Positions 1 to 64,000 of a DNA stretch of 64,000 bases are shown here, piece after piece. The position numbers and the translations under genes were made by a program. Location of the stretch: the NCBI GenBank assembly GCA_016193315.1, contig JACPSJ010000005.1, positions 68 through 64,067 of the forward strand. Direction: 5' to 3'. The notes beneath the pieces are model-generated. The model was given only the letters and a program-made list of their open reading frames with translations. It had not been told where the DNA came from and made no database searches. Positions within the stretch are counted from its first letter, which is position 1; each line of letters opens with the position of its first letter. This DNA is from Candidatus Kerfeldbacteria bacterium (GTDB lineage: Bacteria > Patescibacteriota > Patescibacteriia > SBBC01 > CAIJZX01).

Positions 1-42
1 ATCCGTGAATTTCTCGTTTCGCTCATCACCCGGATCTCGGTT

Positions 43-324
43 TTGTTCCTCGAGGGGTGGGTTTTCAGCGTGCTATGGTCTTGGTTTGTGGTACCAACGA
101 TTGGTCTCAAGGAGATCAGCGTACTGGGCGGGACAGGATTGATGATTGTCATCAAACTGATCCGCGCCGTCTCTGTGGGATTCAAGCTCCGTGACTATGG
201 TTACCTCGACATGAACGTGATGGAGTATTGGGAGGAGTATCGAAAGAATTTTGCTGCCATTTCCGTCGCCCTGCGTCCCTTCGAGATCCTTCTGGTGGGT
301 TGGGTTGTCCATCTGTTCATGTAG
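43..324 (+). CDS. hypothetical small hydrophobic protein (may extend beyond window start)
   Basis: 93-aa ORF with hydrophobic segments; followed by hairpin terminator at 370-414. Confidence 0.35.
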   Translation: MFLEGWVFSVLWSWFVVPTIGLKEISVLGGTGLMIVIKLIRAVSVGFKLRDYGYLDMNVMEYWEEYRKNFAAISVALRPFEILLVGWVVHLFM

Positions 325-369
325 CGTGTGAGCGCTTGGGGTCGGATTGATCTTTCATCGCGATCGCAA

Positions 370-414
370 CCCCCGCAAGAACCTCTGTGTTCCTTCCGGG
401 GGTTTCTTGTTTTT
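370..414 (+). terminator. rho-independent terminator
   Basis: CCCCCG(370-375)...CGGGGG(397-402) 6-bp stem followed by TTTCTTGTTTTT. Confidence 0.45.
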
Positions 415-454
415 AAAGAAAACCAAACCCGATTTCCGGAGTCTCATATCCGCT

Positions 455-461
455 GTTAGAC
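455..461 (-). repeat. attC remnant (3' core only, GTTAGAC on + strand)
   Basis: cgctGTTAGAC matches 3' ends of complete sites; reverse-complementary to GTCTAAC at 485-491. Confidence 0.4.
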
Positions 462-484
462 GATGCGAAGCAAAGCGGAGTTTC

Positions 485-572
485 GTCTAACGTTTGCGCG
501 TATGCGATGTTGCGCGGGTGTATACTATCGCGAAGCGGACACCCGCGCAATTCCGTATACGCGCTGTTATCG
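485..572 (-). repeat. attC-like site 1 (88 bp)
   Basis: + strand GTCTAAC-GTTTGCGCGTATGCG...inner 10-bp palindrome GCGCGGGTGT/ACACCCGCGC...CGTATACGCGCT-GTTATCG; on - strand ends in GTTAGAC (GTTRRRY). Confidence 0.7.
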
Positions 573-709
573 GATGTTTTGCTCGCAATCATAATAAATG
601 GGCCCTTTTGGATTCGTTTTTTATTGACATACAGCGCTTCATTTGATAACGTCGGTTTGCCTGAAAATAGTGCAGGCTTTGTACGTTCCCAATCGGGAGG
701 GCGCAGAGT

Positions 710-1252
710 ATGAATCTCCGGATGGTTTTTGGGATGTTGCTCGTCGTGTTGTATGGATGCACTCATGCAAAGGAGGTCAAGGAGATGAACGACGCGGTCG
801 TCACTACGTTGGCCCTCCGGACCGACAGTTCGGATATCATGAGAATGGGCCCTGATGCTTTTGCGCTTGATGTGAGAGCGAGGGAGTGGCGCGATGTGCA
901 TCTGAAGGGAAGCGAGTTCGCAGTACTGCCACTCCAGGAGAGTTTCTACCAGCCGCGTCGTACCGACAAGCCCTATGCTGGCTCCCGGCATTACCTTCTC
1001 TATCGCCTTCGGGCTGGCGAGACGATTCGGGGCGTCGTCGAACGATATCGTTCGCTCGCTGGCGACGGAGTTGATGGTGATGACGGCGTGTCCATCCTCG
1101 GTGAGGCAGAACGGCTTCATCATTTGCACCATGACCGGCGGGACGCGCAGGAGGGCGATTTCTGTCCTTTGATCTTGCCGCGTCTCACACACGACGTCTG
1201 CGCTGGCGTGGTTCACTGCCAGCTTCATGGAATGACCGTCGTCACATTCTAG
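710..1252 (+). CDS. cassette ORF: putative lipoprotein (opposite orientation to array)
   Basis: N-terminal signal MNLRMVFGMLLVVLYGC (lipobox-like), GGAGGG RBS 8 nt upstream; lies between attC sites 1 and 2. Confidence 0.45.
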   Translation: MNLRMVFGMLLVVLYGCTHAKEVKEMNDAVVTTLALRTDSSDIMRMGPDAFALDVRAREWRDVHLKGSEFAVLPLQESFYQPRRTDKPYAGSRHYLLYRLRAGETIRGVVERYRSLAGDGVDGDDGVSILGEAERLHHLHHDRRDAQEGDFCPLILPRLTHDVCAGVVHCQLHGMTVVTF

Positions 1253-1357
1253 CAGCATCGATTGCGACGATGTAGTTGTCCCCCGGGGTCAGAAATGGCC
1301 TCGGGGTTTCTTATTAAACTTCCAAAAGGGCTCCCAAATATTTGCGAGCAAAATTTC

Positions 1358-1509
1358 CGATAACGTTTGCGCGTATCTGTTGTTTGCTGGCTGTATGCTA
1401 TCGCGCCTGCCCGCCGAAGTAAAACGAAGGTGGGAAGCGGCACAGCCAGCAAATAACCGCGGAGGCTCACCCGGTAGGGGGAGCCGGAGCCAGATACGCG
1501 CTGTTAGCT
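1358..1509 (-). repeat. attC-like site 2 (152 bp)
   Basis: CGATAAC-GTTTGCGCGTATCTG...inner palindrome GCTGGCTGT/ACAGCCAGC...CAGATACGCGCT-GTTAGCT; 5' 7-mer complements 3' 7-mer of site 1. Confidence 0.7.
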
Positions 1510-1678
1510 GATGTATTCCTTTTCTTTTCTTCTCTGCCAAGAGAAGGCGGGGAAAAAATCTTTCAAATTTCCTTCAACTCTCTTTACGCCTTACTGTCAA
1601 CTTAAACCCTGAAAAAGAAAACGACCCGTCCTGTAAATCTGGGCGGGTCGTCTGCGAAAGTGCCAGGGAGCTCCCACG

Positions 1679-1951
1679 CTACTTCTGACGGTCTAAGCGC
1701 CCCACTGTAAGCATTGCCTTCTGGGTAATCTTGGGGCCCAAGTCATACCTAGCGACCATCTCCTTGAGCTCAGCAGCAACCCTCCGTGGAGCATTGTTGG
1801 AATAATCCCCGTATTCTATTTCTTCCAACATTCCAATGAGCTCGATGATGAAAACTTCTTCCTTGATCTTGGCGTCCATGTTGGCCACGTATCGCCGGAA
1901 ATGACGCTCTAGGTGGGACAACAGGACGTGATGTGCTGCCCGACCAGACAT
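1679..1951 (-). CDS. cassette ORF, hypothetical (90 aa), second gene of a two-gene cassette
   Basis: ORF between attC sites 2 and 3, 27 bp downstream of 1978-2343 ORF with no attC between them. Confidence 0.5.
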   Translation of the reverse strand: MSGRAAHHVLLSHLERHFRRYVANMDAKIKEEVFIIELIGMLEEIEYGDYSNNAPRRVAAELKEMVARYDLGPKITQKAMLTVGRLDRQK

Positions 1952-1977
1952 TGCTCCCCCATTTCTTCGGCACAGAG

Positions 1978-2343
1978 TTATTTCTTCTCCACGTTCCTCC
2001 TTGCTCGTATTTCCTGAAGAGCCATTCTCGCCTCTTTATGAAGCTCGGCCGTCAAAGCAAGAATTCGGGACAGACGCTCTTCATGTACATCGCCGGCCTG
2101 CCCAGACGGCGCCTTGTCAACTTGCGCCTTGAGGATAGCCACGGCTCTTTTGACCGTGTATCGTTGTCGTTCACTGAGCTGGTCCGCGATAAGCCACCGA
2201 TAAAGGGTTTGTCTGCAGAACGTCCCAAACCCCGGGTATACGCGCAGGACGTTAGCAGCAAGCGTCATTGATCCATAGGCACTGACAGCTTCTTTCAGCT
2301 CGCTTTGTGCATCCTGATTCTCACCAGCAGGTTCGGACTTCAT
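1978..2343 (-). CDS. cassette ORF, hypothetical (121 aa), first gene of a two-gene cassette
   Basis: ORF co-oriented with array; no recognisable family. Confidence 0.5.
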   Translation of the reverse strand: MKSEPAGENQDAQSELKEAVSAYGSMTLAANVLRVYPGFGTFCRQTLYRWLIADQLSERQRYTVKRAVAILKAQVDKAPSGQAGDVHEERLSRILALTAELHKEARMALQEIRARRNVEKK

Positions 2344-2550
2344 GACCCCTCCTTCACGAGTTCATGCCAAACTGAGTGGACGATCTAGAATTCCGTATGA
2401 GCATTGGGCAATATTTTCAAAAAGCAGTTTTGTTTGATCGTGTATCTAAACAAAGTATTGGACATGTGTCAATCCTGTCAGGCAAGAAGATAGAAATTTG
2501 AAAGATTTTTACCCGCTCCGGCGATAGCCGGAAAAGAAAAGGAATATGTC

Positions 2551-2642
2551 AGCTAACGTTTGCGCGTAGGCGAAGTTTGACGGTGATATAATCGTACCAT
2601 CACCGGCAAACTTAGGCGATAGCCGCCTACGCGCTGTTGTGC
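2551..2642 (-). repeat. attC-like site 3 (92 bp; 3' core tandemly duplicated 2646-2652)
   Basis: AGCTAAC-GTTTGCGCGTAGGCG...inner palindrome CGGTGATA/TATCACCG...CGCCTACGCGCT-GTTGTGC then GTTTGAG. Confidence 0.7.
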
Positions 2643-2858
2643 GCTGTTTGAGTTCGAGTATGCAATAATCGCTGCCTCAGGCCTTGACTTTTTTCAAGCC
2701 ACATGCTATTATTGCCCGTTCTTTAAAATGTTTGAGAAAAGCGTTTTGTTCATCAACGTGGTGTACGAAATGCTTTTCTCAAAGCGGGAAAAGCGTGGAT
2801 TGTTGCCGGAATGGCAACGCCCTGTCTCGTCCGGGGAATTCTCGTAAGGAGAGTAGCC

Positions 2859-3185
2859 ATGGACTTCGTGATCCCGAACAAGCAGATGTTCATGCGGCAT
2901 TATGTCGAGTTGGTCGGCAAAGACTTCCTCGGTTGCGGTCGCATGCTTCACATCACGTTTCGCCAGAAGCCGTGTGCCCACAGCTTCCGCTTCGTGGCCC
3001 TGTTCCACGTCAAGGGTCTCAAAGCCAAGCAGGTTCGGGGCACCTTCTACTGGAGCTATTTCAACGAAACCGAACAGTACTTCGACGTACGAGTTAGTGA
3101 CGGTACGCACGAAGGAGAAGTCTTCTACCACGTGCTGAACGAGGAGATCCTGACGACCGATCCGAGAATCAAGGCCATTGCCTGA
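2859..3185 (+). CDS. cassette ORF, hypothetical (~108 aa), opposite orientation
   Basis: Protein-like composition (MDFVIPNKQMFMRHYVELVGKDF...); the overlapping - strand ORF 2709-3203 is R/G-rich antisense-like. Confidence 0.35.
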   Translation: MDFVIPNKQMFMRHYVELVGKDFLGCGRMLHITFRQKPCAHSFRFVALFHVKGLKAKQVRGTFYWSYFNETEQYFDVRVSDGTHEGEVFYHVLNEEILTTDPRIKAIA

Positions 3186-3271
3186 AGTCCGCACCTTCCC
3201 CAATATGGGGCCGAGGGTTTCTGAAAGGAGCCCTCGGTTTTCGTTTATTTAAAGACTCGAACTCAAATGGC

Positions 3272-3334
3272 GCACAACGTTTCGCGCGTCATACGCGGCG
3301 GAGCGAAGCGGAGTTGCGTATACGCGCTGTTGTA
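3272..3334 (-). repeat. attC-like site 4 (63 bp)
   Basis: GCACAAC-GTTTCGCGCGTCATACGCG...GCGTATACGCGCT-GTTGTAC; 5' 7-mer complements 3' 7-mer of site 3. Confidence 0.65.
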
Positions 3335-3386
3335 CGATGATTTGCCTCCCGACCAATAAAGATAAGCGCGGTTTCACCGTTGCTAA

Positions 3387-3878
3387 TTACTCGCCAAGTA
3401 GTTCCTCAGCAACTTCAAGGGCTATGTCATATTGAGATTTACCAGCCTTCTTCCGCTCGTATTCGTATGCTTCTGACAGAACTTCGTCTTGTGCCTTGTC
3501 TATCAACACAGCTTCTTTCGAGACTTCGGGCGTAACCTGTGTTCTAAGCTCAGCTAATTTGTAAAACTTATTGTAAAGTTTTCTAATGACATCTGAGCCT
3601 TCGTAAGAAAAGCTTTCAACGTCAGAAGTGTTTCCATCACCAAGTAATAAACCATCAATAAATCCGTACCCACGAGAGGTAAGGTATACCGAGTGTCCGT
3701 TGAGAGTCCCTTCAATTCGGGTATCCGGCCCATATGAACTTGCTTCAAGCTCTATATCACCCGTGACATTGAGTTCAGATTTCAATTTCTCGTATAATTG
3801 CAGTTTTTCACGTAACTCTGACAGCTCATGCTGTGATGGCGTCATTATTTCTTCTGGTGATGGTCGATCTTTTTCCAT
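3387..3878 (-). CDS. cassette ORF, hypothetical (163 aa), AT-rich
   Basis: ORF between attC sites 4 and 5; compositionally AT-rich relative to host. Confidence 0.55.
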   Translation of the reverse strand: MEKDRPSPEEIMTPSQHELSELREKLQLYEKLKSELNVTGDIELEASSYGPDTRIEGTLNGHSVYLTSRGYGFIDGLLLGDGNTSDVESFSYEGSDVIRKLYNKFYKLAELRTQVTPEVSKEAVLIDKAQDEVLSEAYEYERKKAGKSQYDIALEVAEELLGE

Positions 3879-3945
3879 TGAGATATAGATAGTGTTCTAG
3901 TCTAGAGAAACCGCGCTTATCTTACAACGAGGGAGGCAAATTTTC

Positions 3946-4039
3946 GTACAACGTTTCGGGCTAGCCGAAGTTTGGCTGTGGTACACTTGCGCACCAGCGC
4001 CCACCACAGCCAAATTTGGGTGAGCGAGCGCCGCTTTCA
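3946..4039 (-). repeat. attC-like site 5 (divergent variant)
   Basis: GTACAAC-GTTTCGGGCTAGCCG, inner 13-bp palindrome AAGTTTGGCTGTGG/CCACAGCCAAATTT, degenerate far end (GCTTTCA instead of GTTNNNN) overlapping the stop codon of the 4037-4624 ORF. Confidence 0.5.
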
Positions 4040-4624
4040 AATGATATTCCAAAGTCTGGTTGTCGGGTCGAGTTTATATTTTTGTACGTTGATGTGAACA
4101 GGTTTTCCTAAGAATGTAAAACCATATCTCACATCTAATATTATTCCATTGTCCGTAAGCTCTTTTTCTAAGTCGATTTCATTATCCTTTAAGGATTCTT
4201 TTGTGTTGAAAGGGTAAACACGGGAATCTCTTGCGGCCATGTACATTGCTACCTTGGAAAGGTTTTTGAGAATAATAGTTCTTTCTTTAAGTACCACAAT
4301 GAAAGTAATGGTTAAATCTTCGAAAGCATTATCGGTAGTGTTCATGTAGTGAATTTCGGTCGTGGGATTACCTTTCATAACACGAATTAACAAGGCTGGC
4401 TTCTTGCTAGCAACATAAGCCTTGTTAGTATGCCAAAAGCTAGCTATTACAAATGAAGCGGAAATAAATGCAGCAATTAATCCCCAAAGAGAAATCCAGT
4501 GGCCGATTTTTTCACTGGCTGTAATATTCCCTAAATGAGATTGCAGCCAAATATAATACGACAACCAGACACCCAGAAGAAGGAGAGAAATTATTATTGT
4601 TGATAATACATACTTTGTCTTCAT
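4037..4624 (-). CDS. cassette ORF, N-terminally membrane-anchored hypothetical protein (195 aa), AT-rich
   Basis: N-terminal TM helices (LSTIIISLLLLGVWLSYYIWL, WGLIAAFISASFVIASFW); second gene of two-gene cassette. Confidence 0.55.
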   Translation of the reverse strand: MKTKYVLSTIIISLLLLGVWLSYYIWLQSHLGNITASEKIGHWISLWGLIAAFISASFVIASFWHTNKAYVASKKPALLIRVMKGNPTTEIHYMNTTDNAFEDLTITFIVVLKERTIILKNLSKVAMYMAARDSRVYPFNTKESLKDNEIDLEKELTDNGIILDVRYGFTFLGKPVHINVQKYKLDPTTRLWNII

Positions 4625-4666
4625 GGCGCTCGCGAACCGGCTAGCCCGTGTTAGGCGGAGTAAATT

Positions 4667-4873
4667 TTAGTCGGGTCTACTTAAATCTTCTAAGTATTTT
4701 TCAGCATTCTTCTGGTTGTTGAATGTTTGTACGGTATAACCTATTCCATCTCGGTCAATTTGGTTACGTTTTCGTTGAGTTTTGTATACCACAAAAGAGT
4801 CTTTGCTGACTTTTCTAACGTTAAACCAATAACCCTCTTTTTCTATATATTTCGATGATATTTCGGTAACCAT
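4667..4873 (-). CDS. cassette ORF, hypothetical (68 aa), AT-rich
   Basis: ORF co-oriented, 42 bp upstream of 4037-4624 with no attC between. Confidence 0.45.
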   Translation of the reverse strand: MVTEISSKYIEKEGYWFNVRKVSKDSFVVYKTQRKRNQIDRDGIGYTVQTFNNQKNAEKYLEDLSRPD

Positions 4874-4898
4874 AATAGGAATGACTAAAATTTATTTC

Positions 4899-4983
4899 GC
4901 CTAACGTTTGCGCGTCATACGCCCGTCATCCGAAGCTTTAGCGTAGGATGATGGCGTATACGCGCTGATATATGATGTTGGCA
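4899..4983 (-). repeat. attC-like site 6 (first attC next to attI side)
   Basis: GCCTAAC-GTTTGCGCGTCATACGCC...GGCGTATACGCGCT then GATATATGAT-GTTGGCA; on - strand ends with canonical GTTAGGC. Confidence 0.65.
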
Positions 4984-4995
4984 CATGATTGTTTG

Positions 4996-5427
4996 TCACT
5001 TGCTTTTCATTATCCACCAACTCTTATCGTCTCCAATGTAAAAGGGGTCTTGTGTTTTTCTATAACGCTTAAATCCAAGTTTTTCGTGCCCTTTCAAAGA
5101 GGCGATATTTTTGGACTCAATGTAAGCAATGATAGTCAAACCTTGAGCATCTTCTTTGAGTCTCTCGTATAGTTTGGTGCCTATTCCTGTCCGTCGATAT
5201 TTTGGATGTACAAACCAATCAGCGATATATACCTCGTCATTTTTAGTTTTCATGGCTATTATTGCACCAATAATTTCATCTTGATCCTTAGCCAGAAAAA
5301 CATAGCCGAAAGAGACAAAAGAAGCTATGTCATAGGTGCCGGTCATGTAAGGTCCGCCCCAGACTTTTCGTTCGAACTCCCTGACTTTCTGACTCTCACT
5401 GGGCTTTGCTCTGGAAATTTTAATCAT
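4996..5427 (-). CDS. GNAT family N-acetyltransferase (first cassette)
   Basis: Acetyl-CoA binding motif region YRRTGIGTKLYERL; 143 aa; flanked by 11-bp inverted repeat CATGTGCCAA(C) at 4977-4987 and 5428-5438. Confidence 0.7.
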   Translation of the reverse strand: MIKISRAKPSESQKVREFERKVWGGPYMTGTYDIASFVSFGYVFLAKDQDEIIGAIIAMKTKNDEVYIADWFVHPKYRRTGIGTKLYERLKEDAQGLTIIAYIESKNIASLKGHEKLGFKRYRKTQDPFYIGDDKSWWIMKSK

Positions 5428-5522
5428 GTGCCAATTTCATATATCTCGTTATTATGCGAACCTGGGTGGGCAGATAGCCTCATTATTGCCTATTTTGTTA
5501 AATAATGCTATGAATAAAGCCG
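5428..5522 (-). promoter_or_regulatory. candidate attI / divergent promoter region between intI-like gene and first cassette
   Basis: AT-rich 95-bp spacer; aTTGGCAC at the cassette-1 junction mirrors GTTGGCAC at the far side of attC site 6; TTGCCT-17-TATGAA promoter-like on + strand. Confidence 0.3.
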
Positions 5523-6371
5523 GTGGCGAGAAAGGCCACCAATTTTATTATGACGTATATTCAATCACCGCTTGATCGGACCGAAACCGAGCTTCGGATC
5601 CGCAATTACAGCCCTCGAACTCGGCAGAGCTATGTGCACTGTCTGCGCGCATTCTTTTCGTTCGTCGGAGCGGACGTTGAGCGCTCGAACGAGGAACGCG
5701 TTCGGCAGTTCCTGCTTTCTTTGGAACAGCGCGGCGCTTCACCTCAGACGCGGAATATTCATTTGAGTGCCATCAAGTTTTACTATCGGTGTGTTGTCCG
5801 TTCCGGTGCGCTGATCGCTGTCCCGGCCGCTAAGAAATCGGCCGCCTTGCCAGCGGTTCTTTCCCGCGATGAGGTCCGCCGGATGCTGGACGTGACCGTC
5901 AACGAAAAACATCGCCTGCTGCTAGCGCTGGCATACGCCGCGGGACTTCGGGTGAGTGAGGTGGTGGCCTTGCGCGTCGGAGATATCGATCTGCCGGAAC
6001 TCACCGTGCACATCAAACGGGCAAAAGGACAGAAAGACCGGATCAGCATCATGCCGGAGACCTTGCGCGAAGAACTCTCGCGTCTCATGGCGGGAAAGGG
6101 GGGCGATGCGCCGGTGTTTGCTAGCGCGCGGGGCGGAGTGCTCACGACGCGTACCGCACAGAAAATCTTTGAGCACGCGCTTGCTAAAACCGGCATCAGA
6201 AAACCGGCCACCTTCCACAGCCTGCGCCACAGCTTTGCCACCCACCTGCTGGAAAACGGAACGGACGTGCGCTACGTGCAGGAACTGCTCGGGCACCAAA
6301 ACATCAGAACAACCCAGAGATACACCCGGGTCACAAATCCGATGCTCAAACACATCAAGAGCCCGCTGTAA
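5523..6371 (+). CDS. IntI-like tyrosine recombinase lacking the IntI-specific additional domain (282 aa)
   Basis: N-term RIRNYSPRTRQSYVHCLRAFFSFVG and KGQKDRISIMPETLREELSRL, C-term GIRKPATFHSLRHSFATHLLENGTDVRYVQELLGHQNIRTTQRYT (R-H-R-Y catalytic residues) closely resemble IntI1 blocks; ~40 aa shorter than IntI between patch-II lysine and box HxLRH. Confidence 0.8.
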   Translation: MARKATNFIMTYIQSPLDRTETELRIRNYSPRTRQSYVHCLRAFFSFVGADVERSNEERVRQFLLSLEQRGASPQTRNIHLSAIKFYYRCVVRSGALIAVPAAKKSAALPAVLSRDEVRRMLDVTVNEKHRLLLALAYAAGLRVSEVVALRVGDIDLPELTVHIKRAKGQKDRISIMPETLREELSRLMAGKGGDAPVFASARGGVLTTRTAQKIFEHALAKTGIRKPATFHSLRHSFATHLLENGTDVRYVQELLGHQNIRTTQRYTRVTNPMLKHIKSPL

Positions 6372-6551
6372 AACGTGGGGATGTTCCTGCCTGCCGCGCC
6401 TCGGATCGCCCGATAAAAAGTTTTGTTGGCGGTGGGAGTGAGATTCTCCGTCTCCGTTGCCGCTGGTAACTTCGGGCGGATCCGCCGCAGCAATATTTTC
6501 ATATTGCGGAGGCGGAGAACTCACGAGACCCTTTCGGATCTGCAGCTTTTT

Positions 6552-6579
6552 CCGGCGAAGCCGGATCCGGCTTCGCCGG
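6552..6579. repeat. perfect 28-bp palindrome CCGGCGAAGCCGGATCCGGCTTCGCCGG
   Basis: Seen in spacer between recombinase gene and tRNA-Ser; preceded by TTTTT. Confidence 0.4.
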
Positions 6580-6631
6580 GCGAGAGCGGCGCCTTTCCCG
6601 CCCCTTACTAATTTTCAGAAGGGCGGGCGGG

Positions 6632-6721
6632 ATCCCGCGCATGGCGGAGGGTGGAGGATTCGAACCTCCGAGAAGCTTGCGCCCCTACTGGTTTTCGAAA
6701 CCAGCGCATTCGACCACTCTG
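6632..6721 (-). tRNA. tRNA-Ser (anticodon CGA), class II with long variable arm, CCA encoded
   Basis: Acceptor GGAGGGU/ACCCUCC, D-stem GCA/UGC, anticodon loop UUCGAAA, T-arm GGAGGUUCGAAUCCUCC, discriminator G + CCA. Confidence 0.85.
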
Positions 6722-6840
6722 CCAACCCTCCGCCATGTGCGGTGACAACCACTCGGCCACTCCTCCGTCAGGGATTTTCCGATACCCGACAGGCTGGCCG
6801 ATTGTAGCCCGTTTGCTATCATACATCAAGTCGGAACACC

Positions 6841-7260
6841 ATGAAACTGCGCCGCGCCATCGTTATTTCCGTCGTCACCTACCTGACGACATTTGTCATT
6901 GGCGCGGCTGTGTCTTTCTTGATAAGTCATCCGGTAAGCGTTGACCAGCCACCTTCAGCCAATGCCGTCCTTGCCACCATGCTGGCCGCCATCGTCGCTG
7001 GTGGTTTTGGTGCCTGGTGGTATCTCCGCCCGGCCGAGATACCGGGCGGGGCAAAGGCCGGATTCTTGTTCGGGCTAGTAGCCACCGTCACCGCCTTCAT
7101 CCTCGACGGGCTGCTAGCGCTTGGACTACTGGTAAGTGGACGAGACCCAATGCCTTTATTGCGGGACTCATATACCCACTGGTTTTTCGGCATCATGATG
7201 GTTGTTGGCCTGGTCGTGACAACGCTTGTTGGCACCAGCAAGGTTCGGCATGGCTATTAG
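6841..7260 (+). CDS. hypothetical integral membrane protein (139 aa)
   Basis: Four predicted TM segments. Confidence 0.5.
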   Translation: MKLRRAIVISVVTYLTTFVIGAAVSFLISHPVSVDQPPSANAVLATMLAAIVAGGFGAWWYLRPAEIPGGAKAGFLFGLVATVTAFILDGLLALGLLVSGRDPMPLLRDSYTHWFFGIMMVVGLVVTTLVGTSKVRHGY

Positions 7261-7759
7261 AATCACCCAAACCTTCTACCCCAAAACCAGCGCCGCCTGG
7301 CGATCTTGGCTAAAGTACAATCACGCCAAGAAGAAAGAAATCTGGCTTGTACGATACAAAAAGCACACCGGTAAGCCAACTGTCGACTACCAAGATAGTG
7401 TCGATGAAGCGCTGTGCTTCGGTTGGATCGATGGGATGGAAAGAAGAATCGACGCTGAACGATACGCGACCAGATTCACCCCGCGGCAGCAGTTCAGTAG
7501 TTGGTCTGAGGGTAATATCCGGCGGTACAAGATGTTGGTTCGGAAGCGGCTGATGACCGCCGCCGGCCGAGAAGCGTTCAGGAACAAGTTCGAGGTACGG
7601 GCGCGAACGATGCTCCCCGGCGGACAAAAGTGGCATCGTTCTCATCCCTTCCCGTCCAACCCGACCATCAGTCAACGCATCGTCTGGCACCGTCAGCACG
7701 AAAAGTTTTGCGCCTGCCGGCCGGTGCCGAAAAGCTTATTGGAATACTTTCGGCTCTAA
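7250..7759 (+). CDS. YdeI/OmpD-associated family protein (DUF1905-like N-term)
   Basis: EIWLVRYKKHTGKPTVDYQDSVDEALCFGWIDG motif region typical of YdeI-like proteins. Confidence 0.5.
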   Translation: MAIRITQTFYPKTSAAWRSWLKYNHAKKKEIWLVRYKKHTGKPTVDYQDSVDEALCFGWIDGMERRIDAERYATRFTPRQQFSSWSEGNIRRYKMLVRKRLMTAAGREAFRNKFEVRARTMLPGGQKWHRSHPFPSNPTISQRIVWHRQHEKFCACRPVPKSLLEYFRL

Positions 7760-7939
7760 CTGGGTTCTACACGGTCCGTTCCTTCATCCGGGAAGAGTGG
7801 CCGGTAACAAAGGGGCGTCAGTCTATGGACCCTTGACGTTTTGTTATTGTCGTGCTAGACTCGGCCGTCAATGGTTTCCGCGTCACCGTTCACTCGGCTC
7901 ATACGCCGAAAGTGCTGCACCATACATTGGAGGCAAACA

Positions 7940-8194
7940 ATGGGTAAGCTGAAGCGTCTGACCTGTGAGCAGTTCCGGGGATTGGTGTCTTCGAACGTCA
8001 CGGGCGCCGGGATTTCGGAGGACGAAGTAGACCAGCTGGCCGAGCATGCAAACCATTGCGGTTGGTGTTGCACCTGGGTCGACACAGATCTGGGCGGACC
8101 TCCCGGCTATCTCGAGGAGGCTCAACGCCATCGGATCTTAAGTCTGGCGGAAGGCAAAGACCCGGACGACCGCTTCGACGACGAGGCCACGTGA
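7940..8194 (+). CDS. small Cys-rich protein with HxxxCxxC (zf-HC2/anti-sigma-like) motif
   Basis: HANHCGWCC; GGAGG RBS upstream of ATG 7940. Confidence 0.4.
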   Translation: MGKLKRLTCEQFRGLVSSNVTGAGISEDEVDQLAEHANHCGWCCTWVDTDLGGPPGYLEEAQRHRILSLAEGKDPDDRFDDEAT

Positions 8195-8238
8195 CCCAAA
8201 GTTCCAAGGGCGCCTGTCTACGAGGGGGGCGTTACGGC

Positions 8239-8604
8239 CTAGGGCAATCCGGGCCGTTTTCTATTCGACCGCTGTGCAATCGCCGCTCGACCAATCATTA
8301 ATCCGAAAAATCCAATCACTAGGTCACCGAAGACGTTGGCTGGTGTCTCCGGCGCAAACGCGAACCCGCCAACCGCTTGTTTCAGTGGAGCCACAAACTC
8401 ATGCGCCTGGACATCGAGATAGCGAAGAGTGATTTCCGCCAGTTCCCACAGCACTAACAAGCTAACGCCAATCATCCAGAATCGGCCTGCCTTGGGGTTC
8501 CAAATCACTACCAGCAATAATCCGATGAACAGGCCGCTGGCGGAGTGAATTCCCGACCACGGCCAGTCAAACACGGCTTCATTGACCTGGCCGAAAAGTT
8601 GCAT
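8239..8604 (-). CDS. hypothetical membrane protein
   Basis: Hydrophobic ORF; start at MQLFGQV assumed. Confidence 0.4.
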   Translation of the reverse strand: MQLFGQVNEAVFDWPWSGIHSASGLFIGLLLVVIWNPKAGRFWMIGVSLLVLWELAEITLRYLDVQAHEFVAPLKQAVGGFAFAPETPANVFGDLVIGFFGLMIGRAAIAQRSNRKRPGLP

Positions 8605-8688
8605 GGTAGAATGATAGCATACACTGCCGGCGCAAACCTCTATCATCAGTCATCAGCAGCCAAACCGTCCGTGGTATAATAATCTTCC

Positions 8689-9036
8689 ATGTCCCCCCTG
8701 AAATTAGTCGAGCAATCAATCTCGAAAGATGAACTCTTGGCGCTCGCCAAGGAGCGTTTTGGTGACATGGTCAAGGCCGTCGTTGACATTGAACGCGGGG
8801 TGATGGTTGTCGGCGGGGAACTTCACGCTGACGCCGAACAGCGGCTGCTTGAACACGGCTCGAACCAGACCGATCTTTGGGGCATCAATATCTATCCTGA
8901 AAAACCCCGGGCCGAGTGGATCGAGTTCGACTCGATGATCAACATCCGGCCCTCGCAGGGAAACCGATCCCGATCGGTGGAAGATGAGGGGATTCGAAGG
9001 CGAATCATTGGGATCGTGAATCGCCTGACTCCATGA
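8689..9036 (+). CDS. hypothetical protein (115 aa)
   Basis: ORF; 4-bp ATGA overlap with next ORF. Confidence 0.5.
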   Translation: MSPLKLVEQSISKDELLALAKERFGDMVKAVVDIERGVMVVGGELHADAEQRLLEHGSNQTDLWGINIYPEKPRAEWIEFDSMINIRPSQGNRSRSVEDEGIRRRIIGIVNRLTP

Positions 9037-9368
9037 CCGCCCGTCATACATCGCTGGCGGCCGGCCGGTGGCAAAGCATGACTCTCGCCGAACAACTCGG
9101 CAACGTCGGCAGCGAAGTCTACCGGGCTCGTCGATGGCAGACAAAAGACCGGGCATCGTTCCAAAACGCCTTTGAACGCATGCTGGAGTTGATGGACCTG
9201 ACGATTACCGACCCGCGTTGGCGCCGGCGTGGAGAGTTGTCCCGTGTCCGCGAGGTGCTGTGCGATTACTTTATGGGTGGAAACAGCTACCGGACCGAAC
9301 CAGATTCGTTGCAAGCCTATTTCGACCAGTTCGCGGTGGTAGCGAGAAAAATCAAGGCAGCGGCCTGA
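9033..9368 (+). CDS. hypothetical protein (111 aa)
   Basis: ORF translationally coupled to previous. Confidence 0.5.
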   Translation: MTARHTSLAAGRWQSMTLAEQLGNVGSEVYRARRWQTKDRASFQNAFERMLELMDLTITDPRWRRRGELSRVREVLCDYFMGGNSYRTEPDSLQAYFDQFAVVARKIKAAA

Positions 9369-9407
9369 GGGTCGCCTCGGTATCTCAGGAGCTCGAGTTT
9401 TGAACCT

Positions 9408-9713
9408 TTGTCTTTGGGACCAATCTTGACCAAAGTTGGTAGTTTGGTAGGCTACAGTAAAGTATTAACCTCGACCACTATGCCCGAAACACTTGCCCCC
9501 GAAGCGACGGAACGGGACGAACAACAAGCCTTGCTGGAAGCCCGCGTCGACAGCGCGCGCCGAGCCGTCGAACAAGCGAAAACTGAGCTGGCTGCTGCCG
9601 CCAGTGAACGAGAACGTACCATCTGGGAAAATCGCCTCGCCCAGCGCCAATCCGAACTCGATCAGCTGCAAAAAGACCGGGCCCCGATGGAGGGTGACTC
9701 GACGGACGAGTAA
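9408..9713 (+). CDS. hypothetical coiled-coil protein
   Basis: Ala/Glu/Arg-rich helical ORF; start uncertain. Confidence 0.35.
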   Translation: MSLGPILTKVGSLVGYSKVLTSTTMPETLAPEATERDEQQALLEARVDSARRAVEQAKTELAAAASERERTIWENRLAQRQSELDQLQKDRAPMEGDSTDE

Positions 9714-9715
9714 CG

Positions 9716-10248
9716 TGGCTGGACGATCCCCAGCGATCAGCAATGCGGCTGTCAAAAAGGCGACCGGGAAAACCTGGGTGCAGTGGTTTAGGATTCTCGA
9801 CCGCTTCCCGAAATCAAAAACGCACCGCGATCGAGCCGCCTGGCTCTATAAACGCCATCTCAAACGCGGGTGGTGGTGTCAGATGGTGACGGTCACCTAC
9901 GAACAGGCGCGCGACCTACGAAAAAAACATGAAACCACGGAGGGTTATCAAATTAGCGGCAGCCGGACACTCCCCGTTCCGGTTTCGAGACTCTATGCCT
10001 GGTGCACCACGAAGCGCTCACGGTGGTTCAAAGTCAAGGGCTTGAAAGTCAACGGTGTCACCAAAAATAAATATCTCCATCTCGACTGGCCTGGAGGCAC
10101 GAAGGTAGATATCAACTTCTGGCCTCGGGGCGCAAAGAAAAGTCAAGTTCAAGTCCAGCAGCGCCAGCTAAAGACCGCGGCCGAAGCCAAGAGAATGAAG
10201 CGGTGGTGGGCGAAAAAGCTTGATAAACTTGCACCTCTCATATCGTAG
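9716..10248 (+). CDS. DUF4287/DUF5655-like protein
   Basis: KKATGKTWVQWFRILDRF...AWLYKRHLKRGWW pattern; GTG start assumed after stop of 9408-9713 ORF. Confidence 0.4.
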
Positions 10249-10302
10249 CCTAGTTCGCTCCCGGCTAAACAAAAATAATCAGCGCTGTCTGTAAAAAACA
10301 AA

Positions 10303-11943
10303 ATGATCCCCGCTCCCCCTCCACCGAACGCGTCTACTGCTGCCCCGCCCGCGACCAGCAGAGTTGATGGCTTTATCCGTCGCCACGAGTTTTGGTCTTG
10401 GCTGATTGTATTCCTGGCGATTGGCATCTACGGTACGCTCCTGTCGGTCCCAAAGAATATCCGGGAAATCGTCACCTTCGACTGGTTCTATGATCTTGCT
10501 TTCCACATCCTCGTTTGGCCGTCGGACGTCGTCTACGCTTTCGTCAACCAATGGGTCGACTGGCAGGAGAGGGTTGACGCTGGGCTACAAGTTGGGTTGG
10601 CCGCCCTGCTGTATCTCTACCGTCACCTAGAGCGGCGACTAGTGACAAAGCCAACGCCAGTCGTCCGTCGTCAACGGCTATGGCTGGCTGCCGGATCACT
10701 GTCAACTGTCTTGCTGCTAGCCATTATCTGGATCACCACGCCGTTCCCTAAAGATTTTTTGAAGATCTTCACCACTCCTATCCCAGCCCGTGTGATCAGT
10801 GAGACCCCAACGCCGCTCCCTACCCTTTACGTGGCCACCCGCCAAGGAGTATTCCGCGCCTCTGATGATGAAGCGGAGAAACGATATGGCACGCTCCAGC
10901 CATTCAGCCGGACCACGGACGTGATCAAGATCAATACCACCCAATCGGCAGTCTATCTCTACGCCAAACAGGGGGTCCAACGATTCGATCATGGTGGTCG
11001 GCTGAAGAGCGAGTGGAAGCGGACATCATCACCGACCTACCGCCTGCCGACCGCGGAGGAAACCCGAAACGGGGCGGCGGAATACGATGAATTGATGGCC
11101 GGCGTCTACGACCGCGGGAAACTTTACATCGCCGCCAACCGGTCGCTCATTATCCTGGACGAGCAGCTCCGCGAACTCGGTCACCTCAGCCCGCTCCAAA
11201 AGAATGAGCTTAACCAGTACAAAGCGATTGATGACGTTCTAGTCCATGACCAAACGGCTTTCCTGGTCGACGACATCGCTTATCCGCTGTTCGTTTTCTC
11301 GGTCGACATCAGCAACCCTCGGCAGCCACAGCTGCTGCACACCATCGGCGTCGGCGGCGTCTACGCTACCATCAGCAACCAATGGCTCGATCGAGCCAAC
11401 GAGGATTGGTGTTTCCAGCAGGAGACGAGCAGTGGCTACACCGGCAATTTCACTTCCGTCGCCTGCGTCCCGAAATCCCTCTACCGATCGCCTGGCTCGA
11501 CGAACCCCGACGGCTACGGACCAAACGACCCGGCCATCCGAACTATTGAACTCGGAGAAAGTAACCACGAAATCGAGCCCGAACTACGCACCGGCAAAGG
11601 ATTCACTATCTTGAAAGACCTGAACTGGACCGACGACTGGATGTTTATTGAACAAGCCAAAAGCTATGATGACCAAATTGTCGGTCTTGGTTCTGACTAT
11701 TCTGTCCAGGCGCAACAGTCCATTGGTACCAACCTCAGCAGCGGGTCAATAGTTTTCTACCGCTATCGTGATCACGTTTTCCTCTATGCCCTTGACACGC
11801 TCAATGTCCTCCGCGACAATGGCGAGGTGCTGGCCGGTGAACACTCGCAGACTATCCCCCAGGTTGAGGTTGATCGGACCGATGGATACCAAGGGAAGAT
11901 GAAGGTGCCGGCCTGGATAACATTCGCCGCTGATCCACGTTAG
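10303..11943 (+). CDS. large membrane-anchored hypothetical protein (546 aa)
   Basis: N-terminal TM helices then long extracytoplasmic domain. Confidence 0.6.
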   Translation: MIPAPPPPNASTAAPPATSRVDGFIRRHEFWSWLIVFLAIGIYGTLLSVPKNIREIVTFDWFYDLAFHILVWPSDVVYAFVNQWVDWQERVDAGLQVGLAALLYLYRHLERRLVTKPTPVVRRQRLWLAAGSLSTVLLLAIIWITTPFPKDFLKIFTTPIPARVISETPTPLPTLYVATRQGVFRASDDEAEKRYGTLQPFSRTTDVIKINTTQSAVYLYAKQGVQRFDHGGRLKSEWKRTSSPTYRLPTAEETRNGAAEYDELMAGVYDRGKLYIAANRSLIILDEQLRELGHLSPLQKNELNQYKAIDDVLVHDQTAFLVDDIAYPLFVFSVDISNPRQPQLLHTIGVGGVYATISNQWLDRANEDWCFQQETSSGYTGNFTSVACVPKSLYRSPGSTNPDGYGPNDPAIRTIELGESNHEIEPELRTGKGFTILKDLNWTDDWMFIEQAKSYDDQIVGLGSDYSVQAQQSIGTNLSSGSIVFYRYRDHVFLYALDTLNVLRDNGEVLAGEHSQTIPQVEVDRTDGYQGKMKVPAWITFAADPR

Positions 11944-11947
11944 GAAA

Positions 11948-12187
11948 ATGCCAAAAACTCGTCATTCGCTCGGTTTCAAAATCAAAGTCCCGCCGGATTT
12001 TGCTAAGGCGCTACGCACCCGACCGCTGACGCTACGAGCGTTTCAATCCATGCCGCCTTCCCACCAGCGCCGCTACGTCGAGTACATCTACGAAGCCAAG
12101 CTAGAAAAAACGCGCCGGCAGCGTATTGCCAAGTCGCTGTCGATGATAGTCGCTGGGGAACGGAAACGCGTGACTGGTTGGTCTTAG
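11948..12187 (+). CDS. YdeI/OmpD-associated (bacteriocin-protection-like) small protein
   Basis: RAFQSMPPSHQRRYVEYIYEAKLEKTRRQRIAKSLSMI matches family signature. Confidence 0.55.
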   Translation: MPKTRHSLGFKIKVPPDFAKALRTRPLTLRAFQSMPPSHQRRYVEYIYEAKLEKTRRQRIAKSLSMIVAGERKRVTGWS

Positions 12188-12254
12188 CCGCTGGGTAGTA
12201 TTGTAATTCGAAAAAGAAAAGAGTTGGGGACCATCGGCCCACAACCCTGGAAAT

Positions 12255-13289
12255 CTACGGTTGACGACGCTGCCTGGCCTGTAGCTGGCGATACTCGTCA
12301 AGTGTTTTCTGCTCGATCCGCAGTCGCCCGACTGGGACGCGGCGTTCCGATCGGCGGCCATTGATATCAACCAATTCCCACCGCCGCGGCAAGGTGGCCG
12401 TGAACACGCCCATCATGCCATGCAGCGCGGCCAGATCAACGGCTGCTCCTTTCCGGGCGGCGTGGACGAGGGTCCGAATCCGCCGCAGGTACCAGCGGGG
12501 GCAGAATATTGTGCCCTGCCGATTGAGGCACACACCGTTGATGGTCAGTGGGCCTTTGCGGATATCAAGGTTCTTGGCCTTGCGGTCGCTGACGGTAAAA
12601 CCGGCGTCACGAATCTTCCGTCTGATGACCTGCCGTTTCTTGGTGCCAATCGACCGCTCGCGCGAGGAGAACGTCAGGTCATCAAGATAGCGACTGTACG
12701 TCAACCCATAGCGCTGGCACAGTTCCCCGAGTGGCTGATCCAGTGTTATCGCCACATATAGGTTGAAGAGATCGGGCGAAGCCGGGCCACCTTGGACCAA
12801 CCCGCCGCGACGTCTTTGCCCGATCGGCAACTCGAGCTGGTACGGCTTGTTCGGATTCGGGCCGAAACAGTAGCCGAGCAAGAAATCGAGTACCGCTCCA
12901 TCCTGGACGGTCAACTCCGGACAGTGCTGGCAGATGATACCCGCCAACAGACCGGGGTCGACATTGCAGTAAGCGTGGCGGAGGTCGTAGAGCAAGAAGT
13001 AGCGGTTCGGTCGGTATCTGGCCGGTCGGCCGCGGTTATCGATATAGAGGTGTCGCCGGACATTCACCACCGGCGAACCGGCCGGCCGCGCGCCGACTGC
13101 ATGCGGCATCGGCACGTTGAGGCCCCGGAGAAATCGGACCAAGCGATGGTGCAACAGCCGCATGGCCGGATTCGGCGCGCCGAGCAACCGCACCTTGGTC
13201 GTGCCGCCGAGCGGGTTGACATCCCGATAGCGGAAAGGCTGCCAGGCCGGTTTGCCGGGCAAGCCGGTGGTAAAGCTTTCAAGGATCAT
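12255..13289 (-). CDS. retron-type reverse transcriptase
   Basis: NVRRH (NAxxH-like), FLLYDLRHAYCNV, LVQGGPASPDLFNLY, YSRYLDDLTFS, PLTINGVCL (VTG-like); GGAGGAG RBS before MILESF start. Confidence 0.8.
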   Translation of the reverse strand: MILESFTTGLPGKPAWQPFRYRDVNPLGGTTKVRLLGAPNPAMRLLHHRLVRFLRGLNVPMPHAVGARPAGSPVVNVRRHLYIDNRGRPARYRPNRYFLLYDLRHAYCNVDPGLLAGIICQHCPELTVQDGAVLDFLLGYCFGPNPNKPYQLELPIGQRRRGGLVQGGPASPDLFNLYVAITLDQPLGELCQRYGLTYSRYLDDLTFSSRERSIGTKKRQVIRRKIRDAGFTVSDRKAKNLDIRKGPLTINGVCLNRQGTIFCPRWYLRRIRTLVHAARKGAAVDLAALHGMMGVFTATLPRRWELVDINGRRSERRVPVGRLRIEQKTLDEYRQLQARQRRQP

Positions 13290-13345
13290 TACTCCTCCAC
13301 TGATCGGGCGAATATGGAACACTCGCCCGTTTTAGGTTTTTCGAG

Positions 13346-14530
13346 TCACCCCGAAAGGTGATCGAGACTCACGACAATGATCGTGAGCAGGAGGATTTCA
13401 ACGCCCCGATTATCGAGGCGTCCACACCGTATCACAAAACTACGAAAAAGCAAGAAAAGACCGGGCCCATCGGGTCCGGCTATGCGCAGCGGCGTGGCCG
13501 CAGAATGATCAGCGAGATCCAGGAAGTTGCGCGGGCGTAACGCGCGTTCGCTGAGGTCTGGGTCTTCCGCGCCGGCCGCGGGCGTCCGCGGTCCGAGAGA
13601 AAGAGAACCCCGAACCTGAGAAGGTTCTCCCCGACTTAGGGAGTTCCGTACCACGACAAAGATCGTGGAATCTTTCTTACTTCCTCGACGCTACTTGCCA
13701 CTCCGACCTTGCAAGTTTTCCTGGATCTGGTGGCCGCTCCTTGGAAGGAACGGTGCTGAGACCTGTGACCCCGAAGGATCACTCGGGCCTCCGAACCTAC
13801 ACTACCAAGCCTTAGGAAAAAAAGAAAGGCCAGACCCGATGGATCTGGCTATGCAAAGCGGTTGAGCCGCGGAACGTGCAGCGGAAGTGCGGAGACGGTG
13901 TTGCTGTTCGGGCTGGGGCTCGCTGAGGTTCGCTCCACCGCGTGGAGAACGGACGGGTGCGAACCGTGCTGGGTTGTCCCCGAAGGGACTCCCGACCGAC
14001 GACAATGATCGTCGGTTTCGTGTTGCTCCTCGTTGAGTCAAAGAGCCCGAACGTTTTCCGGCCCCGCACCTGGCTTTTAGCCTTCCGGCCTCGGGACGTA
14101 ATACGTCCCTTGTCCGGACCGGAGGCAGGCTGAAGCCATGATACCATGAATGTTTACAGACGAGCAAAAAGAAACCCCCGTGGCACGACGAGGGTTATTG
14201 TCAGCCCTTGCAGGCGTAAGGTTCAGCGGAGGTCCAGGGCCGTTGCGAGTTATGTGGTGGTTGGCGCGATGCTGCGCTCCGTTCGCGGCGCGCGTGCCGC
14301 TGAGTCGCTGCGACATCGATCGCTCATCCAGCGATAACCGTGCGGAGAGACGATGAAGTCGAAGTCCGACTTGGGAAGGATGACTTCCGTTCGGAAGCCT
14401 CCGCCTGACGACGAAGATCGTCAGGGTAGTACTACCTCAGTGGATCTGCCCGAACTGGAACGCCGACCATGGACCGTGTCCTCCGAAACGCCGCGGGAGC
14501 GAGCCCCGTAGCCGGAGCGAGCCGAGTACG
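13346..14530. repeat. non-coding array of degenerate structured repeats with four covarying hairpins xxACGAC(A/G)A(A/T)GATCGTxx
   Basis: Hairpins at 13368-13387, 13651-13668, 13994-14015, 14404-14425 with identical inner ACGA/TCGT and compensatory outer pairs; recurring CCCCGAA(A/G)GG and CGCTGAGG motifs; no credible ORF. Confidence 0.45.
13440..13479 (-). terminator. candidate rho-independent terminator on - strand
   Basis: CCGGGCCC/GGGTCCGG hairpin followed (on - strand) by TCTTTTCTTGCTTTTTCG. Confidence 0.4.
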
Positions 14531-14538
14531 CTTGCGGA

Positions 14539-15165
14539 GTGAAGCCAAGCACGCTGACCATATTCTACCCCGATGATTGGCCGACCCACAAGGGCTTGTG
14601 CTATCCTCAAGCCATGCGCCTCGGCTTCATCCTCATTGCCACTGCGATTGTCATTGTTTTTGTTTCCTGGCTAACCGCCAAGCGCGATACGAGCGAACCG
14701 ACGCTGAATACCAATGCGCCAGCGACCGTAGTCGTCACCAGCTCAGCTTTCACCAATAACGGCAACGTCCCGGCCAAATACACTTGCGATGGCCAAAACA
14801 CCAGCCCACCGCTGCAAATCAGCGGCCAACCGGCCAACGCCAAAGGCCTGGCCCTGATTATGGACGATCCAGACGCACCGGGAAGAACGTACACTCACTG
14901 GCTGGTTTGGAACATCCCGCCGCAAACCTCGACCGTTAGTGAAGGTCAATCCCCCAGCGGCGCAACCGGACAGAATTCCGCCGGCCAGTCTATTTACACC
15001 GGGCCATGCCCCCCAAGTGGCACGCATCGTTACTATTTCCGTGTTTACGCTCTCGATGCTGAGCTGACTCTGGCCGCCGGATCTTCGAAGTCCGACGTGG
15101 TCAACGCCATGAGCGGGCATGTTCTCACCCAGGGCGAATTGATTGGGCGGTATCGTCGGCAGTAA
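14539..15165 (+). CDS. YbhB/YbcL family (PEBP-like) protein with N-terminal signal/TM
   Basis: DDPDAPGRTYTHWLVWNIP and GPCPPSGTHRYYFRVYALD motifs. Confidence 0.75.
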   Translation: MKPSTLTIFYPDDWPTHKGLCYPQAMRLGFILIATAIVIVFVSWLTAKRDTSEPTLNTNAPATVVVTSSAFTNNGNVPAKYTCDGQNTSPPLQISGQPANAKGLALIMDDPDAPGRTYTHWLVWNIPPQTSTVSEGQSPSGATGQNSAGQSIYTGPCPPSGTHRYYFRVYALDAELTLAAGSSKSDVVNAMSGHVLTQGELIGRYRRQ

Positions 15166-15187
15166 AAAACCTCCGGTGGTCCGAAGG
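15164..15187 (-). terminator. rho-independent terminator for 15202-15507 gene
   Basis: CCTTCGG acca CCGGAGG + TTTTTT on - strand. Confidence 0.45.
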
Positions 15188-15201
15188 TGTAGCGGTTGAT
15201 C

Positions 15202-15507
15202 TTACAAGATCTCGAGGAGAACGCGCTCATATCGCGCGCCGTCGTAAACCGCCCGCCACTGTTGGTCGTTTTGGGTATACCCCAGGCCCCACAGCACCGA
15301 TCCAAAGGCGCGCCTTTGCGCGACGTGGAGGATGCATTCTCCGCGACCGGTGAACTCTATGCCGGTGACGGTCGAGTAGCAGACGACGTTGCCGGCCTTG
15401 CGGAAACCGCATACTCGACCGATGACTTCACGCGGGTCGGTCTTCCCAGTCGCTTGTCTGAGTAGATCCTGACTGGCCCCCAACATCAAGGTCGCATCTT
15501 GGCCCAT
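15202..15507 (-). CDS. hypothetical protein (~101 aa)
   Basis: ORF ending just before - strand terminator; upstream part of the 211-aa ORF overlaps the clpB regulatory region and is discounted. Confidence 0.4.
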   Translation of the reverse strand: MGQDATLMLGASQDLLRQATGKTDPREVIGRVCGFRKAGNVVCYSTVTGIEFTGRGECILHVAQRRAFGSVLWGLGYTQNDQQWRAVYDGARYERVLLEIL

Positions 15508-15822
15508 CGGATGCCTCCTGAAAGAGCGGGAACAGAGATTCGGGAACGACAATACATTGCTACAAGAGAGAGGAGATGTCAATGGACCAAGCGCCCGCCT
15601 GACTGGTAATCGGCTACCAGAAAAAACTCGCCAGCTGTGAAACCGGCGAGATGAGCCGGGTGTGCCCGCATCACCAATTAGCACTCTCCTTGACCCCCGC
15701 CGGAGGTTAGCTGAGCAGGTTCTGCGTTGGCCGAGTTGAGTGTCTCCGAAAAGGAGACTGACCCCTTCCCGTCGTGCCGCTCGGCGGCACTTCCTCCGTC
15801 CCCCTGGCCAGGGAAACGTACA

Positions 15823-15857
15823 TTGACAAATTAGCACTCTCGATGGTAGAGTGCTAA
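15823..15857 (+). promoter_or_regulatory. sigma70-like promoter (TTGACA-18-TAGAGT) overlapped by perfect CIRCE operator TTAGCACTC-N9-GAGTGCTAA (15831-15857)
   Basis: Exact match to HrcA-binding CIRCE consensus; half-site TTAGCACTC also at 15678-15686. Confidence 0.7.
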
Positions 15858-15940
15858 TTCGGTGTTAGCATGTGGCTGGAAGAGCCTTGTAGCTCCCGAG
15901 ATCCTTCCCCCGCCATCCGGCGGGGTCAGGAATACGACCC

Positions 15941-18565
<2,625 letters not shown>

Positions 18566-18619
18566 ATTTATATCAATCTAACCTGACAAAACTTTCCAAG
18601 GGTATATACTGGCAACCTC

Positions 18620-18946
18620 GATCTTTCCTAAACCGGGTGGGGGAGGAAAGCAAGGATTGGATCGGAGCCCGAAAATAGCGCATCCGAAAGTACCATTTGG
18701 GGAAATTGGATTTTCCCCAACGCGCCGCAGCCCTTAGACGAAAATCGGCTCCATCTGCCGTACCATCGTCAGCGCGGTCCGGTGCCTGTTCGCACGTGCC
18801 GGATAACCAATCCTGGCTACTCAAAGAACGTGGGAGGGCCAGCGGCGTCCATCGGGCGTGCTGCGAGAGTCCTCCTCCATACTGCTTATTCCGCGACTCT
18901 TTAATACCCCGAAGCGCCCCGAGCCTGAAACTTGGGGGCTTTTTTC
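18620..18946 (+). ncRNA. candidate structured ncRNA or long clpB 3'UTR element (identity unresolved)
   Basis: Promoter-like TGACAA...TATATA at 18586-18612, GGGAGGAAAG motif, multiple hairpins, strong terminator at 18916-18946; no credible ORF. Confidence 0.3.
18916..18946 (+). terminator. rho-independent terminator
   Basis: GCCCCGAGCCTGAAACTTGGGGGC + TTTTTTC. Confidence 0.6.
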
Positions 18947-19040
18947 GTTTTCGTTGCCTTCCCCGCAGGGCTGACCAGCACCAGAGACCCTTCACTTCGT
19001 CCCGGTGCGCTTCGCCATCGGGACTTCGTTCAGGGATGCA

Positions 19041-19063
19041 AAAAACCTGACCGCTGGGTCAGG
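19041..19063 (-). terminator. rho-independent terminator overlapping stop of 19059-19706 gene
   Basis: CCTGACC gct GGGTCAGG with A-run on + side (T-run on - strand). Confidence 0.5.
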
Positions 19064-19706
19064 CTACCTCTTCGAGCGATTCGAGCCACCGTTTGCGGTT
19101 GAAATCGGGTAGGAATTTTGGCAGACCACGGAGCCATAGCTCGGTGTACTCAGGATGTGTGGCGAGGTAATGGAGCTCGTCCGGCTTCACGATTTCTGGC
19201 CGACCGAGTCCATAAAAACTACCAAAGGTTACGTCGGCCGGCGGCACCAGCTCGGGGATACTGACGAAAGAAACCCGAAGTACAGCTGAGTGCGTTGTCT
19301 CTTGAACTGCCACCACCCAACCGGATTTCCAGTGGTATTTGAACGTGCCCGGATCGACACAGCGAATGGGGTCGGCTAGCGTACACCAAGCGCGGGACCG
19401 CAGTGCTGGCAAGACCGGAAAATCAGCGGCCACTTTGGCCAAGTCACGGACCCGCCGAATACACCGGAGAATCGGCACCAGAACGATCGGCGTCCGCGTC
19501 CATCCTGGCCTCCCGGCCCTGGCTCTCGCCATGGCGCGACGCTCCTCCTTCTCGTCTCGCCGCAACCTGGCCACAATGGCGTTGAGATTGCCCCGGCCGA
19601 GAGCAAAGAGTGCGTCGTCGCTGGCCTGAGAAATACCGTTGTACCCCCAACCTCCCTGCAGCCGGTCAAGCAGACCGCTGACTTGTTCATCAATCGTGCC
19701 TACCAT
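19059..19706 (-). CDS. hypothetical protein (215 aa)
   Basis: ORF with protein-like composition. Confidence 0.55.
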   Translation of the reverse strand: MVGTIDEQVSGLLDRLQGGWGYNGISQASDDALFALGRGNLNAIVARLRRDEKEERRAMARARAGRPGWTRTPIVLVPILRCIRRVRDLAKVAADFPVLPALRSRAWCTLADPIRCVDPGTFKYHWKSGWVVAVQETTHSAVLRVSFVSIPELVPPADVTFGSFYGLGRPEIVKPDELHYLATHPEYTELWLRGLPKFLPDFNRKRWLESLEEVA

Positions 19707-19883
19707 GACGGATCCTCCTCTGTTTCCTTGGCCGTTCCGTGCGGAACTGCGCCAAGGACGATCCTGGGTTCGGCCAGACTGGAAAGGGCTGTCGGCAGCC
19801 TAACGGACGCTGGGTTGCAATGTCAAGTGCTTCCGTAGTCAAGATCCGCCGGTTATACTGTTGAGGCCTAGACGACGTTCGCC

Positions 19884-20777
19884 TTGCCTACATCCCTGGT
19901 ACTACTAAGCGCCTTCATCGCCCTCCTGGCCTGGGGCGTTGGCGATTTTCTGATTCAACGAACCGTTCGGCGTATCGGTTCGCTTGAGGCCTTGTTTTTC
20001 ATAGGTCTTTTTGGTGGTATTGTCCTCGCCCCCTTCGGCGCCCGCGACGCCATGGCGGCTCTGGGCCACCTGCCAGCGGCCAAATTGCTCTGGGGCACAC
20101 TCGCGATCACTATCCTGTCATCGATGGTCGAGTTCGAGGCCTTCCGCCGGGGCAAGCTGGCCGTCATCGAACCGGTCATCAGCGCTGAGCTCATCTTCAC
20201 CATCATCATCGCCCTGGTTCTGCTGGGCGAGCAGATCACCGGTTGGCAAACCCTGTTTACCGTCGGCGTGGTCGTCGGAGTAACGCTGACGATCATCCGC
20301 CATAGTCATCGTCGCTGGTGGCAATTGTGGCAGCGACAAAGCATTCTTGAAACCGGAGTTTACCTCGGTATCTTCGCGGCCCTGGGTATGGCGGTGGCTA
20401 ACGTCTTAACTGGGCTGGCCAGTCGGGTGACGACGCCGCTGGCCACAATTTGGTTCGCTTTCTCCGGCCTGGCGGTTTTCACCTTCATCATTCTCGTTAT
20501 CCGTCGTCGGGCCCGGGCCCTGGTAAAGCAGGCGGTCAATCACTGGCCGTTGATTCTTAGCGAGAGCGCCTTTGACACGGCCGCCTGGCTGGCCTACGCC
20601 GTGGTCGTCACCGAGCTGCCAATCGCCATCACCATCGCCATCACCGAAAGTTATGTCGCCTTGGCCGCCATCCTCGGGATGTACTTCAACCGCGAACGGC
20701 TGCAAAGCCACCAGCGTTTAGGCGTGGCCGTGGCTCTCGGTTCGGCCATCATCCTGGCTGCGGTCAGCGCGCGGTAG
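19884..20777 (+). CDS. DMT superfamily (EamA-like) transporter
   Basis: ~10 TM helices in two repeated halves; TTG start. Confidence 0.65.
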   Translation: MPTSLVLLSAFIALLAWGVGDFLIQRTVRRIGSLEALFFIGLFGGIVLAPFGARDAMAALGHLPAAKLLWGTLAITILSSMVEFEAFRRGKLAVIEPVISAELIFTIIIALVLLGEQITGWQTLFTVGVVVGVTLTIIRHSHRRWWQLWQRQSILETGVYLGIFAALGMAVANVLTGLASRVTTPLATIWFAFSGLAVFTFIILVIRRRARALVKQAVNHWPLILSESAFDTAAWLAYAVVVTELPIAITIAITESYVALAAILGMYFNRERLQSHQRLGVAVALGSAIILAAVSAR

Positions 20778-20833
20778 ACTCAGTGTTGATCACCCAGTTT
20801 GACAGGCGATCAAGCGATGGCTACCCTTAGCCC

Positions 20834-21874
20834 ATGTTACGACCGCCCCATTGGCTGCTGACATTGGCCAGCCTTGGCATTGGACTGGCGGCTATTCAGG
20901 CCCTGGCCGTCGGTTCTGGCAGCGGCGGCACGGTGCCGAGTTGCAGCGCTGACACTTGGAGCTGCTCTGATTGGGGATCGTGTTCAAACACTGGTATTCA
21001 AACTCGCACCTGCTCGCTGACCTACGACTGCGGTTCGGCCACTACGCCGCGCCCGGCCGTAGAACAACGGTGCACCCCACCGGCCAGCCCGCGTCAAACA
21101 ACCAACCAAGCAACCACTAACGCTAACCAACAAAACACTAACGCCGCGACCAGCCCAAACACCAATATCGGTTCAGCCTGCACTCAAGATACATGGACCT
21201 GTGGTGACTGGACGTCGACCTGTGACAGCCAGGGCCGTCAATCACGACAATGTTCAGTCAGCAACGACTGCCCATCCGTAGCTACCCCGCCCCCGGAGCA
21301 ATTCCGTCCCTGCCAAGCGCTCCAGTGTAGCAGTAAATCAACATTGCGCGACCGGGTTTTCTGCCGCCTCAACCTGGCGCCGGAAGGCTTGGCTCGCGAA
21401 TTAGCCATTGAGTTCTTGCCGGAGGAGTGCCGGGTCCTGGTGGACCAGTCGACGCGTCAAGAATGTATCCAATACTACCGCAACTATCAACCGTGCTGGA
21501 CGCTGCCGGCCGGCGAGAACCGTTTTTCCTGCGCCAAGAACGTCCTCAAGGTTGGGCCGATTGTCAGTCAAGAAGTTAGAAGCTGCCAAGGGAAGACCGG
21601 TCAGGAGCAAGTAACTTGTAAATCGGCTATCCGTGAAAAGGTTTTTGACCTCATCAAGTTTCGTTTCTACGATCTTGAGCAGCGGGCCGAAGTGCTCGGT
21701 GATCGCGGGGTTGACCTCAGTACGATCGCCGACTTCGTGACCGCCGTCGAGCAGAAAAAACAGGCTTTCAACCAGGCGGCTTCGAAAGACGAGCGTCGCC
21801 AGATTATCCTCGATGTTCGCCAAGCCTGGCAGACATTCATTGACCAAGCCAAAACTCAACTCCACCTGTCATGA
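20834..21874 (+). CDS. secreted Cys-rich repeat protein
   Basis: Signal peptide; duplicated TW(S/T)C(S/G)DW...C...C...(A/V)TTP motifs. Confidence 0.55.
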   Translation: MLRPPHWLLTLASLGIGLAAIQALAVGSGSGGTVPSCSADTWSCSDWGSCSNTGIQTRTCSLTYDCGSATTPRPAVEQRCTPPASPRQTTNQATTNANQQNTNAATSPNTNIGSACTQDTWTCGDWTSTCDSQGRQSRQCSVSNDCPSVATPPPEQFRPCQALQCSSKSTLRDRVFCRLNLAPEGLARELAIEFLPEECRVLVDQSTRQECIQYYRNYQPCWTLPAGENRFSCAKNVLKVGPIVSQEVRSCQGKTGQEQVTCKSAIREKVFDLIKFRFYDLEQRAEVLGDRGVDLSTIADFVTAVEQKKQAFNQAASKDERRQIILDVRQAWQTFIDQAKTQLHLS

Positions 21875-22086
21875 GCCGCACGGCGTGGATTATCATTTCC
21901 ATTCTGGCTGTCCTGGTCTTCAGCGCCGTCCTGACCTACATGTGGCTGTACCCGGCCAGAGTGGAAACCAATGTCACGAATGGTCCGCTTGTCAACCGAT
22001 CCACGAACACCAATCAGCCGACCACCACTCTCGACACCAACGACTACCTAGACGAGGCGTTACAGGACCTGGACGCGGTTGAGTAG
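21871..22086 (+). CDS. small membrane protein
   Basis: Single TM helix; ATGA overlap with upstream gene. Confidence 0.4.
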   Translation: MSRTAWIIISILAVLVFSAVLTYMWLYPARVETNVTNGPLVNRSTNTNQPTTTLDTNDYLDEALQDLDAVE

Positions 22087-22206
22087 CGCGGCACCACACC
22101 ATGAAGCTCCTCTCCTCCCCCGAGGAGAGACGGGGTGAGGAGATGACGAGCGGCGCCGCGCCCACGGCCCTTTCCTTTTTCGTTTCCGCCCGCTAGAGTA
22201 ACTGAG

Positions 22207-23673
22207 ATGATGAGCTCCGCGACACAACTGGAGACCGCCCAAGTCGTCCACGCTATCGCCGCCGCAGTCAAGAATCGCGGCGGCCGGGCCCTGCTTGTTG
22301 GCGGTTCAGTTCGCGATGAACTGCTTGGTTTACCGCGTAAAGATTACGATTTGGAAATTTTTGGCCTCGATCCGGCGGCGATCGAACCCCTGGTCCGTCA
22401 ACATGGACCGGTTGAGGAAGTCGGCCGCGCCTTCGGCATCCTCAAGCTCCGGGTCGGCGTCAGTGAGATTGATGTGGCGGCGCCGCGCCGCGAGTCAAAG
22501 GTCGGCCCAGGCCACAAAGGATTTGCTGTGGCCACCGATCCGACGATGAAGCCCGCCGAGGCGGCGCGGCGCCGCGATTTCACCATCAACGCCATCGCTA
22601 AAGATCCGCTGACCGACGAACTCATCGATCCTTTCGGCGGCCAAAAAGACCTAGTTGACAAAACTCTTCGGCTCGTTGACGAGCGGTCGTTCGGTGATGA
22701 TCCGCTTCGCGTCTTACGCGCTTTTCAGTTTGCGGGGCGGTTCGGGCTGAACATCGAGAACAACACCGCCGCGGTTCTCGAACAGATGGTGCCAGCGGTG
22801 GCTGAACTGCCGCCTGATCGTCTCTATGCCGAGTGGCGAAAGTTGTTTCTTCTCTCCCCGCGACCCTCGCTCGGTTTGGAACTAGCCCGACGGGTTGGCT
22901 ACTTCGACCGTTTCGCGCCGATCATCGCTAAGCTCAAGGACACGCTGCAAGAACCGACGTTCCACCCTGAAGGCGATGTCTGGGCGCATACCATGCTGGT
23001 GGTCGATGATACCAAGCGCCTGGTTGACCGCTCGGACCTGCCGGATGACGAACGGCTGATGGTCATGCTTACCGCTTTTGGCCACGACGTTGGCAAGGCG
23101 CTCACCACTCGACCGATTGACGGCAAAATCAGATCTTTTGGTCACGCTGAAGCCGGCGTCGGCGTGATGGCGGATTTCCTTGAACACCAGGGGTTTCCCG
23201 CCCACCTCGTTGAACGCGTCAAACCACTCATCCGCGAACACATGATGGCCGACATACTCTTCGCGGCCGAACAGCGGGGGCCGGGGCCAGTCAAGGACGG
23301 CGCCGTCCGGCGCTTGATCAACCGTCTCCATCCGGCCAGCCTGGAACAATTGCTGCTTGTCACCGAAGGCGACATCCTCGGTCGAGGGCGATTGCCCGAT
23401 GATCGCTATGCTCATCCGGAAAACATCGCCGCCCTGAAAAACTGGTGGCGCGGGCGGGTGGCAAAACTGAAACTGCAAAAAGGACCGGTCCCGATCATTC
23501 AGGGGCGGGACTTGATATCCCTCGGCTGGTCGCCGGGACCGATCTTCGGTCGAATCATCAAGGCGGCTGAAAAGCTGGCTGAGGAAAAAAGCTATGATCG
23601 GGAGAAGATTCTGGACCTTCTACGATCCGCTGACTCGCCCGACCAAGCCCTTGAAAGATTTCCGCCGCCTTAG
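22207..23673 (+). CDS. cca: CCA-adding tRNA nucleotidyltransferase with HD domain
   Basis: [13 protein letters not shown]...DYDLE Pol-beta NT motif; FGHDVGK HD motif. Confidence 0.8.
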
Positions 23674-23832
23674 AACTCATTTCAAAACCTGCTTTCCGGG
23701 CGAAATGGCAGATTTCGCGGGCGCGGCGCCGCGGCGGAGGGTGAAATGTATTTGGAGATACACTGAACCCGAGCCGCCAGCCGGAGCCCGAAATCGGGCC
23801 TGGCAGCCGAAATGAGGTTTTGAAATGAGTTC
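23673..23832. repeat. MITE-like element with perfect 17-bp terminal inverted repeats
   Basis: GAACTCATTTCAAAACC (23673-23689) / GGTTTTGAAATGAGTTC (23816-23832), TA flanks on both sides, internal hairpins. Confidence 0.4.
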
Positions 23833-25226
23833 TAGCGTGGTTCAAGCTGCCAACTCGGCAACCATCGCCGCAGTTGATGTTCGGTGTGACTCAACGGAAA
23901 GCTGAGATACCACGGCAAAAACCATACGAAAATGAGTCCAGCCACCACCACGTAACTCACGACCCATCGTCGATGGCGACCCCAGACGCGGCTCAAAATG
24001 ATAGACGCGAGTAAAGTCAAGAACAGCCCAAAGGGCATGGCGTGGTAGCTGTACATTATGCGCTGAATAAAGACGAAAGGAATCCAGGCGAAGAGGAGGA
24101 ACAAATTCAGTCCTCTCAGCACCGGATCGCGCCAGCCGCGGACGAGGCTGTAGAGCAAAAACATCGCCCCCGTCCACCATACCCACGGATTCGGCAGCGA
24201 AACGATAGCGCTAATGCTGGATCCGACCGGCTGGGCCCAGTAGACGAAGGGTTTCCACAGCAACAGCCAGCCCCACCACGGCTGGGCGTAGAGGCCACCG
24301 TGCGACGGCACAGACAAATGGTAGTTCAGCATCTGGGCGTTGGTTTTGAAAAACGTATCGGTCACGCCCAACCAGCCGAAATGCCGGAGGAAAACAAGCC
24401 AGTAGATCACGGCGGGAAGAAAAATAAGACCGCCGAGTGCAGTTAACCACGTCCACAACGGTTGCTCAGGATTTTTTGTTTGCCCGAACAGTTTCGGCCA
24501 AATCCACAGCAGAATAGTTGGGGTCGTCATGAGCAGCGCTAACCACTTAACCGACACTGCCGCCCCGATCATTACTCCGGCGGCCAACAACCACCAGCCG
24601 GGCCGCCGTACTTCTAACCCTTTGAGCGTGCACCCTAGCGCGGTCAGGCCGTACAGAATGTAGGGAATATTGATCAGCCCCAGCCGCGATTCGACCAGCG
24701 TCAGCCCGTCAAGCAGCACCAGTGCCGCGCCTAGATTCGCCGCCACTCGGTTTCGGGTGAACCGCCACGCCAGCCACCATAACAGCGGCACCAGCAGTGC
24801 GCCTTCAATAGCGTTGAGGATTCTCCACGTCAACGGCGTGAATCCAAACAGCGTGAAGACTGTGCCGAGTTGTTCCTTGCCAAGCGGTGGGTGTGGATCG
24901 AAGTAGGGGTGGCCGAGAACATAATTGTAGCCGTCGTTGACGAAAAACACTTCGTCGCTGACGAGTTGCGGTGGTTGATCAAGTTGCCATAAGTGCATCC
25001 CCAGCGCGATCAGAAAACCGAGCCAGGGGACCACGTACTTTCTCCAGCTGTTAGTCATCACGAGCAGTATAGCAAACAAGGCTGGTGATGATGGCCTTCT
25101 GCCCACATGAAATTCCAAATCACAAATTCTAAGCTCCAAGGAGGCTCCAATGAACAAAATTCTAATGACCGAAAGAAATTCTGGCTGGTACAAAAGTTCA
25201 ATATTGAACTTCGGGAATTTGGACAT
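23832..25226 (-). CDS. GT39/PMT-like glycosyltransferase (dolichyl-phosphate-mannose protein mannosyltransferase family)
   Basis: SDEVFFVNDG...HPPLGK loop-1 motif, multi-TM. Confidence 0.7.
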   Translation of the reverse strand: MSKFPKFNIELLYQPEFLSVIRILFIGASLELRICDLEFHVGRRPSSPALFAILLVMTNSWRKYVVPWLGFLIALGMHLWQLDQPPQLVSDEVFFVNDGYNYVLGHPYFDPHPPLGKEQLGTVFTLFGFTPLTWRILNAIEGALLVPLLWWLAWRFTRNRVAANLGAALVLLDGLTLVESRLGLINIPYILYGLTALGCTLKGLEVRRPGWWLLAAGVMIGAAVSVKWLALLMTTPTILLWIWPKLFGQTKNPEQPLWTWLTALGGLIFLPAVIYWLVFLRHFGWLGVTDTFFKTNAQMLNYHLSVPSHGGLYAQPWWGWLLLWKPFVYWAQPVGSSISAIVSLPNPWVWWTGAMFLLYSLVRGWRDPVLRGLNLFLLFAWIPFVFIQRIMYSYHAMPFGLFLTLLASIILSRVWGRHRRWVVSYVVVAGLIFVWFLPWYLSFPLSHTEHQLRRWLPSWQLEPR

Positions 25227-25344
25227 TTGGGCATTGGAATTTTGGATTTATTTGGGATTTAGTGCTTGGAATTTGGAATTTCTACCACGCAAAAATAACT
25301 TCAAATGGATCTTGCAATCCAACTCTAATTTCGAGCGTGAGTAG

Positions 25345-26262
25345 ATGGACGAGTGTGCCGAAATATGGTATCATCCGCTCATGCCGAAAAAATCAAAGCG
25401 GCAAAAAATACGAAAAGCGGTTATCCCGGTGGCCGGTTTTGGTACTCGCTTCTTGCCCGCCACTATCGCCCAGCCGAAAGAAATGTTGACCGTCGTCGAC
25501 AAGCCGGTTATTCAGTACATCGTCGAGGAGATGGCGGCCGCCGGGATCGAAGAAATTATCTTTGTCACTGGACGTAACAAGCGGGCGATCGAAGATCATT
25601 TTGATTACTCGCCGGAACTCGAGCAATCGCTGCGCGAAAGCCACAAACCCGAGCTGCTGAACGAAGTCCATCGGATTTCAAAACTGGCCAAGTTCGTCTA
25701 TGTCCGTCAGAGCAAGATGCTCGGCATCGCCAATGCCCTCTATATGGCCAAAGAACTGATTGGCGACGAGCCGTTTGCTTTTTCTTATGGTGATGACATC
25801 ATCCACGCCCGCACGCCGGCCATCAAACAGCTTTTCGACACCTACCGACGCACGCGGTCAACCGTCACCGGGACGATGAAGGTCAGCCCCGACCTGGCTC
25901 ACCGTTATGGCATCATGCAGCCCCTCGGGCGCGTCACCGGCAAAACATTCCGGATCAAATCGATCATCGAAAAGCCAAAGGGTTCGCCGCCATCACTCCA
26001 TTTCAGCCCCGGCCGGTACGTCTTCACGCCCGACATTTTCCGTTACATCGAAAAAACGAAACCGACGATCAATGGTGAAGTATTCCTGGTCGAATCGGTC
26101 AACCTCTTGGCCCGCCGACGCCCGGTCTACGCTCATCAAATGAGCGGCCGCTACTTCGATTGCGGCAGCAAGCGCGAGTACGTCAAGGCCAATATTTATT
26201 TCGCCCTGCAGCACCGCGAACTCCGCCACGACATCCGAGCCTATCTCCGCAAACCCGGCTAG
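25345..26262 (+). CDS. galU: UTP-glucose-1-phosphate uridylyltransferase
   Basis: VIPVAGFGTRFLPATIAQPKEML N-terminal nucleotidyltransferase signature. Confidence 0.8.
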   Translation: MDECAEIWYHPLMPKKSKRQKIRKAVIPVAGFGTRFLPATIAQPKEMLTVVDKPVIQYIVEEMAAAGIEEIIFVTGRNKRAIEDHFDYSPELEQSLRESHKPELLNEVHRISKLAKFVYVRQSKMLGIANALYMAKELIGDEPFAFSYGDDIIHARTPAIKQLFDTYRRTRSTVTGTMKVSPDLAHRYGIMQPLGRVTGKTFRIKSIIEKPKGSPPSLHFSPGRYVFTPDIFRYIEKTKPTINGEVFLVESVNLLARRRPVYAHQMSGRYFDCGSKREYVKANIYFALQHRELRHDIRAYLRKPG

Positions 26263-26307
26263 CCATCGGATCCACTAGTCAACCAATAGCCTAATCAACT
26301 AAACTCT

Positions 26308-27678
26308 ATGCGCCGCGTCCTAATCATCGTCGCTATTCTCCTGGTCCCACTGGTGCCAATTGTGCTCGTGGTCAGTGGGGTCTTAAAGACCAAGCCGCGG
26401 ACCATCCCGCCGGTAGCGATCACCATTTGGGGCACCGACGATCCAGCCACCGCCTTCACCACCCTGATCGCCAAGTACCAACAGACACGGCCGTACGCCA
26501 AGATTACCTACCAGCAAGTTCGGCCAGAGGATTATGTTAATCAGCTGCTCAGCGCCTGGGCCCAGGGAACCGGTCCGGATTTGTTCTTCGTGCCCCAGAC
26601 CTGGGTTGGTCAGATGGCCCAGTACGCCACCCCCATGCCGGCTCAGCTCGGTGTGTCGCTGGTCCAGTCCGGCGGCGGGATATTCCGGAGTAGCACCAAA
26701 ATTGTCCAGCAGCAACAGCCGGCCCCAACGACCGACGCCTTACGCCGCACGTTCGTCGACGTTGTTATTAACGACCTGGTCATCGATGGCCAGGTGTGGG
26801 GGCTACCGCTGGCGATGGACACGCTGGTGCTGTACTACAACAAAGACTTACTCAACAACGCCAAGGTGTTTGAGCCGGCCAAAATCTGGGGCGACCTGCT
26901 CAGTCAGATTGAATCCAACCGCCTGACCATCACCGATGAGCGCGAGGCCCTGATCCAGTCCGGCGTCGCCTTGGGGACCGTCGACAATCTCCCGCATGCC
27001 ATCGACTTGCTAACGCTGCTGATGCTCCAGAACGGCATGCCTGAGGTATCGACCAAGAACATGGTTCGGTTCGGAGAGCAGGCCAAGACGGCGCTCGACT
27101 TCTTCCTCAGCTTCGCCAATCCCAAGAAAGTCGCCTACAGTTGGAATGTCAGTCAGCCGAATGCGCGCGAAGCCTTTCTGGCCGGCAAGGTAGCCTACTA
27201 CTTTGGTACCTTAGCCGATCGGCCGTCGATCGCCGGCGGTAACCTCAACTGGGGGCTGGGCCAGATGCTCCACCTTAGCCTGGACGGTGACCGTGATGGT
27301 GCCACCGGACAGACGCGTTTTATCGACCGCGCTCAATATCAGACGCTGATGGTCTCAAAAGCCAGCGCCCTGGGTCAAAAGTCGACCTTGGCTTGGAACA
27401 TCCTTTACTTCTTTTCACGGGGGGAGAACGTCCCGCTCTATCTCCAGGCCACCGGCCGGCTAGCAGCCATCAAGAGCATTCTCGTCGGCCAAAAGGACAA
27501 TCCTGAGCTCGGTCCCTTCGCCGGACAGCTCCTGACCGCCAAAACCTGGTATCACGGCCGCGGCGGCGCGGCGGCTGAAGACTATCTCCGCGCCATGGTC
27601 AAGAGCATTCTCAGCGGTCAAGCCACGGTTGACGAAGCGCTGCTTCTCGCCGCTCAACAAATCGAGTCGACGATATGA
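26308..27678 (+). CDS. extracellular solute-binding protein (sugar ABC transporter SBP family 1-like)
   Basis: N-terminal anchor then SBP_bac_1-like sequence. Confidence 0.65.
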   Translation: MRRVLIIVAILLVPLVPIVLVVSGVLKTKPRTIPPVAITIWGTDDPATAFTTLIAKYQQTRPYAKITYQQVRPEDYVNQLLSAWAQGTGPDLFFVPQTWVGQMAQYATPMPAQLGVSLVQSGGGIFRSSTKIVQQQQPAPTTDALRRTFVDVVINDLVIDGQVWGLPLAMDTLVLYYNKDLLNNAKVFEPAKIWGDLLSQIESNRLTITDEREALIQSGVALGTVDNLPHAIDLLTLLMLQNGMPEVSTKNMVRFGEQAKTALDFFLSFANPKKVAYSWNVSQPNAREAFLAGKVAYYFGTLADRPSIAGGNLNWGLGQMLHLSLDGDRDGATGQTRFIDRAQYQTLMVSKASALGQKSTLAWNILYFFSRGENVPLYLQATGRLAAIKSILVGQKDNPELGPFAGQLLTAKTWYHGRGGAAAEDYLRAMVKSILSGQATVDEALLLAAQQIESTI

Positions 27679-28844
27679 AACGACTGAGTTTGGTGCCCTT
27701 GGTGTTGCTTAGCATAACCTGGTTTTTCGTACGACCGGCGGCGGCTCAGAATCCGGACGCCCCGCCGACCGGACCATTGCTCATTTCCTGCGATGATGAG
27801 TTAGACCCGCTGACAAAAGAATTTAAAAACCCCTGCGGGATCGATGACTTCTTCAACCAGTTCGTGGTCTTGGCCCAATTTGGTCTGAGCATTGCTACCA
27901 TTCTGGGCGTGCTGATGCTCGTCTGGGGAGGGGTCCAGTGGATTACGGCCGGTGGGCGGGCTTCGAAAATCGACGAAGGAAAACGCATCCTGGGTGGCAC
28001 CATCATCGGGCTGATCGTCTCCTTCACCGCTTTCGTCATCATCAACTTCGTCGTCGCGTCCATCACCGGCACCACTGCCCGGTCGCTCAATCCGTTTGGC
28101 GGTCCGATCGCCACCATCTTCGGCGGACAGCGGGACTTAGAGAAACCGTTTAGCGGCGGTGGAACTGATTCCACCAGCGATTGCCACAGTCGTTGGGACA
28201 ATAGCTGCAGTGACAAGATTTTCTGCGCCGATGCTAGTCGCCGGACCGGCGCCATCCGCGATCTCCAAACCGCGCTCAACGAGCGAGGCTGCAACTGTGG
28301 CGGGGTTGATGGGTGTTTCGGCTCCAATACCCTCGACTGCGTCCGACGGTTCCAGCTAGCCAATAACCGCCCGCCGACCGGCGAAATTGATCAAGTCACT
28401 CAGCAACTCGTCGCCGGCGGCGGCACAGCCTGCAACGATGCGGCGGTGTCCGCCCGCGTCGAAGCCGTCAGTGCCTTGCTACCTTCCGCTCCGGCCCAGC
28501 GGCCAGCTCGACCCGGATCGGCGACGACCGGATGCTGCATCGTCAAGACGAGCGATGGCGCCTCGCCGCTCTTCTGCGCCGAGTTGATGAGCGAACGCAC
28601 CTGTCTAGCGCTCAGCCGCTCCAATACCTTCGTCCCCGGGGAGCGGTGTCTTCAGAACGCCGAGACGAAAGCGGTTTGCGGCTTCTGCGACAACGGCGGT
28701 GACCGCTGCTTCGCTGAAGCGACTGAGCACTGGTGTAAGAACGTCGTCAGTCCGGCCATTTCCTTTACCCCCGGCGTCTGTCATGGCAACGGCTTGTGTG
28801 ACCGCGGCTGTCAGGATACGCTCTACAATAGTCCATCCATTTAA
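27675..28844 (+). CDS. TrbC/VirB2-like pilin-domain protein with peptidoglycan-binding and Cys-rich C-terminal domains
   Basis: LMLVWGGVQWITAGG pilin core; CFGSNTLDCVRRFQLANNRPPTGEID PG_binding_1-like. Confidence 0.6.
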   Translation: MKRLSLVPLVLLSITWFFVRPAAAQNPDAPPTGPLLISCDDELDPLTKEFKNPCGIDDFFNQFVVLAQFGLSIATILGVLMLVWGGVQWITAGGRASKIDEGKRILGGTIIGLIVSFTAFVIINFVVASITGTTARSLNPFGGPIATIFGGQRDLEKPFSGGGTDSTSDCHSRWDNSCSDKIFCADASRRTGAIRDLQTALNERGCNCGGVDGCFGSNTLDCVRRFQLANNRPPTGEIDQVTQQLVAGGGTACNDAAVSARVEAVSALLPSAPAQRPARPGSATTGCCIVKTSDGASPLFCAELMSERTCLALSRSNTFVPGERCLQNAETKAVCGFCDNGGDRCFAEATEHWCKNVVSPAISFTPGVCHGNGLCDRGCQDTLYNSPSI

Positions 28845-28865
28845 CCTGGGTACCGCCGCTCAACT

Positions 28866-29243
28866 GTGCTACCATACTCTCCGACCACCATGAAACGACT
28901 TCTGTCAGTAGCTCTCCTTCTTGGTTTACTCGTCGCCGCGCCGGTCGGCTTCGCTCAGGGAGATTCAACGTCGTCGACTGGCGTCACCATCCCCAACCCG
29001 ATTCGTTGCAATACTGCCACCTGCTTGATTGGCCAAGTGGTGCGGTACATTCTCGGCGTGATTGCCATTCTGGCCACGCTGATGTTTATCTGGGGTGGGG
29101 TGATGATGTTAACCTCCGGCGGAAACGCCGACCGCGTCCGCCAGGCGAAAGAGACGCTGGCTTGGGCCGCCATCGGCGTTGTCCTCATCCTCATTAGTTG
29201 GGGCATTATTAGGTTCGTCCTCCAGGGGTTGGTAAGTGGCTAG
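28866..29243 (+). CDS. TrbC/VirB2-like pilin
   Basis: LMFIWGGVMMLTSGGNADRVRQAKETL core. Confidence 0.55.
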   Translation: MLPYSPTTMKRLLSVALLLGLLVAAPVGFAQGDSTSSTGVTIPNPIRCNTATCLIGQVVRYILGVIAILATLMFIWGGVMMLTSGGNADRVRQAKETLAWAAIGVVLILISWGIIRFVLQGLVSG

Positions 29244-29258
29244 CCCTGTTAGAGGTGT

Positions 29259-29466
29259 CCTGTTAGAAGCGGATCGGGTCGTGGCTTTCACGGATGAACT
29301 ATGTTATGGCTGGAAGTCTGGTTTCTTGGACCCATGCATATCTGTGCCGCTTCTAACGGGGTGAGGCCCGTTACAGATGGTTAATGAGAAGAAAAACGTG
29401 CCCGCCGCGTTCTGTTGCCTGGTGGGCAGCATAATTTTAAGACCTGTCTCCGGCCATCTGTAACGG
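29259..29466. repeat. twin long-range inverted repeats (13-bp 29259-29271/29346-29358; 14-bp perfect 29366-29379/29453-29466)
   Basis: CTGTTAGAAGCGG/CCGCTTCTAACGG and CCCGTTACAGATGG/CCATCTGTAACGGG each enclosing ~75 bp. Confidence 0.45.
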
Positions 29467-29484
29467 GCTGAGGATAACTTGCAT

Positions 29485-29512
29485 TTGACAATCCGCGGTT
29501 TTTTTGTATAAT
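29485..29512 (+). promoter_or_regulatory. consensus sigma70 promoter TTGACA-16-TATAAT for pilin genes
   Basis: Exact -35 and -10 hexamers. Confidence 0.55.
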
Positions 29513-29523
29513 CATGACTGGAC

Positions 29524-29964
29524 TTGTTCCTTAGCCAACAATTTCCATCACCTAACAGCGCTTTTCCGCTTATGAAGCAATTGAAACAACTGGCCAAGCT
29601 GGCCCTGTTTGGCAGCTTGATCGGCACCTGGTTTTTTCCTATCGCCTCGCACGCTCAGGGAGCGGCCACAACCTTTAGTATTGAATCGGTCGGGGAACTG
29701 ATCGGGCTCGGCGAAGCTGATCTCAGAGAAGTAGTCATTAACGTTATTCGTTTCGTCCTCGGGTTCATGACCTTAGTGGCGGTGGTTTTCATTATCTACG
29801 GCGGGTTTGTCTGGCTAACCGCCGGCGGCAACGAGGATCGAATCGAGAAAGCAAAGAAAATAATTTCCGCCGCCGTCATTGGCTTGATCGTAATCCTGCT
29901 GGCCTGGGCGATCGTCATCTTCGTCGCTCGGACCACGGCCGACGTCACCGGCAACACACTCTAG
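29524..29964 (+). CDS. TrbC/VirB2-like pilin
   Basis: FIIYGGFVWLTAGGNEDRIEKAKKIISAAVIGLIVILLAWAIVIFVARTTADVT. Confidence 0.6.
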   Translation: MFLSQQFPSPNSAFPLMKQLKQLAKLALFGSLIGTWFFPIASHAQGAATTFSIESVGELIGLGEADLREVVINVIRFVLGFMTLVAVVFIIYGGFVWLTAGGNEDRIEKAKKIISAAVIGLIVILLAWAIVIFVARTTADVTGNTL

Positions 29965-30012
29965 CCTCATTTTTGACTATTCTGATCCGATCATCCGAAA
30001 GGGGGTGATACC

Positions 30013-30384
30013 ATGAAGAAATTTGCCAAATACGCGTTGATCGCCGGCTCACTGGGCACGGCTTTGCTGCCGATGGTTGCCCACGGTCAAGCTACAACTT
30101 TCAGTGTCGAATCACTTGGTGAACAGATCGGCTTGGGCAGCGCTGACCTGAAAGAGACGGTCATCAACATCCTCCAACTCGTCCTTGGCTTGCTGGCCCT
30201 GATTGCCGTCATCATGATCATCATTGGTGGCTTTACTTGGTTGACCGCCGGTGGAAATGAAGAAAAGGTTGATAAGGCCAAGAAGATTATCTCGGCCGCC
30301 GTCATCGGCCTGATCATCGTCTTGCTGGCCTGGGCGATTGTCATCTTCGTCGCTCGGACCACGGCTGACGTCACCCAGACGTAG
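30013..30384 (+). CDS. TrbC/VirB2-like pilin (tandem paralog)
   Basis: C-terminal 40 aa nearly identical to 29524-29964 product. Confidence 0.6.
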   Translation: MKKFAKYALIAGSLGTALLPMVAHGQATTFSVESLGEQIGLGSADLKETVINILQLVLGLLALIAVIMIIIGGFTWLTAGGNEEKVDKAKKIISAAVIGLIIVLLAWAIVIFVARTTADVTQT

Positions 30385-30480
30385 GAGGAAACTTCCTGAT
30401 TGCGTAAACTCACCCGCCCCGACGCTTGCGAGCGTCGGGGCGGGGTTGTATTCGCAAACAAATGCGGTACGATAAACGGC

Positions 30481-32415
30481 ATGGACCGACGTTCTTGGTG
30501 GTTCGTTGGCGGTGGTGTCGTGCTATTCTCGCTCATCATCGGCTCCCTGCAGTACGTCAAATTCCGAGACTTCGGCTACAACGGACTCGATCTCGGAATT
30601 TACACCCAGACGATCTGGTCGTTGAGCCAGGGATACGGTTTCGCTTCCTCGATCCACGATCCAACGTACCTTGGTGATCACCTGGAATTGTGGCTGGTGC
30701 CGCTCGCTCAGCTCTACCGGTGGTGGCCGTCACCGCTGCTCATTCTTTGGGCCCAAACACTATTGCTAGCCTCCGCGGCCATTCCCATCGCCTTGCTCGC
30801 TCGTCGCCTACTCGGACCGCGGGTAGCAATCTGGAGTGCCTGGCTGTTTCTCGCCCACCCATTGCTTTACAATGCCGCTCTCTACGAGTTCCACGGCCTC
30901 AGCTTCGCCTTGCCGATCCTTGTTTGGTCCATCGTTGCCTACCACGACCGTCGTTACCGCTGGTGGCTCGCTCTTCTCATTCTGCTGCTTTTCGTTCGTG
31001 AGGACATGCCGTTGCTGGTGGCCGGCTGGGCCTTGTTGGCCGCCATCGAACGTCGCGGGTCGCGGTGGTGGCTGCCACCCCTGGTGCTCGCTGGCCTATG
31101 GTGGTGGGCCGCCAATACGATCATCGGCCAGGCGCAACCACTCGGCCACTACAAGTTCTTGGCCTTCTACCGTTGGCTCGGCGACAGCTACGGCCAGATG
31201 ATAACTTTCCCTTTTCGCCACCCGTTGGTTTTTTTGTCGCACCTCTTCCAGGTCAGGAACTGGCTAACGACCGTCGGCTTCCTCGTCGCCTTCGGCTTCT
31301 TACCGCTCTGGCGACCGCGTCGACTCTGGCCACTGCTGTTAGTCTTCCTACAATTGCTGCTGATCGGCGCCGAAGCAGAATCGATCCTCCGTCTCCACTA
31401 TGTCATCCCCTACCTGCCGTTCTTGATCTGGGCCACGCTCGAGGCGGTCCGCGACCGGCATCAACTGGTTGGCTTCGTTCGGTTCGGCCGCTCGGTGGCA
31501 ACCACGTTAGTGACGATTGTCGCCGTCAGCGGCCCCCTCTACGCCCATCTCCTCTTTGGCCCGGCCGAGTGGCCATGGAAGCCTCGATCCGACCAGGGCT
31601 TAACCGAACCGGCGGTCTTGGGCACGTTCTTGCCGGCCATTAAGGCGGGCGATCGCGTTCTGACCACCTTCAATCTTCTCCCCCATCTCGCCAATCGATC
31701 AACCATTTATTCGCTCAACTACGTTCACCTCGGCCGACGGCAATATTCCGAGGTTCCCTACCGCCTACCAGGACCCATTGACGTGGCCCTCATCGATTGG
31801 CAACAGTATTATCACTACCAATTCTTGTACCAACGCACATTCTATCGCGGCCTCACCGGCCCGCAACGATTCGAACGCTTACTAGCTGATCAAGGGTTGC
31901 GCTTGGCAGCGTGGGTTGACAGCGTCGCCTTGTACGCTCGCGATGGGCGGGACGCGTTCCAACCAACCGCCAAGCTGGCGGTCGGGGAAACGGAAATATC
32001 GGGCGATCGGATACGATTGTTGCGGCCGCCCCAGGTCACCGGTCTCACCAACTCTCCCTTTCATCAGCCAGGCCGAAAAGGGTTCCTGGTTGAACTGGCT
32101 TGGCAAAACGGTCGGAAACTATCCCGGCCGCTGTCAATCCGTTTCCGCCTCAGCCGCGGCGATCGGGTCGTGTGGTCAAGCACCCGTCTGCTCGGCCAAG
32201 GCACGCCGCCCTCAAATGAATGGCGAGCCGGGGAGGCCTGGTTGACGCGGCATCGTCTGGTGACACCAAAAAACGTGCGCGGGCGCCTTCATTTGACGGC
32301 CGAAGTTGTCGCCCTCGAGGGCCGGGTCCGTCTCAACCGCTGGCGGCAGTTCACGCCGGTCATCAGTCAAGAGCGGGTTTACGATCGCGTGCCGATCGGC
32401 TCAATTGAATTATAG
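30481..32415 (+). CDS. DUF2079-like polytopic membrane protein
   Basis: YNGLDLGIYTQTIWSLSQG N-terminal signature; many TM helices. Confidence 0.55.
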   Translation: MDRRSWWFVGGGVVLFSLIIGSLQYVKFRDFGYNGLDLGIYTQTIWSLSQGYGFASSIHDPTYLGDHLELWLVPLAQLYRWWPSPLLILWAQTLLLASAAIPIALLARRLLGPRVAIWSAWLFLAHPLLYNAALYEFHGLSFALPILVWSIVAYHDRRYRWWLALLILLLFVREDMPLLVAGWALLAAIERRGSRWWLPPLVLAGLWWWAANTIIGQAQPLGHYKFLAFYRWLGDSYGQMITFPFRHPLVFLSHLFQVRNWLTTVGFLVAFGFLPLWRPRRLWPLLLVFLQLLLIGAEAESILRLHYVIPYLPFLIWATLEAVRDRHQLVGFVRFGRSVATTLVTIVAVSGPLYAHLLFGPAEWPWKPRSDQGLTEPAVLGTFLPAIKAGDRVLTTFNLLPHLANRSTIYSLNYVHLGRRQYSEVPYRLPGPIDVALIDWQQYYHYQFLYQRTFYRGLTGPQRFERLLADQGLRLAAWVDSVALYARDGRDAFQPTAKLAVGETEISGDRIRLLRPPQVTGLTNSPFHQPGRKGFLVELAWQNGRKLSRPLSIRFRLSRGDRVVWSSTRLLGQGTPPSNEWRAGEAWLTRHRLVTPKNVRGRLHLTAEVVALEGRVRLNRWRQFTPVISQERVYDRVPIGSIEL

Positions 32416-34008
32416 CTGAAAGAGTCGAACGTCATCTTTTTGGAATACCAGCTGCCAACGCTGATCTGTTTCGGGCCGATAGCCGCCTGGCAACTTATCC
32501 TTCGCCCGCCAGAAAAGCAAGTTAATTCGTAACCGGCGCAACATCTCGGTCCGCTCGGCCGGCGCCAGGCTGTCCGTTCGCCAGGCCTCCCAGTCACGCA
32601 GTCGTCCCTGGAGATCAATAGTTTGGTGACCGTGACCGAGGGCGACGGTCCGTCCGCTGACTCCCGGAATCGTGTTGCCCATCCACACCTCCGACCAGAC
32701 CACGTCCGTTGGTCGGCTATGCGCCTTGAGCCAGAGCATGGCTTCGTATTCGGCGCGGCTGATCCTGGCCGGGTAGTGCGGCTTAGCGTCCGGAAAAACC
32801 TGCGCCGCATCAAGGGCCAGCGAGCGTAGGTTAGAGAGCGCCAGAACGGCGATCATCACACTGACCACGGTCCAGCGAACTACTGCTGGCCGCAATCGCT
32901 GGCTCATCATCACCAGCCCCCAGCCGGCCAATAGGCTGATCGGAAGATGCAAACCGTTGAGCAGGCGGCGCTGAAAAGTCAGGCCGGGCAGATAAATAAC
33001 CGCTAATCCCACCATCGCCCAGATGAAAAACAGCGTCAGCACACTCGGTCGCCGATGGCGGTCGGCCAGAAGGCCAATCGCGGCTAGGGGCCACAATAAA
33101 CCGAAGGCTAAGAAAACAAGATGTGGCGGGGACGTCGTATCGACATTTTGCCGCAGCCAACCGGCCATCGCCGGTTCTCGCAGAACGACCACGAGGTAGT
33201 AGACGACGACCGGCAGGACCCAGACCAGCCACTGAAGGCCAGCCACGACCATCTCCCGCCATCGTTCACCTGGCCAACGACCGCTTGCGGTCAGCCACAG
33301 AAAACTGGCGACTAAGACCGCCACGACGGTGAATAGATCGTAGGGATGGATCAGGGCCAGCAGGCCGAGCGCCGGACCGATCCATCGTTTACCACGCGAT
33401 ACTTGCCCGGCCCAGAGCAGCCAGCCTTGCCAGAGAATAAAAAGCAGCAAGGCTTGCGAGCCGATGAACAGCGCGGAGTGCCCGATTGACAGGAACGTGT
33501 TGCTCTCCGCCACCCACAGATCGACCGGCGTGCTGTTCAGCTGAACATCGCCGCGCCAGTCGGCCCGCGTCAGCCACCCAAGCCCTGAACTGGTGACCAC
33601 CACTGCCAGCACTAACCACCGGCCGGCCGGACGCAGCGAGACCGTCATCAGGATCCGGTAGAGAAGAAGCACAAACGCCCACGCCGCCAGGAGGCGAGCG
33701 GCCTGATATGCCGCTGGGGTCGACCAAGAGGTCAGCGCCCCTAACCAGCCAGTGAACAACCACAGCGGATGGAAGAGTGTCGGTCGTTGCGGTTCGCTGG
33801 TGAACTGATTACTCACTAACACTCCTCCTTGCCGGGCTTGTTCGATGTCGGAGTAATAGGCGGTCGTGTCGGCCCCGGTGATCGGCACCCTGGCGACGTA
33901 GACCTGATCCGCCGGCGTGCTCAACCAGCCGACCCACAGCGGCAGCCCGCTTACCCCCCACAACGCCAGTGCGACCAGGCCGATGGTCAGATGTTCGGTC
34001 CGGGTCAT
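32410..34008 (-). CDS. GT-C-like polytopic membrane protein
   Basis: ~14 TM helices; part of five-gene co-directional overlapping operon. Confidence 0.5.
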   Translation of the reverse strand: MTRTEHLTIGLVALALWGVSGLPLWVGWLSTPADQVYVARVPITGADTTAYYSDIEQARQGGVLVSNQFTSEPQRPTLFHPLWLFTGWLGALTSWSTPAAYQAARLLAAWAFVLLLYRILMTVSLRPAGRWLVLAVVVTSSGLGWLTRADWRGDVQLNSTPVDLWVAESNTFLSIGHSALFIGSQALLLFILWQGWLLWAGQVSRGKRWIGPALGLLALIHPYDLFTVVAVLVASFLWLTASGRWPGERWREMVVAGLQWLVWVLPVVVYYLVVVLREPAMAGWLRQNVDTTSPPHLVFLAFGLLWPLAAIGLLADRHRRPSVLTLFFIWAMVGLAVIYLPGLTFQRRLLNGLHLPISLLAGWGLVMMSQRLRPAVVRWTVVSVMIAVLALSNLRSLALDAAQVFPDAKPHYPARISRAEYEAMLWLKAHSRPTDVVWSEVWMGNTIPGVSGRTVALGHGHQTIDLQGRLRDWEAWRTDSLAPAERTEMLRRLRINLLFWRAKDKLPGGYRPETDQRWQLVFQKDDVRLFQL

Positions 34009-35603
34009 GGACAGTCGCTTAGACGGTACAGTGCCATTGTCGGGCCGGACCAGAATCGCTCCAGATCTGGCCACTGAGCAGCTTGAAAGTTTGTTCCGTA
34101 GGCTCGTTCCCGCGGTCCGTCGAGAACAAAACAGATGTGGCGGCCACGAAGAAACTGTCGCTCTTCTGTTTGGTCCATCGACTGGTAGAATTGCCGCAGT
34201 TGTTTCAGTTTGTCGTTGAATCTGACGGTCTCGATGCCGTGACCGATATACACTGGTTGGGCGGCCAGCGCGGCGATCGCTTGACTGTTGGTGACGCTGG
34301 CTAGGACCGCGCCCTGGCGGCGTTCGAGCGGCCTAATCGAGCTGATAAGCGACCGAAGTTCTGGCGAATGGTAGGAGAGGTATTGAGCGCCCGCCCGAAG
34401 CTCGTTTAGATACCCACTTACTATCGCCCCGATCACTCGGGCTCCCGAAAAACTCATGATCACCACAAACAAACCAATGATTGGCCACCGCAGGAATTGG
34501 GGGTGGGTGTGCGTCCACTCCCAAGCTCTAGCTACGGCTGGCACGGCCAGGGCGGCGACAAACATAAACATGCCCTGGCTCAGTCGACGCTGAAACGGTA
34601 ACGGCAGGTAGATGGCGATGACATAGGCCGCCAGGATGGTTATCAGCCAGCGCCACCGCCAATCCGTGGAACGCAGCCGCCACAGACCTACAGCGGCCGC
34701 CCCTCCCACCAGCCCCACCAGGACAAATGTGTTCGGCCATGACCACGTGGTGGTGATGTTTTGGGCGGCCCGGGCCACTGTCAGCGGGTCAAACAGGCGC
34801 TGGAGACCGAACAAAATCAGCATTGGCGAGGCCATGAACAGCACGGCTAGCCATCCGAGCACATAGCGCCAGGGGAATTTTCGACTCCTGGCCCAATGAA
34901 CCGCCGTTAGCAAGAGCCAGGCGACCAACCAGGTGAAAATGTGGAACGGGTGCAGGCTGAGGACGCCCGCGGCCACCAGGCCAGCCCAACCAATGAACGA
35001 CCACCTTCGTTCAGCCCAAAAACGTTCGACCGAAACCAGCATAAACACCAGGCCGGCGGTAATGAGGATGAAGTGCGGGCTGGATAATAGCGTCAGCGAT
35101 GGCAGCGCCTCCGCCACCCATAGATCGGGCGCGGTTGTCAATATTACCGGCTGCTGGCCGAGCGTCAGCCAACCGCCAATGCCGCCGCCGAAAAGTGCCA
35201 GCACCAACCCGACCCGCCGATCAAGCGGGCGGCGGAATATCCACTTCATCGCCGACCATAAACTCAACACCAGGATCGGAACTGCCAACCAACGCGCCAG
35301 TATATACGCCGTCGGGGTACTCGCCCCGAACAACGCTGCCAACCGACCCACTAACCACCACAGCGGCTGCCACAGAGTGGCCCGGTGCGGCTCGCTGGTG
35401 AACGCATCATACATGAACGGGCTACCGTGGCGGCCCTGCTCGATATAGCTGTAATAGACGCCTGGGTCACTCGGGTTGAGCGCCGAGTTACCGTAGAATT
35501 CGTACCCTCGTGGCGTCAGCGCCCAACCGATCAGGAACGGAACGATCGACCAAGCCAGGGCGACGAACGTCACCGCCCACCAGAATCTACGATCGCTGCT
35601 CAT
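34005..35603 (-). CDS. GT-C-like polytopic membrane protein
   Basis: Polytopic; stop/start overlap with neighbours. Confidence 0.5.
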   Translation of the reverse strand: MSSDRRFWWAVTFVALAWSIVPFLIGWALTPRGYEFYGNSALNPSDPGVYYSYIEQGRHGSPFMYDAFTSEPHRATLWQPLWWLVGRLAALFGASTPTAYILARWLAVPILVLSLWSAMKWIFRRPLDRRVGLVLALFGGGIGGWLTLGQQPVILTTAPDLWVAEALPSLTLLSSPHFILITAGLVFMLVSVERFWAERRWSFIGWAGLVAAGVLSLHPFHIFTWLVAWLLLTAVHWARSRKFPWRYVLGWLAVLFMASPMLILFGLQRLFDPLTVARAAQNITTTWSWPNTFVLVGLVGGAAAVGLWRLRSTDWRWRWLITILAAYVIAIYLPLPFQRRLSQGMFMFVAALAVPAVARAWEWTHTHPQFLRWPIIGLFVVIMSFSGARVIGAIVSGYLNELRAGAQYLSYHSPELRSLISSIRPLERRQGAVLASVTNSQAIAALAAQPVYIGHGIETVRFNDKLKQLRQFYQSMDQTEERQFLRGRHICFVLDGPRERAYGTNFQAAQWPDLERFWSGPTMALYRLSDCP

Positions 35604-36873
35604 GGTCCGCGAGCACGAAGGCGGCGGCGCCCAGCCAGACGAGGGAAGACAGATAATTGTCGAAAACGAATCGACTGGTCAACGACAGGCCGAACGTTAC
35701 CATCACCGTTCCGAACAGCAACTGGCTAAGGGTGGGGTTTTTCTGCAACCACCGCATCATCAGCGCCAGCATAACAAGCCCGACGCTGACCTGAACGACG
35801 GTGCTGGGAATTGGACCCCAGGCGTTGTGGACGGGATCAAGGATAACTTTTAGTTGCCAGAGCGTGCTGCCGCCGATCGGGTACGATAGCGGAATGTTCC
35901 CTGACACATAACGGATAAGATCGTCATACAGGGCGGGTGCGTTCCACACCAAGAATGGTCCATAGATGACCGCCGCGGTAATCGCCGTCACCGCCATCGA
36001 TCGCCAGAGGGCCCGGCGCTGCGTCTGATCGACCATGCGGCTCTGCAACCACAACCACCACGCCCACAGCGGCGCGGCGGCCCAGACGAGTTGCTTCGCC
36101 CCGAGCGCCAGGCCGAATGCTAAACCAGCCCAACCCCACTGTCGACGAGCCGCTAACGCCACAGCGAGAAGCACCAGCCCGATCGCCAGCGCGTCATTAT
36201 AGCCGGCCACCGGGTATAAGAAGATAAATGGGTTACCGAGGGTCAGAATCGTCCATAACGATCGGCTGCGCCAGGTGGGCAGGAGACGGACAATGGCGAT
36301 CACGCCAACGAACAGCGCGATGACATAGACCATTTGGACCTCTGGTACCGTGCCGATGTTCTTGGCCATCAACACCATTGGCACGGCGACTAGAAACGTC
36401 AACGGCGGATAGGCGTAGTGCGTCTTCGGCGAACTGCTGGCGGGAAGAGAGTCTCCGGTCACGTTATCGAGAATCGTTCCGACGTAACTAACGGCATACG
36501 GATTTTTGCCGGCCAGCAGAAGTTCAGCGGCCGCTTCGGTCTGCAACGCCCCATCGTGCGTGACGTGCCATGGCTGGTGAGTGGCGCGAACGACGGCGTG
36601 CCGTGCGCTCGTGCCAATCACCATGACGGCGGCCAAAACAAATATGGTCCAAAACCGCCGTCGTTCTGAACGAGGCCCGGGCTGTCTGGCCATGATAACC
36701 AGCACGATAAACCCCCCGATGGCCACCAGGTCGTAGAAATACTGCAACAACGGCACCGACCAGTGGAGGAGCATGCTCCCATTGAGGATGTAGTAATCGA
36801 GACCAGGGGCATAGAACAGCCGGCCAGCGACGAGGCCGAAGACAAGGAAGAGGATGGCTTCAAGCGTGATCAT
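35587..36873 (-). CDS. DUF2029/GT87-like membrane glycosyltransferase candidate
   Basis: KNPYAVSY...YAYPPLTFL...ALGAKQLVWAAAPLWAWWLW; start at MITLEAILF assumed. Confidence 0.5.
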   Translation of the reverse strand: MITLEAILFLVFGLVAGRLFYAPGLDYYILNGSMLLHWSVPLLQYFYDLVAIGGFIVLVIMARQPGPRSERRRFWTIFVLAAVMVIGTSARHAVVRATHQPWHVTHDGALQTEAAAELLLAGKNPYAVSYVGTILDNVTGDSLPASSSPKTHYAYPPLTFLVAVPMVLMAKNIGTVPEVQMVYVIALFVGVIAIVRLLPTWRSRSLWTILTLGNPFIFLYPVAGYNDALAIGLVLLAVALAARRQWGWAGLAFGLALGAKQLVWAAAPLWAWWLWLQSRMVDQTQRRALWRSMAVTAITAAVIYGPFLVWNAPALYDDLIRYVSGNIPLSYPIGGSTLWQLKVILDPVHNAWGPIPSTVVQVSVGLVMLALMMRWLQKNPTLSQLLFGTVMVTFGLSLTSRFVFDNYLSSLVWLGAAAFVLADHEQRS

Positions 36874-38216
36874 AGATCGGACGATTCCGGTCGGGCCGGC
36901 GGCTTGAACGCATAGGCGGCCACCCCTAAGAGGATTAAAGTGGTCAGGTAATTGTTGTTGAAGTATCGACTGACCAGCAGGATCGACAGGCTGAGAACCA
37001 CGACGGCGGTCAGAAATCGCTCGGCCCCCGGACGTTGCCACAACCAACGGCTGGCCAATACCAAGACCGGTAGCCCAACGATCAATTGGAAAAGGTGGGT
37101 TGGCAGGACGGTCCACGGCGACTGGACCAGGCCCCAAACCCGAAGATACTGCAGCGCCGTGCTGCCGGAAATGGGATAGGAAAAGGGAATCGCCCCGGAA
37201 GCGTAACGAACAATGTCATCGTAGAGCGCGGCTCCGTTCCAGACGACAAATGGAACGAAGATAATCGCCACGCCGGTCAACGTGCCGGTCAAACCGAGTT
37301 TCCAGCTTTGCCTGTCGCCTCGGCGTCGTCGCGCCCAGAGCCACACCAGCCAAAGTGGCAGTGCCACCCAAGCGCTTTGCTTGGCCGCTAGCGCCAGGGC
37401 GACCGATATACCAGCCAGCCTCCACCGCTGGCGCTCGCCAGCCCAGGCAGCTACGACCAGGCCCAGGGCGGGCACAACGTCATTATATCCAACGAGGACG
37501 TAGAGCCAGACAAAGGGGTTCAGCCCGCCCAACACAAGCGTGGTTGTTCTGATCTGCCAATTGCCGGTCATAACCACGAGGAGGGAGGTGATGACCAAAA
37601 AAGCCAATCCGTAGACGAGGCGGACGTCCGGAACCAAGCCTAGTCCGTCGGCCAGTAACGTCCATGGAGCCTGGAGGAGAAAGGTAAGCGGCGGATAGAT
37701 GTAGTGTGACCAGACGACGTTGACCGTTGGGCCACCGGGGATTGATGGATTGACGTCGGCATATGGTGTGCCGCGATAGTCAGCTTCATATGGGTTGCCG
37801 CCACCCAAGATTGCTTTCGCCGCCACCTCGGTGTGAACTGCTCCGTCGTGGATGCCGACCGGCAATCCGGACGGACCACGCACTGACAACTGCCTACTGA
37901 AAGCGAAAATTAAGACTAGCAGCGTCGCGCCGCTGGCGATCCAGAATCTATGCCGTGGCGCACGCTCGTTATTTTTCCCGCCGACGACGACCATCGCCAA
38001 GAAACCGGCGTAGATAATCAGGTAGAAAACCAGTGTCCCGCCCGTTAACGGCAAGTATGGAGCGATAAAATTCGTGCTCAGTAGGCTGGCGGCGGCAAAG
38101 CCGAAGATGAGAAACAGTAAGCTATCGACAGTCACCCCGTTAGAGCGATCGATGGCGTGGTCTGGAGTGGCTAGGTGCTCAATGGCGCCTGATGGCTTTC
38201 GCTCTAACGGGGTCAT
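36870..38216 (-). CDS. DUF2029/GT87-like membrane glycosyltransferase candidate (paralog)
   Basis: GGNPYEADY...YIYPPLTFL...ALAAKQSAWVALPLWLVWLW paralogous to previous. Confidence 0.5.
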   Translation of the reverse strand: MTPLERKPSGAIEHLATPDHAIDRSNGVTVDSLLFLIFGFAAASLLSTNFIAPYLPLTGGTLVFYLIIYAGFLAMVVVGGKNNERAPRHRFWIASGATLLVLIFAFSRQLSVRGPSGLPVGIHDGAVHTEVAAKAILGGGNPYEADYRGTPYADVNPSIPGGPTVNVVWSHYIYPPLTFLLQAPWTLLADGLGLVPDVRLVYGLAFLVITSLLVVMTGNWQIRTTTLVLGGLNPFVWLYVLVGYNDVVPALGLVVAAWAGERQRWRLAGISVALALAAKQSAWVALPLWLVWLWARRRRGDRQSWKLGLTGTLTGVAIIFVPFVVWNGAALYDDIVRYASGAIPFSYPISGSTALQYLRVWGLVQSPWTVLPTHLFQLIVGLPVLVLASRWLWQRPGAERFLTAVVVLSLSILLVSRYFNNNYLTTLILLGVAAYAFKPPARPESSDL

Positions 38217-39850
38217 GAGCTTTTGTGTACCGCCTCGTATATTGCCGCTTCGTCGTCACGGTAACGGAGAATGAAACGCCCGTCCTGGCGGACAAGATCC
38301 TCCATTCCTTGATGATCGCCGGCGATGAAGACGTACGCGCTGGCGAGCTTCATGGTCACCGCCTCGTACAGATCGCCCCGGTACTTGCCGAGGGTGATAT
38401 CAACCCACGTCCAATAGCGTTGATGGTCGGCTTGATAGAGAAACGTCGGATCGAGACCGGCGATGTAGGTATTGTGACTGTTGTGGTAGAAAAGTAGCGG
38501 GAACTCGTCCCAATCCGAGTGGACCACCCGGCTGCCGGCTGGGGTATGGTTGGCTAGCCAGTTGGCGGCCGCCACGTATTGACTGGCTCGGAATCCTTGA
38601 CGCAGATCCTGCCAGTTGCCGTAGGCGTCACGCCCCCCGAGGTAGCCGAGGCCAACCAGACCCAGTGTCACGACGAATGAGATCAGGGCGCGTCCCCACC
38701 ACCGCTGTCGCCAAAAGTAGTACAGCTCGCTACCCACCAAGTGGCCAAAGCGGCCTTTCAGCGTATCCGTCAGGCTGTAGGCGGCGAAGAGCAGCGCCGT
38801 GGGAACATAGTACTCGACATACCGCCGAGACTTGAGGGTTAGCACAAAGAAGAAAGCGGCTAGCAGTCCAAGCGTCAACGCTTGCTTCGTTTGGGCTCGA
38901 AACCGGACCAGCACGCCAGCCAGCGCCAACAGCACTACCAGTGATGTCAACGCCGTGTTGCCCACCAGATCATTGAATCCGTACGGATACCACTCGCCGC
39001 CGACGCCAATCACATCGCGAAAGTTGATAACGCCGATGCTGATCAACTGGTGAGAGTAAAAAGGGAAGTTGACGGGAAAATAGGGGTTGATGACCAAGCC
39101 AGCGAGCGTCCCACCGATGACGGTCATGATCAGACGGAGGTTTAGACGCTTGACTCGGTGGGTTCGAGAATGACGGCTGACCAGCGCCAGAATCTTCTGC
39201 GTCCAGCGGTGCGGGTTGATCCGGCTAATAAAACGATTGTGGAGGGTGCTGACGCCAGCGTAGATCGCGGTCCCGACCGTCAACAGGGGAAATCCGCCGT
39301 AGTACCAGACATAGGTAAAAGCTAGACCGAAGAGTCGGCGCAGGTGGTATTGCCAAGCCCAGCCCAGGCCGATGAAGAGGAAGACGAGTGAGGTGCTCGG
39401 CGCTTTAGCCAACGAGATGCGAAAAGCGAACGGTCGAGTCAGCACGAGAATGAGAACGAACGCGAGTGCCCAGCGTACGCCATGCTGCCGCATCAGCCAA
39501 TAGACGACGGTGGCTAAGAGGGCACCGAAAAACACGGTGGCCAGTTTGATCCCAATCAGCGGCGGCAGCCAGGTGACGAAGGGGATAAGCGCCACGTGGT
39601 AGAGGAAGTGCTGATCAGTATACTGTGCCCCAAGCACGGTCAGGCCCAGCCAGGAAAAATCGTGGATCGCCCCTTGATCGCGGATGAGGATCGCCATTTT
39701 GGCGTGGTAGAACGAGTCGGGGTCAGCAAAGATCGGGCTGGCTTGGAGTGCCAGGAAGAAAGCAAACGTCACGACAAAAACGAATAGATACGACAGCCAC
39801 CACCACTCGGCTCGGAGGTGTGAGCCCCAGTCATCTCGCGAGCGCGTCAT
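38213..39850 (-). CDS. GT-C-like polytopic membrane protein
   Basis: DPDSFYHAKM loop motif after first TM; many TM helices. Confidence 0.5.
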   Translation of the reverse strand: MTRSRDDWGSHLRAEWWWLSYLFVFVVTFAFFLALQASPIFADPDSFYHAKMAILIRDQGAIHDFSWLGLTVLGAQYTDQHFLYHVALIPFVTWLPPLIGIKLATVFFGALLATVVYWLMRQHGVRWALAFVLILVLTRPFAFRISLAKAPSTSLVFLFIGLGWAWQYHLRRLFGLAFTYVWYYGGFPLLTVGTAIYAGVSTLHNRFISRINPHRWTQKILALVSRHSRTHRVKRLNLRLIMTVIGGTLAGLVINPYFPVNFPFYSHQLISIGVINFRDVIGVGGEWYPYGFNDLVGNTALTSLVVLLALAGVLVRFRAQTKQALTLGLLAAFFFVLTLKSRRYVEYYVPTALLFAAYSLTDTLKGRFGHLVGSELYYFWRQRWWGRALISFVVTLGLVGLGYLGGRDAYGNWQDLRQGFRASQYVAAANWLANHTPAGSRVVHSDWDEFPLLFYHNSHNTYIAGLDPTFLYQADHQRYWTWVDITLGKYRGDLYEAVTMKLASAYVFIAGDHQGMEDLVRQDGRFILRYRDDEAAIYEAVHKSS

Positions 39851-40195
39851 GGTTGCTAGTATAGCAGAATTTGGCTAGCTCGTGAGCAAAAATCGGGCCG
39901 CTGTCTTCGGGCTGGGGAAGACGATGAAAGCGCTTCCGGCCAAGCATGGGCGCCAGAAGTCGCTCCCATCGAATTTTGTCTTTCGTGGCGACGCCCGTAA
40001 CGAGTATCCCCACGCACTGAGGACTCTAGCAAATGATTTTTCACAAATCAAGGCGACTGGTCGAAACATGCGCCGGCGTTTCATCTACACCATTCTTCGC
40101 CATTCTTCCCGCATGGAAATGTCGAACTGGCTTGACGTTAGCGGTCAAATATAGTAGATTAGTCGCGGAAGCTAGTCGCCCGTGGGGCTGATTTT

Positions 40196-40912
40196 ATGTC
40201 TGGACACTCAAAGTGGTCGACCATCAAACGCCAGAAGGGGCTGGCCGATGCGCGACGCTCATCGATCTTCAGCAAGTTGGCGCGCCAAATCTCTTTGGCG
40301 GCCCGAGAGGGTAAAGACCCGGCCACGAATTTTCGCCTCCGTCTGGCTATCGATCGGGCCCGGGCGGCGAATCTGCCGAATGACAACGTCGAGCGGGCGG
40401 TGAAGGCCGGCACCGGTGAATTAAAAGAACAAACGAAGGAGGTGTGGTATGAAGGCTTCGGGCCAGCCGGCGTAGCGGTCATGATCCAGGCCGTGACTGA
40501 CAATACCAATCGAACGGCCGCCGACCTTCGTGCCCTGTTCGCTCGTTTCGGCGGGTCCCTGGGGGCGACAAATAGTGTCGCCTGGATGTTTCGGCGTCGG
40601 GGCATCATCCGCCTTCCGCTCAACCAATTGTCCCATCGGCGGTCGTCCGTTGAACTACAACTGATCGACGTTGGGGCTGAAGATGTCCGCGAAGAAAACG
40701 GTCAGCTGGTCATCGAAACTGATCCGGCGCGCCTACCGTCGGTCAAGGGGTGGCTGGCCAGTCAGGGTTTGGCTGCCGCTGCAGCCGATATCGAATTTGT
40801 GCCGGACACCACGGCCACCATTAACGAGCCCGGCCGCCAAAAACTCCAGCCGTTCTTCGACGCCCTCGAGGCGCATGACGATGTTACCGACTTCTACAGC
40901 AACGAGGTCTAG
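40196..40912 (+). CDS. yebC: YebC/PmpR family DNA-binding regulator
   Basis: MSGHSKWSTIKRQKG... family N-terminus; upstream of ruvC. Confidence 0.9.
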   Translation: MSGHSKWSTIKRQKGLADARRSSIFSKLARQISLAAREGKDPATNFRLRLAIDRARAANLPNDNVERAVKAGTGELKEQTKEVWYEGFGPAGVAVMIQAVTDNTNRTAADLRALFARFGGSLGATNSVAWMFRRRGIIRLPLNQLSHRRSSVELQLIDVGAEDVREENGQLVIETDPARLPSVKGWLASQGLAAAAADIEFVPDTTATINEPGRQKLQPFFDALEAHDDVTDFYSNEV

Positions 40913-40923
40913 CCGCCGGCGCG

Positions 40924-41390
40924 TGCTCGGGATTGATCCCGGCCTGGCTCGTTTCGGCTGGGCAGTTTTGGAAGACTCTGCGCCCCCAAAAATGGTGGCG
41001 GCCGATTGTCTTCTGACCGCCGCCGGCCAACCTGAAGCTCATCGCCTGGGGCAACTTTTTCGCGCGCTGTCGGCAATCATTCGGCGTTTCCGTCCGCAGG
41101 TCATGGCCGTGGAAGAACTGTATGTGACGAAGAACATCAGTACCGTGGTGGCCGTTGGCCAGGCCCGTGGCGTGGCGCTGGCCGTCGCCGCGATGACAAG
41201 AACACCGGTCGTCGGCTTCAGCCCGACCGCCGTCAAGCAGGCGGTCACTGGGTATGGCCGCGCCGATAAGCGGCAGGTGGCCAGGATGGTGACTCTCCTC
41301 CTGAAACTCAAGCGACAACCGCGTCTTGATGATGTGGCCGATGCCATGGCTGTCGCCTGGTGTGGTTTACCAGGCGTCGTGTTACGATAA
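40924..41390 (+). CDS. ruvC: Holliday junction resolvase RuvC
   Basis: VLGIDPGLARFGWAVLE...AVEELYV...ADKRQV...DAADAMAVAW; GTG start assumed. Confidence 0.8.
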
Positions 41391-41394
41391 GGTC

Positions 41395-42864
41395 ATGCTG
41401 GCTTTGAAAATTGCGGTTATTGCTGCAGAAATGTCACCCTATGCTAAGGTGGGCGGGCTGGCCGACGTCGCGTATGCCCTGCCGAAGCACCTGAAGTTGC
41501 TGGGGCATGATGTGGTAGCGGTCATCCCGTATTATAAGTTCATGGATCTGCAAAACCTCGCCAAGGAACTTGTCGGGCAGCAGGACGTTGAGTTTGCCGG
41601 CCGGACATATCATGTCAAGTTTTTGCGGACGCATTTACCGGCCCCACAGCCGGTACCGGTCTACTTTATTTACCAAGAGGAACTCTTCAGTGGACGCAAC
41701 AAGGTCTATGGACACAGCCATGACAGTCTGCGGTTTGCGTTTTTCGATTGGTGTGTTTTTTTGCTCTTCGAGGCCATCGGCTGGGCCCCTGATGTCCTCC
41801 ACTGCCACGATGCACAAACCGGACTCATCCCCAACTATCTCCGTCATGTGTTTGCCAAGAAACCATTTTGGCAAAAAACAGTCACTTTGTTTACAATTCA
41901 CAATTTACTGTATCAGTTGGTCGAGGGGATGTGGTATCAAGTCCCGCCCGAAAAAAGAGACCGCGGACATAATACGCCTCCGGACGACCCAGCCAAGCTG
42001 CGGACGATGAACTTCACCCTGCGGGCGATCAGGAACGCCGACCTGATCAACACCGTCAGCGAACGCTACGCCCAGGAAATCCTAACTAAGAAATTTGGCG
42101 AAGGACTTGACGGTTACTTGCTTCGCCGTCGCGATCGTGTGTTTGGGATTATCAATGGCATCGACTACAGCGTTTTCAACCCCAGCCTCGACCACCACCT
42201 GTCGATTCATTATGACTGGAATTCGCTCGATAAGAAATTAGTGAATAAGAACGCGCTACAAAACTCGCTCGGCCTGCCGTCCAACCGCGACGTCCCATTG
42301 ATCGGCATGGCTCACCGCTTGACGGAGCAAAAAGGGTTCGATTTGATCCTGCACATCTTGCCGGCGCTGCTCCGCCAGCCGGTCCAGCTGGTCATCGTCG
42401 GTGGCGGCGATCGAGAATACCTGCGGCAGTTCCGGCAGGTGGCGAAGCGCCATCCTGACCAAGTCGCCGTTCACCTCGAGTTCTCAGAGCCCATGGCCTC
42501 TCGCATCTATGCCGGCTCGGACATGTTCTTGATGCCGAGCCGATTCGAACCATGCGGTATTTCCCAGCTGATCAGTCTCCGCTATGGCTCGGTTCCGATC
42601 GTTCACAAAACTGGCGGTTTGGCTGATACCATTGTTGATTTCAACCCGCGGACCGGCGTCGGCACCGGTTTTGTTTTTCAAACCTACGACCCGGATGATT
42701 TCCTAGTCGCCCTGGTCCGGGCGATCGAAACCTACAAGTATCCCCGCGTTTGGGAGCACCTGACGTGGCAGGCGATGCGGAAATCGTTCTCCTGGGAATT
42801 GCCGACTCGTAAGTACGTTGAGCTTTACCAACGGGCCATTCGACTTCGTCATGCGGTGGGTTAA
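41395..42864 (+). CDS. glgA: glycogen synthase (GT5)
   Basis: KVGGLADVAYALPK, GT1 C-terminal domain. Confidence 0.85.
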   Translation: MLALKIAVIAAEMSPYAKVGGLADVAYALPKHLKLLGHDVVAVIPYYKFMDLQNLAKELVGQQDVEFAGRTYHVKFLRTHLPAPQPVPVYFIYQEELFSGRNKVYGHSHDSLRFAFFDWCVFLLFEAIGWAPDVLHCHDAQTGLIPNYLRHVFAKKPFWQKTVTLFTIHNLLYQLVEGMWYQVPPEKRDRGHNTPPDDPAKLRTMNFTLRAIRNADLINTVSERYAQEILTKKFGEGLDGYLLRRRDRVFGIINGIDYSVFNPSLDHHLSIHYDWNSLDKKLVNKNALQNSLGLPSNRDVPLIGMAHRLTEQKGFDLILHILPALLRQPVQLVIVGGGDREYLRQFRQVAKRHPDQVAVHLEFSEPMASRIYAGSDMFLMPSRFEPCGISQLISLRYGSVPIVHKTGGLADTIVDFNPRTGVGTGFVFQTYDPDDFLVALVRAIETYKYPRVWEHLTWQAMRKSFSWELPTRKYVELYQRAIRLRHAVG

Positions 42865-44077
42865 CTTCTTCCATATCTACCAACCGCCGCAGTGGGATGA
42901 GGACATCATCCGCCAGGCGGCGGCCGAGGCTTACTGGCCGCTCGTTCATATTCTCGAGCGACATCCGACCGTCAAGATCACCCTCAACATCGCCGGTGCC
43001 CTGACGGAGCAGCTGCTCGAATTGGGGTATGATGACTTTCTGAGCGCCGTCCGTCGCCTGCTCGAACGCGGCCAGATCGAACTCGTCGGCAGCGCCAGTT
43101 ACCATCCAATTTTGCCCCTCCTCCCGCTCCACGAAGTACGGCGCCAAATTGAGCTCCAAGACGAACTCCACCGCCGCGTCTTCGGTCCGGCCTATGCGCC
43201 CAAGGGATTCTACCCGCCGGAAATGGCGTTCCAGCCCGAACTCGAACCGCTCCTCCTGGAGATGGGTTTTCAGTGGGTGGTCCTCGACGAACTTGCCGTC
43301 GGTGACGCCATCGGCCAGGCTTCGCCGCTCAAGCGCTACCGCACGACCAGCGGTCTGGGCGTCGTGATCCGTAATCGACCGCTCAGCGACTACCTGTCGT
43401 TCTCCGCCCGGCTCGACGACCACCGCAGCGCGTTCGAAACCTTGTCGAGTGACGCCCGCAGCGCCGCTTGGCTCGTGACCGCCATGGATGGCGAGAATCT
43501 TGGCCACCACCGTCACGGCGTCGATCGGCTGTGGGAATTCACCATCACGCATAACCGCGTCACCACCGCCACCGTCAGCGAGTACTACCGTCAGTTGACG
43601 ACCGAGATGAGCGTCAAGCTCCAAGCCTCAAGCTGGTCGTCGCAGATCTGGGAGTTGCGGTCGCGAGTGCCCTACGGGCTGTGGAATCATCCGAACAATC
43701 CGATCCATCAGCTCCAGTGGGAGTTGACGAACGTGATTATCGCCACCGTTCACCGGTCGGCGGTCGACCCAAATTTCGATGCCGCTCGTCGCCTCCTTGA
43801 TCGGTCTCTGACGTCGGACAAATACTGGTGGGCCTCGGCCTCGCCGTGGTGGGACATGACGATTGTCATTCGCGAAACGCAAAAGTTAGCCGATGTCGTC
43901 GCGCCGCTGACTACCGTGCCGACGGCCACCAAGAACCAGGTGGCCCGGCTAATGAGTCAGATCACAAAAACCAGCGAGCGGTGGGAAAAAACCGGGTTAG
44001 CGAAACGGCGACAGGCAACGTATCTCCGCGCCACCGGCGACGTCCGCTACATGGGCGGACGGCAAGTCACCGCGTGA
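42851..44077 (+). CDS. glycoside hydrolase family 57 protein
   Basis: WVNFFHIYQPPQ N-terminal GH57 signature. Confidence 0.75.
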   Translation: MRWVNFFHIYQPPQWDEDIIRQAAAEAYWPLVHILERHPTVKITLNIAGALTEQLLELGYDDFLSAVRRLLERGQIELVGSASYHPILPLLPLHEVRRQIELQDELHRRVFGPAYAPKGFYPPEMAFQPELEPLLLEMGFQWVVLDELAVGDAIGQASPLKRYRTTSGLGVVIRNRPLSDYLSFSARLDDHRSAFETLSSDARSAAWLVTAMDGENLGHHRHGVDRLWEFTITHNRVTTATVSEYYRQLTTEMSVKLQASSWSSQIWELRSRVPYGLWNHPNNPIHQLQWELTNVIIATVHRSAVDPNFDAARRLLDRSLTSDKYWWASASPWWDMTIVIRETQKLADVVAPLTTVPTATKNQVARLMSQITKTSERWEKTGLAKRRQATYLRATGDVRYMGGRQVTA

Positions 44078-44450
44078 AATCAGCTATTAGCTTATGGGTG
44101 ATGGCTGCGGAGGACTGAAATCACAAATCCCAAAAATAAGGAATGTTCGAGAACCGAACATCTGGGTTTCAGCGTTTTGATGATTCGGAAATTAGATCTT
44201 GGTTTTTCCCTAGGGCTTTGTGCTTGTCATTTGTGATTTTTGGGCCCATTTCCTGCCCGAACAAATGAATTTCACGCGCTCGGGTAGGCCCAGAACGAAT
44301 TTCTGTTCTGGGTAAGTGCTGTGGTCCCGCCCATGTTTATAGATCGGATGGCTAGTCACGACCATTTCCCATGGGTCCCCACTCGTGGACAGGTGTCGCG
44401 GGAACGCGAACTTGGAGAACCTGGCCCATCAATCGCGCCCGGGGCGCGGA

Positions 44451-44903
44451 TCAATACCTCGGCGGATTGGGATCGTCCCAATCATCGCCATCGCATGTCA
44501 GCACGAGCTTCCCGTTGACCGCGTCGCGCCGGCATTCGTACGCCCGCTTGACCAGCGGATCGAGCGGCGGGTCACCGTAGGTCTTGGTCCATGCCAACCG
44601 CAGACGGAAACCGTCCGAATGCCGCTTCGGCAGAAACTCGATGGCGTCGACCTCCATGCTCTCGACATCCGCCTCAACGCGCCCGCCCCTGTCTTTGCGG
44701 GCGTCGTCCAGGCTGTCGTATGCCACCATGACGAAGCGGCGCATCGTGGCCAGGACGATCCCCATGTCCTGGGGGCTCTCCCTCTTGATGGCCAGGTGGT
44801 CGGGATGAAGCCGCGCCAACTCGCGGAGCGCTACGGTTCCGGCTTGGACCTCGGCCACGGTCATGGCCTCGCGCCCAGACTTGCATCTACGAGTAAATCC
44901 CAT
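44451..44903 (-). CDS. hypothetical protein
   Basis: ORF with protein-like composition. Confidence 0.4.
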   Translation of the reverse strand: MGFTRRCKSGREAMTVAEVQAGTVALRELARLHPDHLAIKRESPQDMGIVLATMRRFVMVAYDSLDDARKDRGGRVEADVESMEVDAIEFLPKRHSDGFRLRLAWTKTYGDPPLDPLVKRAYECRRDAVNGKLVLTCDGDDWDDPNPPRY

Positions 44904-45122
44904 GTACACCTCCCTTCCGGATGCCCATCGGCCAGATGGGGAACGAGACGAATCAATGTGCAATCGTGAACAAGACAAAGCAGCGTAGCGGCGGTTGCGT
45001 TTTTTGTCAAGCCTCGGCAGAATTTTCCGTCAGTGACGGAGGCCTCGATTTCTTGGTATACTGACAGCATTCTATTGGCAGCCCTTCCTAAATCCTTTAA
45101 CCCGTAACCTTTTACCTTATTC

Positions 45123-46484
45123 ATGATCTGGGCCAACTTCCTCCATTTCTACCAGCCGCCGACCCAAAAAAAATATTGGGTCGAGCGTATCACCAAGGAA
45201 TCGTACCGCCCCATCCTCCGCGGCATGCTCGAGCATCCGCGGGCCCGGACGACGATGAACATCAACTCAGTCTTAGTCGAGTTGTGGGATCGCTATGGAG
45301 CGACCGACGTCATCGATCTCGTCCGCCAGTTGCTGCAGCGCGGCCAAATCGAGTTAACCGGATCGGCCAAGTTCCATCCGCTCCTGCCCCGCCTGCCGGA
45401 AACAGAGATCGTCCGTCAAATAGAACTGAACACCGCTGCGCACCGGCACTATTTCGGGCCACTGTACCAACCGCGTGGATTTTTTCCGCCGGAGATGGGC
45501 ATTTCTGAAACGGTGGCCAAGGTGGTCGCTGGCCAGGGCTTTGGCTGGATCATCGTCGACGAACTGTCGTTCCAGCGTCGCGAGGGGCAGGTTGAATACC
45601 ACCAAGTCTACCAAGTCCGCGGCGCCGAACCGTTGCGCGTTTTTTTTCGCGAGCGGAAGATGAGTTACAAAATCTTATCCGGCCAAATTGGTACCGGTCA
45701 GTTGCTGATCGAATCGCTTGGCCCGCGGCTCAAAAAGCACGAGTATCTCCTGACGGCTATGGATGGTGAAACGTTCGGACACCACCGCCCCGGCATGGAG
45801 CACCTGCTGTTCGAAATCTACGAATCCCGGCTGCTCGAAACGGTTCTCGTTTCCGACCTCGAGCGTCGCTTTCCTTCGGTTCAGGCTGTCCCGCTCCTGC
45901 CGGCCACCTGGGCGTTGATGGAAAAAGATCTCCAGCGGAATGTTCCTTTCGCCCGCTGGGACGACGAGGGCAACGTTATCCATCAGCGGCAGTGGGAGCT
46001 GACTAATCTGGCCATCGCCGCCATCCATCACGCCGACCCTCGGTCCACTGGTTACGAACCAGCCCGCCAACTCCTTGATCGGGCGCTCCATTCCGATCAA
46101 TACTGGTGGGCTTCAGCCAAGCCATGGTGGTCGTTGGAAATGATGGAGCGGGGAGCGAAGGAATTGCGCGATGTGGTCAACACGGCGCCCGGCGCGACCG
46201 CGGCGCAGCGCCGGCAGGCCCAAGAGCTTTATCAACAGATCGTCTTCACTGGCTTCGACTGGCAGCGGGAAGGAATTGTCGAAACCCTGGCTCGTCAAGA
46301 AGACGAAGAAATTCGTCAGCGGACCGATCAGTCGATGCCGAAGCTTCCGCCGCAGGAACTGGTTAAGATCATCGCCAATCTAGAAAAAGAGATGCGTCTC
46401 GTCTCGGAGCGGCAAGAGTTCGAGCGCGCCGCGCAGCTCCGCGATCGTATCAAAGAGCTTCGCACCTATGCGGCCGAAGTCTAG
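45123..46484 (+). CDS. GH57 family protein with C-terminal UVR motif
   Basis: MIWANFLHFYQPP; C-terminal RQEFERAAQLRDRIKELR. Confidence 0.75.
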   Translation: MIWANFLHFYQPPTQKKYWVERITKESYRPILRGMLEHPRARTTMNINSVLVELWDRYGATDVIDLVRQLLQRGQIELTGSAKFHPLLPRLPETEIVRQIELNTAAHRHYFGPLYQPRGFFPPEMGISETVAKVVAGQGFGWIIVDELSFQRREGQVEYHQVYQVRGAEPLRVFFRERKMSYKILSGQIGTGQLLIESLGPRLKKHEYLLTAMDGETFGHHRPGMEHLLFEIYESRLLETVLVSDLERRFPSVQAVPLLPATWALMEKDLQRNVPFARWDDEGNVIHQRQWELTNLAIAAIHHADPRSTGYEPARQLLDRALHSDQYWWASAKPWWSLEMMERGAKELRDVVNTAPGATAAQRRQAQELYQQIVFTGFDWQREGIVETLARQEDEEIRQRTDQSMPKLPPQELVKIIANLEKEMRLVSERQEFERAAQLRDRIKELRTYAAEV

Positions 46485-47457
46485 CCGCCCACGATTTTTG
46501 TATCCAGCGGTTATGCGACGAGCATTCCAGGCCCGGCTGCTGAGCGTCGACCCCCGGGCCAGACGAGTTCTCCGGGTTCGTGTCGAGCGGCTTGGTGGGT
46601 ATATGAACCGCAGCTGGCGCCTGCGCTACACGTTGACGCTTCTCCTGCGCTCCGGTCGACGCCGACAGCGCATCCTCCGCGGCTCAAGCGAGCTGCAGGA
46701 TGAAACCCGCCGTCAAGCGTACGTGATCATGAAATTCCTTTGGCGGCACGGTTTTGACACCGGGCCGCTCCAGATCGCTCGACCGGTCACTTTTTTTTGG
46801 CGCTGGAAGCTTTTGGTGTATGAACAGGTGGCTGGGGCGACCTTGGCCAGCCTGCTTCGGCGTCAGCCCGAACGGGTCGACCGTCACCTCGAAGCCGTGG
46901 CCAAGTGGTTGGTCCGCCTCCACCACCATTCTCCCCGCACCATCCGTCTGGTCTACAATTCGGCCGGGCGGGCCCAGTATTGGCGATCGGCGCTCGATAT
47001 TCTCCGCGGCCCGGACAGTGTGGCGGTGGCTGGTCTGCAACAAACCATCGAGCGGGTGATGCGTTTTGAGCACGCCTTGGCGCGTAGTCGGCGGCGAGTG
47101 CTGGTTCACCACGATTTCCATCCCGGCAATATTCTGATTACGCCCCGCTCGCTGCGGGTGGTGGACTTTGCCGAGTCTCGTTTATCCCATCCACTCATCG
47201 ACGTCGCCGCCTTCTTCGTCCAGCTCGAACTCCAGGCCGGGTCCACTGTTCCGACCACCACCGTGGTGCGCTGGCAACAACACTTCCTGGCCGCGTACCA
47301 TGGTGGTGCACCGAACGTCCGCTTGACTGGCGCTCTGGCCGAGCGCCTATTCCGCTTCGTCCGCTTCCGGGTGGCCCTACAATCGTACCTTGGCGTCTAC
47401 CTGCTTGGACGCCCGTATAGTCCGTTACGACAGGCTATTCTGGCTGGTGTATGGTAG
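46468..47457 (+). CDS. APH-fold (aminoglycoside phosphotransferase-like) kinase
   Basis: HHDFHPGNILI Brenner motif; VDFAES. Confidence 0.6.
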   Translation: MRPKSSRPRFLYPAVMRRAFQARLLSVDPRARRVLRVRVERLGGYMNRSWRLRYTLTLLLRSGRRRQRILRGSSELQDETRRQAYVIMKFLWRHGFDTGPLQIARPVTFFWRWKLLVYEQVAGATLASLLRRQPERVDRHLEAVAKWLVRLHHHSPRTIRLVYNSAGRAQYWRSALDILRGPDSVAVAGLQQTIERVMRFEHALARSRRRVLVHHDFHPGNILITPRSLRVVDFAESRLSHPLIDVAAFFVQLELQAGSTVPTTTVVRWQQHFLAAYHGGAPNVRLTGALAERLFRFVRFRVALQSYLGVYLLGRPYSPLRQAILAGVW

Positions 47458-48506
47458 GTCGCCGCTACCGCCTCTTCCCGCAGGCGTTGGAGCGGATTCA
47501 AGCGACCATGGAGCGTCGGCAATTGCGCCCGGTCAACCCCCGCCGCACCCCATCTCTCGCCGCGCGTCGATACAACCGGTATTACATGGCCCCGGTTCAC
47601 GACCGCCGCCACGTGGTCTGGTTTAAGGCCGGACTTGAGAACGCGCCTGGTCTTGATCGCTCGCTGCGAGAAGAAATTTCGATCCAGCGCGTCTTCGCCG
47701 CCTACGAGCGACTTCACCAACCACGCTTTGACTCGCCGTCATTCCTCGCCAGCGGCGGGCGGGGGCGGTGGCGATGGTTGTTGAGAAAATATTGGACCGG
47801 CGCATTCGCTGGTGACATGGTCACGCACTTCGGGCTGTCTCCCTCCTTCTGTCGGCGTATCAGGCCGGAGATCATGGCCGGGGTGGTGCGTGACATCCGC
47901 GCCATGACGCCGTTCGTCAGCGCCCGAATAACGTTGCCCATCCACGATGTCGGGTGGTACCGACTTGACTTCAACTACTATCAACGGGAATTTTGGCAGC
48001 CGTTCTTGAGGCATCCGCTGAATACTGCCTGGCGGCCAGCCGACGTTCGCCGTCTCGAATCACACTTCCGTCGGGCCAAGGTCTTCTTGCGCCATCGCGC
48101 CACGGCCTTCACCCACGGCGACCTCTATCCGAACAACATCATGGTCCAATCCGGCCGTCGGAAGATTGTCCTTTTTGATTGGGAGTTGTCACACCGTAAT
48201 CTGCCCACGTTTGATGCGGTCATGGTCTGGTTGATGGCCTGGCAGCAACCGACCTGGCGGCAGGTATTTCGGGACGCTTGTCTCCGCTCGCTCGGCCGGT
48301 CAGCGGATACCGACCGGGCCTGGAATTTGGCTCAGTTGTCGCTGACTATTCGCCTAGCTGGGTTCTGCTTCATTCGCCTCGCCGGCCGTCAACCGGAACG
48401 GTACCCGCCGCTCCCCAGCCGCTTCCGTCCGGTCCTGAAAAAAATGTTGGCTGCTATGCTCCATCGCTTGGCTGTCGCTGATCAGTCTCTGCGTCCCTGG
48501 TTATGA
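47451..48506 (+). CDS. APH-fold kinase (paralog)
   Basis: THGDLYPNNIMV...LFDWE. Confidence 0.6.
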   Translation: MVGRRYRLFPQALERIQATMERRQLRPVNPRRTPSLAARRYNRYYMAPVHDRRHVVWFKAGLENAPGLDRSLREEISIQRVFAAYERLHQPRFDSPSFLASGGRGRWRWLLRKYWTGAFAGDMVTHFGLSPSFCRRIRPEIMAGVVRDIRAMTPFVSARITLPIHDVGWYRLDFNYYQREFWQPFLRHPLNTAWRPADVRRLESHFRRAKVFLRHRATAFTHGDLYPNNIMVQSGRRKIVLFDWELSHRNLPTFDAVMVWLMAWQQPTWRQVFRDACLRSLGRSADTDRAWNLAQLSLTIRLAGFCFIRLAGRQPERYPPLPSRFRPVLKKMLAAMLHRLAVADQSLRPWL

Positions 48507-49954
48507 AAATCCTTTTTGTGGCCGCTGAGGTCGCGCCAATCGCTAAGGTTGGCGGGCTGGCCGATGTCGTGGAGGCGCTGCCGAAAGCCCTGGTTGCGGC
48601 CGGACACGACGTCCGGGTCCTGATCCCAAAGTACGCCGCTGTCGCCTCCCAGCGACTACCTCAGCGAGGCCGCCGCGGTCCGTTTCTTGTCCGTTGGCAA
48701 CAGCAAGGTGTTCCGGTCCGCGTCGAAGAAACTCGACTGCCGGGGACCGATCTCCCACTCTACCTGCTCGACAGCCCGCCGCACTTTGCCGTCTTCCACG
48801 GTGTCTATTTTCAGGGCGCCACGTCGGAAGACACGCGACACGAGCTCGAGCGGTTTACGTTTTTTGCCTGGGCCGTCGCTTCGTTGTTGCCCACCCTAGG
48901 CTGGCGACCAGACGTAGTGCACTGTCATGACTGGCACGCCGCCGGGGTCGCGGTCTTCGGTCCGATTATTAACCCCGCCTTTCCGCCCACCGTTTTAACC
49001 ATCCACAATCTCCAGAATCAAGGACGCTGGGAGGCGGGCGAAATCTTTGACTGGTTGGGTCTGGCCGGCAACGAGCACCCGGGCCTGGCCCAGCGTGACA
49101 ATCTCGACAACTTTAACTTCCTGCAACAAGGAATCTGGGCCGCTCGGGCAGTCAACACCGTCAGTCCGACGTACGCGCATGAAATTCTAACCCCCGAGTA
49201 CGGTGAGGGACTGGAAGACGATCTTCGGTCCCGGCCGGGCGGCGTTCGGGGCATCCTCAACGGTATTGATACGGAGATTTTCAACCCGGCTACTGATCGC
49301 ACCCTGGCCGCCCGGTATTCATCGACGTCGGTGGGGGTGGCGAAGGAGCAAAACAAGGCCGCCCTCCAGTCATCATTCGGCTGGCCAGTTGATGGACGGC
49401 GATTCTTGATTGGCTCGGTTGGAAGACTCACGCCACAGAAAGGCTACGATCTTCTGGTGGCATTGGCCGACGCCCTGCATCAACGCCCAGTTCAGGTGGT
49501 ACTGCTCGGCACCGGCTTGTCCGAGTTGGAGGTTCAGCTGCGGCAGTGGGCGGCCCGTTCCCCATCTCGGGTGCGGGTCCAGATCGGCTTCGATCCGCAA
49601 CTGGCCCAGCGCATCTATGCCGGGGCCGACGCCTTTTTGATGCCCTCCCGATTCGAGCCGTGCGGCCTGGGGCAGATGATTGCCATGCGGTATGGTACAC
49701 TACCGATCGTTCGTGCTACCGGCGGCCTGCGGGACACGGTCATCGACCTGATCACCAGCCCGGACAGCGGCACCGGCTTCCGCTTCATCCCCTTTAGCTC
49801 CGGGGCCCTCCTCCAGGCCATCGACGATGCCGCCGCCGTCTATCGCCAAGCGCCCGTCTGGCAAGCGGCGGTCAAGCGGGCCCTGGCTCAAGACTTTTCC
49901 TGGCGACGATCAGCTCGTGACTATCTCCATCTCTATGCCCAAGTCAAAGGCTAG
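48503..49954 (+). CDS. glgA: glycogen synthase (second copy)
   Basis: KVGGLADVVEALPK. Confidence 0.85.
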   Translation: MKILFVAAEVAPIAKVGGLADVVEALPKALVAAGHDVRVLIPKYAAVASQRLPQRGRRGPFLVRWQQQGVPVRVEETRLPGTDLPLYLLDSPPHFAVFHGVYFQGATSEDTRHELERFTFFAWAVASLLPTLGWRPDVVHCHDWHAAGVAVFGPIINPAFPPTVLTIHNLQNQGRWEAGEIFDWLGLAGNEHPGLAQRDNLDNFNFLQQGIWAARAVNTVSPTYAHEILTPEYGEGLEDDLRSRPGGVRGILNGIDTEIFNPATDRTLAARYSSTSVGVAKEQNKAALQSSFGWPVDGRRFLIGSVGRLTPQKGYDLLVALADALHQRPVQVVLLGTGLSELEVQLRQWAARSPSRVRVQIGFDPQLAQRIYAGADAFLMPSRFEPCGLGQMIAMRYGTLPIVRATGGLRDTVIDLITSPDSGTGFRFIPFSSGALLQAIDDAAAVYRQAPVWQAAVKRALAQDFSWRRSARDYLHLYAQVKG

Positions 49955-50960
49955 CGCCATTCCCCAACGTGCCGAGATACGCGTCGATTTCGTCCACGAC
50001 CGCCAGGTTATCATCGCTCCCAGCCGCGGGCGGCGGCCGCACGACCCGGAATTCTTGCCCCCGACCCAGCCGCCACCGATCCCACCTGATCAAGATGCCT
50101 TCAGCCGCGAACGATTGCGTCACGTCCGGGCACTCCTAACTATTGGCGGCCAGCGGGCTTGGCGAGTGAAGGTGATTCATAATCTCTTTCCCGTGGTCAC
50201 GCCGGACAACCCTAAGGCCTATGGTTACCAAGAGGTAGTGATCGAGACGCCGGTCTATGGTATTGATATCTCGGCGCTGCCGGAAAACCACGTGGCTGAC
50301 ATTATCCGGGCCTACGCTCAGCGCGCTCGGGCGCTCCAGCGAGATAAACGTATTCGTTATATCCTGGTTTTTAAGAATAACGGTGGTCGGGCCGGGGCCA
50401 CCATCAATCACGCCCACTCGCAAATTTTCTCTTCGGCCTACGTCCCGCCGCACATTATTCTCCGCCGCAAACGGGCTCAGGAGTACCGCATTATTCACAA
50501 CACTGATTACTACAACGACTTGCTGGTGAAAGAAGAGGGGGGGCCACGATGGATCGCTTCGGGCAACTACGTCTGTGCCTTAACCCCCTACGCCTCGCTC
50601 TATAACTACGAGGCTTGGATCATGCCCTGGCGACGGGTTGACAACGTCGGTCAGCTCAGCGGTCACGAGATTCGCGAGATGGCTAACTACCTGAAGGCGT
50701 TGCTATCGAGGCTCTACACCGCTGGTCTGCCGTACAACTTTTATCTTCACCAGGTCGTGGGCGACCAAACCGAACACCTCTACCTCCGGATCGCGCCGCG
50801 GCGCGATGTCTGGGCCGGACTTGAGCTGGGTTCACGGCTGGTTATCAACACCGTCCCGCCAGAAGAGGCGGCGGTCTTTTACCGCTCCGCTTTTTCCAGA
50901 CGCCAACAAGCTGTAGCCGGCCCCTCGGCTGCTGGTTCTACTCGGTCAAAGAAATCTTGA
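49935..50960 (+). CDS. galT: galactose-1-phosphate uridylyltransferase-like HIT protein
   Basis: ATINHAHSQIF HxHxQ motif. Confidence 0.7.
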   Translation: MPKSKASAIPQRAEIRVDFVHDRQVIIAPSRGRRPHDPEFLPPTQPPPIPPDQDAFSRERLRHVRALLTIGGQRAWRVKVIHNLFPVVTPDNPKAYGYQEVVIETPVYGIDISALPENHVADIIRAYAQRARALQRDKRIRYILVFKNNGGRAGATINHAHSQIFSSAYVPPHIILRRKRAQEYRIIHNTDYYNDLLVKEEGGPRWIASGNYVCALTPYASLYNYEAWIMPWRRVDNVGQLSGHEIREMANYLKALLSRLYTAGLPYNFYLHQVVGDQTEHLYLRIAPRRDVWAGLELGSRLVINTVPPEEAAVFYRSAFSRRQQAVAGPSAAGSTRSKKS

Positions 50961-52143
50961 CGAATCGTCGCTTACCAACCTGGAGAACGGCTCCTTCCTC
51001 AGCGACAACCGTGGCCTCCCAATCGGTAATCGGGTGCTGATTGATTTTTACGCCACCCTGCTCGATCAGGCGACGTGCCTCCGACCGGCTACTGGCTAAC
51101 TGGTGGCTGACGAGCAGGTTAATCAGCGGGTGGCGGCCGGGACGAACGGTGACCGTCGGCATCTGTCGTGGGATTTTCTTGTGCCGGAAGACCTCCGTAA
51201 ACTCTTCGGCTGCTTGGGCGGCGGCCGATCGGCCATAATAGAGTGACACGATGGCGCTCGCCAGTCGACTCTTCAGGTCGCGACGGCTTAGGTCGTGGCG
51301 ACGGAGGCTGCGTTTGGCGGCCGCCACCTCGTCGGTGGACGCCGCCGTGGCTAATTCGAAGTAGTGGACGATGAGCTTGTCTGGTAACGACATTACCTTG
51401 CCGAACATCTCGGCTGGTGAATCTTCGATGGCAATAGTATTACCGATACTTTTGCTCATCTTGTGCTTTCCGTCGGTCCCGATCAGGTAGGGGGTGAGTA
51501 TGATGTCTTGCGGTTCTTGGCCATAGGCCGTTTGGATATCCCGCCCGGCCAGGAGATTAAATTTCTGGTCAAGCCCGCCGATCTCAACGTCGGCCTTGAC
51601 CATGACTGAGTCGTATCCTTGGAGCAGGGGGTAGACGGTTTCCAGTAGGCTGAGTGGGGTCTGGCTCGTGACCCGCTGACGAAAGGTGTCGTGGGCCAAG
51701 ACCTGCTGAACCGAGAACTGACTGAGCAGCCGGAGGAAGTCTTGGCTGGCCAGGTGGTCAAACCACTCGCTGTTGTAATGAATTTCCGCTCGGCGGACAT
51801 CAACAATTCGGCCAACCTGCTTCAGGTAGCTGGCGGCGAATCGATGGATGGTATCCACGTTCAGCGCCGGTCGCTGTCGGTCGCGACCGCTCGGATCGCC
51901 GACGCGGGCGGTGAAGTCGCCGATAATAATCACCGCCCGATGGCCGGCTCGTTGCCAGTCGCGGAGCTGGCGGAGTGGCAGGGCGTGTCCGAGGTGCAAC
52001 TGGTGACTAGTGGGGTCGATCCCGTGCTTGACGCGGAGCGGTCGGTGTCGGCGGAGTTTCTGTTCGAGGCGACGACGATCGATAATCTCGGCCACGCCGC
52101 GAGTAAGAAGTTCGTTTTCGGTGCTGCTCGCGGACGAAGTCAT
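50938..52143 (-). CDS. tyrS: tyrosine-tRNA ligase with S4 domain
   Basis: HLGH and KMSKS motifs; start at MTSSAS assumed. Confidence 0.8.
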   Translation of the reverse strand: MTSSASSTENELLTRGVAEIIDRRRLEQKLRRHRPLRVKHGIDPTSHQLHLGHALPLRQLRDWQRAGHRAVIIIGDFTARVGDPSGRDRQRPALNVDTIHRFAASYLKQVGRIVDVRRAEIHYNSEWFDHLASQDFLRLLSQFSVQQVLAHDTFRQRVTSQTPLSLLETVYPLLQGYDSVMVKADVEIGGLDQKFNLLAGRDIQTAYGQEPQDIILTPYLIGTDGKHKMSKSIGNTIAIEDSPAEMFGKVMSLPDKLIVHYFELATAASTDEVAAAKRSLRRHDLSRRDLKSRLASAIVSLYYGRSAAAQAAEEFTEVFRHKKIPRQMPTVTVRPGRHPLINLLVSHQLASSRSEARRLIEQGGVKINQHPITDWEATVVAEEGAVLQVGKRRFVKISLTE

Positions 52144-52192
52144 AACCACCTTGAAAGTATACCAAAGAAACGGTACCATAGACAGCGCTTCT

Positions 52193-55069
52193 ATGACGAT
52201 CTTCACCCCGCGGCCACCCCGTCCGGGCCCATCTCCGACACCGCGCCGAGCGGGACCATCTAACGCCAGCTTGCCGCCGCGAGCGTTCCCTGGCCGGCGG
52301 CCGCCGGGTCGTGGCCGGTGGAAGCGGCGCTTGCTTCTGTCCGTCATAATCGCTGGCCTGTTAGGAATCATCACCACTGTCGGCGTCGTGGCCTGGGTGT
52401 CACAGGACTTGCCTGACCCGAACCGGCTCAACGCCAGATCGGTAGCACAAAGCACAAAAATATACGCCCGTGACGGCACGACATTGTTGTACGAAATCCA
52501 CGGCGAGCAGCGTCGGACATTGGTTGAGTTGTCGGGTATCGGTCAATACACCAAACAGGCCACGCTGAGTATCGAAGACAAAGACTTCTACCGCCACCGC
52601 GGGGTGTCCTTGCGCGGGATTCTCCGGGCTCTGTTTGTTGATATCACCTCGGGCCGTAAGGCCCAGGGTGGTTCGACGATCACTCAGCAGCTGGTAAAAA
52701 ATTCCATCCTCACTCGCGAAAAGACCCTGACCAGAAAGGTGAAGGAAGTTATCTTGGCGTATCAAATCGAGCGCCGCTTCACCAAAGATCAGATCCTGAA
52801 GCTCTACTTCAATGAAATACCCTACGGCTCCAGCGCCTACGGCATTGAGGCTGCGGCCCAGACTTACTTCAACAAGCACGCGCAAGACCTCGACCTGGCC
52901 GAGAGTGCCATGTTATCGGCCATGGTCCGAGCCCCGACCTACTACTCACCGACTGGAAACCACCCTGATGAATTAGTGGCCCGTTGGCGGTACGTCCTGG
53001 ACGCTATGGCCCGCGCTGGGGCGGTTACAAAAGATCAGGCCGCGGAAGCTAAGAACGTTGATATCCTCCGTCGGGTTTCGCCCACCCGCGATCGGGTTTT
53101 AGCCCCCCACTTCGTCTTTTATGTCCGCGATATCCTGGAACAAAAATACGGGACGGCGACCGTGGAGCGTGCTGGTCTGCGGGTGGTCACGACGCTCGAC
53201 CCAGAACTGCAACGGATCGCCGAAGAAGAGGTGGCGGCCGGGGCCGAGCGGAACGAGGCTCGCTACCGGGCCACTAATGCCGCGCTGGTGGCGATCGAGC
53301 CGTCCTCCGGCCAAGTCATGGCCATGGTTGGCTCCCGGAACTTCTTTGATCTTGAGCGCGACGGAAACTTTAATGTCGCCACCGCCCTGCGCAATCCCGG
53401 CTCATCGTTCAAGCCGGTTGTTTACATGACCGCCTTTCTCAAGGGCTACACGCCGGAGACGACGCTCTTCGATCTGAAGACGAACTTTGGTCCGGACGGC
53501 TCAGGCCGTGACTTCTCGCCCAACAACTACGATGGCAAGGAGCATGGGCCGCTAACAATGCGCCAAACGTTGGCTGGTTCGCTCAACATCCCGGCCGTCA
53601 AGACGCTCTACTTGGCCGGTATCCCGGCCACCGTGGATGTTGCTAACAAGCTCGGGTATACGACTTTTGATCCACAACGCTTAGGTCTAGCCTTGGCGAT
53701 TGGCGGCGGGGCGGTCCGGTTGCTCGAACACGCCGCCGCCTTCGCCGTCCTGGCCAACGATGGCGTGCGCAATCCAACCACCCCGCTGCTGCGGATTGAG
53801 GACGCCCGCGGTAAGATTCTCGAACTCTACCAACACAAGGATGTTCGGGTCTTACCTGAACAGCCGGTTAGGCAAGTGGTCAGCATCATGTCTGATAACG
53901 CCGCTCGCTCTTTCATCTTCGGCTCCCGTAGCCCGCTCATTCTGCCCGACCGCCCGGTGGCGACCAAGACTGGTACGACCAATGATTTCCGCGATGCCTG
54001 GACGGTCGGCTTTGCTCCCCAGCTGGCAGCTGGCGTCTGGGTTGGTAACAACAATAATGAACCGATGCGCTCCGGTTCCGACGGCGTGATTGTGGCGGCG
54101 CCGATCTGGCACGAATTCATGCGTCGCGCATTGGCTGGTGACCCAGTTACTCCCTTCCCGCGACCCCGACCGAGCGACGCTAATAAGCCGGTTCTCCGCG
54201 GCCAGCTCGCGACCGAGGTCCCGATTGTGATCGACACGGTGACTGGTCGGCAGATTCCGCCGGAATGTCTGGACCGCTGGCCAAGAGAATTCACGCGCCA
54301 CCGCTTTGTCCGCGAGGTCCACACTATCCTTCATTATCTCAACCGAGACGATCCACGCGGTCCGGCCCCAGCCGACCCGACGAGGGACTCAATGTATCGC
54401 CGCTGGGAAGAGCCGGTCCGGACCTGGGCCGAGAGGAACCGCTACGTCGTCACCGCCCCGCCGCTGGAGCGCTGTACGCTCCGTGTTAGCAACAGCCAAA
54501 CGTCGATCGCTATCTCCAGCCCCGAATCGAACGAAACCGTGACGCACGCCAAGCTGGCGGTTAAGGTCACTGTCCGGTCCAACACCGCCGTGGAGGCAGT
54601 CAAGTACTACCTCGACGATGAGTTACTAATGACCAGCACCAAGGCGCCGTACGGCGTCACCTTGGACCTCAGTGGCGTGGCCAATGGTTTTCGGGCGCTG
54701 CGGGCAGAGCTGGTGGCCGAGGACCGTACGGTCTCTGCTTCAGTCTCGATCAATGTTCTGTCCAACCAGTCAGTAGCCGCCCTGTACTTTGTCGATCCTG
54801 CGCCGCAGGTCGTCGTGCGCGTCGCCGACTTCCCCCGCCAGGTTCGAGTCTTTGCCTACGACCCAGCCGGCATCGACCGTTTAACGCTCTATCTGCGGCG
54901 ACCGGATGGCGTGGCCACTGAACTTGATTCTGTTTCGCTCCCCGCCGGGGCAAATCACGTGCTCTCGTGGCCAACCACTGAACCTGGTTCATACTCTCTC
55001 TACCTGACTGTCAAAAGTAAGTCCGGACAAGTTACCCAGAGCGACCTGCTGCCGGTTTCTGTTACCTAG
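52193..55069 (+). CDS. PBP1A-family bifunctional transglycosylase/transpeptidase with C-terminal extension
   Basis: GT51 motifs (EDKDFYRHRG, RKVKE), transpeptidase SxxK/SxN/KTG. Confidence 0.85.
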   Translation: MTIFTPRPPRPGPSPTPRRAGPSNASLPPRAFPGRRPPGRGRWKRRLLLSVIIAGLLGIITTVGVVAWVSQDLPDPNRLNARSVAQSTKIYARDGTTLLYEIHGEQRRTLVELSGIGQYTKQATLSIEDKDFYRHRGVSLRGILRALFVDITSGRKAQGGSTITQQLVKNSILTREKTLTRKVKEVILAYQIERRFTKDQILKLYFNEIPYGSSAYGIEAAAQTYFNKHAQDLDLAESAMLSAMVRAPTYYSPTGNHPDELVARWRYVLDAMARAGAVTKDQAAEAKNVDILRRVSPTRDRVLAPHFVFYVRDILEQKYGTATVERAGLRVVTTLDPELQRIAEEEVAAGAERNEARYRATNAALVAIEPSSGQVMAMVGSRNFFDLERDGNFNVATALRNPGSSFKPVVYMTAFLKGYTPETTLFDLKTNFGPDGSGRDFSPNNYDGKEHGPLTMRQTLAGSLNIPAVKTLYLAGIPATVDVANKLGYTTFDPQRLGLALAIGGGAVRLLEHAAAFAVLANDGVRNPTTPLLRIEDARGKILELYQHKDVRVLPEQPVRQVVSIMSDNAARSFIFGSRSPLILPDRPVATKTGTTNDFRDAWTVGFAPQLAAGVWVGNNNNEPMRSGSDGVIVAAPIWHEFMRRALAGDPVTPFPRPRPSDANKPVLRGQLATEVPIVIDTVTGRQIPPECLDRWPREFTRHRFVREVHTILHYLNRDDPRGPAPADPTRDSMYRRWEEPVRTWAERNRYVVTAPPLERCTLRVSNSQTSIAISSPESNETVTHAKLAVKVTVRSNTAVEAVKYYLDDELLMTSTKAPYGVTLDLSGVANGFRALRAELVAEDRTVSASVSINVLSNQSVAALYFVDPAPQVVVRVADFPRQVRVFAYDPAGIDRLTLYLRRPDGVATELDSVSLPAGANHVLSWPTTEPGSYSLYLTVKSKSGQVTQSDLLPVSVT

Positions 55070-55377
55070 CCCTGCCGGGTGACGATGCGATTGATGGTCG
55101 GTGGTGAACCGAGCGCTAACGACAATCGTCGGTTTGCGCGGTCGATAATCTCCGGCTGGTACATCTGGATAAAGCCGGCAATTGCTCCGTGACTGACGCG
55201 GACCACAACCGTACCATGCTTGAATGAAATGGCTTTGGCCTGATCCCGGTGTGGTCGCAGGACGGACGCTAGGGCCTCGTTGACGGCGCCCAACACCGCG
55301 GTGGCGAACCGCTCATGTCCGGCCGTTTCGTCTCTTGTCAGCCGACCAAGGATGCGGCTGATCGGTTCCAGGGTCAC
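55066..55377 (-). CDS. DUF721-like protein downstream of dnaN
   Basis: Position and size typical of DUF721 following dnaN. Confidence 0.5.
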   Translation of the reverse strand: MTLEPISRILGRLTRDETAGHERFATAVLGAVNEALASVLRPHRDQAKAISFKHGTVVVRVSHGAIAGFIQMYQPEIIDRANRRLSLALGSPPTINRIVTRQG

Positions 55378-56498
55378 TGCCGAATCGGCATCAGCAGGTA
55401 GAGTTCGTCGCGGCGTGACGGCCCGCGGATAACACCCGGGGCCTGGCTGTCGGTCAGCTCAAGGATGACCTCTTCGTCCGCGATGCTTTGCAACCCCTCG
55501 AGTAGGTAGCGATAGTTAAAAACGATGGTGTTGTCCTGACCCTCAACCTTAGTCTCGAGGCGGGCTTCGTGTTCGCCGAGCTGTGCGTTTGCGGCTTGGA
55601 GCACCAGTTGTTGTCGGCCCGAATCGACGCGGATGGTGAGGTCGTTTATTCCGGGTTTACAAAACAGGCTGGCGGCACGAATATTCGTGACCAGCGCCTC
55701 GCGTCCGATCGTCATCTTTGTTTGCCATTGCTGCGGGATGATTTGCTGGTAGTCTGGATACCGGCCTTCGATCAGGCGAGTTACGATCTCGGTCTCGCCG
55801 AGTCGGACGAGGGCTTGATTGTCGCCGATGGTCATGGTTATCTCCGCTTCGTCTGGAGACAGGAGGCGCAACAATTCTTGGGCCGCCCGGGCGGGAATAA
55901 TAATCTCTCGCTTCGCCGACACGGGCTGTGTAATTTCGGCTCGTCGTTCGGCTAGACGATAGCTGTCGGTCGCGGCCAAGACGAGACTCAAGCCCTCGAG
56001 CGCTAGATAGACGCCGGAAATCTCTGGTCGCGATTCGTCGTTGGCCGCCGCAAAGAGCACGCCTTCGAGACCACGCTGGATCAGACGGCTGGCGGCTGCT
56101 GTCATTACGCCGTCGGCGACGTTCGGGAGTACAGGAAATTCATCGGCGCTGATACCTTTCATAGTCGTGCGGGTGTGTCCCGAGACGACGGTCAAGCCGC
56201 TGGCCGATAATTCGCATGTTACCCGTTCGTGTTCGAGAAGGTTAACAAAATCTGTCAGCAGGCGTGACTGGACGGTGTATCGACCAGGCTGTTCGACCTT
56301 GCCTCGAATATGGGCGGTGATGCCGAGTTCCAGATTGGTTGTTTGTAGGATGATCCCTTTTGGTTCGGCTTGAATCAATACATTGTTGAGGATTGGAAGA
56401 GCTAGGTTCTTGCTGGCTGCACGGTTCACAATTTGCAACCCCCGCGCCAGGTTCTCTTGGGTACAAATAAATTTCATAATAATCCTTGGTGGTAACAA
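55374..56498 (-). CDS. dnaN: DNA polymerase III beta sliding clamp
   Basis: MKFICTQENLARGLQIVNRAASKNLALPILNNVLI. Confidence 0.9.
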   Translation of the reverse strand: MLPPRIIMKFICTQENLARGLQIVNRAASKNLALPILNNVLIQAEPKGIILQTTNLELGITAHIRGKVEQPGRYTVQSRLLTDFVNLLEHERVTCELSASGLTVVSGHTRTTMKGISADEFPVLPNVADGVMTAAASRLIQRGLEGVLFAAANDESRPEISGVYLALEGLSLVLAATDSYRLAERRAEITQPVSAKREIIIPARAAQELLRLLSPDEAEITMTIGDNQALVRLGETEIVTRLIEGRYPDYQQIIPQQWQTKMTIGREALVTNIRAASLFCKPGINDLTIRVDSGRQQLVLQAANAQLGEHEARLETKVEGQDNTIVFNYRYLLEGLQSIADEEVILELTDSQAPGVIRGPSRRDELYLLMPIRQ

Positions 56499-56726
56499 TA
56501 AGGGCTGTGGACGGAGTGGACAACCCCACCAACCCGTCTGGCTAGGGCCTCAAGAGAAAGGTACTCAACCGAAACCCTGTGGGCAAGAACCGCACGCCCT
56601 GTCGATAGATAATCAAGCACTAACTGCGCCGCCGAAACCACTCCACTGTTTATTAAGAATGCATTCAGGCGGCACCCAACGCTATTCCCCACCACCGACC
56701 GACTTATCCCGCCCCCATCCTCATCA

Positions 56727-58109
56727 TTAACCAACATAGAGTCGCTGTTTAATCATGGCGATGTCTTGTTTTAACTTTTCGTCGCGCCCGAGCTGATCGG
56801 TAATTTTCGTGCAGGCGTGCATGGCGGTAGTGTGGTCTCGCCCACCCAACTCGTGGCCGATGGAGGGGTAGGAGGAGCGCAGCTCTTCACGGAGCAGAAA
56901 CATCGCGATCTGACGCGGTTCCACCAGCTCCTTCTTACGGCTGGCGCCGACCAAATCGTCGATACGGAGGTCAAAAAAGGTGGCCACTGTCTGGACTAAC
57001 TGTTTTGGCGTGATGCCGCCGCGGCGCGGGGCGTGGACCAATGAACCCAGGATCGCCCGGGCACTTTCAATTGTCGGAGCGGTCCGGTTGAGACCGTGAT
57101 ACGCCAGCAGGCGGTTGAGGGCACCCTCAAGCTCGCGAATATTGCTCTGGACCACCGAAGCAATGTATGAAACAATCTCTTGGTTCAGCGTCGCCTGTCG
57201 TTCGCGGCACTTTGCTTCGAGGATGGCAATCCTGGTTTCGAGGTCTGGTTGGGCGATATCGGCGATCATCCCCCACTCGAAACGAGACAGCAGTCGGGCC
57301 TCCAAAGAGGCGATCGACTTTGGTGGTCGATCAGAGGTAATGACTATTTGTTTATTCGCTTGATGGAGAGCATTGAAGGTGTGGAAGAACTCTTCCTGCG
57401 TGCCCTCCTTGCCCGACAGAAACTGAATGTCGTCGATCAGGAGCGCATCAACGCCACGGTAGTAGTTTTTAAACTTTTCGGCGCTGCCTCGTGAGACCGC
57501 CTGGATGAATTCATTGGTGAACCGTTCGGACGAGACGTAAAGAACCTTTTTATGCGGCTCGCGGCCGAGAATTTCTTGACCGATAGCCTGGATGAGGTGT
57601 GTCTTTCCCAAACCGACGCCACCGTAAATAAAGAGCGGGTTGTAGACCCGCCCCGGTTTATCCGCCACCGCCTTGGCGGCTGCCCGCGCCAGCTCGTTTC
57701 CCTTACCAACCACGAACAGGCCAAAGGTGTATTTAGGATCGAGCCCAGTGCGGGCCAGCAGCTCACGGTCGGGGGCGGTTTCAGCCCGCGCCGGCCGGCC
57801 GGTTGACGCGGTGGCCGCGGCCAACGTCTCAGCCGCCCGCTGGCGGAGCTCAACGCGGTACTCGACAACCTCAACGGCCTTGTTGCTGGCGCTGTGGAGG
57901 GCCCGAAGAATAGCCTGATGGTATTTTGATTCTAACCAGGCCTTCGTGAATCCATTCGGCACGCCAACAACCACCCGACGGCCGTCGTAATCAATAACGA
58001 ATGTATTTTTGAACCAGGTGGTGAAATTGGCCTTACTCAGCAGGAGCTCCAACTCTCCTAAAGCCGCACGCCACAACTGCTCATTGGTCATCATAATTAG
58101 AGAGACCAA
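56727..58109 (-). CDS. dnaA: chromosomal replication initiator DnaA
   Basis: AAA+ Walker A GGVGLGKTHL, C-terminal DNA-binding domain. Confidence 0.9.
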   Translation of the reverse strand: MVSLIMMTNEQLWRAALGELELLLSKANFTTWFKNTFVIDYDGRRVVVGVPNGFTKAWLESKYHQAILRALHSASNKAVEVVEYRVELRQRAAETLAAATASTGRPARAETAPDRELLARTGLDPKYTFGLFVVGKGNELARAAAKAVADKPGRVYNPLFIYGGVGLGKTHLIQAIGQEILGREPHKKVLYVSSERFTNEFIQAVSRGSAEKFKNYYRGVDALLIDDIQFLSGKEGTQEEFFHTFNALHQANKQIVITSDRPPKSIASLEARLLSRFEWGMIADIAQPDLETRIAILEAKCRERQATLNQEIVSYIASVVQSNIRELEGALNRLLAYHGLNRTAPTIESARAILGSLVHAPRRGGITPKQLVQTVATFFDLRIDDLVGASRKKELVEPRQIAMFLLREELRSSYPSIGHELGGRDHTTAMHACTKITDQLGRDEKLKQDIAMIKQRLYVG

Positions 58110-58284
58110 TCAAAGCCCAAGGAGTTCATAATAGCACAATGTGAATGACCCAAAAATCGCTTACCTTAGCCAAAAAGTTAATATCCTGTGGATAACTTGT
58201 GTAGTGAATAATACCCCCTCCTCCAATCCCCCACAAAGGTTTGACCCAGTTGCCTAGCGCCTGATACACTGACCAAGCTCTGCT
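58110..58284. promoter_or_regulatory. candidate oriC segment with perfect DnaA box TGTGGATAA (58187-58195)
   Basis: AT-rich spacer between rpmH and dnaA; consensus DnaA box. Confidence 0.5.
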
Positions 58285-58422
58285 ATGCCAAAACGCACGT
58301 ACCAGCCGAAGAAAAGACGCCGATTGAGAGTCCACGGCTGGCGCCGCCGCCAACGTTCCCCCGGCGGCCGCCAGGTACTGCGACGGCGACGCAGCAAGCG
58401 CCGGCACCGCCTGTCGATCTAG
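58285..58422 (+). CDS. rpmH: 50S ribosomal protein L34
   Basis: [19 protein letters not shown]... Confidence 0.85.
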
Positions 58423-58425
58423 CCA

Positions 58426-58773
58426 ATGCTCCCACGGTCGAGGCGACTCTACACGGAGCGTCAGCTCCGAACCGTCCTCCGTACCGGCCGGACGACCCGC
58501 GGTCAACACCTCGTCATCCGTTGGAAGGCCAACCACCTGTCCCGCCACCGCTTTGGGTTCATTGTCGGGCGTCGGTCGGCCCGGCGGGCCGTGGATCGTA
58601 ACTCTCTAAAACGGCGTCTCCGCCACGCGGCCTCCACGGTGGTGGCCGGTCCGCCGCACGCTGACGTCGTGGTGACGGTCCAACCCACTGCCATCGCCCA
58701 GCCGCCCCACCAATTGACCGAGGAATTCCATCGTCTCTGCCGCTATGCCCTTCGCCCAACGTCTCGTCGTTAA
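58426..58773 (+). CDS. rnpA: RNase P protein component
   Basis: Basic 115-aa protein immediately after rpmH. Confidence 0.8.
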   Translation: MLPRSRRLYTERQLRTVLRTGRTTRGQHLVIRWKANHLSRHRFGFIVGRRSARRAVDRNSLKRRLRHAASTVVAGPPHADVVVTVQPTAIAQPPHQLTEEFHRLCRYALRPTSRR

Positions 58774-58996
58774 CGTCATTCGCCTCTACCAACGAACGGT
58801 CTCGCCAGACCATGGTTGGTGGCGTAATCGTTACCCGCTCGGTTGGTGCCGATATTACCCGAGCTGTTCCGAGTATGGGCGGCAGGCGATCGTGCGCTTC
58901 GGTCTGCGACGCGGCGTCCTACTCAGCCTGCGCCGGCTGGTTCGCTGTCATCCTTGGAGCCCGGGCGGACTTGATCCGTTGGCGCCACGACCGTGA
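58745..58996 (+). CDS. yidD: membrane protein insertion efficiency factor YidD
   Basis: CRYYPSCSEYG. Confidence 0.8.
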   Translation: MPFAQRLVVNVIRLYQRTVSPDHGWWRNRYPLGWCRYYPSCSEYGRQAIVRFGLRRGVLLSLRRLVRCHPWSPGGLDPLAPRP

Positions 58997-59775
58997 ACGT
59001 CTTTACCACCTTCATCTACCAACCAATTTTCAACGCCCTGCTTTTTATTCACAAGACATTGCCCGGCGGCGACCTCGGCCTAGCCATTATCGTGATCACC
59101 GCCCTGATCAAGCTCATTCTTTACAGCCCGTCATTAGCCGCCATCCGCGCCTCGCGGCAGCTGGCCGGACTGCAACCACAGTTGAAGGAACTACAAGAAC
59201 GGTACAAGAACGACCGGTCACGGCTGGCCGAGGAACAAATGAAGCTGTACCGCCAAAGCAAGGTCAACCCGCTCTCTTCGTGCCTGCCAGCGCTGGTTCA
59301 GATTCCCATTCTGTACGCGCTGTTCCTGGTCTTTTTTAAGGGACTGCAGGTCGACAGCCAGGGGCTGATCGTCGGCGAGCAGCTGCAGCTCATCTACTCT
59401 GGGTGGCGGGAGTACTATGCCACCACCCCGCTCAACGCCACCTTCCTGAACTTCGTTGATTTAGCCAAGAACCACAACCTCGTCTTGTCAGTATTGGCGG
59501 GCGCCACTCAGTTCTGGCAGACAAAGATGTTGGTCGCGCCGAAGGAACCGAAGGTGCCGGGCGCCAAAGATGAGGCCCTGACCAGCACCATGAATCGCCA
59601 AATGACCTATATTTTTCCGGCCGTCACCGTCTACATCGCCTACACATTTCCGGCCGGCCTAGCGCTCTACTGGACGGCCTCGACGCTCTTCACGGTCGGC
59701 CAGCAATACCTTTTTCTGCGCCGCCATCCGCTACGACCGGCGCCATCACCGCCCGACCATGAGCCAACCGCTTAG
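58993..59775 (+). CDS. yidC: membrane protein insertase YidC (short form)
   Basis: YidC/Oxa1 core TM pattern. Confidence 0.85.
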   Translation: MNVFTTFIYQPIFNALLFIHKTLPGGDLGLAIIVITALIKLILYSPSLAAIRASRQLAGLQPQLKELQERYKNDRSRLAEEQMKLYRQSKVNPLSSCLPALVQIPILYALFLVFFKGLQVDSQGLIVGEQLQLIYSGWREYYATTPLNATFLNFVDLAKNHNLVLSVLAGATQFWQTKMLVAPKEPKVPGAKDEALTSTMNRQMTYIFPAVTVYIAYTFPAGLALYWTASTLFTVGQQYLFLRRHPLRPAPSPPDHEPTA

Positions 59776-60022
59776 TCCGCTCCGCCGACCAGTCAGAACC
59801 GAATCCGGCCGCTATCTCGGGCACGTGGTTGACGTCACAGTCGAGCCCGACACGCAGGCTATCGTGACCTACCATGTCAAGCCGAGCCGGCTCGTTCCAG
59901 ACGTGGTCAGCACACCCCTCATCATCCACCGCAGCCAAGTGATCGAGCTGAACGACCGCGAGTTGATCGTTGAAGACGCCGCGCAAAAAGAATCGGCGGC
60001 CATGGCGGCCTCGAACGCCTAG
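59759..60022 (+). CDS. hypothetical protein (PRC-barrel-like?)
   Basis: 87-aa ORF following yidC. Confidence 0.35.
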   Translation: MSQPLSPLRRPVRTESGRYLGHVVDVTVEPDTQAIVTYHVKPSRLVPDVVSTPLIIHRSQVIELNDRELIVEDAAQKESAAMAASNA

Positions 60023-60515
60023 GCGACGAACGCCACAGCCGGGCTAGCCGGCCATGGTAGGCATGAGACAGGCTGATCCTCAGTCTTGGGCCGAACGGGC
60101 GCCAAGGCAAACGTTCCGGCCACTCAATAATCACCAATGTCGATCGGTCGCGGAGCGCCTCGGGGAGACCGAGTGGCCCAACCTCATTGGCGTGCCGCAG
60201 TCGATAAGCGTCGCAATGAACAACTTGTCGCCAGCCGCGATGAGGACGATGGATTTTTAGCAAGGCGAAGGTCGGGCTGGTGATCCTGGCCCGAACACCG
60301 AGCGCGCGGAGAGCACCACGGACGAGCGTCGTTTTCCCACTCCCGAGTGGTCCGCGGACTAACCACAGCCGAACCGATCGATCGCGAGCCAACCAACGAC
60401 CAAGCCTGGCCGTGGCCGCAGCAGATGGCAAGCGTATTGACAGCCGGTCAGGGGCCTGGTAAGCTCCGGTATTCTTTTTTCCACTCGCCATTGTCGTCGC
60501 TTCGTCTTTAACCAT
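59922..60515 (-). CDS. tsaE: tRNA threonylcarbamoyladenosine biosynthesis ATPase TsaE
   Basis: LVRGPLGSGKTTLVRG...SPTFAL...HCDAYRL. Confidence 0.7.
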   Translation of the reverse strand: MVKDEATTMASGKKNTGAYQAPDRLSIRLPSAAATARLGRWLARDRSVRLWLVRGPLGSGKTTLVRGALRALGVRARITSPTFALLKIHRPHRGWRQVVHCDAYRLRHANEVGPLGLPEALRDRSTLVIIEWPERLPWRPFGPRLRISLSHAYHGRLARLWRSSPRRSRPPWPPILFARRLQRSTRGRSARSLGCGG

Positions 60516-61650
60516 GGAACTCCAGCCTTTCGAACAAGCCGCTGCGCTCCTCCAGCACAGCCGGAACCCACTTATTATTATACCAGAACAACCCTCGACG
60601 GATGCCATCGCCGGGGCCCTCGGCCTGCTCTTGATGTTAGAAAAGATGGGCCAGAATGCAAAAGTTGTCAGTCCCCGCTTCACGTTGCCGCCAGACCACT
60701 CGTTCCTCCCAAAAAGCCATGCCATCGAGCAGCAGCTGACAAACCTGCGCAGCTTCATTATCACTGTCAATCTCGAGCGGGCCCCGGTTGACAGCCTCAG
60801 CTACACTATCGACGGCGACCGTCTCCACCTCTACTTGACACCAAAGCGGGGCTTCTACGACCGTCAGGATGTCAGCACCTCGGCCGGATCCTTCGCCCAC
60901 GACGTGATCGTCACCCTTGATGCGCCCAGCCCCGAACGCCTCGGCGACCTGTACGAAGACAACGCCGAATTTTTTTACCATACACCAATCATCAATATCG
61001 ACCACCACACTACCAACAGCCGGTTCGGGCAAGTCAACCTCGTCGACGTGGTCGCCAACTCGGTGTCGGAGATTATTTTTGAGCTGATCAAGCGCCTCGG
61101 CTTCGAACTGCTCGATGAACAGGTGGCCACCAGCCTGTTGGCCGGGATCATCACCAAAACCAAAGCCTTCCAAAGCCAGGCCGTGACGCCGCGCTCATTA
61201 GCCATTGCCTCCCACTTAGTTTCTTCGGGCGCCCGGCGAGAAGATATCATCCGTGAGCTGTACCAAACAAAATCGATCGCCGGACTGAAACTGTGGGGTC
61301 GGGCCTTATCCCGGCTGCAAACCGATCAGCGCCAGCGGGTGGTTTGGAGTTCGCTGACCAAGGAAGATTTACAGGCCACGGCCACCAAGCCAAACGAAGC
61401 CAGCGGTGTCCTTGACGAACTGATCGTCAATGCCCCCGGGGCGTACTACTACTGCTTGTTCGTCGAAACACCAGCCGGTGTGACCGTCGCCCTAAACCAC
61501 CGACCAGATGCGCCGGTGCCAACTCCCTTTCGTGAGCTGACGCGCCAGACACCGCAGGACCTACGTGGCACCGTGCCCGGCCCACTGGCCGATGTTGAGG
61601 CGCGATTTATCCGCGCGCTGAAAGAGGCGGCCAACAACCAGGGCAGCTGA
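60514..61650 (+). CDS. DHH family phosphoesterase (NrnA-like)
   Basis: IINIDHHTTN DHH motif, DHHA1 region. Confidence 0.75.
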   Translation: MELQPFEQAAALLQHSRNPLIIIPEQPSTDAIAGALGLLLMLEKMGQNAKVVSPRFTLPPDHSFLPKSHAIEQQLTNLRSFIITVNLERAPVDSLSYTIDGDRLHLYLTPKRGFYDRQDVSTSAGSFAHDVIVTLDAPSPERLGDLYEDNAEFFYHTPIINIDHHTTNSRFGQVNLVDVVANSVSEIIFELIKRLGFELLDEQVATSLLAGIITKTKAFQSQAVTPRSLAIASHLVSSGARREDIIRELYQTKSIAGLKLWGRALSRLQTDQRQRVVWSSLTKEDLQATATKPNEASGVLDELIVNAPGAYYYCLFVETPAGVTVALNHRPDAPVPTPFRELTRQTPQDLRGTVPGPLADVEARFIRALKEAANNQGS

Positions 61651-61684
61651 GGAGACCGCCGGTTTTTGCTATACTACGGAGACT

Positions 61685-63364
61685 ATGTCTCCGCCGTTAC
61701 CCCACGTCGCCCCAGCCGAGGTGGAAGAGGCCTTGGCCGCTCGGATGTCCGAGATCGCGCTGAAGGAAAAAGAGCAGCAGACGCAAGCCCGAGCTAGCGG
61801 CCTGGGGTTAGGGTACATTAACCTGGTTGGCTTCCCGATCGGGCCGGAGACGATCGCGGTCGTCCCCGAAGCTGAAGCCGAACGGCTGCAGGCCGTCTGC
61901 TTCTTAAAAACGACAGCGGAAATCCGCTTGGCCAGCACCAACCCGACGAATCCAGGCGTTCAGGAACTAGGACAGACGCTGGGCGCAAAATATCACGCCA
62001 ACGTCGGACTCTACATGGTGTCCGAACACAGCTTAGAATCAGCGCTCCGTAACTACCGACGGCTGCCAAAAATCACCAAGCGAATTAGCGGCATCGCCTT
62101 GGCTCAGGCGGACGTCGAGCGGTACCGGCAGGAGATTAAGGACTTTCGACACCTGGGGCGATACCTGAAGGACGCCTCGATGACGGACGTCTTCACCATC
62201 CTCCTGGCCGGCGCCATCGAGGCCGAGTCGTCCGACGTCCACATAGAAGCCGCCGACCAAGCCATCCACGTCCGCTATCGGATTGATGGCGTCTTGATCC
62301 CGGTGGCGACGCTCGAATACGCCCTGTGGCCGCGGATTATTTCTCGCATCAAGCTCATCGCCGGACTAAAGCTTAATATCACCAGCGCCCCCCAGGACGG
62401 CCGGATTACCATTTATCTCGAGGACGACAAGATCGACGTCCGCGTCTCCACCCTGCCGACGGCTTTTGGGGAAAGCGTCGTCCTTCGCCTACTCCGCTCT
62501 TCGGCCAGCAACATTCAGTTTAGCGACCTCGGGATGCGCGGGAAGGCGCGGGATGTGTTGCGCCAAGAAATTGAGCGCCCGAACGGAATGATCATCGTCA
62601 CCGGGCCAACGGGTTCGGGGAAAACAACGACGCTGTACGCCGTCCTCAATCAGCTGAACAAGCCAGACACCAAGATTATCACCCTCGAAGACCCAATCGA
62701 GTACAAACTCGAGGGCATCAACCAGAGCCAGGTCGACTGGGCCAAGGGGTACACCTTTGCCAAAGGACTGCGCTCGATTCTCCGCCAAGACCCGGACATC
62801 ATCATGGTCGGAGAGATTCGCGATCTCGATACGGCCGAAACATCAATTCAGGCGGCCCTCACTGGGCACCTGGTCCTGTCGACCGTGCACACGAATGACG
62901 CGGCTGGCGCCATACCACGCTTCCTGGCCATGGGTGCAAAAACTTTCCTCCTCGCCCCAGCCCTCAACACCGTCGTCGCTCAACGGCTGGTCCGACGCGT
63001 GTGCGATCGGTGCCAGCGCGAAGATGAGCTCGATGCCCGGATGAACGAACAGGTAAAAATAACCCTGGCGGCCATTCCGAAATCATCTGGTTACGCCGTC
63101 GATCCAGGGCGACCACTCCGGTTTGTCCGTGGTGGCGGTTGTGACAACTGCCATGGTCTTGGATACCGGGGCCGGATCGGGATCTTCGAAGTCCTGGTCG
63201 TCAACGACGAAATCGAAAAGATTATTCTCGAAGGCAAGGTCAGCGAATACGCCATGCGCGCCGCCGCCAGCCGTCAGGGCATGATCACCATGGTTCAGGA
63301 CGGGTTGCTGAAGGCCCTGGACGGGATTACCACTGTCGAGGAAGTCTTCCGGGTGGCGCAATAA
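61685..63364 (+). CDS. type II/IV secretion system ATPase (GspE/PilB family)
   Basis: VTGPTGSGKTTTLYAVL Walker A, EDPIEY, tetracysteine motif. Confidence 0.85.
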   Translation: MSPPLPHVAPAEVEEALAARMSEIALKEKEQQTQARASGLGLGYINLVGFPIGPETIAVVPEAEAERLQAVCFLKTTAEIRLASTNPTNPGVQELGQTLGAKYHANVGLYMVSEHSLESALRNYRRLPKITKRISGIALAQADVERYRQEIKDFRHLGRYLKDASMTDVFTILLAGAIEAESSDVHIEAADQAIHVRYRIDGVLIPVATLEYALWPRIISRIKLIAGLKLNITSAPQDGRITIYLEDDKIDVRVSTLPTAFGESVVLRLLRSSASNIQFSDLGMRGKARDVLRQEIERPNGMIIVTGPTGSGKTTTLYAVLNQLNKPDTKIITLEDPIEYKLEGINQSQVDWAKGYTFAKGLRSILRQDPDIIMVGEIRDLDTAETSIQAALTGHLVLSTVHTNDAAGAIPRFLAMGAKTFLLAPALNTVVAQRLVRRVCDRCQREDELDARMNEQVKITLAAIPKSSGYAVDPGRPLRFVRGGGCDNCHGLGYRGRIGIFEVLVVNDEIEKIILEGKVSEYAMRAAASRQGMITMVQDGLLKALDGITTVEEVFRVAQ

Positions 63365-63376
63365 AAAAGGACGCCG

Positions 63377-63817
63377 CTAACCTGCGGCGCTCCAAGGATC
63401 GTGGCCTCCGTGCGGAATTCCAACCTGGTAAGGATTTGGGGGCAGGAATTCAGCGAACGCAGTCAGGGCTTCATCTGGGCAACGCGTCGTTCGGGTGAAC
63501 GAGACCAGCGGTCGACCGACGTTGCGGAACTCGGTCACCAGGGCCTCGAACTCGAAACACCCATTTGGGCGGCCATCGGTCTGCATGATCGCGAGACGAA
63601 AGAAACGATGTCGATGAGGATCGATTTCTTCTGCCTCGGAGATCTGTCCGACGACATCAGACAACTCGTCATTGATTGGCAGCCGCATGTCGTCGGACAT
63701 CGAAACGAACGTCACTAGACCGACGACGCCCTCCAACATTGGGTGCGGCTCCAGCCGCTGAATGTGGTAAGGTAGACGAATTTTCTTCCCGCGATAGCGA
63801 AAGAGCAATTGATTCAT
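63377..63817 (-). CDS. hypothetical protein
   Basis: ORF; start at MNQLLFRY assumed. Confidence 0.4.
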   Translation of the reverse strand: MNQLLFRYRGKKIRLPYHIQRLEPHPMLEGVVGLVTFVSMSDDMRLPINDELSDVVGQISEAEEIDPHRHRFFRLAIMQTDGRPNGCFEFEALVTEFRNVGRPLVSFTRTTRCPDEALTAFAEFLPPNPYQVGIPHGGHDPWSAAG

Positions 63818-64000
63818 GACTCCTCCCGGCGTCAGAAGCACGTCGCACGTTCACTGGTAGTCTACCAAAATCTACGGGAACCCAAAAGCACGAGGCCGGA
63901 CTATTTACTGCGTCAGCCGCTACCAGAGAGCTATTCTGAGCCACTCACGCCCTACGCCGCTGCGAGGCGAACACGCGCCAGCCGCTCGACGATGGCTTGA

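Follow-up and report, generated by a model that had tools for sequence, protein, structure and literature searches.

Window 425-5445 probably belongs to an integron-like gene-cassette platform of a CPR bacterium (the window is the whole 64-kb stretch of DNA analysed). The host, overlooked in the original prediction, is a Candidatus Kerfeldbacteria MAG (CPR). This reading implies integron-style swappable cassettes in the CPR, next to a recombinase without the domain held essential for integron integrases, in an arrangement that recurs in many CPR lineages. No paper linking attC or integrons to CPR was found in the literature searched.

Anatomy of the array

On the + strand, window 425-5445 consists of imperfect palindromes in a chain, of the form NNNNAAC-GTTT-11-nt arm...arm'-T-GTTNNNN. 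The sites and cassettes are listed below with their scores under a covariance model built here (CM R1).

1-461 (+): 3' part of an element with an ORF in its loop; ORF 43-324 (+), terminator-like hairpin, then 3' arm and core ...CTCATATCCGCT-GTTAGAC at 425-461
455-491 (+): mini-cassette without ORF, GTTAGAC-GATG...TTTC-GTCTAAC
485-572 (+): site el1, attC-like hairpin; CM R1 64.9 bits, E=2e-14; DNA fold -30.1 kcal/mol, z=-6.0
566-1364 (+): cassette, 180-aa lipoprotein-like ORF (710-1252, +); own promoter-like and terminator-like signals by scan
1358-1509 (+): site el2; fold -42.4 kcal/mol, z=-5.2; homologous to L082 8714-8834
1503-2557 (-): cassette, small ORFs at 1978-2343 and 1679-1951 (both -); inverted repeat of 27 nt, 2 of them mismatched
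2551-2642 (+): site el3; CM 64.6 bits; fold z=-6.3
2636-3278 (+): cassette, 124-aa ORF (2811-3185, +); TTGACT-17-TATTAT promoter, terminator
3272-3335 (+): site el4, 64 nt, additional C in 5' arm; CM 31.4 bits, E=6e-5
3329-3952 (-): cassette, 163-aa ORF (3387-3878, -)
3946-4656 (+): site el5; arms CGGGCTAGCC/GGCTAGCCCG around an inner hairpin and a 195-aa membrane ORF (4037-4624, -)
4650-4905 (-): cassette, 68-aa ORF (4667-4873, -); with el5, the 953-bp unit missing from contig L085
4899-4973 (+): site el7, additional C in 5' arm; 3' core GATATAT, not GTT...; CM 38.5 bits; fold z=-4.5
4967-5445 (-): first cassette beside the recombinase, GNAT acetyltransferase (4996-5427, -); Pfam PF00583, E=1.5e-15
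5433-5465 (+): attI-like primary site, TTTC-ATATATC|TCGTTATTATGCGAAC
5487-5542 (+): recombinase promoter-like TTGCCT-17-TATGAA (5487-5515), by sequence reading; hairpin 5520-5542, by scan
5550-6371 (+): tyrosine recombinase, 273 aa, IntI/XerA-like, without the IntI insertion

The 3' 7-mer of each element had been predicted to be the reverse complement of the 5' 7-mer of the next, and six such links were verified by script. Five of them are GTTAGAC 455-461 with GTCTAAC 485-491, GTTATCG 566-572 with CGATAAC 1358-1364, GTTAGCT 1503-1509 with AGCTAAC 2551-2557, GTTGTGC 2636-2642 with GCACAAC 3272-3278, and GTTAGGC 4650-4656 with GCCTAAC 4899-4905. In the sixth, GTTGTAC does pair with GTACAAC 3946-3952, but it lies at 3329-3335 and not, as first given, one base to the left at 3328-3334. 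A seventh link, GATATAT 4967-4973 with ATATATC 5439-5445, had been overlooked; it bounds the GNAT cassette and is the right end of the array. The inverted repeats at all seven links are 22-27 nt long, not 7, begin at GTT/AAC and have a constant 2-nt mismatch at positions 10-11. The cassette at 566-1364 matches at 21 of the first 23 positions, both mismatches being positions 10-11, and the repeat of the GNAT cassette is GATATATGA..TTGGCACATGATT. Chance is excluded as the origin of this complementarity, since agreement at just the four variable bases has a probability of 1/256 per link. The chain is strand-symmetric and therefore gives no orientation of the array by itself.

Two details of the original prediction were not borne out. 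Its "remnant" element, 4625-4656, is the 3' arm of el5, which encloses an ORF, and the cores do not fit RYYYAAC/GTTRRRY outside the AAC/GTT triplet. The stub 425-461 appears to be the 3' arm of an ORF-containing element starting left of the window, judging from homology to the element at 7388-7965 of the related locus L082 (blastn, window 425-502 against its 3' arm, L082 7928-8010); the same homology indicates that the array extends past the left window edge. Empty hairpins like 455-491 adjoin the attI-like site in L009, L010, L013, L026 and L027. The G+C content of the array is 50%, versus 56-60% in the rest of the window. Counts of AACGTTT on the + strand are six in 1-5500 and one in the remaining 58.5 kb; the whole - strand has four.

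The cargo, mostly ORFans plus the GNAT acetyltransferase here and HicAB in L082, is typical for integron cassettes. Several features count against the integron-like reading: a promoter scan of the locus found no cassette promoter (Pc), two cassettes out of seven have their ORF on the opposite strand, the recombinase gene start and the primary site have a hairpin between them, and the ORFs inside site loops have no explanation within the integron-like model.

Folding and spread of the hairpin sites

The arms of the hairpin sites covary, with changes on both sides in 8 of 11 arm pairs. Double-change cells numbered 65, versus 20.1 +/- 3.8 in shuffles, and 88.8% of the cells were paired, versus 30-49% with the partner columns slid. 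The G.T pair beside the triplet is kept in 18 of 19 sites, and repeat positions 10-11 form G.T or T.T pairs on the + strand only. The + strand folds better than the - strand by 0.8-4.2 kcal/mol. Canonical attC bottom strands are likewise G:T-enriched (PMC5027507). For el4, the fold (-16.0 kcal/mol, z=-1.15) did not exceed that of shuffled sequences. Departures from canonical attC are the unpaired bases on the AAC-bearing arm and, in some sites, an ORF in the loop.

R1 was run over 1.6 Mb of related loci and found 69 sites, 41 in 1.1 Mb and 28 in another 0.49 Mb, the latter from metagenome loci not used to build the model. Sixty-three of the 69 lie on the recombinase-sense strand, all in CPR-type loci (Kerfeld-, Peregrini-, Gracili-, Wolfe-, Saccharibacteria and others), and 62 of those 63 are upstream of relatives of the CPR recombinase. 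Roughly 100 more distant loci yielded one hit, which was marginal. About 25 independent loci agree in the position and orientation of the sites relative to the recombinase family.

This constancy bears on the suggestion that these are canonical attC sites (a CALIN) whose true IntI is encoded to the left of the window or at some other place in the genome, the adjoining recombinase being unrelated. The array does run past the left edge, integrase-less attC clusters are common (75 archaeal genomes with 539 attC sites and 6 IntI genes; PMC9668308), and the canonical unpaired-base rule would make the + strand the top strand and place intI on the left. We nevertheless regard a CALIN as improbable. 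Besides the fixed position and orientation, the end of the array coincides exactly with a conserved site some 100 nt from the gene. This site has the arm motif of the hairpin sites, and ORF packing and both variant junctions agree with reading away from that gene. No second tyrosine recombinase was found in the 64-kb window, and no match long enough for the IntI insertion in 160 loci recovered with the recombinase family.

Proposed primary site and evidence for cassette mobility

The attI-like motif NNNNAAC|TCGTTNTTATGCGAAG lies about 100 nt (~75-150) upstream of the recombinase gene and is conserved in more than 20 CPR loci; its arm TTATGCGAAG is similar to that of the hairpin sites. In 12 loci the repeat partner of the first cassette was recovered, with a site 3' arm in front of it. 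As indirect evidence, Logan contig L081 begins exactly at C5445. The recombinase promoter-like call was made by comparison with TTGTAT-N17-TATAGT-type motifs of other loci.

The original prediction had proposed to look for cassette presence and absence at the junctions in related assemblies, and such polymorphism was observed at the predicted junction. In L085 (SRR12113385, another sample) exactly window 3953-4905 (953 bp) is missing; the end of the 163-aa cassette is joined straight to el7, inside AACGTTT, and the breakpoint falls in AAC|GTTT. In L089, el1 has a different left neighbour at AAC|GTTT. L083 and L084 have the same arrangement as the window. L082, whose recombinase is 82% identical, has the same attI-like site and a different cassette set. 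The terminal-repeat family of cassette 1503-2557, GTTAGCT...TTCAAATTTC, has different cargo in L082 and L014; in a Logan assembly this cassette is a separate contig (L086, spanning 1499-2561), which is indirect evidence. The proposal of a cassette array arising by site-specific crossover at the conserved AAC/GTT triplet is supported.

It is very unlikely that the elements are non-mobile intergenic palindromes (REP/BIME-like repeats or terminators) lying between small genes by chance. Hairpins do fill the intergenic gaps, and some are terminator-like by score. Such palindromes would not account for neighbours chained by cassette-specific inverted repeats, for precise presence/absence at AAC|GTTT or for a close relative with different cassettes behind an identical primary site; moreover, the elements are confined to one strand and one locus and matched no family in an Rfam search.

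In the integron-like reading, the adjoining 273-aa recombinase would be the catalyst, joining the primary site NNNNAAC|TCGTTATTATGCGAAC, about 100 nt upstream of its own gene, with hairpin sites, one after each cassette. The substrate would be folded single-stranded DNA. A + strand site (NNNNAAC - GTTT - 11-nt arm, NNNN-TAT-NNG - variable interior - arm' - T - GTTNNNN) is predicted to fold into an R-box helix AAC(G)/(T)GTT, lengthened by the terminal inverted repeats of the cassette, a 3-nt TTT bulge and an 11-bp arm helix. Strand exchange would take place in 5'-AAC-3' of the + strand (the bottom strand relative to the cassette ORFs), the cut most likely falling between A and C. The mobile cassette would be the ORF body with the site on its left (window coordinates), entering at the primary site and leaving by site-by-site recombination.

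The recombinase and comparison with known systems

The "classical integron" layout first proposed holds for the cassettes, whose - strand reading direction leads away from a tyrosine recombinase transcribed divergently from them, but not for the enzyme, which lacks the IntI-specific additional domain. About 43 aa corresponding to this insertion are missing: in the alignment with VchIntIA, residues 188-211 stand opposite residues 180-246. The integron integrase model TIGR02249 matched in two stretches at 199.9 bits, under its cut-off of 265, and with the insertion missing a canonical IntI was rejected. Among solved structures, VchIntIA in complex with VCR DNA is the nearest (Foldseek E=5.5e-16), followed by XerA. 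R134, K159, H223, R226, H249 and Y258 fall in invariant alignment columns and are, by position, candidate catalytic residues. According to PMC7790495 and PMC9668308, the insertion with the I2 helix lets IntI recombine folded single strands; given that role, its absence counts against the integron-like reading.

The recombinase is unusually conserved across CPR classes (61-68% identity) and is classed in the 'Cand' subgroup, a presumed Xer substitute (PMC8138268), and could therefore be a housekeeping enzyme that merely adjoins the array or serves it too. This leads to an unlikely alternative, though the likeliest of those considered, in which the enzyme is a chromosome-dimer resolvase, the upstream site its dif, and the cassettes IMEX-like tandem elements exploiting double-stranded dif-like sites or CTX-phage-like folded hairpins. 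XerS/difSL and XerH/difH are precedents for a gene adjoining its site. XerA_Arch is the best NCBIfam match, although at 209.6 bits it is below the cut-off of 220. In L009, L010, L007, L022 and L027 the TATGCGAA arm and an inverted copy after it form a dif-like palindrome; the 5' half of each site is quasi-palindromic (AAC-N17-GTT), and in three lineages tRNA-Ser(cga) lies just downstream of the recombinase gene, which suggests that this part of the chromosome is stable. Against a dif site, most of the loci with 10 kb on each side show no sign change of GC skew, among them a complete Wolfebacteria genome (locus at ~118 kb of 984 kb), and the sites, by their G.T asymmetry, covarying arms and hairpin geometry, favour a folded strand over a plain duplex. 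This alternative overlaps the integron-like platform, differing mainly in the housekeeping role of the enzyme and the duplex substrate.

Similar to integrons, especially sedentary chromosomal ones, the locus has a divergent tyrosine recombinase with a primary site beside its gene, small ORFs that mostly lack promoters and have an imperfect palindrome after each, conserved AAC/GTT triplets, and a last core complementary to the first core of the next site; the better fold is that of the bottom strand and contains G.T pairs, crossover is located to the AAC triplet, and the cargo is of TA type and ORFan, with polymorphic content. Unlike integrons, the host belongs to the CPR/Patescibacteria, the IntI-specific insertion with the I2 helix region is missing from the recombinase, the cores differ from RYYYAAC/GTTRRRY outside the triplet, a fixed asymmetric GTTT/T bulge forms the central spacer, the unpaired bases are on the AAC-bearing arm, cassette-end complementarity is 22-75 nt, and some sites have an ORF in the loop.

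The enzyme resembles the 'Cand' subgroup (Smyshlyaev et al. 2021, PMC8138268) and archaeal XerA in size (~270 aa) and in its two domains, SAM-like N-terminal and catalytic, with no arm-binding domain. The 'Cand' subgroup, however, is a presumed Xer replacement in dimer resolution, whereas here members adjoin cassette arrays; relative to XerA, the score is under the cut-off and the locus has no terminus signal. As in IMEX/CTX phage, the substrate of a Xer-type enzyme lacking the insertion would be a single strand folded into a hairpin, composed of two inverted half-sites and bulged at the centre, with a duplex target site and tandem arrays. The cargo here is single small genes rather than phage genomes, the platform adjoins the recombinase gene rather than a demonstrable dif site, and excision appears possible, given the polymorphism. 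The pdif modules of Acinetobacter plasmids likewise hold small genes between Xer-type sites, with the same ends and different cargo, but are bounded by 28-bp duplex XerC/XerD sites in alternating orientation, whereas the sites here are 60-150-nt hairpins in one orientation, chromosomal and beside a single recombinase.

Chained hairpin sites and the exchange of cassettes

Six complete imperfect palindromes and one partial copy were found on the + strand between 425 and 5445, left of a recombinase gene.

Features of the array and its right flank
425-461, +: partial palindrome (stub)
485-572, +: el1, attC-like hairpin site
1358-1509, +: el2, attC-like hairpin site
1503-2557: two-ORF cassette
2551-2642, +: el3, attC-like hairpin site
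3272-3335, +: el4, short attC-like hairpin site
3946-4656, +: el5, attC-like site enclosing a 195-aa ORF
4899-4973, +: el7, attC-like hairpin site
4967-5445: GNAT acetyltransferase cassette, nearest to the recombinase gene
5433-5465: attI-like primary site
5550-6371, +: gene of the 273-aa tyrosine recombinase

All sites have one orientation, are 64-152 nt long as hairpins and 711 nt long when holding an ORF, and are spaced by 0.03-1.05 kb on the + strand, as expected of an attC array with at least two sites less than 4 kb apart that are imperfect palindromes with R and L boxes and AAC/GTT triplets. The original prediction was of a classical integron array (455-5522) in which the 3' 7-mer of each element is the reverse complement of the 5' 7-mer of the next. 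All its 7-mer links were reproduced by script, together with GTTAGGC 4650-4656 and GCCTAAC 4899-4905; the link through GTTGTAC pairs as described, its true position being 3329-3335, one nucleotide from where it had been placed. A seventh link that had not been listed, GATATAT 4967-4973 with ATATATC 5439-5445, bounds the GNAT cassette and sets the right end of the array. The complementarity between linked ends extends far beyond 7 nt, as each cassette carries 22-27-nt terminal inverted repeats from GTT/AAC onward with a constant 2-nt mismatch at positions 10-11, and those of the two-ORF cassette reach about 75 nt. The 7-mer chain is strand-symmetric and gives no orientation of the array. AACGTTT occurs six times on the + strand of 1-5500 and once in the remaining 58.5 kb of that strand.

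One detail of the prediction had to be revised: what had been taken for a remnant (4625-4656) proved to be the 3' arm of el5. As to the RYYYAAC/GTTRRRY cores, by eye only GTCTAAC and GCCTAAC fit RYYYAAC. By its homology to L082 7388-7965, the stub at 425-461 reads as the 3' arm of another ORF-holding site, which would extend the array to the left of the window. Rfam, which has no attC family, returned only tRNA and sub-threshold chance matches at gathering and E-value thresholds. The chain and the terminal-repeat rule are also obeyed in three of the retrieved loci (L014, L082, and L012) and partly in two more (L023 and L017). The repeats of about 75 nt, GTTAGCT...TTCAAATTTC, form a family (window 1503-1580 and 2480-2557; L082 8158-8720 and 8828-9589; L014 342-4359) that encloses unrelated cargo in three CPR genomes; in size this cargo ranges from 0.55 and 0.76 kb (L082) through 1 kb (window) to 4 kb (L014).

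Cassette presence/absence polymorphism, looked for at the predicted junctions, was observed. What a contig from SRR12113385 (L085) lacks is exactly 3953-4905, the stretch made up of the 68-aa cassette and of el5 together with its 195-aa ORF. The breakpoint is inside the shared AACGTTT, with ...GAGGCAAATTTTCGTACAAC joined straight to GTTTGCGCGTCATACGCC... The GNAT gene of the window recurs in contigs of sister samples, two of which (L083 and L084) keep the order of the window. Another contig (L089) has other sequence left of the AAC|GTTT of el1, L081 starts exactly at C5445, and L086 consists of the 1503-2557 cassette alone. The two variant junctions (L085 and L089) coincide with the 5' AAC of a + strand site, consistent with a unit that joins an ORF body to the site on its left and is read on the - strand, outward from the recombinase. 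The locus L082, whose recombinase is 82% identical, has a nearly unchanged primary site, but its seven sites and its cassettes are not those of the window, and HicAB is among the cargo. Discrete units are thus exchanged at AAC/GTT beside a conserved attI-like site upstream of the recombinase gene, as in integrons. It is barely credible that the palindromes are inert intergenic elements, given their chaining, this polymorphism, and their restriction to a single locus.

Whole ORFs were also seen inside site loops (window 3946-4656 and 1-461; L082 5611-6234 and 7388-7965; L009 7917-8487). These ORFs (195 aa, 93 aa, HicAB, 112 aa, and 65 aa) occupy the space from the inner hairpin to the 3' arm, with an inner inverted repeat of their own around them; crossover at the AAC triplet leaves their entry unexplained. 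PADLOC and NCBIfam searches of the cassette ORFs gave nothing convincing except the GNAT acetyltransferase, and a look-up of the 163-aa cassette protein returned no record. The leader of the 124-aa cassette ORF contains a long hairpin, TTTGAGAAAAGC...GCTTTTCTCAAA (2714-2800, +), whose Rfam miRNA matches are at chance level.

Fold of the sites and the primary site

When folded as single-stranded DNA, el1, el2, el3, el7, and the 5' part of el5 were far more stable than shuffled controls (z -3.6 to -6.3), and the short el4 was no better than its shuffles (-16.0 kcal/mol, z = -1.15). For the four sites folded both ways, the + strand fold was stabler than that of the - strand by 0.8-4.2 kcal/mol. 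Sites were searched for with a simple AAC...GTT palindrome scanner, which gave many false positives and missed bulged sites, then with a motif-anchored scan, and then with R1, a covariance model built from 19 aligned sites; strict flank-motif detection independent of the arms yielded too few sites to use. In the alignment, which drew its 19 sites from six genomes and was scored by counting pairs, almost no variation is seen in the AAC/GTT triplets or in the GTTT/T spacer, and the 11-bp arms covary, 8 of the 11 pairs being changed on both sides. Double changes were found in 65 cells against 20 +/- 3.8 after shuffling. Paired cells amounted to 88.8% against 30-49% with the partner columns slid, a figure that is partly circular because the 19 sites were first chosen by a scan demanding arm complementarity; the diversity of compensated pairs and the independent later matches of R1 are free of that circularity. 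An extra inner GTT/AAC helix past the arms was unsupported in the register tested and was left out of the model.

A G.T pair stands beside the triplet in 18 of the 19 sites, and repeat positions 10-11 form G.T or T.T pairs, in both cases on the + strand only. The bottom strands of canonical attC are likewise enriched in G:T pairs, and are cut between A and C of 5'-AAC-3' (PMC5027507). The + strand is therefore likely the one that is folded and recombined. It is also the bottom strand relative to the close-packed - strand ORFs (GNAT, 68 aa, 195 aa, 163 aa, and the two-ORF cassette). In the proposed check of folding and of extrahelical bases, strong folding was seen in 5/6 sites, and the unpaired bases were found on the arm that carries AAC. 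The TTT bulge and an extra C (el4, el7, and L082 9583) sit on the 5' arm, which is the AAC arm of the better-folding + strand, whereas the canonical rule places extrahelical bases opposite AAC (PMC5027507).

The primary site belongs to a motif, (A)TTTC-NNNNAAC-TCGTTNTTATGCGAAG, common to more than 20 CPR loci at about 75-150 nt upstream of the recombinase gene. Its arm is like that of the sites, but the gap from AAC to TATGCG is 7 nt and not 9. In 12 loci the sequence left of its AAC has an inverted-repeat partner further upstream, directly preceded by a site 3' arm and T-GTT, so that a cassette abuts the primary site in each of them. An exact search of JGI metagenomes for the primary site of the window gave no match. 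In a scan for a common cassette promoter (Pc), a sigma-70 pattern, which may not be that of the CPR host, had no match on the - strand of 5445-5700. A promoter-like element of the recombinase gene (TTGTAT-N17-TATAGT type; window 5487-5515, with equivalents in L005, L012, L014, L018, and L036) holds TTATRCGAA in its spacer. As this is the arm motif of the primary site, the sequence hints at a possible autoregulation by the recombinase.

Beyond the anatomy, conservation, and polymorphism observed, we infer that the neighbouring recombinase is the catalyst of an integron-like cassette platform, a reading that we hold to be probable. The enzyme would bind the folded + strand, in which an R box formed with the aid of the terminal repeats of the cassette itself would precede the TTT bulge and then the 11-bp arm. 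Cleavage would occur within AAC, with strand exchange with the duplex primary site or another site, and replication would presumably resolve the product, as it does in integrons and CTX phage. The circle junction of the 953-bp unit would read GCCTAA|CGTTTCGGGCTAGCC.

Association of the sites with the recombinase gene

Loci with relatives of the recombinase were retrieved from genomes (80) and metagenomes (80). In 1.1 Mb, R1 gave 41 matches, 40 of them on the recombinase-sense strand and 39 of these upstream of the gene, all in CPR loci, eight of which had played no part in the model. Another 28 matches came from 0.49 Mb of metagenome loci unused in building the model; 23 of these were on the sense strand, every one upstream of the gene and in a CPR-type locus. 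Altogether the sense strand has 63 of the 69 matches, 62 of them upstream; the six exceptions are five in L113 and one marginal - strand match in L028. No match was found in about 57 more distant metagenome loci. The metagenome locus L113 (recombinase at 276-1064, 41% identical) has five CPR-type sites at 2120-9426 that lie downstream of its gene, on the other (-) strand, as an inverted array.

The sites could form a CALIN serviced by a distant canonical IntI, but the geometry is fixed in about 25 loci and the primary site shares the arm motif of the sites, which makes this highly unlikely; no second tyrosine recombinase was found within the 64-kb window. In about 12 of the retrieved CPR contigs the sequence breaks off 80-600 nt upstream of the recombinase gene, as a repeat array at that place would lead one to expect. 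Such ends are very frequent in CPR MAG and Logan contigs (L001, L002, L004, L005, L008, L013, L015, L021, L024, L026, L027, L081, L092, and others), so that assembled genomes and MAGs probably under-represent these arrays.

A tRNA-Ser(cga) gene lies directly 3' of the recombinase gene in the window (6642-6731, -), in L012 (10818-10907), and in L005 (1421-1511). As the adjacency is seen in 3 of about 25 loci, from three different CPR lineages, a genomic island at tRNA-Ser was rejected and the tRNA was taken as neighbourhood conservation, not as an attachment site. The G+C content is 50% in 1-8000, which holds the array and the recombinase gene, and 56-60% in 8001-64000.

The recombinase and its relation to integron integrases

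The product of 5550-6371 has a PF00589 domain and a SAM-like N-terminal domain and matches a protein from a Candidatus Kerfeldbacteria MAG at 100% identity. It aligned with the Vibrio integrase VchIntIA (2a3v) in two blocks (24-188 to 13-180 and 211-282 to 246-317), skipping about 43 VchIntIA residues that correspond to the IntI-specific insertion near patch III (I2 helix). The cut-offs of the integron integrase models TIGR02249 (199.9 bits against 265, in two stretches) and PRK15417 (143 bits against 435) were not reached. The enzyme is not a canonical integron integrase, such as the classical integron originally proposed would have. Its AlphaFold model (pLDDT 86) had VchIntIA bound to VCR DNA (2a3v) as top Foldseek PDB match (E 5.5e-16, about 40 gap columns), with XerA next. 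The 18 family members examined range from 270 to 295 aa in length, with 61-68% identity across CPR classes, and matched integron-integrase and XerA models about equally (best E 2e-69 and 1e-68), both better than XerC/D. It is the family named the 'Cand' subgroup of simple tyrosine recombinases, whose members were presumed to act in place of Xer (PMC8138268).

A Xer/dif platform with IMEX-like elements, an explanation that overlaps with the integron-like platform, could fit the conservation of the protein and the dif-like palindromes that some loci have at their primary site. However, the curated Xer scores were all missed (XerA_Arch 209.6 against 220, XerC 188 against 335, XerD 180 against 330), and most loci, including a complete Wolfebacteria genome, have GC skew without a switch at the locus. 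On the 10-kb scale, which makes this a weak test, skew kept the same sign on both flanks in L006, L009, L010, L012, and L025 and flipped only in L020 and L036. We therefore regard the Xer/dif platform as unlikely, and the idea of dif or the terminus was dropped for want of a consistent switch. The array resembles pdif modules and the CTX phage hairpin and other Xer-exploiting elements, but differs from them in site form, orientation, and location; pdif are 28-bp XerC-spacer-XerD duplex sites in alternating orientation, whereas the sites of the window are hairpins in a single orientation.

In the prevailing view of integrons, the extra I2-helix domain of the integrase is the key innovation for recombining folded single-stranded attC, and integron finders demand this domain. 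A study of archaeal integrons demanded the IntI domain (PMC9668308), and an eLife 2020 article ascribes single-strand recombination to the gain of the I2 helix (PMC7790495). The array described here, for which an integron-like platform run by the adjacent recombinase is our preferred reading, works in the manner of an integron yet departs from the definition in two respects, as the IntI insertion is missing and the extrahelical bases are not opposite AAC. It combines a recombinase without this domain, beside hairpin-site arrays in fixed geometry in many CPR lineages, with direct evidence of cassette gain or loss at the predicted triplet. Whether it represents a CPR-wide integron class, with an IntI/XerA-like recombinase that never gained or has lost the I2-helix insertion and uses folded hairpin sites, we judge to be about evenly balanced. 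A full-text literature search found nothing linking attC or integrons to CPR taxa; subscription-only journals lay outside it, and an earlier description may exist there. If such a class exists, capture of hairpin cassettes needs no IntI-specific domain, and the CPR lineage may represent an ancestral, Xer-like integron state or an independent invention. If the neighbouring enzyme is the catalyst, the transition from Xer to IntI, and so the origin of integrons, could be tested by experiment with a natural intermediate or alternative; CPR, with their small genomes and mostly uncultured, would have a hitherto unrecognised route of gene acquisition; and integron diversity would be underestimated, as current software calls such arrays integrase-less at best.

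Relatives from Bacteroidota (about 267 aa, 36-41% identical, without the IntI-length insertion) adjoin arrays of attC-like repeats, for example ...CCTAACATTGTATATGACGG...CCGTT.

Bacteroidota attC-like arrays beside short recombinases
L028, 12160-18745
L033, 11382-15017
L051, 2098-11129

These arrays hint that the phenomenon reaches beyond CPR. Where that side of the gene is covered by sequence, in L028 and L033, the array is downstream of it.

Follow-up and report, generated by a model that had tools for sequence, protein, structure and literature searches.

Every one of the 13 defined retron types (I-XIII) has an effector (PMC7736814), and in the candidate phyla radiation (CPR) DGRs were thought to make up about 80% of all reverse transcriptases (RTs) (PMC8632793). 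What does a retron-type RT work with when it is found in a Candidatus Kerfeldbacteria MAG (Patescibacteria/CPR), at a locus where an earlier note, made from the sequence alone, had seen no recognisable effector gene and, upstream, 1.1 kb without ORFs? Here we take up this question with the 64,000-nucleotide stretch of DNA that carries the gene (the window), with the family to which the RT belongs and with the RNA that accompanies it.

The reverse transcriptase and its classification

The RT gene, its Shine-Dalgarno sequence and the genes that lie to either side are as follows.

11948..12187, forward strand: OmdA/YdeI-like gene (PF13376, E=1e-17), outside the system; convergent with the RT gene and not kept beside the RT elsewhere
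12255..13289, reverse strand: RT gene, 344 aa plus stop, with ATG at 13289; region X is NVRRH, the VTG position reads ING and the active site is YLDD
13292..13298, reverse strand: Shine-Dalgarno GGAGGAG, read directly in the sequence, a few nt 5' of the RT ATG
14539..15165, forward strand: PEBP/YbhB-family gene (Pfam, NCBIfam), outside the system; divergent from the array described below and not kept beside the RT elsewhere

The RT ORF described in the earlier note proved to be real and intact, and its product carries an RVT_1 domain (Pfam, E=2.9e-13). A longer form is possible from a GTG start, which extends it to 13322; the start at 13289 is favoured because homologues begin at the MILE/MLFE position. 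All four motifs that had been quoted for the protein (NVRRH, YSRYLDDLTFS, QGGPASPDLFNLY and PLTINGV) were found. The hallmarks of retron RTs are NAxxH in region X, in which H is conserved best, and VTG in region Y, with G the most conserved (PMC7736814). At this locus the region Y triplet is ING and not VTG. An alignment of 26 family sequences shows no variation in the YLDD, in the H of NVRRH or in the ING glycine and almost none in the N of region X, and region Y takes the form I-N/T-G-V/I. No extra domain in the RT came to light in a Pfam search or in an AlphaFold2 model.

The retron-type assignment, also made from the sequence alone, agrees with three kinds of search. All 25 of the best PADLOC models for this RT are retron RT models, and each of the 26 family members matches many retron-type RT models (1e-24 to 1e-33), none of which dominates. 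Against the PDB, a profile of the family matched the RTs of retrons Ec83 (2e-28), Ec86 (6e-26) and Ec78/Ec67 (about 1e-18), with retron RTs spanning 2e-28 to 6e-18, as compared with 4e-10 for the group II enzyme GsI-IIC, about 1e-6 for Drt2 and 2.5e-4 for Drt3a. When the AlphaFold2 model (pLDDT 87.6) was compared by Foldseek with known structures, the top 12 matches were retron RTs. The NCBIfam retron models scored 50-68 bits against cut-offs of 235-600, which leaves the RT outside all defined retron types.

None of the profiles assigned the enzyme to the DGR, Abi or group II classes. Membership in the DGRs was rejected, as the 64-kb window holds no TR/VR-like pair, that is, no second copy of any segment of the upstream array, and DGR RT structures appear in the Foldseek results at rank 27 or below. 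A group II intron was rejected on the score of group_II_RT_mat (27.9 bits, cut-off 300) and for want of an Rfam intron RNA, and DRT2 (UG2) on the NCBIfam Drt2 score (28 bits, cut-off 390) and a PDB match to Drt2 at E=1.3e-6. One group of class 2 UG/Abi RTs, UG38, comes from Parcubacteria/Nealsonbacteria (PMC9226505). Retron RT scores far above those of the UG2/UG3 enzymes argue against a UG/Abi placement, UG38 included, and do not settle it. Taken together, profiles and predicted fold support the view that this is a retron-clade enzyme belonging to no defined retron type.

Distribution of the family and the effector question

The family consists of RTs of about 300 aa from Patescibacteria (CPR) and, at E<=1e-30, numbers 483 clusters at 50% identity. 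The 73 homologues that were collected share 33-47% identity, and nearly all come from Parcubacteria/Patescibacteria MAGs. The ClpB encoded by the host is 100% identical to a protein of a Candidatus Kerfeldbacteria MAG. The spread is patchy, with 38 good-scoring loci (41 matches overall) in 185,579 species genomes. Among 50,697 phage genomes only weak palm-domain matches were seen, and IMG/VR gave one weak match. A tRNA-Ser/integrase island was considered as a home for the RT and rejected: a search for the att repeat came up empty, and the RT sits to the other side of the tRNA. The locus is also present in two public assemblies, which match the window at 99.97-99.99% identity and show no copy-number polymorphism of the array.

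The YdeI-like gene that had been reported past the RT stop, in the opposite orientation, is present as described. The absence of a recognisable effector not only stood but can be extended, because no neighbouring protein is conserved over 102 related loci, in which the RT is the sole protein in common. The largest cluster after the RT itself, an amino-acid permease, occurs at 9 of the 102, and the remainder are housekeeping genes (ABC-F, HSP20, TatD, MetRS) in contexts that vary from locus to locus. These clusters come from BLASTP, at E<=1e-4 or 1e-5, of the proteins encoded up to 3-4 kb to either side of the RT, so that a partner that is unlinked, or evolves very fast, would escape notice.

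A tandem array of RNA units upstream of the RT

The upstream stretch had been described as free of ORFs. This holds in so far as no ORF there matches Pfam; mechanical ORFs of 52-121 aa do exist in 13323..14538, and the stretch is filled by an array of noncoding RNA (ncRNA) units. A protein-coding array was rejected since Pfam gave no match to any of these ORFs even at E<=1 and gene callers, in the two public assemblies, called a single 52-aa ORF, on the opposite strand. The array consists of three complete tandem units (212-265 nt), with part of a fourth in the leader of the RT gene. Each complete unit comprises terminal inverted repeats (a1/a2), two hairpins (H1 and H2), a variable hairpin, the conserved boxes UGAGG, ACCUCAGCG (box1) and CGCUGA (box2), and a terminator-like hairpin of its own. 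The parts are listed here in the direction of the RT gene; scores are those of the covariance model described below.

14222..14486, reverse strand: unit A, 265 nt (65.3 bits, E=8e-15), with a1, UGAGG (14439-14435), H1 motif (14421-14408), H2, long variable hairpin, a2 and box2 CGCUGA
14304-14299, reverse strand: CTCAGC of the unit A box1, ACUCAGCG
14163..14196, reverse strand: terminator-like hairpin and U-run 3' of unit A
13877..14088, reverse strand: unit B, 212 nt (47.5 bits, E=6e-10), with a1, CGAGG, H1 motif (14012-13999), H2 with UUCG loop, variable hairpin, a2 and box2 CGCUGC
13927-13922, reverse strand: CTCAGC of the unit B box1
13819..13849, reverse strand: terminator-like hairpin and U-run 3' of unit B
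13508..13738, reverse strand: unit C, 231 nt (55.7 bits, E=3e-12), with a1 (about 13727-13710), CGAGG, H1 motif (13666-13653), H2, variable hairpin, a2 and box2 CGCUGA
13555-13550, reverse strand: CTCAGC of the unit C box1, ACCUCAGCG
13445..13480, reverse strand: terminator-like hairpin GCCGGACCCGATGGGCCCGG and U-rich run 3' of unit C, read in the sequence and resembling the unit B terminator
13409..13437, reverse strand: weak candidate sigma-70-like promoter, TTGTGA-17-GATAAT, 5' of unit D and the RT gene, from a consensus scan only
13343..13388, reverse strand: unit D, a partial unit within the 5' leader of the RT gene, consisting of an H1-H2 hairpin module only, without a1/a2, box1 or box2

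The four copies of the H1 motif are spaced 282-409 nt apart, and the units have diverged to about 50% identity with their pairings kept. Unit D, whose H1 motif ACGATCATTGTCGT lies at 13371-13384, matches the model locally, over its positions 17-62 (13.8 bits; E=0.0037, with 1.4 kb searched); a similar partial copy overlaps the RT start at locus L017. At the gathering threshold Rfam recognised only tRNA in the window and 15 related loci, and in the array nothing convincing at E<=10. A pattern search with the H1 motif and BLASTN of the array against the related loci gave no matches; the ncRNA is conserved only in structure and short boxes. A search of phages for spacer-like matches to the array found none.

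Conservation of the RNA across the family

Computation shows an ncRNA that is structured and, across the family, both conserved and in physical linkage with the RT. Within the H1/H2 hairpins 88.9% of cells are paired, with 115 double-change cells; the covariation score was reached by none of 500 shuffles, and control pairings slid along the alignment were 36-52% paired. The covariance model R2, which spans the core module only because whole-unit MAFFT alignments misaligned the boxes (the boxes and a1/a2 were analysed separately), gave 34 matches in the window and 41 genome loci, of which 33 lie beside the RT and on its strand. In 66 metagenome loci, fetched once R2 was built and including a few contigs already among the genome loci, 42 of its 44 matches are so placed. 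About 18 of 38 genome loci and about 32 of 66 metagenome loci have no match at E<=0.01, for which short contigs, divergence or true absence may account. The ncRNA lies 3' of the RT in many loci and 5' in others, and in several the RT ribosome-binding site follows directly 3' of box2. Two units each are present at L001, L002, L003, L005, L006, L010 and L063; the Kerfeldbacteria array has the most.

The closing stem and the boxes

It is likewise a computed result that the two ends of each unit are complementary to one another and close it, in the manner of retron msr-msd RNAs. Cognate and non-cognate a1/a2 duplexes were compared with a2 as anchor, a design adopted because unconstrained duplex folding of the long flanks over-extended. 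Cognate duplexes have a mean of -30.2 kcal/mol versus -18.4 for non-cognate ones, and the cognate partner is the best in 17 of 25 units. The duplexes of units A (-24.8 to -25.1), B (-23.5 to -23.9) and C (-27.6 to -28.6 kcal/mol) are the weakest of the set, and in their rows the cognate is not top-ranked; the minimum free energy folds of the three units close with a1/a2 (z=-3.1, -4.2 and -2.4, respectively).

The inner junction of the closing stem is conserved, with UGAGG paired to CCUCA and a nearly invariant A before it. Box2 and the UGAGG box are alternative possible partners for box1, in two pairings that overlap on UCA, and a crossing arrangement of a1:a2 with box1:box2 is possible. The box pairings are 93-96% paired with a few compensatory changes, as judged from hand-extracted boxes and few events. 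Canonical retrons have a branching G where a1 ends on its inner side, with a G opposite it before a2. No such opposed G-G is evident at the inner a1/a2 end of the units, and the branch point could be a G of UGAGG.

Retron ncRNAs have one to three short msr hairpins and then a long, stable msd stem-loop. After H1 and H2 the units have a variable hairpin region, 40-149 nt long (40-75 nt in units A-C) and of only modest stability (mean z=-1.2), and further segments lie between it and a2. Direct repeats between the 5' and 3' flanks, which might suggest template jumping, occur in unit B (AGCAACAC) and at L003, L004 and L007; as a general feature they were rejected, the longest common substring being 5.9 nt for cognate and 5.6 nt for non-cognate flanks. 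A purine/pyrimidine helix around H1-H2 fits unit C and was rejected as, by inspection, it fails at other loci.

A proposed element and its alternatives

Because a structured RNA, and no partner protein, accompanies the RT family, the "empty" 1.1 kb is probably made up of the RNA templates of the RT system. The explanation that we favour, with moderate confidence, is a two-component, retron-like RT/ncRNA element of CPR bacteria that makes several small cDNAs; we infer the cDNA synthesis, the branching and the biological role. A minimal RT (about 300-344 aa) would serve three independent tandem ncRNA genes and a hairpin-only leader fragment. It would recognise the H1-H2 module as the equivalent of msr, initiate close to where UGAGG and ACCUCAGCG meet, at the closing stem's inner end, and copy the adjacent variable hairpin as the equivalent of msd, so that one enzyme would give three different small cDNAs. 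The leader copy in unit D may let the RT bind its own mRNA and so regulate it or assemble on it. Since nothing else is conserved, the biological output would be carried by the RT-RNA-cDNA complex or by an unlinked host factor, with a role in defence, on the analogy of retrons and DRTs, as the default guess.

The units might also work in the manner of UG27, a class 2 UG/Abi RT of prophages in Bacteroidota and Bacillota that needs two accessory proteins and has units of about 150 nt, on average about 6 per locus (bioRxiv 10.64898/2026.09.22.753630; PMC9226505), and whose RT-linked ncRNA arrays template short cDNA hairpins (bioRxiv 10.64898/2026.09.22.753630). The central hairpin would then give rise to a short cDNA hairpin, free and without a branch, and a1/a2 would serve only as scaffold. 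UG27 arrays are structurally conserved, sequence-diverse and pseudoknotted, and their central hairpin gives a cDNA of 50-100 nt; here too one RT is found with tandem, sequence-diverse units in which a variable hairpin lies between short conserved motifs, the crossing pairing could form a pseudoknot and no opposed-G branch site is visible. The RT, however, is far nearer to those of retrons (2e-28) than to Drt2 (1e-6) or Drt3a (2.5e-4), it is chromosomal in CPR bacteria and its family is essentially absent from phage collections; the units, at most three per locus, measure about 210-270 nt, have a1/a2 and carry different motifs, without the start motif AUCN7UANAG anywhere in the array; and the sORF and bORF partners, both of which UG27 requires for cDNA synthesis, are missing. 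Identity with UG27 was rejected on the missing sORF/bORF and start motif and the weakness of the phage matches, and a UG27-like mode of action we regard as unlikely. A canonical tripartite retron whose effector is encoded elsewhere in the small genome, or comes from the episymbiont's host, would accord with the rule that all 13 defined types have an effector (PMC7736814) and with a search confined to +/-3-4 kb. It is distinctly unlikely, given that characterised retrons carry their effectors adjacent or fused, which is the basis of the type definitions, and that 102 loci in varied housekeeping contexts have only RT and RNA in common.

The repeated RNA need not be a template at all. The hairpin-only copies in the RT leaders here and at L017, and the box2 that runs directly into the RT ribosome-binding site in several loci, are what one would expect of a cis-regulatory or scaffold RNA, for instance a leader that binds the RT, governs its expression and became duplicated by chance. 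Full units, on the other hand, have their own terminator-like hairpins and can be as far as 1.1 kb from the RT, many loci have the ncRNA downstream, and pairings kept at about 50% identity between units argue for selection on each copy, all of which makes a non-template role very improbable. That the element is a decaying or selfish remnant, functionless today, we find scarcely credible: patchiness and variable contexts are in its favour, but the RT ORF is intact, its catalytic residues are invariant, the family numbers hundreds of clusters and compensatory changes maintain the RNA helices.

Relationship to known systems

In its minimal content, one RT and one adjacent structured ncRNA, the favoured RT/ncRNA element resembles DRT2 (UG2) and DRT9 (UG28), in which the cDNA product itself is the effector. 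Those systems differ in RT lineage (Drt2 at 28 bits against 390, and lower structural ranks) and have ncRNAs without an a1/a2-type architecture, and the Kerfeldbacteria locus offers no evidence of rolling-circle or homopolymer synthesis. With retrons the element shares an RT of their clade in profile and fold, NVRRH in region X and the region Y glycine (ING/ITG), as well as an ncRNA beside the RT and on its strand that has unit-specific a1/a2 and short conserved hairpins followed by a variable one. It departs from them in the lack of a fused or adjacent effector and in an RT outside types I-XIII (PMC7736814), in a long, interrupted closing stem, in conserved UGAGG, ACCUCAGCG and CGCUGA boxes whose pairings can overlap or cross, in its one to three tandem RNA genes on either side of the RT, in the lack of a recognisable opposed-G site and in its CPR hosts. 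Engineered "multitrons" (PMC10370050) also join tandem ncRNA/msd units to a single retron RT; they are synthetic, whereas the array here is natural and its diverged units each have their own a1/a2 and terminator.

Implications

The units define a testable RNA family that Rfam lacks, and the combination of a1/a2 with a box1/box2 pseudoknot or switch would, if true, be a new ncRNA architecture. An RT of 300 aa with a natural multi-template layout also has practical appeal for multiplex editing and retron-based DNA production. Together with UG27 (September 2026) the array suggests that prokaryotic RT systems have arrived more than once at template RNAs in tandem arrays. More tentatively, and with rather less confidence than we would need to call it probable, effector-less retrons may be CPR-wide, each with one minimal RT and a natural, diverged template array (a "multitron") whose several cDNAs are the functional output. 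They would then form another RT lineage, independent of UG27 and second to it, in which ncRNA arrays evolved. With the element described here, retron biology would reach the candidate phyla radiation, by way of a retron-clade RT that apparently works without an effector protein.

The reverse transcriptase gene and its classification

The earlier note had described a retron-type reverse transcriptase (RT) gene followed by an oppositely oriented YdeI-like gene, and both what it observed and how it interpreted this hold up, as far as it went: the claimed frame is intact, contains all four of the quoted motifs, and has the neighbor that was described.

11948..12187, + strand: OmdA/YdeI-family ORF beyond the RT stop, E=1e-17
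12255..13289, - strand: intact RT ORF of 344 aa, from the ORF reading of the sequence
14539..15165, + strand: PEBP/YbhB-family gene on the other side of the ~1.1-kb gap upstream of the RT, by profile match

The RT frame in the mechanical ORF list reaches a GTG at 13322; a GGAGGAG ribosome-binding site lies a few nt ahead of the ATG at 13289, which is the likely start because homologues begin at the MILE/MLFE position. Against Pfam the ORF matches RVT_1 (E=2.9e-13). A 546-aa ORF with a hydrophobic N-terminal region (10303-11943, + strand) is convergent with the RT locus; it has no match in Pfam, NCBIfam or PADLOC and is not kept beside other family RTs.

A profile check of the kind that the earlier note had proposed put retron models first with no single type dominant. 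The 25 best PADLOC matches are without exception retron RT models (RT_outgroup at 1.9e-21, RT_other, RT_XIII, RT_II-A and others), mostly spanning the palm and thumb (residues ~170-295), and each of the 26 family members examined matches many retron-type models with comparable scores (1e-24 to 1e-33 for the best). NCBIfam matches (retron_St85 at 67.8 bits, Ec67 and TIR-retron models) are all far under the curated cut-offs, with only 28 bits for the Drt2 and group II maturase models. When a profile of the 26 members was run against all PDB sequences, retron RTs (Ec83 2e-28, Ec86 6e-26, Ec78/Ec67/Kva2 ~1e-18) scored ahead of group II GsI-IIC (4e-10), Drt2 (1e-6) and Drt3a (2.5e-4). Foldseek comparison of an AlphaFold2 model (mean pLDDT 87.6, pTM 0.86) with the PDB likewise gave retron RTs as the 12 best matches (Eco2, Eco7, Ec83, Ec78, Ec86 and Eco8), above group II, G2L4, DRT2, DGR and DRT9 enzymes. 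No member of the family alignment departs from the H of NVRRH, the YLDD box or the G at the VTG position; these are the region X and region Y features by which Mestre et al. define retron RTs (PMC7736814). Since retron RTs rank first in the PDB and Foldseek searches, while no retron model dominates and the NCBIfam scores are far below cut-offs, the RT is a member of the retron clade that lies outside every defined retron type. Scores far better to retron RTs than to the UG2 and UG3 enzymes compared (Drt2 and Drt3a) also tend to argue against placement in UG38, which Mestre et al. 2022 (PMC9226505) name as a CPR group among the class 2 UG/Abi RTs.

A tandem array of noncoding RNAs in the upstream gap

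The gap had been described as 1.1 kb without ORFs, which holds in that no ORF there matches Pfam, but mechanical ORFs do occur and the space is filled by a tandem array of a conserved, retron-like ncRNA that constitutes a new family. On the RT strand the motif ACGATCnTTGTCGT occurs four times (at 14421, 14012, 13666 and 13384, spaced by 409, 346 and 282 nt), each time as the top of a hairpin, H1, which is followed by a second hairpin, H2; stem sequences vary from copy to copy while pairing is kept. The closest related loci share this layout without any BLASTN similarity.

Window units:
14486..14222, - strand: unit A, complete
14088..13877, - strand: unit B, complete
13738..13508, - strand: unit C, complete
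13388..13343, - strand: unit D, H1-H2 only, in the RT leader (13.8 bits, E=0.0037)

Order of parts in a unit:
1. a1, variable 5' arm
2. yUGAGG box
3. H1, 9 bp
4. H2, 7 bp
5. short AUCGG-like element and pyrimidine-rich tract
6. variable hairpin region, 40-149 nt
7. box1, ACCUCAGCG(G)
8. spacer
9. a2, 3' arm complementary to a1
10. box2, (C)CGCUGA

Box2 is followed either directly by the RT ribosome-binding site (related loci L002, L003, L006, L013 and L030) or by a hairpin and U-run terminator (L001, L007, L008, L015 and window units A, B and C). The pyrimidine-rich tract, 6-16 nt long, is found in most units, as in UUCUCUUUCUCUC of unit C (13611-13599) and CUCCUUUUUCUUUUC of L017. A partial copy similar to unit D overlaps the RT start in L017 (631-727), where the complete ncRNA lies downstream; such leader H1-H2 fragments may be candidate RT-binding sites on the RT's own mRNA. 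Direct repeats of 7-10 nt in the 5' and 3' flanks are seen in a few units (L003, L004, L007 and unit B, the last with AGCAACAC at 14025-14018 and 13903-13896), and are no general feature of the family.

The window array is the largest among the loci compared, having three complete units and a fragment. Two units lie upstream of the RT in L001, L002, L005 and L006, and two are also found in L003 (one per RT side), L010/L058 (downstream) and L063. With only ~51% of aligned columns shared between them, and with a separate a1/a2 pair and terminator-like hairpin in every unit, the window units resemble genes that are maintained separately more than the outcome of a recent duplication. The 3' tails of units B and C are more alike than either is to that of unit A. 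Both have, between box2 and the terminator hairpin, a second CCGCU(G/U)(C/U)GCAUAGCC element (13480-13494 and 13850-13864, - strand) that unit A lacks, a difference that points to B and C as the later duplicates.

Evidence for RNA structure and for linkage to the RT

For the core (UGAGG-H1-H2), the seed alignment has 85% of its cells paired, as compared to 40-52% in slid controls, with double changes in 14 of the 16 pairs and none of 500 shuffles as high; one model-based realignment raised this to 88.9%, with 115 double-change cells (0/500 shuffles). Successive covariance models of the core, R1 and R2, gave 30 and 34 matches in the window and 41 genome loci, many of them outside the seed alignment, and all but one directly flanked the RT gene, on its upstream or its downstream side and on its own strand. 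In 66 metagenome loci collected after the model was made (a few being the same contigs as genome loci), R2 gave 44 matches, of which 42 share the strand of the RT and lie no more than a few hundred nt from it. The RNA is not represented in Rfam 15: searches of the window and 15 related loci returned only tRNAs at the gathering threshold, and noise at E<=10.

To test the a1/a2 stem without a fitted alignment, the 25-nt segment next to box2 was taken from each of 25 units and folded against the 100 nt that precede the core in every unit. Cognate duplexes averaged -30.2 kcal/mol versus -18.4 for non-cognate ones, and the cognate partner was the best of 25 in 17 of 25 rows; at -23.5 to -27.6 kcal/mol, units A-C are among the weakest. 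The minimum-free-energy fold of each of these three still contains the a1/a2 closure, H1 and H2 (z=-3.1, -4.2 and -2.4 for A, B and C, respectively).

Complementarity also exists between UGAGG and the CCUCA of box1, and between the CGCUGA of box2 and the UCAGCG of box1.

Box pairings in a gap-free alignment of 20 units
UGAGG:CCUCA: 93% of cells paired; 3 compensatory cells; UGAGA:UCUCA in L002 and L009, CGAG:CUCG in the second L003 unit
UCAGCG:CGCUGA: 95.8% of cells paired; 5 compensatory cells, 0/500 shuffles; UCAACA:UGUUGA in L004, last pair in L017 and L030

Outside this alignment, the second L005 unit (UUAGCG:CGCUAA) and L010 (CAACGAUC:GAUCGUUG) agree with the box1:box2 pairing. These few events, in hand-extracted and mostly invariant boxes, are suggestive of real pairings. 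As the two pairings overlap on UCA and box1:box2 crosses a1:a2, they would represent alternative conformations, or a pseudoknot with box1:box2 stacked on a1:a2.

The ncRNA lies downstream of the RT in L009, L010, L014, L016, L017, L020 and many metagenome loci, and on both sides in L003 (3748-3982 and 5107-5320), so that co-transcription of ncRNA and then RT is not obligatory in the family.

Distribution and genomic neighborhoods

Among 5.8 billion proteins searched by word index, 73 are relatives of the RT (33-47% identity, ~300 aa), the named ones nearly all from MAGs of Parcubacteria or other Patescibacteria. When 1.84 billion cluster representatives were searched exhaustively with a profile, 483 clusters scored at E<=1e-30, and the top 150 of these were mostly near-full-length matches of ~300 aa. 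A scan of one genome per species gave 41 RT loci, almost all in CPR MAGs (Paceibacterota, Saccharibacteria, Wildermuthbacteria, Vogelbacteria and others). A ClpB protein encoded in the window has 100% identity to one from a Candidatus Kerfeldbacteria MAG, and the window's RT locus is also present in two Logan assemblies (99.97-99.99% identical). Viral sequences, both in IMG/VR and in 50,697 phage genomes, contain essentially no members of the family. Its distribution, with 38 good-scoring loci in 185,579 species genomes and variable contexts, is consistent with an accessory element.

The absence of a recognizable effector, as originally claimed, is borne out by the neighborhood search that had been proposed, in which neighbors (ORFs of at least 60-70 aa) were clustered by BLASTP in 39 and then 102 loci. 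The RT formed the only cluster spanning loci (98/102), followed by an amino-acid permease (9 loci, some duplicates), an ABC-F-type ATPase (5 loci), a small EF-Tu-domain-like ORF, HSP20, and TatD with MetRS, all at varying distance and orientation. The window neighbors (OmdA-like, PEBP and the 546-aa protein) recur beside no other family member, and neither Pfam nor the AlphaFold2 model reveals an additional RT domain. By these sequence comparisons, this is a minimal retron-clade RT with apparently no protein partner anywhere in the family.

tRNA genes lie near the module in L008 (4949-5515; four tRNAs directly downstream of the RT), L009, L022 and L028. In the window, a tyrosine recombinase gene (Phage_integrase, E=4e-41; 5523-6371, + strand) adjoins tRNA-Ser(CGA) (6642-6731, - strand), and positions 3000-6000 are low in GC (38-48% versus ~58% elsewhere). 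This stretch may be an element integrated on the 3' side of the tRNA gene; a search for an att-like repeat of the tRNA end found none, and the RT locus is on the other side of the tRNA.

Alternative readings and a proposed mechanism

The TR/VR pair that the earlier note had named as counting against a retron is not present: no segment of the array is found a second time in the 64-kb window, and a DGR was rejected on this ground. A group II intron was set aside for want of an intron RNA and for its poor protein scores, a protein-coding array because the mechanical ORFs lack Pfam matches, and a spacer-like array because nothing in it matches phage genomes. UG27, a class 2 UG/Abi RT system with ncRNA arrays, offers a precedent for the array idea, its RT-linked array having been shown experimentally to template short cDNA hairpins between conserved motifs (bioRxiv 10.64898/2026.09.22.753630), and by analogy this makes a template reading of our array more plausible. 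Identity with UG27 was rejected because the locus lacks accessory proteins, a phage context and the AUCN7UANAG motif.

In the retron-like ncRNA that we propose, the RT would recognize H1-H2 (the msr-like module), the RNA would be closed by the a1/a2 stem as lengthened by UGAGG:CCUCA, and the template (msd-like) would be the variable hairpin immediately 5' of box1, with the pyrimidine tract on its far side as a candidate stop region; the tract could also be a protein-binding site or itself a template. As the variable hairpin regions differ among units A, B and C (70, 40 and 67 nt), three different small cDNAs are predicted. By analogy, these might be either branched, as in retrons, or free, as in UG27, both being predictions; the canonical opposed-G branch site is not visible in the units. 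Defense would be the default role by analogy. Open-access papers and bioRxiv yielded no account of this CPR RT family or of natural retron ncRNA arrays. The more interesting content of the locus is what fills the gap: a new conserved ncRNA family, in a natural tandem array, beside a minimal RT with apparently no partner.

Follow-up and report, generated by a model that had tools for sequence, protein, structure and literature searches.

A tandem array of paralogous non-coding RNA genes, the probable cognate RNAs of an adjacent retron-clade reverse transcriptase, in Candidatus Kerfeldbacteria

Results

Organisation of the array beside the reverse transcriptase gene

The window (the whole 64-kb stretch of Candidatus Kerfeldbacteria (Patescibacteria/CPR) DNA that we analysed) contains a reverse transcriptase (RT) gene and, beside it, an intergenic region of ~1.3 kb that holds three complete non-coding RNA (ncRNA) units, A, B and C, and one truncated unit, D (Table 1). 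The ClpB encoded in the window is 100% identical to a protein of a Candidatus Kerfeldbacteria MAG. All array features are read, like the RT, on the - strand, an assignment made because the terminators and promoter lie on that strand and UUCG-type loops form on it. Each full unit measures ~320-400 nt; unit D is without the a1, a2, CAGCG and CCGCUG elements described below and runs into the RT start codon. An earlier, sequence-only reading of this DNA had delimited a feature of 1.1 kb, which stands as a feature and was drawn too short, and had been puzzled that a retron RNA would span only ~200 nt, a discrepancy that is resolved because the region holds three ~320-400-nt units and a partial one. 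That reading also called the region free of open reading frames (ORFs), which is effectively so: ORFs of up to 121 aa occur in this DNA of 59% GC and have no Pfam match, a gene caller run on the identical contig called a single 52-aa ORF there, likewise without a Pfam match, and the ORFs within the region are chance ORFs. The PBP-family gene upstream of the array most likely starts at the ATG given in Table 1, as the gene caller on the identical contig agrees.

Table 1. Positions, in window coordinates, of the array features and adjacent gene starts
Feature	Position	Strand	Details
RT gene	12255-13292	-	344 aa; ATG 13292; ribosome-binding site GGAGGAG 13294-13300
Intergenic region	13293-14613		~1.3 kb; three complete units and one truncated unit
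Unit D	13305-13437	-	truncated copy, RT 5' leader; HP1 13367-13388; HP2 13341-13365; short hairpin 13305-13329
Unit D / RT leader promoter-like sequence	13437-13409	-	TTGTGA-17-GATAAT; found by scan
Unit C	13443-13814	-	full ncRNA; P0 13762-13784; a1 13718-13728; HP1 13651-13668; HP2 13623-13647
Unit C, 3' part		-	P3 13554-13617; CAGCGA 13548-13553; a2 13515-13525; UCGCUGA 13509-13515; terminator 13443-13480
Unit B	13815-14160	-	full ncRNA; P0 14085-14117; a1 14062-14071; HP1 13995-14016; HP2 13971-13993
Unit B, 3' part		-	P3 13927-13965; CAGCGA 13920-13925; a2 13885-13894; CCGCUG 13879-13884; terminator 13815-13849
Unit B promoter-like sequence	14138-14167	-	TTGCTC-N18-TATCAT; weak, by eye; overlaps unit A terminator tail
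Unit A	14161-14591	-	full ncRNA; a1 14464-14475; HP1 14404-14425; HP2 14378-14402
Unit A, 3' part		-	P3 14303-14372; CAGCGG 14297-14302; a2 14231-14242; CCGCUGA 14223-14229; terminator 14161-14196
Unit A promoter-like sequence	14562-14591	-	TTGTGG-18-TAGAAT; weak consensus match, by eye
HP1 hairpins	13368-13387, 13651-13668, 13995-14016, 14404-14425	-	one per unit (D, C, B, A)
HP2 hairpins	13341-13365, 13623-13647, 13971-13993, 14378-14402	-	3-7 nt from respective HP1
PBP-family gene, most likely start	14614		ATG

Every unit contains a hairpin, HP1, whose core (ACGATCWTYGTCGT, - strand) matches four times in the 64-kb window, each time within the array and in the same orientation, against 0.09 matches expected from shuffled sequence (0/100 shuffles reach four). 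These are the four ACGA/TCGT hairpins of the sequence-only reading, all of them present, with the third one base away from the coordinates first assigned to it. The compensating outer pairs reported for them are exact (CTC/GAG, CC/GG, ACCG/CGGT and CCTG/CAGG), and the covariation extends to 45 copies in other genomes. Spaced 282, 346 and 409 nt from one hairpin to the next, they also bear out the degenerate repeats that had been seen. The HP1 apex, ACGAUC-WUY-GUCGU, is identical in all four array copies and is replaced by other apex sequences in relatives; as a sequence pattern, the apex shared within the array suggests co-adaptation with the cognate RT.

A second hairpin, HP2, follows 3' of HP1 on the - strand in every copy, with stems that compensate across the four (GUCCC/GGGAC, CUCCC/GGGAG, CUUCC/GGAAG and UCACC/GGUGA). 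The existence of a second hairpin beside each HP1 had been recognised correctly, whereas the CCGAA(A/G)G loop ascribed to all of them is not general: CCGAA-type loops occur in two of the four, GTTC and GACTTA (+ strand) in the remaining two, and a third CCCCGAAGG (13766-13777) is part of the P0 hairpin of unit C, not of an HP2. The other recurring motifs of that reading can be traced to their sources, GCAAAAAGAA being the complement of the terminator U-tracts and CGCTGAGG that of the family-wide CCUCAGCG motif.

Overall, the array units are ~56% identical to one another, and the P3 hairpins and loop sequences of units A, B and C are mutually unrelated. The full units share the CCUCAGCG(G/A) and (C/U)CGCUG(A) motifs, and each has an a1/a2 pair of its own sequence: GGUCCAUGGUCG/CGGCCCUGGACC in unit A, where 11/12 positions pair, AGGUGCGGGG/CUCCGCACUU in unit B, and AGAUCCAGGAA/UUCCUGGAUCU in unit C, where 11/11 are complementary. 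A MAFFT alignment of whole units misplaced the hairpins and was left out of the structure analysis.

Each full unit ends in an intrinsic terminator with a U-tract (Table 1). Only one, on the - strand at 13440-13479, had been claimed previously; it does form in the predicted fold, at 13443-13480, and the number was too low, as there are three. Our terminator scan reports the other two (13849-13829 and 14196-14173, - strand), having missed that of unit C because of one stem mismatch. The TTGTGA-17-GATAAT promoter-like sequence noted earlier was recovered by the promoter scan, which did not report the candidate promoters of units A, B and C; these, including a site for unit C, are weak consensus matches picked out by eye.

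The RT belongs to a Patescibacteria family related to retron RTs

The RT matches Pfam RVT_1 and has a YLDD active site, which is kept across its family. When a profile of 22 family RTs was compared with the PDB, the retron Ec86 RT was matched over nearly its full length (E=6e-31), together with the Ec83 RT (7e-30) and other retron RTs (1e-21 to 1e-24); among non-retron enzymes the same profile gave 1e-10 for a group II RT, 4e-7 for Drt2 and 5e-4 for Drt3a. This profile similarity places the RT in the clade of retron RTs. Its top 25 PADLOC matches are all retron RT models, the best being 'RT_outgroup', and cover only residues ~160-295; its best NCBIfam matches are likewise retron RTs and likewise partial. 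Against the curated retron-type models (types I-XIII and the NCBIfam retron families) it falls below every cut-off, with 68 bits for NCBIfam retron_St85_RT, where the cut-off is 235.

[quoted passage not shown] 2020, PMC7736814). Variants of both are found here: region X reads NVRRH in the window and N-V-x-R-H in the family (H81 invariant, N77 at least 90%), and region Y reads TING in the window and I-N-G in the family (G253 invariant). RT motif 4 is QGGPASP, of the retron and group II type; DGR RTs have a different motif at this position.

Family loci were fetched by RT-profile scans of genome and metagenome collections, which detected roughly 390 of them (177 + 212), a scan with the single RT sequence having returned nothing. 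We detect 148 RT homologues, of which the nearest non-identical one has 47% identity and those that are named carry Patescibacteria/CPR labels (Parcubacteria, Paceibacterota, Saccharibacteria, Berkelbacteria and others). Family members are ~300-345 aa long and have no extra domain. After clustering the ORFs within ±2.5-3 kb of the RT across 105 family loci, the RT was present in all of them and the next largest cluster in only 6; no gene besides the RT is common to more than 6/105 loci, so that neither a linked effector nor UG27-type accessory proteins (see below) accompany the family. Family RTs were not found in IMG/VR viral contigs, and the array has no blastn match among phage genomes.

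The RNA recurs, on the RT strand, across the family

A scan for HP1-like hairpins followed by a second hairpin gave 19 matches upstream of family RTs in RT sense, compared with 3 in antisense. A covariance model, R1, of the 5' half of the unit was made from 18 copies with only HP1 annotated. Across 93 non-redundant family loci R1 matches 45 times at E<0.01, without exception on the RT strand; in the surroundings of other RTs (55 loci, 292 kb) it has no match even at E<=1. In the 64-kb window R1 finds the four array copies only. Units A, B and C, at 58.4-58.8 bits, rank within the top six of the 71 matches, and unit D matches at 13286-13400 (38.3 bits, E=7e-8). The comparison with homologous regions that the sequence-only reading had proposed as its check finds the hairpin covariation in 45 copies.

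Most family members have a single RNA copy, and the usual place of a copy is immediately upstream of the RT. The RNA 3' end is in most relatives 10-25 nt before the RT start codon, and in most of them RNA and RT are presumably co-transcribed. One subclade has its RNA downstream instead, ~100 nt beyond the RT stop codon and with a sigma-70-like promoter in front of it (for instance TTGACA…TACAAT at locus L134), and a further locus (L003) has one RNA copy on each side of the RT. Arrays recur in relatives whose RTs are 38-48% identical. At locus L001, where the RT is 48% identical, three units are each closed by a terminator, and the 339-aa 'gene' called across them is probably a spurious call; two units are present at each of L002, L006 and L103, the first followed by a terminator and the last adjoining the RT. 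Across the family the RNA measures 250-400 nt.

Searching Rfam, also suggested earlier as a check, returned no retron or other RT-associated match: only a tRNA in the window at gathering score, chance-level matches only in 13000-14900 at E<=10, and only tRNA, tmRNA and RNase P in 20 family loci. The RNA family is uncatalogued and has no Rfam match, and our literature searches turned up no account of a retron-like ncRNA from CPR bacteria.

Unit architecture and covariation of individual helices

From 5' to 3' a unit consists of P0 (often present), a1, a linker, HP1, HP2, P3, the CAGCG(G/A/U) motif, a loop, a2 and (C/U/A)CGCUG(A), after which comes a terminator or, alternatively, the ribosome-binding site of the RT. 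The a1-HP1 linker of 20-50 nt ends in a conserved (Y)UGAGG and a purine-rich stretch. HP1 has 9 bp and a 4-nt loop, with nearly invariant A-U and C/U-G closing pairs; compensatory changes are seen in 9/9 pairs, and 97% of cells are paired. HP2 has up to ~10 bp and shows double changes in 6/7 pairs, in a fixed register and an alignment not fitted to HP2; the whole structure in this test was 84% paired, against 63% when shuffled and 42-50% when slid.

The a1/a2 helix (9-14 bp in 33 units) differs in sequence from locus to locus and keeps a constant position, abutting CGCUG; in 25/33 units no more than 5/200 shuffles gave a helix as good. P3 is highly variable (33-256 nt), with a 5' arm that begins (A/G)GGUY… at a fixed offset and a 3' arm ending …RACCU that abuts CAGCG. 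Its closing helix covaries, in many compensating forms such as GGUUCGC/GCGAACC, AAGGUCAG/CUGACCUU, AAGGCCA/UGGCCUU and GGGUUCGAUU/GAUCGAACCU, and others besides. Between the CAGCG motif and a2 lies a loop of 20-60 nt.

Two further helices are candidates. The CAGCG:CGCUG helix would make a pseudoknot with a1/a2. Because its core does not vary, covariation can neither prove nor disprove the full UCAGCGG:CCGCUGA duplex; at the sixth pair, the only one to vary, 24/33 units are paired (G-C in 13, G-U in 5, A-U in 3 and U-A in 3) and 9 are unpaired. Alternatively, the CUGAGG that precedes HP1 can pair with CCUCAG, and one subclade has UUGAAG with CUUCAG, a compensatory change. This second helix directly flanks HP1-HP2-P3, in the position of the canonical retron a1/a2, and is mutually exclusive with CAGCG:CGCUG and with the last P3 pairs. 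After a1, no conserved branching G was identified.

Two other schemes were considered and not adopted. An extended terminal stem, pairing CCGCUGA with a 5'-proximal UCAGC upstream of a1, was inconsistent between units when judged by eye. A template jump of the DRT2 kind would use a direct repeat shared by the a1-HP1 linker and the pre-a2 loop; such a repeat is longer than in shuffles in only 3/33 units, and the scheme is rejected as a general feature. The repeats that had prompted the idea are CGAGGAGCAACAC and CGAACAGCAACAC in unit B and TGGCTCTAC in L003.

Comparison with known RT-ncRNA systems

Retrons, of which Ec86 is our point of reference, are among the closest known parallels; of their NAXXH and VTG motifs the RT has variants. 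Shared with them are a retron-clade RT (E=6e-31 to the Ec86 RT), an adjacent ncRNA on the same strand, and an order in which a1/a2 enclose two short hairpins and then a long variable one, HP1 and HP2 taking the position of the retron msr hairpins and P3 that of the msd stem. Unlike retrons, the family has no conserved effector, an RT below the retron-type cut-offs and no identified branching G; its RNAs have elements that canonical retrons lack (P0, the 20-50-nt a1-HP1 linker with (Y)UGAGG, CCUCAGCGG, the P3-a2 segment and the 3' CCGCUGA tail), several independently terminated copies can stand beside one RT, and in one subclade the RNA is downstream of it.

The array itself is analogous to that of UG27, described in a preprint of September 2026, in which prophage systems carry varying arrays of ncRNAs that share a structure, differ in sequence and act as templates for short cDNA hairpins (bioRxiv 10.64898/2026.09.22.753630). 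The UG27 RT, of class 2 UG/Abi, has YSDD, is found in Bacteroidota and Bacillota prophages and needs two accessory proteins (sORF and bORF), and its units are ~150 nt long with AUCN7UANAG and UUYA motifs (same preprint). Both systems have one RT and a tandem array of ncRNAs that diverge in sequence, keep their structure and vary in copy number between relatives. They differ in that ours has a YLDD, retron-clade RT (compared by motif, neighbours and profile similarity), no accessory proteins, no family member in IMG/VR viral contigs, and units of 320-400 nt with their own terminators. The UG27 motif pattern ATCNNNNNNNTANAG is absent from the array; the rest of the window has it twice, against an expectation of 2.9.

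DRT2 (UG2) likewise combines a stand-alone RT and an upstream structured ncRNA without a separate effector gene; however, it has a single ncRNA, the RT similarity is weak (E=4e-7), and direct repeats of the kind that template jumping would use are found in only 3/33 of our units. UG38, class 2 UG/Abi RTs reported from Parcubacteria, has been described as a small group of low frequency (PMC9226505); the present family is large and retron-like. Engineered retron arrays ('multitrons') are synthetic constructs for genome editing (PMC10370050), and also place several retron ncRNAs side by side with a single RT; the Kerfeldbacteria array would be their natural counterpart. We found no literature description of a natural retron ncRNA array.

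Discussion

We conclude that the region is, with good probability, a tandem array of paralogous ncRNA genes that are the cognate RNA of the adjacent retron-clade RT. Among the possibilities raised by the sequence-only reading, that of several paralogous retron-type ncRNAs gains support from covariation in 45 copies and from the retron-clade RT next to them, while a decayed repeat array is argued against by the conserved, covarying units. Retrons are normally tripartite, and we counted against a retron reading the lack of a conserved effector, the RT scores below curated cut-offs, the lack of a conserved branching G and the extra RNA elements.

The alternative that survives best, which we regard as unlikely without being far-fetched, is that the array is as described and works by a non-retron mechanism, with for instance the UCAGCGG:CCGCUGA duplex beside P3 serving as a primer-template junction after 3' processing, and with no 2'-5' branched msDNA. 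Structurally conserved, sequence-diverse units parallel the UG27 arrays (bioRxiv 10.64898/2026.09.22.753630), and a conserved 5-7-bp CAGCG(N):(N)CGCUG duplex, with some compensation at the sixth pair, sits directly 3' of P3; the missing branching G and effector point the same way. However, the RT resembles retron RTs far more than it does class 2 UG RTs, the UG27 accessory proteins and motifs are absent, and a1/a2 with two short hairpins and a long one is the retron layout. The RNA moreover continues past CCGCUGA in most loci, into a terminator or the RT ORF.

It is improbable, in our view, that the RNAs are not templates at all and act instead as RT-binding regulatory or decoy sRNAs, or as a cis-acting leader or attenuator that controls RT expression. 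This possibility is raised by the partial copy (HP1 and HP2) in the RT 5' UTR near the ribosome-binding site, by the terminator after each unit upstream of the RT, and by the CCUCAGCGG element, whose mutually exclusive pairings with CUGAGG or CCGCUGA would suit a switch. In the downstream subclade, though, the RNA cannot be a leader, because it follows the RT and is equipped with a sigma-70-like promoter of its own; the catalytic YLDD is kept across the RT family, and in retrons it is the template that takes the form of a long variable hairpin between a1 and a2.

That a single copy is functional, the remaining units being decaying duplicates of an ancestral single retron ncRNA, seems to us very improbable. 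Units only ~56% identical, a clearly truncated RT-proximal copy and a single copy in most family members would be in keeping with such decay, but all three full units have kept every helix by compensatory changes, along with the motifs and a terminator, they score alike (within the top six of 71 R1 matches), and arrays with per-unit terminators recur in relatives with RTs only 38-48% identical.

A frameshifted or degraded protein gene, or a DGR with template and variable repeats, can be dismissed despite the ORFs of up to 121 aa and the predominance of DGR RTs among those reported from CPR bacteria (PMC8632793), since the ORFs have no Pfam match, conservation across loci falls on RNA helices and not on codons, the 64-kb window has no near-identical repeat of at least 30 nt involving the locus and hence none of the TR/VR type, no target or Avd gene is conserved, and RT motif 4 is of the retron and group II type.

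If the array is the cognate RNA of the RT, as we favour, the following mechanism can be proposed. In each RNA the RT would recognise the HP1/HP2 apex; priming would be set up by the a1/a2 helix, perhaps with the CUGAGG:CCUCAG helix, with initiation near the a1/a2 (or CUGAGG:CCUCAG) junction; and P3 and its neighbouring sequence would be copied, unit by unit, into distinct small cDNAs, so that three templates, each different, would depend on one RT. Unit D, the copy in the leader, may provide a site through which the RT binds its own mRNA. That the units give rise to cDNA we infer by analogy with retrons, and phage defence, on the same analogy, is the default guess for the output.

A more far-reaching proposal, which we put forward tentatively and hold to be plausible while falling short of probable, is that of a natural multi-template retron. 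A widespread, effector-less, retron-clade RT lineage of Patescibacteria would here maintain an expandable array of independently transcribed msr/msd-like RNAs, in which the RT-binding hairpins are fixed and the template hairpins diversify, yielding a cDNA repertoire. Each RNA may toggle between CUGAGG:CCUCAG and UCAGCGG:CCGCUGA, and the whole would represent a second independent origin, beside UG27, of an RT with an ncRNA array.

Retrons attract study as defence systems and serve as DNA factories inside cells, and the natural ones described so far consist, to our knowledge, of one RT and one ncRNA each, almost always with an effector. The concept of an array is already known from UG27, a different RT class that needs accessory proteins; the present locus is best read as a new family of retron-like systems, here with several ncRNAs in a natural array. 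Together with its ~45 related copies, the locus defines an uncatalogued ncRNA family of a retron-clade RT lineage in CPR bacteria, whose genomes are tiny and in which most known RTs are those of DGRs (PMC8632793). The family is without a linked effector, and several members have two to four diverged ncRNA genes per RT. As the system is compact (an RT of ~300 aa and RNAs of 250-400 nt), heterologous testing should be straightforward. If the units are templates, they would provide a natural precedent for engineered multi-ncRNA retron arrays and a second case, beside UG27, of ncRNA arrays served by an RT.

Possible alternative pairing within the ncRNA

In the ncRNA associated with the retron-clade reverse transcriptase (RT) gene, the conserved CCUCAGCG(G/A) motif has two pairing options, one with the (Y)UGAGG motif that precedes the first short hairpin (HP1) and the other with a 3' (C/U)CGCUG(A) motif. 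The two helices are mutually exclusive, and comparison across the family reveals some compensatory variation in both. This alternative pairing may constitute a conformational switch.

Position of the ncRNA relative to coding sequences

The ncRNA is found about 100 nt past the RT stop codon in a single subclade of homologous loci (L134, L117, L019, L114, L127, L029, L113 and L115), where it is preceded by its own sigma-70-like promoter. The transcript of this subclade has CUUCAG at its 5' start, and the identical hexamer occurs inside its internal CUUCAGCG motif.

The longest ORF for the PBP-family gene in the window starts at GTG 14539; the likely start of the gene is ATG 14614 (MRLGFILIATAIV…), in agreement with the gene call on an identical contig, and this start leaves 14539-14613 available to unit A, a full ncRNA copy, as its promoter region. 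Upstream of the closest RT homologue (loci L083 and L001), a called gene of 339 aa without Pfam matches overlaps two matches to R1, the covariance model of the ncRNA 5' half, together with their terminators, and is probably a spurious call across ncRNA units.

Genomic context of the RT locus

Two interleaved, intergenic repeat families, spaced at 0.9-1.8 kb, occupy window positions 474-4983 and resemble regulatory or intergenic elements present in repeated copies. Elsewhere in the window, a 285-nt segment is directly but imperfectly duplicated (71% identity, spacing 426), with a 30-nt inverted repeat after it.

A tyrosine-recombinase-like ORF adjoins tRNA-Ser(cga), and the pair (5523-6731) may lie at the boundary of an integrated element, at a distance of about 6 kb from the RT locus. 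Convergent with RT are a 546-aa ORF, which has no Pfam matches, and a 79-aa OmdA-domain ORF (10303-12187), neither of which is conserved beside RT homologues across the 105 family loci. RNase P RNA, tmRNA and tRNAs directly adjoin several RT/ncRNA loci, which may reflect either integration near RNA genes or the clustering of RNA genes in these small genomes.

Coordinates of features in the window and in homologous loci
Feature	Location	Strand	Details
59-nt repeat element	474, 1347, 2540, 3935		n = 4; core AACGTTTGCGCGTA
38-nt repeat element	545, 1482, 3308, 4946		n = 4; core GTATACGCGCTGTTA
Tyrosine-recombinase-like ORF	5523-6371	+
tRNA-Ser(cga)	6642-6731	-
CCUCAGCG(G/A) motif regions	13920-13933, 13548-13569, 14297-14308
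Pre-HP1 motifs	14022-14035, 13676-13690, 14430-14442
Direct duplication	29665-30375
Inverted repeat	30397-30460
339-aa called gene	L083 3560-4579 (= L001 about 1560-2580)
RT/ncRNA loci beside other RNA genes	L087 1666-2058; L090 3903-4256; L024 2056-2386; L114 1346-2289; L127 1495-1566
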